A program made the position numbers and the translations under genes. The notes beneath the pieces were generated by a model. The model did no database searches, was not told the origin of the DNA, and saw nothing but the letters and a program-made list of their open reading frames with translations. From Podarcis filfolensis (taxonomy: Eukaryota), in assembly GCA_964270895.1 (NCBI GenBank), contig OZ185442.1: 64,000 nt of DNA; one strand, written 5' to 3'. Shown here in pieces: positions 1-64,000 of the stretch (its first letter is position 1; the number at the start of each line of letters is the position of its first letter).

Positions 1-26925
<26,925 letters not shown>

Positions 26926-27093
26926 TTCATCGCTGGATGCCTATGAAAGTGAGAGAGCAACAGGTGACACATTGTCTGAAAAGTCGGGGCGAGTCTCCTC
27001 CAAGTTCTGGTACTGGACACCGAGCTGGGAGCATCAGCACTAGGGAATGGGAGGAAACCTGGTTTATGAGCTCCAGCTTCCATCAGCCACAGA

Positions 27094-27209
27094 TATGGGC
27101 ATAGCCAGGGGGGCAGGCTTTTGTTAGGGGGGACAGAACCTCAGATTTGTATTGATTTGTATTGATTGGGGGGCAGTTGCCCCCCGGCCCCTCCTTGGCT
27201 ACGCCCATG
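27094..27209. mobile_element. hAT-like MITE (116 bp)
   Basis: 14-bp TIRs TATGGGCATAGCCA / TGGCTACGCCCATG (two transitions); flanking 8-bp TSD GCCACAGA / GCCACAGC. Confidence 0.75.
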
Positions 27210-29415
27210 GCCACAGCTAGCGTGGCCTGATGGAGTGGGATGCTAGGAGTTTGGCTACTCATGCTTCCTGCTGCTTCTCTAAGTTTGCCTCTTTGGCTCA
27301 GGACAGGAAATACCTTGCTCTCACCAGCCATACAGATAACTGCACCTTCCAAACTTAGAACTTTTCCAGTTGTTGAGTTCTGAATCCTGGAACAGATAGA
27401 GCTCCTTGAAGAGAACCATCAGAAGCCCCAATCCAGCAACAGTTCCGGAAAAACGAGGCCCCAGGGGGTAGTGTGGGAAATTCCCCTCACTGAGTAAGAC
27501 AGCAAAGGCAGAAGGAAGAAGAGAGCTTCAGAGCACAGACACAAAGAGGAAGTGGGTGCAGAACAGCTCAGTTAAGGACTGCTAGCATTTGTTTGCACAC
27601 AGCAAGCTCTGATGAAGAGCAGCAGCAGCAGCAGCCCTACGGGAGCTTTTCATTCAGCAAAGAGAAGGAACTTCTTCATGCTTGAGCTTCTGGATCATAA
27701 AAAGTTTTGTATTTTAAGTCTCTGAATGACAAGTGGGCAGGCAAGGTTAGAAGAAGAAGCAGGAACACCCCCTCCTGAATGAGTTTCCTCGCTCACTTTC
27801 TATCCCCCACAGAAGAGTGAGTTTGTTGATTTGCACTAGCTACAGATCTCCAAGAGCAGGAAGACAGAGTTGGTTCACAACAGAATGTGAGTCTAGCAAC
27901 CACGCAAGCTGCTCAGGAGGAACCAAACCAAGTCAGCTAATCATTAACACATTCAATCATTGCATATTTATTACTCTCCTTCAAACCCAGCACTCTGTGA
28001 AGGTGATAGGTGACACACATACCAATTCACTTCATTCCCTCCATGGTCTCAGATGCATTGAGAATGAGCCAAAAATTGAGTTAAACAGAACATAAGGTAA
28101 ATTATAGGTGGATGGTGTTAGATCAATCCCACATATGGGTACAGTTGTAGTGTACCCAGAGAACATCAAAGTTGGTAGTTCCTTTCAACAAAATGAGCAA
28201 GATGCAAACAAGAAGTTCAGTAGTTCACACACAGCAATGCAAGAGGCAGTGGCAAAAATCACTCAACATGCCTCATGACATGTCTACATCAGCTGTTATC
28301 TGCATGACAGAGAGTGCTGTCCTCTCTCCTTTGTGAAATAGGATTTTACTCCCTTATTTCTTTGTAGAACTCTCTGGAGCTCCTTTAAAGAGTCCCTATG
28401 TTTCCCACAGGAGTCCTTGCAACAACCAGGAAGAATCTACACAATTCATTTGCACACACACACACACACCTTTGTTTAAACAGTATCACTTAGGCTACAG
28501 TAAATCTTTACAAGTAGCTGCAGCAGCCAGCCAATTCAAGAAGCAAACCTGTCTCAATCCTTGCGCTTATGTATAGTGAGCACATAAACAGCAGTTCCAA
28601 CAGAAAAGCTGAATCCCAAACAATAAGCAACGCAATAAAAGAAGCAATACAAACTTCCCTATAATCTGAGCAAAGCAAATAAGTGGATGAACCTCCTTTG
28701 CATGTGTCCAAGGAACGTCATGGTGCCCTTAGTAGAGCCAAAGGCTATTCTGTGGGTACCTTAGAAAAGGAGGAAGGGCACCCAATGGTTTGATGCAGCC
28801 TCATCATACAGCAAGGCACTGTAGAGCAACACAACTGAAAAGCACACCCTATACAGACCGTCTGGACACTTCCACTGGCACAAAACGTAGCAATTTGTCC
28901 CACAGCTGAGTAGGTTAATGGCAGCCCAGCTCTCTGGGGAAAACTCTACAGTGACTGCCAAAAAATAAGTCCAGGTGTCCATAGTCATATGAAAGCAACT
29001 CTTACCCAGTGTTAGAAACTGAGATATGAAGCTAGGAGCTAAATGGCATCTTAAACCTAGGTTGTGGGTGCAACAACAGCACACTTTTAAAATAACAACG
29101 CAAAGCTGAAAATAAACAAACTGCAGCTAAAATATTATGGTCATTTTTCACATTGTTTATTGCTTCCCCTGCTCACCCCCCCCCCCAATATTCTTAAGAG
29201 GGTCTCTTCTCCAGTCTTCAGAGAGTAGCTGGAAGTGGGGAGGCAGAAAAAGGTCCTTCTTTCCTTCCACTCCGCAGTTTTAATCTGAAATCTTTGGTGC
29301 AGTACTCTGCCCAGAGCTCAGAAACTGTTCACACTAATGAAATTCCATCACAAAATGTGCCTAAAACAATGGGAGTTTTGAACACTGCTCTCACCAACCT
29401 AGTATACTCCAGTTG

Positions 29416-29466
29416 TTTTGGACTACAACCGTACTGGCTAAGGATGATGAGAGTTGTAGTCCAAAA
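29416..29466. repeat. Inverted-repeat core of a short palindromic non-autonomous element
   Basis: Perfect 14-bp arms TTTTGGACTACAAC / GTTGTAGTCCAAAA; related degenerate copies near 43450, 51480 and 59680. Confidence 0.7.
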
Positions 29467-30090
29467 CTGCTGAAGGGCAGGCAGCAGGCTAACGTAGTCT
29501 GCCTTAAAGGGCCTGAGGCCCTCTTCACCGTAGAGCAGTCCGCCTCATAGAAAGTACATATCTTAAGGGCACCTTCTGAACAGACGAGCTCAGCTGCTGA
29601 GGTACTCAGAGAGACAGCCCTTGCCCTCTTTAAAGCTTTCAAGGGACGAGGCAGGCAGGCAGTGGGGCTGGAGACCCAGGGTGCCTGCGGTTTCCAAGCC
29701 TGTCGACATTATATACGCACACATACAGCAAAAATATTTGGTGTTTGCTCAGGCCTTCCGTTTCTAAAGGTTTTGGCTGACTACTTCATCCCTTCATTTG
29801 CCAACTTCGCCTTTCCTGTAGCTTCGCGGGGCGGGGGTTGTTGTTGCTGTTATAACCTGAAAAGCGGGATGGAACTAACAACCCCTAAAAACAGACAAAC
29901 AAACGAATGTTTGTTTGTTTTTAAAAAGAGAAACTCAGGAGTGTTTTGTTTTTTAAAGCTGCCCGCTGATTTTCAAAATGTTGGAGAGAAGGAAGCCAAG
30001 CAAGCAAGCAAGCGGGTGTGGGTATCCGTATGTGTCAATCACAGCAGCGGCCAGAACCCCCGCTTCCCACCCTCAAATCTCCAGACTTAC

Positions 30091-30180
30091 CGGCGACGGT
30101 TCCCAGCTTCTTCCCACTTCCACCTCCTGTAGTCATGGGTCATGTGACAAGTGACACGTCACGTGACACATACTTCGGAA
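30091..30180 (-). other. WWP2: WWP2 non-coding exon 1 (donor certain, 5' end approximate)
   Basis: Consensus donor GCCG|gtaagt at 30091/30090 inside the CpG island; TSS not determinable from sequence. Confidence 0.7.
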
Positions 30181-30600
30181 GTGGAAAGGGAGGCTACGGA
30201 GCCGGGACGGCTAGAACGGAATGGCGGAGGAAGCGGTGGCTGCAGGGGCTCCGACTTCCGGTTGTCGGGATGAGGCAGGAGTGGAAATCGCGTGTTCCCT
30301 TTCCAAGTTATGAGGTCTTGTCGGACTGGAAGTATAAGTTTATTTCCCCGGGATTCTTTGGAGGTGGGTGGGCGGCATCAAAAGTATTAGATTAAAAGCC
30401 CCGCCTTCAAACAATGCAATGCTCTGTCTATTCTTTTTTAAGTCTAGGAAGAAAGGGCGGTTTTAGAGGGGGACTACAGCTCCCAGCATGCCTTTCTTCC
30501 GCGAACTATCCTGTATGAGGCCCACAGTTCCCAGCATGCTCCACAATGGAGAGCTGGGGGGAGACTACACTTCCCAGAGTGCCCTGGGAGTCACAGTCTA
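30135..30600. promoter_or_regulatory. WWP2/NOB1 bidirectional CpG-island promoter
   Basis: GTCACGTGAC at 30158-30167 and GTCATGTGAC at 30139-30148; ETS-type CGGAAGT / ACTTCCGG near 30176-30182 and 30254-30261; three ZNF143/THAP11-type ACTACAnnTCCCAG motifs at 30473-30492, 30521-30540 and 30564-30583. Confidence 0.85.
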
Positions 30601-30612
30601 AAGAGGGGCAAA

Positions 30613-30675
30613 ATGGCTCCCGTGGAGCACGTCGTGGCTGATGCTGGAGCTTTCCTGCGTGGAGCCCCGCTTCAG
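30613..30675 (+). CDS. NOB1: NOB1 exon 1
   Basis: MAPVEHVVADAGAFLRGAPLQ|gtacag. Confidence 0.95.
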
Positions 30676-31621
30676 GTACAGTGGGAGAAGGCTGAGAACG
30701 GCTGCCTAGCTTGGCCAGTGGCCCACTGGGGAGCCGCGCGAGAAAGGACCAAAGGCCCAGCTGTATGCTTTACTTTGCGGTAGATTTTTGTTGGACCTGG
30801 AGACTTTTATTAGGCCATGCCGAGTAGAGAGAGAAAGCTGCCTAGACAGAGACTCTCCTTGGAGCGCATGGCAGGTTGGGGTTGTGCGGCTGGAGGTTGT
30901 CCCCTGTCCCTTGACAGCTTCAGGTGGTTGGGAAGGGACACACACACACACACACCCGCCTACCAAGCCAAGGTGGCTCCTCAGAATGTTGCATGGGACT
31001 CCTGGTGTCCCCTCCCTTGTTGCAGGTGGCCCTGTTATGCTTCTCGGTATGTGGGCATCCCAGAACCCCCAGATTAGCTTTTGCTCCTAGAGAGTGAGTA
31101 GTAGGTCAGGAGAGGTGTGGCTATAGGTCTGCCTCTCTCTTCCCTAACCTAGTTGCACACCACCACCCCGGCCCAGCCCCCTTCCAGCCCTCAGGTTCCT
31201 GATCCACTTGCAACAGCTCTCAGCTGTGTCTTCCCCACTGGCAGGACATTGGCAAGAACATCTACACAATCCGAGAGGTGGTGACTGAGATCCGAGACAA
31301 GGAGACCCGCAGGCGGTTGGCAGTGCTGCCCTATGAGCTCCACTTCAAGCAGCCTTTTCCTGAATATGTAAGGCTTGGTGAGTAGCCTCTATTTCGTGGT
31401 CTGTGCTTCCTGCCCCTCTCCCACCCCATCCCCTCTTCCGTGACTTGCCTTTTGCTTTTTGTAAGTAACTTTGAGCTCTTGACTAGAGAGCAAAGGGTGG
31501 TATTCAATTCTAGTCCTACTCAGGGTAGACCCATTGAGATTAATGGAGATGACTTACTTTCATTAATTTCAGTTGATCTACTCTGGGTGTGGCTTTGTTG
31601 ACTATAACCCCAGCTAACATG

Positions 31622-31687
<66 letters not shown>

Positions 31688-34600
31688 GGTCAGGAGTAGA
31701 AATCAAGCTGATCACCCACAATCGCTTCATTGTTACTTGCTCTTTGATATGTTTTCCCAGTGCCCTCTGGAATTAGAGAAGCTCTTTTTCTCATGACCGG
31801 TTGTGATTTCCTAATTTTGCCTCTGGACTTGAACACTGAAATCCTCCTTTGTTTCTAGTGACGGAGTTTTCCAAGAAGACAGGTGACTACCCCAGTCTTT
31901 CAGCCACAGACATCCAAGTCCTGGCCTTGACCTACCAGCTGGAAGCAGAAAATGTTGGTGTGGCTCACTTGAAGAAAGAGCCAGAGCAGAAGGTGAATCT
32001 TCCTTCTTTTATTATTTCTCTTTTGAAGGGCCCTTTTCTAGCAAAATATTTATTTACTATGATGTTGGTTTTGTATCCTGCTTTTCAGGCAAATGTTTTC
32101 TTCCAAACAACTCACATTAATTAAAAGACAGGCAGAGAGAGGTCCTGCCCTTAGGCTTACACACTTTAAAAAACAAGACACACAAGAGAAGGGGAAATAA
32201 GGGAAGCGGGGGGGGGGGGGTGTTGACCAGATGGATAATGCCAGAAACCAAGTGGTGGGATGAGCACAGGCATTACTGTCTAGTTGGGGCCCAGATAATA
32301 TTTCCTTGCTTGGACAGAGATGCTGTAAATGACCCTGCAGCCCTTGTTCCTCTGGCTCATGTCAGCATTTGCTCCTACCTTTCATCTGTGCACTCCCAGG
32401 GCAATTGAAAAGGGTTCTTTCTGCCAGTGAGGAGAGAAGTCAACTCCCTCTGTGGCTGATAGAGGAGGCCCCTTGTTGCAATATTCTTCCTATCCAGTAG
32501 GAGGGGGCAATCCAGTTACACATGAATGCAGGACACTCTTGCCACCAGCTGCATGTGTTAACAACCTATGTTTCGTCTTTGTCTGTTTCCTGCTGCTGCA
32601 AATGCCAAACAGGCTGATTATGCACTCCCTGAATCCTGTCCTATGCTCTGCTGTGTCTTGAATGCCATTCTTCTTGCCATTGCTGCTCAAAAGCTGATCA
32701 GACTCTGGGATGGTAGGTTTTGTGAGGCAGCTGCTGCTGATGCAAAAATCAACAATATGCCCTACCTGACCCACATTCCACTTTCTTTTCTCTCCCCACC
32801 CTGGATCCTTGCAGGTAAAACTCAGCTCAACAAAGCAGCACCCTGAGACACCTGTTCACGTTGCTGGCTTCCATCTACCTTCCAAGGTAATTGCCTCTGT
32901 GAGCAATCTGAAACTCTGCCCCACTATTCATGGAAGGAGTATGAACAGAGAGTAGCACAGTGATGACTCACTGCCCCTCCCTGCCTCCTGGTTGCACGGG
33001 GTGTAATCTGGGAATGACCAGGTGTGCAAGTTGAGCCCTTGCGCTAGAAGTCCTTGATAGGCAGCATCTCCTCCTTGGCTTGTGTGACGATCCAGTGACC
33101 ATTCGGCATCTACCAGAAGACTAAAGGAAGAGGTAACCACAAATGGTTTTTCTAAGAGGGCCATGGAGGATGGGCAAATCGCTCAGTGGTGAGCACCTGC
33201 TTTGCCTGCAAAAGGTCCCAGGTTCAATCCCAGTCAGCATCTCCAGGTACACACCCCAGAGAGCCATTGCTGCCAGTCAGTGTAAGCAATCTGGAGCTTG
33301 TATATGACTGTTTCTTCCGGCAATTCATACATGTCAGCTTTTCTTCTGCCCAACTTTTCTTCTAGACCAAGTGCGCAGGAGGTGAGAAGAATCCTTCCGT
33401 GGTGGGAAGCAGAAACTCTGCAGACTCCACAGGCCCTGAAACCTCTGAGTTTGGTTCCTTCCTGTTCTGGAGGAACCCTCTGCCCAGCATTGAGGAGGAC
33501 CTACAGGACTTGCTGGTAAGAAGTCTAGCATTCTTTCCTTTCTTCCTGCCTCAATGGGACACAGGCACCACCTTCATCTCTGCAGCCTGGGAAGGTTCCG
33601 TGCTCAGCGGATCCTCTCCCAATTGGTCTGTTTTTCGCAGAAAGCGGATGCTGTTGTTATTGTGCCGGAGGACCCCAAAGGCAACAAGAGTAGTGGTGAG
33701 GAGGAGGAGCAGAGTGGAGAGGACAGCGATGACGAGGAAGGCTGGATCACGCCTAGCAACATCAAGCAGATCCAACAGGGCATGGGCCAGGCTGATGAGC
33801 CAGCTGGTGTGCAGGTTGGCTGTGTCACCACCGACTTTGCCATGCAGGCAAGTGTGGGCTGTGTGAGACCAGGTGGTCCCCAGGGCTTGAGGGGAGGGAG
33901 AAGGATGTATGCTTACCTTTTCGTCCTTGCTTCCATGCACCCAGTCTAGTCCTGTAAGCCTCCTGCTACATTCTTGTGCCTGCTACAGCTGCCTGGTCCA
34001 GGCTTCCTGGAGGCCCAGCAGAGGTTTTATGGTCTATGTTGGAAGAACATGATGAGAATAGGAGGGACAGAAAGGGTGGCTCATGAGCAGCAAGGGGTGA
34101 CTTGGGTGGCAGCAGGAAGCTGAGAAGAGGGAATGGAAGTGGCCAGGTGAAGAGCAGAGGGATGAGAGAAAGAGAGGAGAAGCTCCAGAAGGTGGATTGA
34201 AGGCAAACAGGCAGTGGGACAAAAACAGGAAGGGGAGAGGGGAAGCAGCCCTTTGTGCTCCGAGTTGGGCAACCTGGCAGACCTGAAGGAGAGGAAACTG
34301 GGGACTCTCTTTCAACTGGAGAAGCTTGGTCAGCCCAGCAGCAAAAGAAGAGCAAGCATTTTGTGTTTCTTAAAAAGGAGAGCAAGCATTGCCTTATTTT
34401 AGCTCCAGCCCTTTCCAAGACCCCAGCCTATGGAGTATCCAAAGTCTGTTGAGAGGGACTTGCCCTGCACCAGCATCATGGGTGCTGATTGGGCTCCCTT
34501 CCCCTTCTCTGGTCTCTTTCCCACAGAACATTCTGCTGCAGATGGGCCTGCATGTGTTGGCAGTCAATGGCATGCTGATCCGGCACACCCGGAGCTACGT

Positions 34601-35744
34601 CCTGCGCTGCCACGGCTGCTTCAAGTATGTGATGAGTTGGTGGCTGGGCTGCAATCTCTGGCATATGGGCAACAGCTGGGGCTGTGTCCAGCCGTATTCA
34701 GGAGATGCCCCCTGGGCTTAGGCAATGGGCTGCTGCCAAGGTTGTCAACCTGCTGACCTGGCTTCTCTGCTTTCCTCCAGAACCACATCAGAAATGACCC
34801 GGCTCTTCTGCCCCCACTGCGGGAACAAGACGCTTAAGAAGGTGGCGGTGAGCGTGGACGATGATGGCACCATCCACATGCATTTTTCCCGGAATCCCAA
34901 GGTCTTGAACCCCCGTGGCCTCCGGGTGAGCAGCTCTGCTCTGGGCTCCAGTGCTCTTATGGGCTTTCCGCGCTTGTTGTCGTCTCTGTTGGCTGCCTGT
35001 GCTCCCAGCTGAGCACCTGAGGCAAGAAGTAAGAGTCTGCAGCAGGCCATGATGGCCTCTGGGGCCAGCAGAAGAATCTTCTCTGGGCTTATTTATTTCC
35101 TCCCAATGGCAAAAGTTCTGTGGCCAGTGCTATCCAGTGTAGCTTTAAGGAACTTGTTCCACTAGCACAACGATTTATGGTTGTGCAGCAAAATTTCCCC
35201 CTGCATGTGTCCTACGCCTTCCCAAATTTTCTCCAAAGAGTTGGGGGAACCCCATAACAGATTATGGGAGGAGAAGATGTGGGGGTGTCTGTTGTGCAGC
35301 TCATGCTACAACAATGAGTGGTTTGGATACCACTGTAAGTAAAAATGTAAAACCGTAACTTGGAAAAAATACAACAAGGATGAAAGTCAAGTGTGAGATG
35401 CCTCTCCCTGTCAGGGGTGTGGGGCAGGGTGCATTGGGCCTTTTGGCTTCACTGGGGCCTCTTTCTTTCCACAGTACTCTCTCCCAGCTCCTCAGGGTGG
35501 GAAGCACGCAAACAATCCCCACCTGACAGAGGACCAGCACTTCCCCCAGCAACGGCTCTCTCGCAAGGCCAGGCAGAAGACAAACGTCTTTGACCCCGAT
35601 TATATTGCGGGAGTTTCTCCATTTGCGGAAAACGACATCTACAGCCGGGCGGCCAATCTACAGATCCGGGATACGGCGCTGGGTGCAGGCAGGAGGCGTC
35701 TGAACCCCAACACAGCCTCCAAAAAATTTGTGAAAAAGAGATGA
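30613..35744 (+). CDS. NOB1: NOB1, PIN-domain endonuclease for 18S rRNA 3' processing; complete, 423 aa
   Basis: Exons 30613-30675, 31245-31377, 31859-31992, 32815-32886, 33366-33515, 33641-33847, 34527-34624, 34781-34925, 35475-35744 total 1272 nt in frame. MAPVEHVVADAGAFL PIN start, WITPSNI motif, CHGC...CPHC zinc ribbon, ends SKKFVKKR*. Confidence 0.97.
31245..31377 (+). CDS. NOB1: NOB1 exon 2
   Basis: gcag|DIGKNIYTIREVVTEIRDKETRRRLAVLPYELHFKQPFPEYVRL|gtgagt. Confidence 0.95.
31629..31686. repeat. Compound microsatellite (CA)19(GA)10
   Basis: Read directly, NOB1 intron 2. Confidence 0.95.
31859..31992 (+). CDS. NOB1: NOB1 exon 3
   Basis: tctag|(V)TEFSKKTGDYPSLSATDIQVLALTYQLEAENVGVAHLKKEPEQK|gtgaat. 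Confidence 0.95.
32815..32886 (+). CDS. NOB1: NOB1 exon 4
   Basis: tgcag|VKLSSTKQHPETPVHVAGFHLPSK|gtaatt. Confidence 0.93.
33170..33330 (+). mobile_element. tRNA-derived SINE (degenerate)
   Basis: A box gctcagtggt, B box ggttcaatccc, followed by the gagagccattgctgccagtcagtgtaagcaat body shared with other copies. Confidence 0.7.
33366..33515 (+). CDS. NOB1: NOB1 exon 5
   Basis: tctag|TKCAGG...SEFGSFLFWRNPLPSIEEDLQDLL|gtaaga. Confidence 0.92.
33641..33847 (+). CDS. NOB1: NOB1 exon 6 (GC donor)
   Basis: cgcag|KADAVV...EDSDDEEGWITPSNIKQIQ...VGCVTTDFAMQ|gcaagt. Confidence 0.9.
34527..34624 (+). CDS. NOB1: NOB1 exon 7
   Basis: cacag|NILLQMGLHVLAVNGMLIRHTRSYVLRCHGCF(K)|gtatgt. Confidence 0.95.
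34781..34925 (+). CDS. NOB1: NOB1 exon 8
   Basis: tccag|TTSEMTRLFCPHCGNKTLKKVAVSVDDDGTIHMHFSRNPKVLNPRGLR|gtgagc. Confidence 0.95.
35475..35744 (+). CDS. NOB1: NOB1 exon 9 coding part
   Basis: cacag|YSLPAPQGGKHANNPHLTEDQ...RRRLNPNTASKKFVKKR*. Confidence 0.95.
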   Translation, partial: YSLPAPQGGKHANNPHLTEDQHFPQQRLSRKARQKTNVFDPDYIAGVSPFAENDIYSRAANLQIRDTALGAGRRRLNPNTASKKFVKKR

Positions 35745-35889
35745 GGTGGGGAGAGATGCAACCACCCACCTGTCCCATTTGTCAATGAAGGGAGGACAAG
35801 ACTTTTGTTTCCTACAGCTTGTGTGAAGGCAGGACTTTGCCCCTTGGCGCTACTTCCTGACTGCTTCCAAGGCAACAGACACTAGTGTG

Positions 35890-36058
35890 AATAAAGGGCA
35901 AGCAGCAGGAAGGTGGGAGGCAGACTGACAAAGTGATCTGGAAAGTGAGAGTGGCCCTCGTGTGGCAGAATCCATGTGCTGCGCTCAGGTCTTGGGTGCA
36001 TTCTAATGCAAAAGACTCGGCAGCGGTGGCTGCATGTTTTGTTTTGTTTTTTAATAAA
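35890..36058 (+). terminator. NOB1 polyadenylation signals (two AATAAA)
   Basis: AATAAA at 35890-35895 and 36053-36058; the second is followed by GU-rich ggtgtctg repeats. Confidence 0.65.
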
Positions 36059-38339
36059 CCAGGGTGTCTGCACATTTGGTGTCTGTGCACAGCTCTTTGT
36101 GGTTTAGCTTGTCCCTTTCCTGACAACTAGACCCCTTTTCTCCCATGAGCCTTTCCCTTGTAGCAGTCAAGAGCACAAGCCTTGGCCTTTTTCTACCAGG
36201 TCTTCAGCCATACAGTAAGCTGGTTGGGATGGCTAGACTGGAAGCACTGCTCTTTGACTGTCTTCTATCACATTGCTGGCTGCAAACTTTTGAGTTCCAC
36301 AAAGCTCTTCCTTAGAAGTGGCTGTTCAAAGCAAAAACAGAAAAGTTTACGGCCCAGTAGCTGATTAACCCCAAAACACACATCCATGTGGGCTAATAAG
36401 AGTAGGAACCTGTAAAAGCCTGTTTAATTTTTGGTCTAAATAGCTACGCTGGGGAATAGGCCTCTGTTTAACTAAAAAGATCACTTCCACTATTGTCAAA
36501 ACATATGACAATAGGTTGCCTAAAATCTTTTCTCTTTTGTGAAAAGGTGTTAAAGAGCCATGAGAAGGACAACTGCAGGAATGTCACAAAAAACTGCAAA
36601 AATGCCTGGCAATGAGCTGGTGGCAACTCCATAAGGCCACGTCCTACTCACAGATACTCACAGAGAGAGCCGCAGGTGTTCTCCCCCAGCCCTCTGGTGG
36701 GTCCTCTTGCAAGACAAGTTGTGTCACATTTTCTACTGCTTCCTGCCTTGGGCTACAGCAAATCCTCCTTGCACTTAACAAGCCTTTTCCTTGTAGAGGA
36801 AAGGTTAATGGCCAGTTTGCTGCAGACTGGCCCCTGTTCCATTCCTCCTAACTATGCCCCAACATGCAACAAAGGCCCACTATATACCTGGGAGCAAAAC
36901 TGACTAGTAAATGAAATTTGATTAGATAGATTTCTAGTGCAAACAAAGGGCCCTGCCCAGTCCTTGCATAGCTCTAGTTAAGTCGCTAACAGTGCCCCAC
37001 CCTGGCACCACACAAAGTTAATCTGGGCATTTGCAGCTTGAATGAAAGGGCTGTCAAAAACATTCTTTGCCATCTTCTAGGGAGGCAGTTGCCAACTTCA
37101 TAGGCACGCCTAGCCTGCTTGCTTTGTTCTGAATCTGCAGTGCAAACACCAAAGACCTGCCCTTGGTGGCTAGGACTTAAACACAGGAGTGGCTTACACT
37201 TACATACACACACACACTTTTAGCAAAGTTTGGTGACTTGTACCTTTCTCTTTTACCTGTTCCCATATACCTTTCGCCAAAAACTGCTGCTTCCTATTGG
37301 AATTGTATTCTACTAATTAATTAATATGAATTCCCATATGTATTGAAAATACTCCCAGGAGGTGTGTGATCTTGCCACAGAGCAGAGCATTCAGAGAAAT
37401 GACCATCACCCAAAATTCATGTGACATTGCTGCCTCTGGATCCATCCCATTACAGTACTGATATAGAAGATAGCCATGGTCAGCAACAGAAGCTAGTTTG
37501 GTACAGCCTGAAATCATTTTACTACTTCCAAATACTGTCCACAGGATTCTTTGTAGTGGCACCCAGAGGCTGTTGGGGAACACCAGTGGCCTCACAGGAA
37601 ACTGATTCAACATGTTTGTGAGGACCCAAGTGCCACGCCGAGCACAGAGATACCTCTTAGCAAGGCTCCTGGCCTGCTTGGAGTTTAATTAGCATGTTTG
37701 TTCTCCTTTGTTTATGACTGGACTAAGGACTACAGCAACATCTTGGGCCCTGGGGACCCCCTTAAAAAGTCCTAGTTCTCTCTGATTGCTTTGGATACCA
37801 TTTGCCTGTTGTCAATGCCAGCAGTCCAGTAGTCCCTTGATAGGAGCCTGAGCTGGTAAGGCTTTGTGTATTTGCCTAGCCTTCTCCCCAATGTGGCAGC
37901 AAGAGCAAGAGCTAAATCTTTCATGTGCTTACTATTTCACATGCTCCCATTTTTTCATTTGGTAATTTCTCCCTCCAAAGATCCAAGCAGTAATCTGAGC
38001 TGTACAAAGAGCTCGATGAATGATGCAGTGGATGGGTGTCGGGAATAAGTTGTTGGCATCGTCTGTCTTGGGAGACAACGGAAAAGGGCACCTTTGGGTA
38101 AAATCAAACTGCTGGAGAGTTACAGCACTCTGGGTGTAGAGACCAATGCAGAAGAAACATGTTTTGTTGCAGCAGGGGCAGATGAAGATGTCTGGTTGTG
38201 GTACAGCAGAGGCACCATGGCATTTCTTCTCTCTGCGCCCCTCCCAGCGGTCATTTCTCCTCTGCTCACTGCTGTGGATCCATGCCCTGACTGTCATTTT
38301 AGGACAGACAAAGGAAAAGGCTTCTCCACACAGCACATA

Positions 38340-38621
38340 GTTAAACTATGGAATTAGCTTTCACAAGAAGCAATGATTGCCTCCAACTTGGATAGCATTA
38401 AATAAGGATTAGACAAATTCGTGGAGGAGAAGGCTATCAATGGCTATGTTGTACCTGCACTATCATGCCTCTGAAAACCAGTTGCTGGGAATCACAAGTG
38501 GGGAGAGTGCTTGTTGCACTCATGTCCAGCTTGCAGGCATCTGGTTGGGCACTTTGAGGACAGGATGCGGGACTAAATGGCTCACTGACCTGATCCAGCA
38601 GCCTCATCTTTTGTCCTTATG
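38340..38621 (+). mobile_element. CR1 3' fragment
   Basis: ggattagacaaattcgtggaggagaaggctatcaatggctat...ctgatccagcagcctcatcttttgtccttatg, homologous to 22150-22422. Confidence 0.7.
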
Positions 38622-39720
38622 CCCTGCAGAGTAAATACTGCTAGGCTTGAAGGACCAACGGTCTGACTTTGTATATAAGAATAGCTGCACATCATCAGAT
38701 GTCACAAAAGGTACAGATTCAAACACTAACTGACTAGGCTATTTGGTGCCTCTGAAGAGGGTTAACAGCAGCTGTTTTCACAACTAGTATTTAAATGGGT
38801 TTTTGCATTGTCTACAGTTCAATTTTCATTGAATGAAAATGCCATATCCTCCAGAATGAATGCCCAACTCTAGACTTACTTAAGTCTTTGCACTAATGTA
38901 GGATTTTTTACATTCATTCCTGTACTGTATGTACCACTAACTTAGGGCATGAATTGTTTAATAGGGATAGCCTTCATTCAATAATTGAGGGATTCTGCTC
39001 ATTTCAAAAAAAAGAGCTAAAAGTCCCTCCCCAAAATGCTGTGGGCAAGGGAAGGGCTGCTGAGATGTCAAAAGCCACCAGCAAGAATGCCTAGCTAGAA
39101 GCCTGTGGGTGATTCTCGTAAAATTCACATTCTGTAATTTCATCACCAAAGACAAGTTCAAACTGCATCTTTCTAGCAGCGTGGCTTAACATTTCAGCAC
39201 TGAACCAACATGGGTATCTTCAACTAGCAAGGTGCTTCCCCCCCCTTTTTTTTTCTTTTTGCAGGGGAGGGGGTTAAATTGTGCAGGCCTGCCACACGGA
39301 TCTGCAAATACACTAAGAGATCCAGAATGGGAGGAGTCCTTGGCAAGCACTGATCCTTCCCCAAAGCTGCCATCTGCACACACCTTCTAAAGCATCTACC
39401 CTGGTACTCACCTGGGGCTTGTGTCTTCATTTGCAGCAGGGGTCGGGAGTCATGCAGAATTAAGGAAAGGCAGAGTACAAGGCTGGGTTCATGTATTTCA
39501 TTTGCACTATGTCAGGTGTTCCAGGTTCACTTTGCAGAAGGCCTCCTATCGTCAATTTTCTCTGCTTTCTGCCAGCAAATGGACAGGTGAAGCAGCATGG
39601 CATATTCTGGTCCCCTTTTATCTGCTTTCCAGTGAGATAAATTCTGTCTGGGGTTTTGCCTTGGATAGAGCCGCAAGCTGGGACTGCATCAATGAAAAAG
39701 GCACATTTCACGTTGAAAAC

Positions 39721-39845
39721 CATGGGTGTAGCCAAGGGGGGGGGCAGCTGCCCTTCCCTAGATCATGTAATACAATAGAAATGCTAATCTAACCGACCAA
39801 TCATGTCGGTCCTTCCCCCCCCCCCAAATTCTGGCTACACCCATG
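39721..39845. mobile_element. hAT-like MITE (125 bp), same family as 27094-27209
   Basis: Perfect 14-bp TIRs CATGGGTGTAGCCA / TGGCTACACCCATG; degraded 8-bp TSD TTGAAAAC / TTGGAAAA. Confidence 0.72.
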
Positions 39846-40236
39846 TTGGAAAAGTAGCTATTAAGCATTGTCACCAGTCTCCCCTGTGAGGGCTACGAGT
39901 GGACGCTTGCCCCTAACAGCATGGCAGCTAAATGGACCCTTCAGCGTCAGAGACAGTCTATCTCTGAATGCCAACGGCAGAGATGACAGGAGGTTTTGCG
40001 TCTTCCTCGTGAGCTTCGTTTGCGGACATCTGGTGGTTGGTCACTGGGAGAAAGCGGGATGCTGGGCCGGGGGGCGTGTCTTTAGATGGAAAGCTGCCAA
40101 ATTAAGGGAGAAGTGAATGGGCTCTCGACGGCTCCTGGTCATGAGTTTCGCGATACAGAGGCAGTCTCCCTCGGGGCGAAGCCTTCCCCTCGAGGCACCA
40201 AGAGGCAACATGCTGGGTCTGGCCGGAGTGTGGTTT

Positions 40237-40290
40237 CCCCGCCCCAGTGACTCAGCAAATCCGCGCCGCCTCCTCCGCTTCTTATAAGAC
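40237..40290 (+). promoter_or_regulatory. NQO1 core promoter: GC box, antioxidant response element, TATA box
   Basis: CCCCGCCCC at 40237-40245; GTGACTCAGCA at 40247-40257 (consensus NRF2/sMaf ARE with embedded AP-1 site); TATAAG at 40283-40288; ATG at 40338. Confidence 0.85.
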
Positions 40291-40337
40291 CCGCGGCGCC
40301 GACGGCTTAGTTCAACTGCTGCCCGGCTTGCATCGCC

Positions 40338-40344
40338 ATGGCTG
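40338..40344 (+). CDS. NQO1: NQO1 exon 1 coding part
   Basis: gccATGGCTG|gtaagt. Confidence 0.92.
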
Positions 40345-43292
40345 GTAAGTAGCTCGTCTCCTCGGCCCTGCCTTACTCTGGTGGGCCTAAAGTGCGCATC
40401 AGGCTGCGTCGCGGAGCCAAACAGGCAGGTCGAAAAGAGAGGAAGGACGGGGGTGGGTGGGATCGATCGAGTCGAGTCTCCAAGGCACAGGCTCCCCGTG
40501 CAGGAGTCCTTTCCCGCCTCGAGAGCGTCTCCCGAGGCCCTGCGGCAGCGCCGCCAGCAACTTGCAAGGAGGCGGGTGGCGCCCACCTGGCGGGCCCCCC
40601 GAAAGGCAGGCAGGGGCCTGCGAGGCTGCGCTGCCCTGGTGGGAGGCGCCGAGGCGGGAGTCTGTCCGCCTCTGTTGCAGCCCCGGCGGCAGGGCGGCTC
40701 TCCCGGAGCTTTGACCGCCCGAGGCGCCTTGCCTTGCCAGGCTCTGCCCTCCTGCTCTCCTTGCAGCTCGGCAGGCGCTGATCGTGCTGGCCCACCCGGA
40801 GCGAACATCCTTCAACTATGCCATGAAGGAGGCGGCTGTCGAGGCGCTGCAGAAGAGTGGCTGGAAGGTGACCGTCTCGGATCTCTACGCCATGCGCTTC
40901 AACCCGGTCCTCTCCCGGGACGACGTCACCGGTACATAGGTCTCTGGGTCCCTGTCGCTCCGCTAGGTGTGTCTGCACAGACTGGCGGGCTGGGCTTCAG
41001 GCCGGCTGGTAGGGGGCGCTTTCCCCCAGCCTTCCAGCCTGGGGGAACTGTGGTCGGGGCGAGTACCCGGGACGTTTTGCTGCTCCTTTCCCGGAGCCCC
41101 CAGAGGCTCCGCCTCGCCTGCGTGCCTGGACCCACCCTTCCCCCTCTCCCCCTCCCTCAGGCAAGCCGAAGGACCCGCAGCACTTCAGCTACCCGGCCGA
41201 AACGGGGCTGGCATGGAAAGAAGGCCGCCTGAGCAGGGACATCGTAGAGGAGCAAAAAAAGCTGGACGCTGCCGATCTCGTCATCTTCCAGGTGGTTCCC
41301 AGATCATAGGACGCTGCCTTCTAAGGAGTCAGACCACCTGGTCCATCAAGCCCAGGGTTGTTTAAGTGAACTGTTTCTCCAGGTTTTCAGGCATGAGTCT
41401 CCCCCACCCCTTCTACAGCCCTTCTCCAACTATCATAGATGGGCACCGGCTTCCTGTGAGGGGATTTAAAGGAGGGGGTGATTTTTCACCTGCACCATAA
41501 GCCTCTTCTTGCCTTATGCTTGTAGTGTTTGACCTGAGTGTGGATTTTGGCCATGAATCTTGCTGGCCAATGAACTCTGGAGAGGCAAAATTAGGAAGTC
41601 CTAATTCAGTAAAGAGGGTGGGAGCAACACTGGCATCTCAGGCTTTAAAAATTGGATTCTGGCAAACATGGAAATTGTCCACGCAGGGCCTGTACTTCAC
41701 AGGAGGGAAACGATATGCTTCTAACCCCGCTGCTAGAGCTTGCCATTGGAACAAAGTTTTGGAACTCATGGTTCTAAGGGCATGACTGGGGGCGCTGAAG
41801 AGCTTTTGGGGAATGGTACCTGGACTCTAAAGTACCATGAAATGAATGTGCAACAAGGGCCTCAACCCTTAGCCTGTGGCTCTGCTTCTGTTGCAGTTCC
41901 CTCTCCAGTGGTTTGGTGTCCCGGCCATCTTGAAAGGGTGGTATGAGCGTGTCCTCACTGGTGGATTTGCCTACTCCTACAGTGCCATGTATGACCAGGG
42001 GCCCTTCAAGGTAGGTATGCAGTGGGTATTTGGTGGGAGTGAAGTCTTGCTGTTGCTGTAGTCGCCACCACCTTTCATTCTCTCCCATGTTCAGCTCCAA
42101 CTGGCCAGTAGCTGCAGCCTGTCTATTGTGCATTTGAGCCCTGCAGTCAGCCTCTTTGGTGCTCTGCATGAAACAATATGGCAGACTCTAGTGGTAGTGG
42201 GAAAAGACAGAGGATTCTGACAATGACCCTGCCTCTTGGTATTTTAGAGAAGGGTGTTCTGTGGGACAGAGAAGGTGCAGTTCCTTTCCTCCATATTGTG
42301 GCAAGATGATGATCAGCTGGGCTTTCACAATACTCTGCAAAATGACCCTTGTTCACTAGTTGCTCTCTGCATGACTGTCTCAGCTGCTGTGTAAAGCATA
42401 ACTCATATTTGGTTACTTACAGAATAAGAAGACTCTACTTTCCTTCACCACTGGTGGGATGGGCTCAATGTACACCCCTGAAGGCATCAATGGGGACATC
42501 AACATCCTTCTTTGGCCAATACAGGTAACAAGGCAACATTTATTGTCAAACCCATAGCTATTTCTAAGAGAGTTTTAAAATTATTATTAAAAGGTGTAAT
42601 ACTTAAGTAGATGGTGCAAGCTTCTGCCTTACACAGAATTCTTACAGGTTCCTGTACTTGTCTGGTTTGAGAACCTTTGTGTAACCCAGAGGTTTACAAT
42701 CCTGCATTCCAACCAATTGGCGAGATGACTGTTTTTTCAAGAGCTGTAGTTTACTGAATCCTAGCAGAAAGCCCACATCCCTTGTGTGCAAAGTTGTAGA
42801 CAAATTTTAGGTTTTTAAAATGAGTAAAAATGTCATAGCAGACATTTAGTATGGTAACAAAAAAACATACTGTACTGGAAATGCCACTATATAACTCTTT
42901 ATTGGTCCTGAACTTGTTCTAATTACATTCCTCCTGCACTATTTGAATATGTATTTGATTTGCAAATGTTCTTTCTTCCTACTCCCCAGAGTGGCACTCT
43001 CCATTTCTGTGGTTTCCAAGTCTTGGCACCCCAGATTGCTTTCAGTATTGGCCATACACCACCAGAGGCCCGCTCCCAAATCCTGGAGATGTGGAAGAAG
43101 AGATTGGCCACTATTTGGGAGGAGACGCCCCTCAGCTTTGCCCCAAGCAACAACTTTGATTTGAGCTTTACTGGGGGCTTTCTTCTGAAGAAAGAGGTCC
43201 AGGAACAGCAAGAAGATAAAAAATATGGGCTGACAACTGGCCAGCATCTGGGAAAGCCACTCCTGCCTGATAATCAAGTCAAAGCCCAGTAG
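40338..43292 (+). CDS. NQO1: NQO1, NAD(P)H:quinone oxidoreductase 1; complete, 273 aa
   Basis: Exons 40338-40344, 40767-40931, 41161-41291, 41897-42010, 42423-42524, 42990-43292 total 822 nt in frame. [38 protein letters not shown] and SFTTGG motifs; syntenic between NOB1 and NFAT5. Confidence 0.97.
40767..40931 (+). CDS. NQO1: NQO1 exon 2
   Basis: tgcag|(A)[54 protein letters not shown]|gtacat. Confidence 0.95.
41161..41291 (+). CDS. NQO1: NQO1 exon 3
   Basis: ctcag|(G)[43 protein letters not shown]|gtggtt. Confidence 0.95.
41897..42010 (+). CDS. NQO1: NQO1 exon 4
   Basis: tgcag|[38 protein letters not shown]|gtaggt. Confidence 0.96.
42423..42524 (+). CDS. NQO1: NQO1 exon 5
   Basis: tacag|[34 protein letters not shown]|gtaaca. 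Confidence 0.96.
42990..43292 (+). CDS. NQO1: NQO1 exon 6 coding part
   Basis: cccag|[15 protein letters not shown]...[17 protein letters not shown]. Confidence 0.96.
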
Positions 43293-44530
43293 AAATAGCA
43301 AATTCTGTTGGGAAATTGGGACAAAAAAAAGGCCTTTCTGTAGTAATGCTAGCAGTAAAAGTTTCCTACTTTCACTTTTTCTGAGTCCATAGGGTCCCTG
43401 TAGGGCAGACCTTCCCCAAACCCGCACCCTTCTGCTGTGTTTGATTCCAGTCCCATCAGCCCAACAAGGATGATGGGAGTTGAAACCCAAACTACCTGGG
43501 AGCACACCAGATGGGAAAGCTGGTTGGGCACTCTACCATTAAAAACAGTTAGTTATGCCTTGTGTATGTAATGCAAGGCATATACTCCACAATGGAGCCT
43601 GCATTATTACTGTTCTACTCTGCAGCCTTAAGATCCTAGCCTATAATCCACAGGTGGGCAACCACCACAGCCTTTCACATTCCTCTTTGCAGCCCCCATC
43701 TCAGCAAAGAGTACCACCATACTGCCTTGAGCAACAGAAGAGTTGGCAGGAAGGTCCAACCCCAGAGCAAAGTACTTAGAGCTTGGGTCTTGCACTTCTC
43801 CAAGTGCATATGCCTGGAGAGCACCATAGGTTGTATCCAATGTTAGTGCTACTTGGAGCAGACCCATTGAAAGTAAAAGGCATAGCTAACTTAGGCACAC
43901 TAATTTCAATGCATCTACACAGAGTAGAATGTAGTTGTATAGAACTGTATGTATCTACCGGGCTGCTTTTTTGCCAGCTCTTCCATTTTTTGTCATAGTA
44001 GCCTCAAGGTAGTGGGGGGAGTACATTGCCTTTACTTCATTAGCGACCACCAATCCACAATGGGTAAAACAAGCTACTTGGCAGTCAATACCATTTGCAC
44101 CAGACTTGAGATGCCAGAGGAGAGGAGAGGTGCAGTGGCAATCTGTCTGAAGACAAAACAAGCCACAGATGCAGCTGAAAAGAGGGCAGCTGGGAAGAGT
44201 GGTGAAGACAACTGGGCTCCCACCTTCTCCAGCTGGAATCAGCCACAGCACAGGAAGGCAGGGGCAGAGTTCCCTGGCAATAAATGGTGCTCCAGGGGGT
44301 GGGGGTGGGTGGGAAAAAGTGTAATTAACTGGCGGGGAAGGTGAAGGGTTGCTTTAAATCCTCTTAGTTCATTTGCTAGTAGTAGGGATTAATACTACTT
44401 GAGATTTTTGTACTTTGGTAATAACTTTCACATGTACTAACAACAAAGCCAGGTGTTGCCTCTATTAGTCAGGTTTGTTGGAATGTCATGTAGATTTATA
44501 CGTCTCTCTTGCGCCAGCAGAGAAATTTAG

Positions 44531-44536
44531 AATAAA
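44531..44536 (+). terminator. Probable NQO1 polyadenylation signal (alternative AATAAA at 44279-44284)
   Basis: AATAAA with upstream TGTA elements and a downstream T-rich tract. Confidence 0.5.
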
Positions 44537-44902
44537 ATACTTTTTTAAACCCTTCTCCTGCAGCTGTCTATTGAGTCAAGGGCCACATTTTGTGCTAGGC
44601 ACTTATACAGTTTGAACCTATTACACCTGTTGGATTCTCGCATGACAGCACTGCTCAGAGGGGAGGGGTGCCTGTTTGTGTCTCCATGAGAGGTGGTGAA
44701 GAGAGAAGCCTAAGTCTGCTGCTCTACCGTACACAGTAATATGGGACAAGCCAGCCCAGACATGGTGGGTTCTGCAAAGGAGGTATTTACACAAAGAAGG
44801 TTCTACCTTCCTATCAGTCCAGTGAAGGGACACCCCTCTCCACCTGCTCCATATACGGTGGTGCTGGCTTGCTTATCGGCCATAGAGCAAAAAGGGATGT
44901 AT

Positions 44903-45042
44903 AGAATTGTTGGGTTGGAAGGGACCCTGAGGATCATCTAGTCCAAACCCCTGCAATGCTGGAATATGCAGCTGCCTCATATGGGGATCAAACCTGCAAC
45001 CCTGGTGTTACCAGCATCATGCCCTAACCAACTGAGCTATCA
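44903..45042 (-). mobile_element. tRNA-head SINE / CR1-tail composite fragment
   Basis: atagaattgttgggttggaagggaccctgaggatcatctagtccaaacccc (CR1-like tail, antisense), then reverse B and A boxes gggatcaaacc ... aaccaactgagcta. Confidence 0.6.
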
Positions 45043-47752
45043 TTAGTAATCTTCTAGCCAGTGTGTGCAGGGCTCAGCAGACAACACACTAGCCTTGCAC
45101 TTCAGGACCAAATGACTCCAAGATACTGAAAAGAATGGAGCACAGTAGCAATACACTGCAAAATGAAAACTTTCAAAGTTTTATTCTTGACTGCAGCTGT
45201 GTACAGAAATATAGTTGCAAGTATACAAATGTCCCAATAGAAGCAAAATATCTCTCTCTTAATATTCAACAAGTTATCACAGGATAGCTAAAAACAAATG
45301 CAAATGAGTCCCCCCCACCCCCTCCAATAGAATAAACAAAACCATTATCAGTGCTCTGAGAAACCCACCTACACAAGCCAGGGACACAAAATGCACAAGG
45401 GGCCATCTGAGGCTACATTCACATTGCAGGATATTGGAAAAGGCTGCTTGGTGGCTGGCTGATCTTGAGTGCTGTTCTAAGCAAGCATGGCAAGAAAGGG
45501 GAGGGAGTGTGTTAGGACTGCAGCGATATTAACAGGCCTAGTTCTGGGAGAAAACCTTCATTAGTTGCACACAAAATGCTGTTGGGACAGGGGTACAACG
45601 AGATTCTTGGTCTCAGCAGGTCCAAGCCCGAACTGTTCAGAACAAAACCTTGCCCTGTCCAAATGGGACTTCATTCCAAACAAGTTGGACTCCATGGGCC
45701 AGAGCCCCAATACAAAAGCTGCTGAAAAGAGGAAACAATGAACCCCAGATGACAGCCAAGCTACCTAAGGGCTTAAGGATCAAAGTGGCAGTGGTGGCAG
45801 GGACTGAAAGAAAACTGCAGTGGTGGCAGCAGCAACATCCACATGGGTCATGTCTGGTGCAGAGGTCAGGTTTACACTCAAAAGTTATTCCAATGCAGGA
45901 AATCCTCTGCTATGAGCTCAAACAAGAGACCATCATTTTCTGAAGCAGTCACAAGCAGCCTGCACTGTCAAGAATTACTTCCTAATATTTAGTTTAAATC
46001 CTTTTTCTTGCAAAATGGACCTGTTGGTTAACACTGAAGCCCTGGAGAAAACAACAACAAAATTTGCTCCCATGATCAAGAGTGATAGCCTGTCAAATAC
46101 TTAGTGATGGCTATCAAATCTCCTCTTCGTTGTTTCTTGTGCAGCCTAAATATACTTAGTCCTTTCAACCATTTCAAATGGGACGCGGCTATGACCAAGT
46201 TGCTCATTGCCAGGGTGGGCAAGACCAAATGAGGTGCTTCCTGGCCTTTCAGGCTCTGCTCTGATGCAGTGTGCTAGAGGATTACTCAGGATAAGACACA
46301 AACACTTTCCTAGGCATGTTTGGAGTGGCGCACAAGAGGAGGAAGGAAAGCAAGTCAGGGATGCCTGAAAGGACAGCTCTCTCTTGACCATTAATATGCA
46401 GGGAGGGACCTGAAACCACAAGGGCTTTTATAGTTCTACAAAATCTGATTCCCAATGTGGCTTTATCCAGAGTGTTTGAGGAGGGAGTTGCACATAAAAA
46501 TGATTGCTTCCTGTAGTTTGAAGCCCTTTGTGGTGGAAAGGCTCAGTTGGATTCTTGTGGACTGATGTAGAGGGTAAAATGAATGGGGACAACATGAGCT
46601 CCAAATGCCATGTGGGGATCAAGAACACACAGGAAACAAGATGCACCTTGCAAGGCTGCTGAGGTCCCATCTCCATGAAACTCTAGAATACAGGCCCCGC
46701 AAAACAAACAAAAAGGGTGTAGGAAAGATGCAGCACCAGCCAGCCACTGAGCAGACCTTTGTTCCAAATACATACTTTTTTGTAACCAAATCACGTTAAA
46801 AATGTTGCACATTTAAATATTGACCTAAAATGGACCAAGAAAAAATAGAAATAAACCAACCCAAAACCCCATGTACATCACCGTTTTGAACAGAGCAGCA
46901 GCAGGAGCCCTTTTAACAAACAGAACACAGATGCCTGCGTTGTATGGCTGGAGTAATGTGGGGAGAAGTGACAAGAGGCAGCTCTGAGCAGGAAACTTGG
47001 TTCAATAGAGGATTGGTCCCTGGTGACTTAGCACTGTCCCCCGAGGACAGTCCTGATGCCACCGAAGTGAACAAGACACAGCAGCGTACAAGTCAACCTG
47101 CTCCTACTCAACCCTCTCCACACACTTCTTCCCCATAAAGCTCCTGCCATGGCCTGGGACTAAGTGCCTCTTCCAGAAGACACAGGCAGTCCCAGGACCA
47201 ACTGCAGGATCCCCAGAAGTGAAAGCAAAAGCCTCTGGCTTGGTACATCCCTTTCTGCCTCCTCATTCATAGTTAGGCACATGGCTGCTCCTTCCCATCC
47301 TCAATACTCTTTCAGCAAATAAAAGAAACATAACATTGTAAGAGAAGCAAGCTCAATGCAGCTACAGACATCATGAAATGAGGAAAGAAGGTTCCAATTG
47401 TGAATTTGTAGTGTTGTTATAAATTAAAAAGCTAGCAATAAAATATTAGACATTAACCATGAGTGAACAGCTGAATGGCTCATGTCAAGGGACTCCCATG
47501 CAAAGGAAGATGCACATGTGTCACCTCTGCAGTGAAGTTGCCCTCACAGCCAATCAGCACAAAGGCTGCCTGATTATATGAACGGCCAGAGATGAACCAA
47601 TCACATCTGCTGCAAAAAGTACTCAAATACTTTGTGAAGACTTAACAACAACCCCTCTTCCCCTGGTTCCTAGATGCCATGTTGTGGGAAAACAGACAAC
47701 AAAACTCACACATTTACCACAAAAATCTGTGGCAAAAAGAATATATGTGTGT

Positions 47753-47795
47753 GAATATATGTATATGTATATATATATTTATATATATATATTAT
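47753..47795. repeat. Interrupted (TA)n tract in the NFAT5 3' UTR
   Basis: Read directly. Confidence 0.85.
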
Positions 47796-48532
47796 TTATG
47801 CCAATGTACTCACTCAGTACAAATAGCAAAATAGTTTATCATTTTCTAAATACAAAATAGAGCTTTCCAAAAAAATGAAACACACATTAGATATAAACCA
47901 TCCAAAACCTGAACGATTGAAAACTGTATTCAAAATTAAATGACCTAGAGCAGGTCTCTTTCTGAAAAGTTCTCTTCATATCGGCAAAATAGCCTGTACT
48001 ACTGAAAACATAACTCAAGCCTCTCAAAGAGAGACGGACAAACAGAACGAATCACTGACTGCAAACATCAGAGACGGACTGGCATTTAACAGGACAACAA
48101 CAATAACAAAAAACAAGCACAACTCTACATAGCTCAAGGTGGAGCACAAGATAGAAAAAACACACAAGGGGTAGCCTAAAAAACCAGGTACAAGCTAAAT
48201 TCTTCTCTACACAAAAGTAACAAAAATGAACACCAATGCTTACTAAAAAACACAACTCCCCAATGCCAACAAGAGTCACACACAACAGCTGTTGGGTGAC
48301 AGACACCATGCACAGCATTTGATGTGCAGGAAAGGAGGAGAGGGAAATAAAAATCCAGAAGAGGGAAACTGTAGCTATCCCTGGAGAGCACCTGAAATTG
48401 AGTTTGCCCCTTGGTGCTGACAGCACACAAGAGCATCTGCCTTTTAAGCCAAAATGGATGCAAATTCATCACCAGCATTTGCATTTTGAAAGAGTGACGT
48501 TACTTGTCTCGTATGAGCTAAAGGAGCTATGT

Positions 48533-48690
48533 AAGAACATAAGTAAAGCCTACTGGATCAGTTCAATGGCCCATCTAGTCCAGCATCATGTTCTTACAGT
48601 GGCCAACCAGATACCTAGTCCACAAGCAGGACCTAGGTGCAATAGTACTCTGCCCACCTGCAATTCTCAGCAACTGGTATACAGAGGCAC
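48533..48690 (-). mobile_element. CR1-type 3' tail inside the NFAT5 3' UTR
   Basis: gtaagaacataag...ctggatcagttcaatggcccatctagtccagcatc...acagtggccaaccag. Confidence 0.72.
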
Positions 48691-50761
48691 CCCTTCAAGC
48701 CCCGAGCGGAAGCTGCCAAATCCCCCTCCCCGCATGTGAGTTTAAATTTAAGACTTCAAACCTGCACCAATTAGAAAAGGGGTGGAGGAGCAGAAACCAG
48801 CATGCCCAAAAATATTCTCTCACCCCTCCTCTACAGACCAAGGAGGTATCAACCAGCTTGGTCATTCCAGCCCCACTACAATGGACCTTCTGGTCTCCAA
48901 AAAACCTACTTCAGATTTGTACAGGTGGCAGCATATTTCACACAAGAGGAAAGAGACAGAAAAGGGATTAAGAGGAACAAAATTCAGCTTATGGCCTATC
49001 AAGGCAGGACTCAAGAGGGGGTCTATTGCTCAGCATAGCAAACTGCCCCCTTGTGAAAGGGGAGATGGGCAGAGCACCAGAGGCTCAGAGAAGTCCCTGT
49101 TTGAGCAGCCAATCTTCCAGCCTCCCAGGAAGCTGTAGTCACATTCTTGGATATCACCCACTCCCCGCCCCTCGTGGCTTTAGGAGACTCTCTGCCAGTA
49201 TATGCCACCTTCCTAGGTGCTAATTCACAGCTTTCTCCATACTGCTATGAAGCTGACAGCAGCTTCCGTTTAACAAAGAGTCACTAATTCACACTGGTAT
49301 GTTCAACACTTGGTAACTGCACCATTAAGCAATGACTGGCATGAGTGAAATGCACAATTGAGGACTGAACACTTGAATCACCTTCACCTCCCCCAAGCAA
49401 CATTTTTCACTGGAAACCATTTACACCTGCAAATCAAGTGATTGAGTCTTCAAGTGATGAGCACAAATGTGTGAATCAACCATCTGTATATCCCAGTTAT
49501 TTTAGGACACATATCCCTGTGTGCTTTGCAGCCTGTTCCAAGAGCTGTGAAGAAGAGCTGAAAGAGAGGAGCAGACACAGTCTCAGGTTCTTTCAGTGCC
49601 AAGCTGCAATGATAAATGAGCAGCTGCACTCTGCATCCCCACAGCTGGACTAGAGATGGGGGCAACTGTCCAAAGTAGAGCCTCTTTCGCCTCTTCCAGC
49701 TTCAAAAAGTCTCTCTCTGATGCTCTCACTCAGCAGCCGTTTCTCATCAGGCTTAGCATGGGTACTCTTCCAAAGTGATGGTGAAGGCTACATTTCCCCT
49801 TGGGTCCAAGGCCGCACTTTGACACAGGAAATTTAACTCCAAACATCCTAAATTCCAGAGTCACAAGAACGAAAGTCTTGCAAATCTGCTTGTCCATTAC
49901 AGGATTTCTGAAGTTATAAGCTAAAAGAACACACAAAGACAAAAGTTAAGCGTAGTAAGAGCCTCATTCTTTCCCCCTAAAGCACTCTAATTAAACACCA
50001 TCCAACAGCTGGTTATTTCCCTCTATGTTGAAGTTACCAATGATGGCTTCTTTGAATGTAATATTACTACCACCCATCAGTGAAATCTGACTGGGACTTG
50101 AAGAGGAGATGTATACTATGGAGTTGGAGTGTGAGAGATCCCCTCCTAGCATTATGGCTTGGGGAGGCCCATGTGCTGCTGAGCTCTCTCTTGTAACTGC
50201 ACCAGCAGCACAGAACTTGGTAGGATTTAACATCTTAAAATAATAAGATTTAATGCTTTTGTAAAGCAAGCTCCTAGAGTGCTAATGGCTGAAAGCATTG
50301 TTGCAGACAAGTGGATGACACTTTTATGTCTCAAGAGGCAGAGCAAGGATTCCAATCACTGCCAGTAGAAAAAGGATTATGTAAAAGCCCCTGTTTCCTT
50401 TGTATAATTTATTCAGGCCAGAAAAATAAGACTTTATTTCTGTGTGGAGTAAACACAGCTGACCATGCTGCCTTGGAACTGCGTATTTCAGCCTTGAGCT
50501 GAAGTCAAGGCAAACGACCCCATATCCACCCTGGGATTTCTGAGCCATGGTAATCAAGTTCAGTGAGGCCGCTGCAAGTGTCCTAAGGGCCAGGAGAATG
50601 AGGGCTGTGAAGCTCTATTTACTCTCAAGACAGGCACTAATTCTATTACCATTCTGGGGAAGCAGCAGAAAAGACAGACTTTTATCAGCTGCAAGAAATA
50701 AGAAGAGAACATGCTGGCTTGGCTACAGTCTTTGACTCCCATCTCCAACTCACCTGGATAG

Positions 50762-50994
50762 TTAGAAGGAGCCAGCCATGTTGTTGTTCCCCTGGTTTTG
50801 TAGAGACACTAGCAGGTCATCAATCTTCTTCATATTCTGATTGGTGGTCATAGCAGAAGACAGCTGGGGGCTTTCAGACATCTGCTGGGATAGTAGAGTT
50901 GTGACTGATGACTGTGCTTCACCCTGTGGCTGGCTTATTGTGATAATCTGATCTGACATGGAAGTGGGTCCAGATGTTAAGAGCTGGCCACAGT
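50762..50994 (-). CDS. NFAT5: NFAT5 last coding exon (exon spans 50754-50994)
   Basis: caacag|(N)CGQLLTSGP...[17 protein letters not shown]; donor CAG|gtgagt 8 nt after the stop. Confidence 0.93.
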
Positions 50995-51851
50995 CTGTTG
51001 AGAAAGACAAGATTCATTCAGAGCACCATGCAAATTTATTGAGCAGTGAAAGGAAGCCTATTGCATTTCACATTGTACTGGCCTCATAAACATCTAGAGT
51101 GTCCCCACAGAGCATTTTCCCCTAAGGCATTTAGAATCAGGGTGCTGGTATCCCAAGAAACCAGTAGAAAGAAGTCAGACACCGACAGATGCACAAAGCA
51201 TCTCATACGAAGTTAACAGGCCCTTTGGCTCATTCTTCTTTGTCTATATATAAAATCTACTGCATAGCTAGAGAGCTCTTCCCCACCATATTATGTGCTG
51301 TGCTATGCTCTGAAAGCATGCAGATAGGTTTACAGCAGCTCTGCCACTGTTACAGAATTTCTACTTCTGGGAAAATGCTATAAAAATGCCACTGAGTGAA
51401 CAAACTGAATTTGGATGCTTTTGTACACATTTATACACTTAGAATGGACTGATAACTGACTTTTATACTGGCTGGGCCTGATGGGGGGAGTTGGAGTCCA
51501 ACTCCATCTGGAGGACCACAAGTTCCCCATCCTTGCTTTAGACTGTAAGCAGTCTATGTCAAAATTGCTGTTAACACTGTAGTGTGTTCCCAGATTATAT
51601 GGGCTTTACAAAGAAAGTCACAATTCAACACAATTTTAGATAGTTTTTCACAGCTACACAGATGTAGCCTCCAACACAAGCTCCACAAAGGGAAGAAAGC
51701 ACTAAAATTTAGCCAATGACAATTCTGGATACTCTGTACTTACTATCTTGGATGCCAAACAGGAATATTCCAGAGGTCTGCCGAGATGAAGCGGAGGAGT
51801 TCTGCAGCTGGTTCATGGAACCACTTCCAGGTGTGTTGTGGAACAAAGCAG

Positions 51852-51895
<44 letters not shown>

Positions 51896-54800
51896 GGGGG
51901 TGAAGAAGCTCCCTGGATGCCAGCCATATTGTTTGGTGAAGAGTAGAGGGGGGGCTGCTGCAACTCTTGCTGGTTCATGCTGTTTTGCAAGGCAGACATG
52001 GAAGTCGATGATATGAAGAGGGTGACAGGTTGCTCCTGAGAACTGGAGGATCCTTGGACTAGCTGGATCTGGGGTGAGTTGTGGAATAAGGCAGGCTGCT
52101 GCTGTGACTCAGCTTGATTAGAGCCTGGGCTCTGGTTCTGAAACTGCATGGGTTGCTGATCCTGATTCATTGGTGCCATGCTGCTTTGTGGGTGGAAGAG
52201 AGACTGGCTTTGTTGTTGTTGTTGTTGTTGCTGTTGTTGTTGCTGCTGATGCTCCTGGCTGGCCATTGGGTTAGGGTTTGGGTTGTACATCATGTTCTGC
52301 TTCTGGGATGTCATAGGACCCATGGAATTCTGATTGCTGAACCTCAAATTCTGCTGCTGCTGCTGCTCTTGGGAGGGTGTGCTGTTCTGAAGAGCCACCA
52401 TAGAATGCTGTGGTTGGAACATGGCTCCTTGCTGGTTTTGGGGCACCTGTGATTGGAACATGCTCTGCTGCTGTTGCTGGGACTGCTCTTGGGCAAGCAT
52501 AGGGCTCTGGAGGTGTGAGAGCTGAGCCTGCTGCTGCTGGAATGTCGACTGCTGCTCAGCATTGGCAGATGTCTGCAGTGGAGAAATGGAATTCTGTGTG
52601 GCAAAGAAGGGCATCTGTTCCTCCTGTGCAACTGAGCTCTGGGGAAGGAATAGGTTGCTTGCCTGCTGGTCCTGAACCACACCCATGGGACTTTGGGAGT
52701 GGAACATTGGAGGCTGCAGCTGCTCTGAGGAAGAGGCAGAGCTCTGGCTGTGGAAGAGAGCACTTTGGGTCTCCTGCGAGATGTTCTGAGCATCCCCAAT
52801 AGGGCTCTGTGAGTGAAAAAGCTGAGCCTGTGAATGGGAAGCCTGCTGCAAGAAGCTTCCAGACTGGAGAGACATCAACTCCCCACTCTGCTGAAAGAGG
52901 CTCCCGGTTTGCTGCTGTTGCTGCTGTGTTCCATTGTCCTGAACGGCCATCATGCTTTCTGAGGAGGAGAAGAGGCTGACCTGCGCCTGGTTCTCCCCGC
53001 TGTGCTGCATTTGAACCATAGCTTGAAATACATTGTTCTGCATCTGTTTGGTCTGACCTGGAGCTTCTTCACCTTCGGCAGAGCCAGAAGATTGAAACAT
53101 GGAAGGGCCGTTGGCAGGCACCACCTGCTGCTGCTGTTGCTGCTGCTGCGATGGAGTACCAGCTTCATTACCAGAAACACTGGTGGGTGAGAATAGCTCA
53201 CACTGCATCTGTATGTCTTCATTTGTTGTCAGTGCACCCATCAGGTGAGAAGTTTGTTGGTACACTGGGGACTGCTGGATGTTTCTATTTCCCGAAGAGG
53301 AGGTTGAGAACATGTCAGACTGCATCTGACTTGCTGCCTGGCAGAGGCCTTGCTGAATCTCAATCACCATAGCTGCAGAAGTCTCCATTGCTTGCTGCTG
53401 CTGCTGCTGCTGCTGCTGCTGGCTGGACAAAGAACTTTCAGGTTGTGGATGGACATTCTCACTTCTCCCAGAGAGAAGGTCCTCAGCCCTTGAATGGACA
53501 GTGTCAGAGGCAGAAAACATCCCTTGGCTGACTCCATTTTGGATCTGGCTAACCTGCTGAAAAATCTCTACATTGATTTGCTCTTGAACATCCTCATTGT
53601 CAGACCCAGAGAACAAGACAGAGGACAGCTGCTGCTGGGCTTCCAGGACCTGCTGGACCAAATCTACACTTCCATGGTTGCTGCTGGCAGTGCTAGACTG
53701 AAAGTTCCCTGCTTGCAGTTGTTGAATTGTGTTCTGCAGCTGACTCACACTGCTGGCCGATGAGAAAAGGTTTGACGACATCTGCTGCTGCAACACTTGT
53801 GCCGATTCCTGGAGTGGTGACTGCTGCTGGGACGCCTCTGTCAACTGAGACAAAGTCATGACTGCACTCTCTGGCTGCAACACCTCTCTCGGCTGGGACT
53901 CCCTGGTGGGGAACTGGGATGCCTGCTGCAACAAGGTGTCACTGTTTTGCAGCTGATTGGGACCAGAACCTGCAGGGAAGCTGCCAGGCTGGGCAAGGTC
54001 CTGTGCCTGGAGGGAGGGCATTGCCTCTGGAGTATATACCTTTGGCTGCAGCTGCTGATTTTCACTCTCTGGTGCTAAGTGAGAAGCAGAAGAGGAGAAA
54101 GTGCCATTGCCCAATATACTGGACATGTTGGTTTCCAATGTGGCTTGGGGTGGTCCAACTACACTTGTTGCCTGAGGGGGAAAGCACACAGTAATAAGAG
54201 AGAACAATCATAGGCTTGCATGGTGCCTCAATGAAACAACACTCTGAAAACTGTTTAACATTTAAACCACACCAACTGCAACATTGGATCCCTATCCCAT
54301 TAAGGCATGTTGAATTTTTCAACTTAAAAATTCCAAAAATGAGGGGTGCTAAAAAGTTGTAAAATGACTTGGAAATTCAAAAGATATTTTGATTAAATTA
54401 ATATTATTTAGTTTTACTTGGCAACTAACTACATAAAATATTGACCTTTTGTTTTTGTACAACTTCCAATAATTTTTAGCTTCTTATAAAAAATATGTAA
54501 AAATGTGTGTAAAATTGAATATCATAAAAAATGATTGCCAAGTACTTGCAGTTATATATGACCCCGCATAATGGACAATTAAAAAAGCACAAGCAGCAAG
54601 AATGCGGCTTACTAAATATAAGCAGAGAAGTAAGCAGGATGCTTCAATACCATCAAATGAAATAATTTTTTTGGCTGATAGAAATGAATAATAACCAAGG
54701 TGGAAATGATGGAAGTTATGAACTGGCAATAGAAAAATCAAGTACACCTTCCACTTTGAATAAAAAGACAGAGTACAACATATTAGAAATAAATAATTTT

Positions 54801-57800
54801 GCTATGCAGGGCATTAGATATGCTGTTGACCAGCTCACCACAGCTCACCACAGATTTGTAGTTGATCACAATAAAATCAAGAGAGCCCAAGAAAAAGATA
54901 TCAAATCCCTGAATCAGGAATCTAATTATCTTTGTCAGAAAGGGTGAAATTGACTGGTTCAACATCAAAGTAAAGCACTCAATGGAAGACCCACACCACA
55001 TCTTGTTTCAGCTGCAACAAGTTAGGCTGCAAAAGAAGGCTGTGGTGGATGCTGTTTTACCAACCATTCAGCACTCAGCATGGTATGCATTTAGCAAAAT
55101 GATAATCCAGACACTCTTGGGCTCAGAGAGCAGTGGGAAGAGGAAAGCTCGTGTCTGAAAGATCATTAACTTGAGGGGTAGAGTTGATCTTTTAATAAAA
55201 GTTTTGTCAAATAAAAGTTTTGCAGAACCCCCCCCCCCAATCACCAGCTCTCTATGCCACTACTTACCTTAAAGACTGGAGGAGCCCTTTTTTCAGCTGT
55301 AAGTGCCATGGGAGCAGCCTCTTCACTCTTGATCACACTGTTTGGCCTGAGTGGCGTTATCAAGGCACTGGGAAGAATATTTACCTTGTCCAGGTTACAG
55401 CCACTGGTGTTCACTGCAGCAGAGAACAAACACAGTCTTACTGGTGTCCTGAAGGATAGCCACAGAGGCTGAGAATAAGAGGACTGGTTGCTAGGGCTAC
55501 CCCTCCACTCTCCAGAAATTAGGTTGTGAACAGCAACAAGCATCTGAATACATAGCACTGCCACAGAGAGGGTAATACATCTGGTAAAATAAGTCCCTAT
55601 ATGGCAAAGACTATACTAGTATGCTACAACAAATACAAGGCCATGTGGCAACTCACATTTGACAAAGGGATCTCAAGCCCATTATTCCACAGTAAGTGTG
55701 TTCATCTTTAAGATGCTACAAGATTGTTTTGTGAGTAATTTGATGGAAAGAGTAATCTTGATGCTTTCAGCTCTCCTTACCAAACAGGGATCTAGGAAGT
55801 TGCCTTATACAGAGTGAGACCATTAGTCCATCTACAGTACTTTAGCTTTACTAATGGTTTTCCAGGGTTTCAGACAGTAAACTTTCCAAGCGCTACCTAG
55901 AGGTGACAAGGATTGAAACTGGGACCTTCTGTATACAAATCAGATGGTCTACCACTGAGCGACAGCTCATCTTCTGAAGAGCCATAAAGTTGTTATTACA
56001 GGAAAAATCACCCTGATCTCTGATGTCCATCCATTTGCAAGCCACCAAGTTTCCCCCATTCTGTTCTTTCAAATTGCATCAGCTTTTGCCAGAACACATC
56101 AAATGTTCAACTTCTTGCTTATATTAAGGGTTTTAAGTAAAGGTGAAAGTAGTAAAATAAGGGCATGAAGGAAATAGCAGTAATTTGCAAGTGTCTTTTA
56201 TCAGCTGAAGAATAGTTTTCTATGGAAATAATCCAACAAACAACTTGTACAAGCCTGCAAGTGATGAGCACCAGTTGTTTGAGCCAAATGGCATCAGCAT
56301 TTCACTGTGACTGATGAAGCATATGTAATTAACTGCAAGAATTCCAGGCTGATACAAAGAAAGAAGAAGGGATGAATTGGGATCAAAAACATAATCCTGC
56401 ACACAGAAAAGTGGGTGAAATATTTGACTCAAAGCATAATGAAGAACAAACTGTAAGTACAACACTGCCACATTTATCATCACACACTTCATGTAGGCCA
56501 AGTCACACAATTATACTGGTCAATACATAATTTAGTTCTGGAGAAAGAACGAATATGCCCTACACATACAACAAGCCGAATGGGAAACACCCAAATGCAA
56601 AATTGAAGCCAAGATTGGAGAAGTGTCATAAATTCAATGGTAGCTGCTCTGCATGCAGAAGGTCCCAGGTCTAATCCCCACCATCTCTAGGTAGGACTGG
56701 GAAAGAATCCCGTCTGTGACTCTGAAGAACTGCTGCCAATCAATGTAGAAACTGCTGAGCTAAATCGACAAATAATCAGTGAATGTATGAGAACATCTCC
56801 TGTTCCTAGTGAGTTGGAAACATTCCAGAACAGCTATGCTGAATCTTTTCCAGCTGCAGCCCTGGAAGCCTAACAAACTCATGACCTTACTATTTATGCT
56901 GCTTTGCTTCAAAAACACATGCTCTTGAGCAGCTTCTGAAACTTAATTAGCTTCAGCAAACAATTCACTTAGTAAGAGCACACAAACCAACAGGGCCTGC
57001 CACTATAGTACACACAGAGTAGTAAAGACAACTGCAAAGCAAGTACTATGAATAATTTATTCTCTATTTTTATTTGAGTGGTGAGCTTTGCACTAGCAAT
57101 ACAACTCTTATGTCAACATTTTCATGAAACAGTTTAGCAAGTTATCTGCACTAACTTCATGTTTAGTCAGGACTTTTAACCACTTGTGGAATTAATATGT
57201 ATTAGAAACAGCAACACGAGAGTAATTGCAAGATTAAAGCCCCAGCATATACCACTGTCTCTGCGACCAGGAGTCTTAGGCTGCAATCATATGCACACTT
57301 ACTTAAGAGTAAGCCCCACTGAGCTCAAAGCGATTTACTTCTGAGTTGACATGTAAAGGACTACACTCTTAATTTGTGATCACAATAAAGCTCTTACAAA
57401 AATCTCTCTGAAAGGTCTGCAGAAAATTGGTGTAAGTTAGAACTCAAAGAGATTAATACCACTGCTAAGAATTAGATACCTTTGATAGCATCCTCAAAAG
57501 AGCAAGGCTGGGTTGGACTGGGTATTTCCTGCTTCACGTTCACATTCAGAGTACCAGCTGCAAATGCAAAAGACACTGCTGACTTTCAGAACAGATGTAA
57601 AGCAAAGTGTTCCCCCGTAAGGTGAAAGGTACATTTTAAAAGTTTATCTCTATTTTCATGTGCGCAGTGGTGGGGGAAGACCTTAACTCAGATCTTTGTA
57701 ATACAGTGTAGCCCCAAACTCATCTTCCTCCCATAAACCCTTCAAGCTTCAGAGAGACAGGCTCTCTTCAAAGAATGAGAGCAAGTCCCTGGTGTGCAGC

Positions 57801-60800
57801 TATCAGGTCAAGTAGTGCAAGAGGTGTTGCCCGCCCAACAGTCTTGCTTTCTTCCTCAGTCTCTTCCAAAGATATAACAATTAAATACAAGAAAAATTGT
57901 GCAGAAGTATTTGCCAAGGGCCATCACTACAGCTTCATCATTTTCAACATACATGTATCAGGAGTGTAAGTAAATGGCTGTATGTCATGTGATCTTCCAG
58001 CATTGGTCACCACATAGATCCCCACAGAAACCGGGGAAGTTATTTGCTGGTCGTGATATGGCGGCACCTTCACAATTAGATGATTCTAAATCCAAAAAAA
58101 AGAAGTTTGTTAGAGCAGACACCTTACCAACTTATATCTTCACAGACTAACACTACAAGACCTAATCATATGAAGTAAAGATTGCATTGGAGGTACCAAG
58201 GATCTGCTGGGAAATCTACCCAGCTACAAATTGTAAAGCTGAATCTCTTGAACATACCTATCAGTAGCGAGAGCACACAGGAGAAAAGTCTTTACTCAAC
58301 ATAATCTTCCTATCTCTGCTATTACAATCTTCTTAATTTCAGAAAACCTGCACATAAACAGCAAGTCACTGTTTCCTTGTTTTGCTTTGCTATAGCTTCC
58401 ACTGCTCATCCACCAAAATGCCAGTCAGGGACTTAGGTTGTGCAGTGGCAGCAATGAAATAACTACAGGGAGGTGATTTTGAGGTTCCGCAGCAACTAGT
58501 AGTATTCAGAAGCAGACCAGAGGTAGTATGTAGCCACAAATAACCTTATTCTCCATTAATTTGTCTAGCCTCCTTTTAAAGCTGTCAAAGTTGACAGCCA
58601 TTACCACATATTGTGATATGAAATTCTATAGATAACTTTGCTGGGGATGGGGAGGCAGACATAATACCCAGCAGTTTATCTGCATTATTTGTGACTAAAT
58701 CGAAAATAATTTCCTCAACCAACAAAAACATAGGCTCAATTTATGATCCATGATAACAGCAGGTTATAAAATTACCGTATTTTTCGCCCTATAGGACGCA
58801 CTTTTTCCCCTCCAAAAATGAAGGGGAAATGTGTGTGCGTCCTATGGGGCGAATGCAGGCTTTCACTGAAGCCTGGAGAGCGAGAGGGGTCGGTGCGCAC
58901 CGACCCCTCTCGCTCTCCAGGCTTCGCGCACCTCTCCGCAAGCAGCGGGAGCCCAGTGCTGGGCTCCCGCTGCTTGCGGAGAGTTGCCTGCACGCTGATC
59001 CGCAAGCAGCGGGAGCCCAGTGCTGGGCTCCCGCTGCTTGCGGAGAGTTGCCTGCACGCTGAAGCCTGCGCGCGCTGAGCTCAGCGCATCCAGGCTTCGC
59101 AGACCTCTCTGCAAGCAGCGGGAGCGCTCCCGCTGCTTGCGGAGAGTTGCCTGCACACTGAAGCCTGCGCGCGCTGAGCTCAGCGCGCCCAGGCTTCGCG
59201 GACCTCTCCGCAAGCAGCGGGAGCACTCCCGCTGCTTGCGGAGAGTTGCCTGCACGCTGAAGCCTGCCCACGCTGAGCTCAGCGCGTCCAGGCTTTGCGG
59301 ACCTCTCAGCAAGCAGCGGGAGCCAGCGCTGGGCTCCCACAGCTTGCAGAGAGCTGCCTGTTTGGGGGCTGGGGTCGGGGGAAGCTCGGGCTTCCCCTGC
59401 CCCAGCCCCGCGCCTGGGGGGGGAAAATAATTTTTCCCCTTTATTTCCCCCCCAAAAAACTAGGTGCGCCTTATGGGACGGTGCATCCTATAGGGCGAAA
59501 AATACGGTAAATCATAGCCAGAAATATTGGGAAAACAGAAATATTCTGTTTTTAAGTAGTAAATAGCATATGACATATATGCAAAATAGAAAAGTAATGA
59601 TATCTTTATTTGGGTACTTTATCATCACAGAATCTTATAGAAATAATTAATAGTAACTTGGTCTGTTTGGTCCTGGTAGGAGTTGTAGCCAAACAACATC
59701 TGGGGACCCAAGGTTGAGAAAGGTTGCTCTAGATATTTTTCCACTCTCAACTGTATTTACCCTAGATTCTTAAAAACATAATCACCACCTTGCTGGATCA
59801 GACATTGACCCAACTAGTCCAGCAGCCTGTTCTCACAGTGGCCAATCAGATGCCTCCATGGGAAGCAGGGCATGAGCACAAAAAACATGTTATATGGTTA
59901 CCTATTTTTTTTTTAAAAAAGTTTCAACAATTTTATCTTTGTTTTTAATTAATGATGGTATTATGTATATTTGTTTTTATTGGTTTGTGGATATTAACCA
60001 TGCTTTATATATAATTTTATTTGTATACCACCTGGAAAAAACTTTGATCAAGCAATTTGTAAATTTTCTAACTAAATAAAAGAAACAGTACTTTCACCAA
60101 CCACCTTCTCCAACAACTGGTAGTCAAGAGGCATGCTGCCTCTGATAGTGAAAGAAGTAAACACCCATCATAGGTGGTACCCATTGATAGGCTTATCCTC
60201 CATTAATTCAAGAAATCATCATCACCAAATCATTTTAAATCCATAAAGTAGCATTGTAAAAGGAGAGAAGATATTAAGATTCTAACTTTACGGATTCAAA
60301 ATGTTTTGGTGACAGTAAGATTTCTTGAAGGAAGAGATAATTAATGCATATTTAACCCTAGTGCAACAATGGATTTGGGTTTGGATTCCCATCATTAGAA
60401 GACTAGAAGAGAGTTAACCATTATTTATGGCAGTCCTTATGGTAGCAGCTGCACAAAAGCCAATTTTTTATCATCCTACTTCCAAAATGACGGTCAGCAC
60501 ACCTAGAAGAGGAATGACTGATTGCTGCCTGCACAGGAACCTTTGCTGTTCTGTATCTCACAAGCAGGGCAGAGGCGGGAATTGAAGAAAGAAATTGCCC
60601 TGATAAACAGAACAAGTATAGTGCTCACTCACATAATCTCTATGCTTAAAGGCTGCAATGGCTACCACTATACAAAAGAGGAGAGACTGCTTAGGTTGTG
60701 AAAAAATGTGAAATGTACCACAGTCTTGCAGCTCGGGTTTAAGGAGTAGGGAGTAAGAGAAGAAATGACAACTTTGTGCAAACTATTTGTACACACACAA

Positions 60801-62716
60801 AAAGGTGACCCAGCCAGATACTATTTATGTCAAAATATCTGTCCATGAAGATTGATCCAGTTTGTTGGTCATATGATTGTTTGACAAAAAAAATAAGCCA
60901 CATGAAGGCAGCTTTTGTAGCAAATTTACCTTTTTAAACTTGGGCATAAAGTGCTTGGAACTCGTATTTCAACTTCATATATGCTTTCTAAATCCTCCCT
61001 TCCAAATATATGATAAGAGGAAAAATTCTTTAGCAATTCCTCACGCATAAATGAACAACTGTATCCCAACTATGAACAAGGAAGATTTTATATCTGGATT
61101 TCTGTGCATTTTTAAAAAGCATGTACCTGATGAAACAGCTCCATGTCAATTTCTGCTTCCCCTTTCCAAGAGTTTTCATCTGTTTGAAAGCAAAAGAGAG
61201 TAGAATTACTGCACAAGCTCAGCTAAGTTTATTCATTGTCAGGGAAGCTGGTCACAGGAACCACCTACCTCCTTGGCTACCTGCAGAGGCAGTCGTTAGC
61301 CCAACTCCATCCACAATGGTCTCCCCACCCCTCACCTCCATTCTCAGCCTGAGTATGTATGTATAGTTCTCACCAGACATATTCTCTTGAAAGATCACTT
61401 TTGTTCCCTTCAGAAAGTTCTTGCCAATTAAAAAGACTTCCTCTTCTCCCTTCACAGAACAACTGTGCAGGCTTTTCTTTAGAATCTCTGGTACACCAGC
61501 TGGCTGAGCTACAAATTGAAAAAGAGAAGGGATATTTATTATATACACCCCCACACCTGCAACTTAATGCCAAAATGGGCTTCTAAGTGGTTTAACTGAC
61601 AACATGCAAAAAGTTGGCATCATCTCCCAAGGTCTCAATCTGGAACTGGTCATTTGGCTTGCATGGCATATAGGAAAGCAGAACTTACAGCGATTCTGCT
61701 TGGGTGTAGCAAAGCATGCCCATCCTTTAATTCATCAGAGAAAAGCACAGCACAACTCTCCTAGGAACTGGCACATGACTGTAGTCTACTAGAATATGTT
61801 CATCATAGCATTTCCCCCCTAGGTAACACTGAAGTAAAATACCACTAGTTCTCTCTTTTATAAATGGGCTAGTGCAAGGAGTTTCAAAAATCAACCAACT
61901 GTCATATACAACATCTTAGAGGCCTTTAAAATTTGTCTCACAACAAGGTCCATAACAATTGGCTGGACATGTACATACAGTCTTCAGCAAGTTTCCAAAT
62001 ACAAATAAGCTTTATATCAATATTACACAAAAGTTAGTCATTTTGCCCAGATGCAAAAAGTTGGCATTTTAAACACAACTGTAGTTTTAAGCCTCAAGCC
62101 AGCAACAAATAATTCAAACCACAGAAGCAGGCTATCTCAGGCTAGAAACAGTAATTTTCCTTTGCCAAAGTCCTATGATACATGCCACACTCCTATTCCA
62201 ACTATGTGCACTGCTTGGTGGATTGACGGGGCACACTGTTAATTTGGATGTAGGCCAGATCCCCTACACCCAAGTTTTGGTTAACACTGAAAATAGATCA
62301 ATGAGGGAACCAATTAGATATGCTATAAGCCTACACAGAAAAAGTAATTTCATTAAAGCAGCATGAGGACTCCTAGCAACACAGACACACATGAAAGCTA
62401 AGGTCTAGGCAATTTATTTGGTTTATTTGGGTTGTTCATTCTATTTTGTTATTAAAGCAGAAAATGAAATGCAGGGCAACTGAATTAACAGGAGACCCAA
62501 AGCCCCAGCAAGATGGGACTCAGAGTTTGACTTTACAACTTACTGCACAGAATTGGTGAGGACGGCGTCTGCAGGGTCAGTATGGAACCATCCTTCCGAG
62601 TGATGTTAACACGGAACACTAGCCTGGCCCGAGTGCTTTTTTTCTTGGAGCCAGCGATGCCTATTCGAGCTTCAACATCTGCATTTCTCAGTTTCAGTAT
62701 TCCAACACAGTCCACC
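50762..62716 (-). CDS. NFAT5: NFAT5 (TonEBP), Rel-homology tonicity-responsive transcription factor; 5' part outside the window
   Basis: In-frame exons 62544-62716, 61374-61508, 61127-61179, 57953-58085, 57480-57557, 55268-55413, 51744-54171, 50762-50994. RHD-C/IPT sequence [36 protein letters not shown]...[34 protein letters not shown]; Q-rich TAD; ends GNNNMAGSF*. Confidence 0.97.
51744..54171 (-). CDS. NFAT5: NFAT5 large glutamine-rich exon (2428 bp)
   Basis: Lies within the 832-aa ORF; ctcag|ATSVVGPP...FLFGIQD|gtaagt. Confidence 0.96.
51853..51894 (-). repeat. NFAT5: Pure coding (CAG)14 polyglutamine repeat
   Basis: 14 uninterrupted CTG triplets on the plus strand; protein SPP-Q14-AALF. 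Confidence 0.95.
55268..55413 (-). CDS. NFAT5: NFAT5 exon 12
   Basis: tgcag|(V)[48 protein letters not shown]|gtaagt. Confidence 0.93.
55795..55965 (-). mobile_element. tRNA-derived SINE, near full length
   Basis: Minus strand: gctcagtggtagaccatctg...ggtcccagtttcaatcc...tctgaaaccctgga...gatggactaatggtctcactctgtataaggcaacttcct. Confidence 0.7.
56632..56810 (+). mobile_element. tRNA-derived SINE
   Basis: tcaatggtag...tgcatgcagaaggtcccaggtctaatcccc...ctgctgccaatcaatgtagaaactgctgagcta. Confidence 0.7.
57480..57557 (-). CDS. NFAT5: NFAT5 exon 11
   Basis: ttgcag|(S)[25 protein letters not shown]|gtatct. Confidence 0.92.
57953..58085 (-). CDS. NFAT5: NFAT5 exon 10
   Basis: tttag|[44 protein letters not shown]|gtatgt. 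Confidence 0.95.
58490..58635 (-). mobile_element. CR1 3' fragment
   Basis: cttattctccattaatttgtctagcctccttttaaagctgtcaaagttgacagccattaccaca, antisense to the 38360-38440 sequence. Confidence 0.6.
58775..59507. mobile_element. Non-autonomous Tc1/mariner-superfamily (Tc2/pogo-like) MITE, 733 bp, with an internal palindrome array
   Basis: 27-bp TIRs CCGTATTTTTCGCCCTATAGGACGCAC / GTGCATCCTATAGGGCGAAAAATACGG (26/27 match); TA target-site duplication at 58773-58774 and 59508-59509; no transposase ORF. Confidence 0.9.
58868..59353. repeat. GC/CpG-rich tandem array of alternating palindromes (99-bp period)
   Basis: Hairpin A (ctctccgcaagcagcgggagc...gctcccgctgcttgcggagag) occurs five times; hairpin B (gaagcctg...gcgctgagctcagcgc...caggctt) starts at 59061, 59160 and 59259. 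Confidence 0.92.
59790..59880 (-). mobile_element. CR1-type 3' tail fragment
   Basis: gctggatcagacattgacccaactagtccagcagcctgttctcacagtggccaatcagatgcc. Confidence 0.65.
61127..61179 (-). CDS. NFAT5: NFAT5 exon 9
   Basis: aacag|(D)[17 protein letters not shown]|gtacat. Confidence 0.95.
61374..61508 (-). CDS. NFAT5: NFAT5 exon 8
   Basis: tgtag|(T)[44 protein letters not shown]|gtgaga. Confidence 0.96.
62544..62716 (-). CDS. NFAT5: NFAT5 exon 7 (RHD)
   Basis: gctag|[57 protein letters not shown]|gtaagt. Confidence 0.96.
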
Positions 62717-64000
62717 CTAGCAACACAAGATTAAAGTTACCTACCCAACTTGCTTTCAAAGAGGCCACTTAAGTTTTGCCAAGGTATGTAAAACAGCAAG
62801 CTTCCTAGGTCTCCAGGCACATGGGTATTTAACCCAAGCGAGAGTTGCCCATATAAACACTACAGATGCATGTGCCTCTACAGCTGTAAAGATGATGGAA
62901 GCAGCCACAAAAAGCTCCCTCGCCTCCAAGCTCTGCAGCAACAGCTACTGTCAAAAGAGCAAGCCTTAAATTGGAGAGGGGTGTGTGCTAATACCTCTGC
63001 TAAGTCAAACAGTCACTTGCTGGCCTTGGGAAATTCATTTTCAGTCTCTCTCCACCTCTCCCATAAAAAGGGGACACAGCAGCTTGCCTACTAGGTGTGT
63101 TAAGAGGATGGGCAAGCAATCACTTTGCATGTAATTCAAGGTAGCTAAAATGTTCTTTTAAATGTGTTTGTGAGAAGGGGGGTATTGGTTTTTTGTTTTT
63201 GTTTTTATTATGTATTTTGTGTTTTCAATTTCTATTTTTATGCTGCGAACTGCCCTGTGATCTCTGGCTGAAGGGTGATATACAATTTTTTTTTTTAAAA
63301 AAAATAATCTTAACTACGGAAGTGTGAAATCCAAAGGAGGCTGCTTTAGGCAAAGTTTATTTGGCTTCCATGCAATGTGCCTCTAACAAAGAACAACTGC
63401 AGGTGGGTTCTTAAACCTATAAACAAATTTCTTTGGTATAATAGTTTGAAAATAGAAATAATTTTAAGCTTTGTCATGCAACTGGCACAAAAATAAAAAC
63501 AAGAGCCATGACCCAAGAATCCTCAACAATGGCCAAAATAAGCAATTTGTATTATGGCCAAATACTTCCAAAATATTTTTTCAGAAACTAAAATAACCAC
63601 CTAAATGCTACCTCCCCATAACATTTGTTATAAAATGCATTCATCCTAAATATTCAGAGAGAGTTGGCTAATGCATTCAAATATACCAGAAGGGAAAATA
63701 GCATCTTTAGAGAAAAGCAAAAGATGGCAGTAGCACTTCATATTCAGCTGAGGCATCAGTAGCTCACAGATCAGATTTGGTGGCAGACAAGGAAGAGCAA
63801 TGAATCTGGACAACCCAATTATGCTGGCTGGCTGAGTGCTCATCACTAGAGCAACCAGTCACTATTCTGAGACTCTTTTGCATCTCTCGCTTGCATAAAG
63901 CAAACAGAGAAAACAATGAACTAAGAAATCAGTTCGTCAATGAAGTGAAAAAGTTTTTCAATTCAAATTATTCTCTCTGGTTCCCAGAATATCCATTCTG

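Follow-up and report, generated by a model that had tools for sequence, protein, structure and literature searches.

A 733-bp element in an intron of NFAT5 of Podarcis filfolensis is probably one copy of a non-autonomous, TA-duplicating Tc1/mariner-type family of the Podarcis lineage, whose interior is a GC-rich minisatellite and which, at this locus, now decays without function. The element occupies positions 58775-59507 of the window, the whole stretch of 64,000 nucleotides that was analysed. Judged by its sequence matches at other loci, it is an ordinary member of a multi-copy Podarcis family and not a one-off. The anatomy, the lack of coding capacity, the occurrence of array and backbone elsewhere and the CpG-biased decay are shown directly, whereas the superfamily, the slippage and template-switch mechanisms, the youth of the copy and its passivity are inferred.

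The ends of the element were read directly. The original prediction had described 27-bp terminal inverted repeats (TIRs) with one mismatch and a TA target-site duplication, and both were recovered: the left and right TIRs agree at 26 of 27 positions, and TA lies directly outside each of them (Table 1). Counting the flanking TTA and TAA, the inverted repeat reaches 30 nt at 97% identity. Allowing up to three mismatches, neither the rest of the 64 kb nor 100 shuffled versions contained a further TIR match. Taken alone, the TA duplication is weak evidence, as the flanks are AT-rich. The left end folds into a hairpin in which the inner TIR and its inverted subterminal counterpart (58835-58853), a pairing absent from the original prediction, form the stem around a small T/C-G/A hairpin.

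The whole element has a GC content of 0.64 and a CpG observed/expected ratio (o/e) of 0.75, and its interior of 566 bp reaches 0.69 and 0.70, respectively, against a GC content of 0.39-0.40 and an o/e of 0.13 in the flanks; a CpG-dense island in an AT-rich intron, as had been described, is therefore evident. The earlier description of an interior consisting almost entirely of hairpins also holds, with a 58-bp palindrome, five hairpins A, three hairpins B and the G/C hairpin expected near 59365-59410. The 58-bp palindrome, named hairpin B', is the largest perfect palindrome of the element and had been overlooked; it has a common stem base with hairpin B. Ten arms make up the five hairpins A, among them the previously noted forms with 25-bp perfect arms and a 2-nt spacer (58932-58983) and with a 30-bp palindrome lacking a spacer (59111-59140), and the long and short tips of this hairpin differ by a symmetric 10-nt segment. 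Hairpin B recurs at the predicted exact period of 99 bp; in each unit, a short-form hairpin A of 42 nt is followed by a linker of 13 nt, and hairpin B, 38 nt long, by one of 6 nt. In the perfect 64-bp duplication, two hairpins A of the long form (58928-58987 and 58999-59044) follow each other without an intervening hairpin B. Further copies of the TIR, the inner TIR or hairpin B were not found in the 64-kb window.

Table 1. Features of the element and of the flanking NFAT5 exons, in window coordinates.
Feature	Position	Strand	Basis or remark
NFAT5 exon downstream of the element	57954-58085	-	1IMH residues 243-281, E = 1e-19; acceptor AG 58087-58086
Left TA target-site duplication	58773-58774		direct reading of the sequence; same TA at 59508-59509
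Left TIR, 27 nt, CCGTAT start	58775-58801	+	exact match; reverse-strand partner with 1 mismatch at 59481-59507
Left-end hairpin	58783-58853		-28 kcal/mol, z = -7.9
Hairpin B', perfect spacerless 58-bp palindrome (29+29 nt)	58868-58925		inverted-repeat search (100%); -37.1 kcal/mol, z = -11.6
Perfect 64-bp tandem duplication	58935-59062	+	Tandem Repeats Finder: period 64, 2.0 copies, 100%
99-bp minisatellite, 3.0 units, 93-95% identity	59027-59323	+	Tandem Repeats Finder (99 bp x 3.0, 93%)
Hairpin B, copy 1	59061-59098		sequence match and folding
Short-form hairpin A, copy 1	59105-59146		inverted-repeat search and folding
Hairpin B, copies 2 and 3	59160-59197, 59259-59296		sequence match and folding
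Short-form hairpin A, copy 2	59204-59245		inverted-repeat search and folding
Fifth hairpin A, long form, decaying	59303-59353		2 right-arm mismatches; -17.3 kcal/mol, bulged
G/C-run hairpin	59365-59409		-25.5 kcal/mol, z = -6.0
Right subterminal region	59411-59480		unlike the left; G/A-T/C runs; degenerate direct inner-TIR copy at 59462-59480
Right TIR	59481-59507	-	sole mismatch is a CpG-to-TpG change
Right TA target-site duplication	59508-59509		direct reading of the sequence
NFAT5 53-nt exon upstream of the element	61127-61179	-	flanks the host intron

The element has no coding capacity: a Pfam search of its open reading frames (ORFs), low-complexity stretches that read through the array, returned no family. 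The same array underlies spurious ORFs at no fewer than five loci of Podarcis lilfordi, where five "hypothetical predicted proteins" (P0001-P0004 and P0007) on five contigs run over it with a period of 33 aa (99 nt) or, in P0007, about 109 nt. The backbone was met in Podarcis muralis. The last 57 residues of a PBXIP1 model match window positions 58945-58775 on the minus strand at 84% identity, and the last 33 residues of a SUSD3 model match 58873-58775 on the same strand at 79%. Both matches, obtained by an HMMER search after a word search based on the left-end portion of the 183-aa ORF had found nothing among proteins of 100-320 aa, run to the last base of the TIR, and the PBXIP1-associated copy also contains hairpin B'. 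Other proteins returned by HMMER (P0006 and P0009-P0011) were set aside as unrelated repetitive proteins. The TIR had no match in public metagenome and viral contigs, and a 19-mer of hairpin A that occurs once each in three large viral contigs was taken as chance.

The notion that the array belonged to this copy alone was thus abandoned, the 99-nt unit being present at five or more P. lilfordi loci and the backbone at two or more P. muralis loci. The variable size that had been proposed for the array was borne out, with three units here, about seven or more in P0001 and about four in P0004. An array shared by a family at fixed unit number had been named beforehand as evidence against a self-expanding minisatellite; the array did prove to be common to the family, but the number of its units varies. 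Backbone and array are connected through the NFAT5 copy, the array and the left end having been read at separate loci elsewhere, which weighs against the preferred explanation.

Assembly and polishing easily go wrong at perfect tandem duplications and palindromes, and the two 64-bp copies are 100% identical whereas the 99-bp units differ by 5-7%, which would suit an element that is real but whose unit number and order, especially in the 64-bp duplication, are artefacts of assembling palindromic repeats. Such an artefact is very unlikely, as adjacent long hairpins A, together with other unit forms, also occur in the P. lilfordi ORF P0007, the array carries ordered, unit-specific substitutions as real sequence does, and the window contains no N bases and no hint of a gap.

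The decay of the array is biased towards CpG. Of the 11 differences that distinguish the three 99-bp units, seven are CpG transitions, and in this small sample differences fall at about 10% of CpG positions versus about 2% of others (Fisher p ~0.005). The single TIR mismatch is likewise a CpG transition. Because the unit differences and the TIR mismatch are mostly of this kind, the array seems to decay like methylated DNA, and the dominance of CpG transitions argues for germline methylation rather than a protected CpG island. The suggestion of a portable CpG island therefore stands as far as composition goes, since the interior has the length, GC content and o/e of such an island, but fails on protection from CpG decay. 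The recent insertion that had been proposed agrees with the intact TA flanks, the near-identical TIRs and the o/e of the whole element, by which the NFAT5 copy looks young.

The near-perfect state of the palindromes while CpG decay is in progress raises the question of whether selection maintains them. The hairpins may be functional for the family, as binding or processing sites for mobilisation or for escape from silencing, with selection on master copies keeping them perfect. In the short tip of hairpin A, two positions that pair exactly with each other separate this copy from every one of the seven readable instances in P. lilfordi: the window encodes R-E-R-S where these instances encode R-Q-R-C, and the changes fall at paired stem positions 12 and 4'. 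Selection on the stem would also explain this paired difference, which counts against the preferred explanation, and the symmetric 10-nt segment that separates long from short tips points the same way. The paired difference is, however, one shared event and not repeated covariation, and arm-to-arm template switching, a process that creates and maintains perfect hairpins, gives such paired changes without selection (PMC8794818). The units vary freely in number and in form (64 nt, 99 nt or about 109 nt), and the fifth hairpin A of this copy carries uncompensated mismatches, indicating that there is no local constraint. Tc1/mariner transposases are also known to require nothing beyond the TIRs. 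A further candidate for stem selection, A:T versus G:C at stem pair 3:13', was rejected; both positions lie in mirrored CpGs, and the difference is uninformative because independent CpG decay yields a compensated pair half the time. A role of the hairpins for the family is accordingly judged unlikely. The same low probability is given to a wider form of this idea, in which selection keeps the palindromes perfect and the array acts either for the element, through mobilisation or a hairpin or small RNA modulating its own silencing, or for hosts, through terminal exons, at which the PBXIP1 and SUSD3 models hint, and, in NFAT5, a truncated isoform or structured-RNA effects.

The host gene is NFAT5, transcribed from the minus strand, and the flanking exons match residues 168-224 and 243-281 of PDB entry 1IMH. 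The original placement in an NFAT5 intron about 690 nt from the acceptor was accurate, the element lying 689 nt upstream of the acceptor (58086/58085) and 1,619 nt from the donor in an intron of 3,041 nt (61126-58086). An influence of the insertion on NFAT5 could be imagined through double-stranded RNA in the pre-mRNA (with editing, small RNAs or altered splicing of the downstream exon), through a cryptic or terminal exon, or through a regulator resembling a CpG island. In favour of it, the strand in pre-mRNA sense has a predicted fold of -583 kcal/mol (z = -36), the interior is CpG-island-like in composition, the PBXIP1 and SUSD3 models of P. muralis end in copies read in the same orientation as NFAT5 reads this one, and a 15-nt pyrimidine run followed by CAG lies on the minus strand at about 59414-59431. 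The distances to both splice sites, on the other side, exceed the usual range of splice signals, and the CpG-biased decay favours methylation. With loops of 0-4 nt and few adenosines, the GC-rich stems of the element are poor substrates for Drosha and ADAR, which also weighs against such an influence. Matches to Rfam miRNA families were generic hairpins, all well under the gathering scores; the best reached 68 bits where the threshold is 268, and each recurred on the opposite strand. The proposed Drosha or ADAR substrate, for which predicted folding is the sole support, was not sustained. An effect of the element on NFAT5 is considered highly improbable.

With regard to classification, the TA duplication, the 27-nt TIRs, the length of 733 bp and the lack of transposase coding are those of a Tc1/mariner-type MITE, in accordance with the non-autonomous TIR element predicted, and parts of it recur at other loci, namely the left end with its TIR in two P. 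muralis models and the array in P. lilfordi. The TA flanks and six to seven shared terminal bases suggest the TA-duplicating Tc1/mariner type as the superfamily, and the element probably falls in its Tc2-like group. The earlier Tc2/pogo-like assignment is plausible from the CCGTAT ends and the TA, although only those six to seven terminal bases are shared with Anolis families. PIF/Harbinger, with its TWA duplication, was rejected, as TTA and TAA form no direct repeat.

Among the closest published systems are TcMar-N4_AC and TcMar-N6_AC of Anolis carolinensis, Tc2-related non-autonomous elements of 400-660 bp with a TA duplication and TIRs of 23-25 nt starting with CYGTAT or CCGTAT, of which TcMar-N4 resembles the Tc2-related frog element DNA5_Xt (PMC3014272). 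They share with the Podarcis element a squamate host, the TA duplication and the CCGTAT-type start, whereas agreement of the TIRs, compared by published description, ends after the first 6-7 bases, and no internal palindromic minisatellite is described for them in PMC3014272.

Tandem-repeat-containing MITEs are a known kind of element in which palindromes are presumed hotspots of array change (PMC3879986), and the Podarcis family belongs to this kind, with a central core-repeat array of variable unit number between TIR-bearing modules. The group of DTC84 (Donax trunculus), pearl and DINE-1-like elements is similarly short and non-coding, with terminal and subterminal inverted-repeat modules flanking a few core repeats that vary in number and each contain a palindrome; it differs in a putative AA duplication, a tetranucleotide microsatellite tail at one array end, cores of ~160 bp and a possible relation to Helitrons (PMC3879986). 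The lizard element instead has TA flanks, 27-nt TIRs and no microsatellite, and its 99/109-nt unit consists nearly entirely of two GC-rich palindromes; membership of the pearl/DTC84/DINE-1 group was rejected on its flanks (TA, not AA) and missing microsatellite, leaving an analogy only. A vertebrate parallel is the Xenopus Tc1-mariner MITE miDNA4, with an internal satellite, together with the Xmix/Xstir system (both listed in PMC9659126), where a non-autonomous Tc1/mariner-type element likewise has a tandem repeat as its interior; for growth of the Xenopus repeats, a stem-loop-driven replication model of Hikosaka and Kawahara is cited in PMC3879986. So far as can be told, the Xenopus and lizard sequences are unrelated, and long satellite arrays of the lizard unit were not seen among the loci read. 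Foldback transposons such as Tetris of Drosophila virilis also combine TIRs, internal tandem repeats, which can seed satellite DNA, and strong self-complementarity (PMC4079207). Their long inverted termini are built of repeats, whereas the lizard element has short TIRs, differing subterminal regions and halves that are not mirror images, and its array forms a single polar block of direct repeats (asymmetric 13-nt and 6-nt linkers); a foldback transposon was rejected on these grounds.

Under the preferred explanation, the basic unit would be a pair of palindromes, hairpins A and B, with asymmetric linkers, occurring as forms of ~109 nt (long A and B), 99 nt (short A and B) and 64 nt (long A alone), and the array would travel along with the transposon. 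Unit number may change at the hairpins, either by slippage during replication or by unequal exchange, and intrastrand template switching, rather than selection, may uphold the symmetry of the arms. The present copy would have inserted at a TA in the NFAT5 intron, where it then acquired the perfect 64-bp duplication or already carried it by inheritance, and would now decay as methylated, functionless intronic DNA.

The intronic copy alone is of little importance, being apparently young and probably without effect on the gene. For annotation, the family calls for caution, as long spurious ORFs of its GC-rich array have entered databases as hypothetical proteins and two gene models (PBXIP1 and SUSD3) stop at its end. 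The family itself is a clean vertebrate case of a minisatellite made of palindromes being carried and spread by a MITE. Symmetric changes distinguish its units of 64, 99 and ~109 nt, and therefore, given copies across the genome, the family could serve as a natural test bed for the effects of template switching and slippage on palindromic repeats and for the seeding of tandem repeats by transposons.

The 733-bp element at 58775-59507 is bounded by terminal inverted repeats (TIRs) of 27 nt that differ by one base, and both ends are directly adjoined by TA. This TIR pattern was unique to the element within the 64 kb and had 0 occurrences in shuffled sequence. The whole element has a GC content of 0.64 and a CpG observed/expected ratio of 0.75, with values of 0.69 and 0.70 for the interior (58855-59420) and of 0.39-0.40 and 0.13 for the flanks. 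GC across the window drops from about 0.51-0.58 (1-26000) to about 0.39-0.40 around the element (54000-64000), a marked compositional shift. The array is built from two GC-rich palindromes, hairpins A and B, and all coordinates and counts of the original prediction for the element proved correct on re-check. Folded as DNA, the individual hairpins reached -11 to -37 kcal/mol (z -3 to -11.6), and RNA folding of the entire element gave -583 kcal/mol (z = -36). The palindrome at the centre of hairpin B presumably resembles a MAF/bZIP-type recognition palindrome.

Anatomy of the element, in window coordinates
Feature	Position	Description
Left TIR	58775-58801	its inner part also pairs with an inverted copy of itself in the subterminal region, at 58835-58853
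B'	58868-58925	perfect 58-bp palindrome without spacer, with the hairpin B stem base; absent from the original prediction
Long-form hairpins A (n = 2)	58935-59062	inside a perfect 64-bp tandem duplication
99-bp units (n = 3)	59027-59323	93-95% identity
Make-up of the 99-bp unit		short-form hairpin A (42 nt), linker (13 nt), hairpin B (38 nt), linker (6 nt)
Hairpin B centres	59073-59086, 59172-59185, 59271-59284	12-nt palindrome GCTGAGCTCAGC
Fifth hairpin A	59303-59353	long form, degraded
G/C hairpin	59365-59409	
Right end		subterminal region differing from the left one, then right TIR

No Pfam family was detected in any ORF of the element, which is therefore non-autonomous. Its TA flanks and short TIRs fit the Tc1/mariner superfamily. 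The Anolis families TcMar-N4 and TcMar-N6 are non-autonomous, with TA duplications and TIRs starting with CYGTAT/CCGTAT, and TcMar-N4 resembles a Tc2-related frog element (PMC3014272). The label "Tc2-like" proposed in the original prediction is reasonable in that the TIR starts as in these Anolis families, although it is based on 6-7 bases without a transposase. The lizard element is of an already known kind, a MITE carrying an internal tandem repeat. Bivalves and insects have MITEs whose tandem core repeats each hold a palindrome (PMC3879986), and PMC9659126 lists a Xenopus Tc1-mariner MITE that has a satellite inside it. Membership in the pearl/DINE-1 group of such MITEs was rejected because its members carry a microsatellite and duplicate AA, whereas the lizard element has TA flanks. 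A foldback element was likewise rejected, since the two halves are not mirror images.

Long spurious ORFs opened by the GC-rich array were run against protein databases as probes for further copies. The 183-aa ORF at 58792-59340(-) retrieved three P. lilfordi sequences (P0001-P0003), a query with P0001 added P0004, and a full HMMER search added P0007; these five are encoded on separate contigs (71.8 Mb, 2.9 kb, 41.6 Mb, 85.0 Mb, and 89.6 Mb). A 33-residue period, equal to 99 nt, is clear in P0001 and P0004, and the unit of P0007, a long-form hairpin A and then B, is about 109 nt long. The array unit number differs among Podarcis loci, with about 7 in P0001 versus 3 in the NFAT5 copy. The five sequences, which include accessions CAI5785754.1, CAI5782967.1 and CAI5780182.1 and were deposited as "hypothetical predicted proteins", are minisatellite read-throughs with the 33-aa period and without a Pfam family, and are almost certainly not true proteins.

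The left-end ORF at 58775-59005(-) matched two P. muralis UniProt models. The last 57 residues of the PBXIP1 model (A0A670JKW4) match 58945-58775(-) at 84%, and the last 33 residues of the SUSD3 model (A0A670HP62) match 58873-58775(-) at 79%, both extending to the final TIR base; the stop codon of each comes from the TA flank. These MITE-encoded tails are either genuinely exonised terminal exons or artefacts of annotation. All related proteins found were from P. muralis or P. lilfordi. These protein matches place the array, and likewise the backbone with its B' palindrome, at several further loci in two Podarcis species, so the element is not a one-off. A 537-aa ORF from an ENA contig of 326 kb (P0006) has a 64-residue period and resembles the left-end ORF weakly, at 37-45%; it probably represents a different GC-rich tandem repeat, and its kinship with the element is doubtful. 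A 19-mer from hairpin A matched three large viral contigs (IMG/VR) exactly, once in each, and these matches were judged to be chance.

The unit forms of the array are related through symmetric changes. In hairpin A, the long tip has an additional palindromic segment of 10 nt compared with the short one. The short tip varies between species as well, with R-Q-R-C in all 7 readable P. lilfordi instances versus R-E-R-S in the window; by codon logic, stem position 12 changes from G to C and its exact partner 4' from C to G. Equivalently, the difference can be described as the loss of two symmetrically placed 5-nt segments from the long form. The stem symmetry was preserved under either description. 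When replication switches template from one arm of a quasi-palindrome to the other, paired changes of this type arise in a single step (PMC8794818), and the paired short-tip change alone is therefore not evidence of selection. A second paired difference, A:T in the window where P. lilfordi has G·T or G:C, falls within mirrored CpGs, and their independent decay accounts for it.

Of the 11 differences that separate the three 99-bp units, 7 are CpG transitions, and about 10% of CpG positions have changed versus about 2% of others (Fisher p ~0.005). The sole TIR mismatch is CpG to TpG, as is the change at the centre of the long hairpin A tip, and the changes in the fifth hairpin A are uncompensated. 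This pattern is consistent with the ageing of methylated, unconstrained DNA. The abundance of CpGs would accordingly be a sign of youth rather than of protection, and the transition-dominated decay, in the units and the TIR mismatch, speaks against the suggested "portable CpG island". The 64-bp duplication contains 0 differences versus about 4 expected at the between-unit divergence, suggesting that it is younger than the 99-bp units.

The host gene, NFAT5, lies on the minus strand, where ORFs at 61255-61554(-) and 57930-58073(-) match residues 168-224 and 243-281 of PDB 1IMH. A 53-nt exon at 61179-61127 on the minus strand, too short for the ORF list, encodes an 18-letter peptide stretch and has the FQEN exon on one side and the element-bearing intron (61126-58086) on the other. 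The element is well away from either splice site: the donor is at a distance of 1,619 nt and the acceptor at one of 689 nt, the latter in agreement with the distance originally predicted. All 121 Rfam matches were below gathering scores and fell on both strands, therefore indicating generic hairpin resemblance. Its stems, having loops of 0-4 nt and few adenosines, would make poor substrates for Drosha or ADAR. Nothing indicates a function at the NFAT5 locus. The P. muralis PBXIP1 and SUSD3 models end inside copies whose orientation within the gene is that of the NFAT5 copy, and the right subterminal region contains, in NFAT5 sense, a 15-nt pyrimidine run followed by CAG (59414-59431(-)), a 3'-splice-site-like motif; together, the model ends and the motif may leave slight room for a role in NFAT5. 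The element is a real and apparently young copy in a Podarcis MITE family carrying a palindromic minisatellite, and the NFAT5 copy is probably passive.
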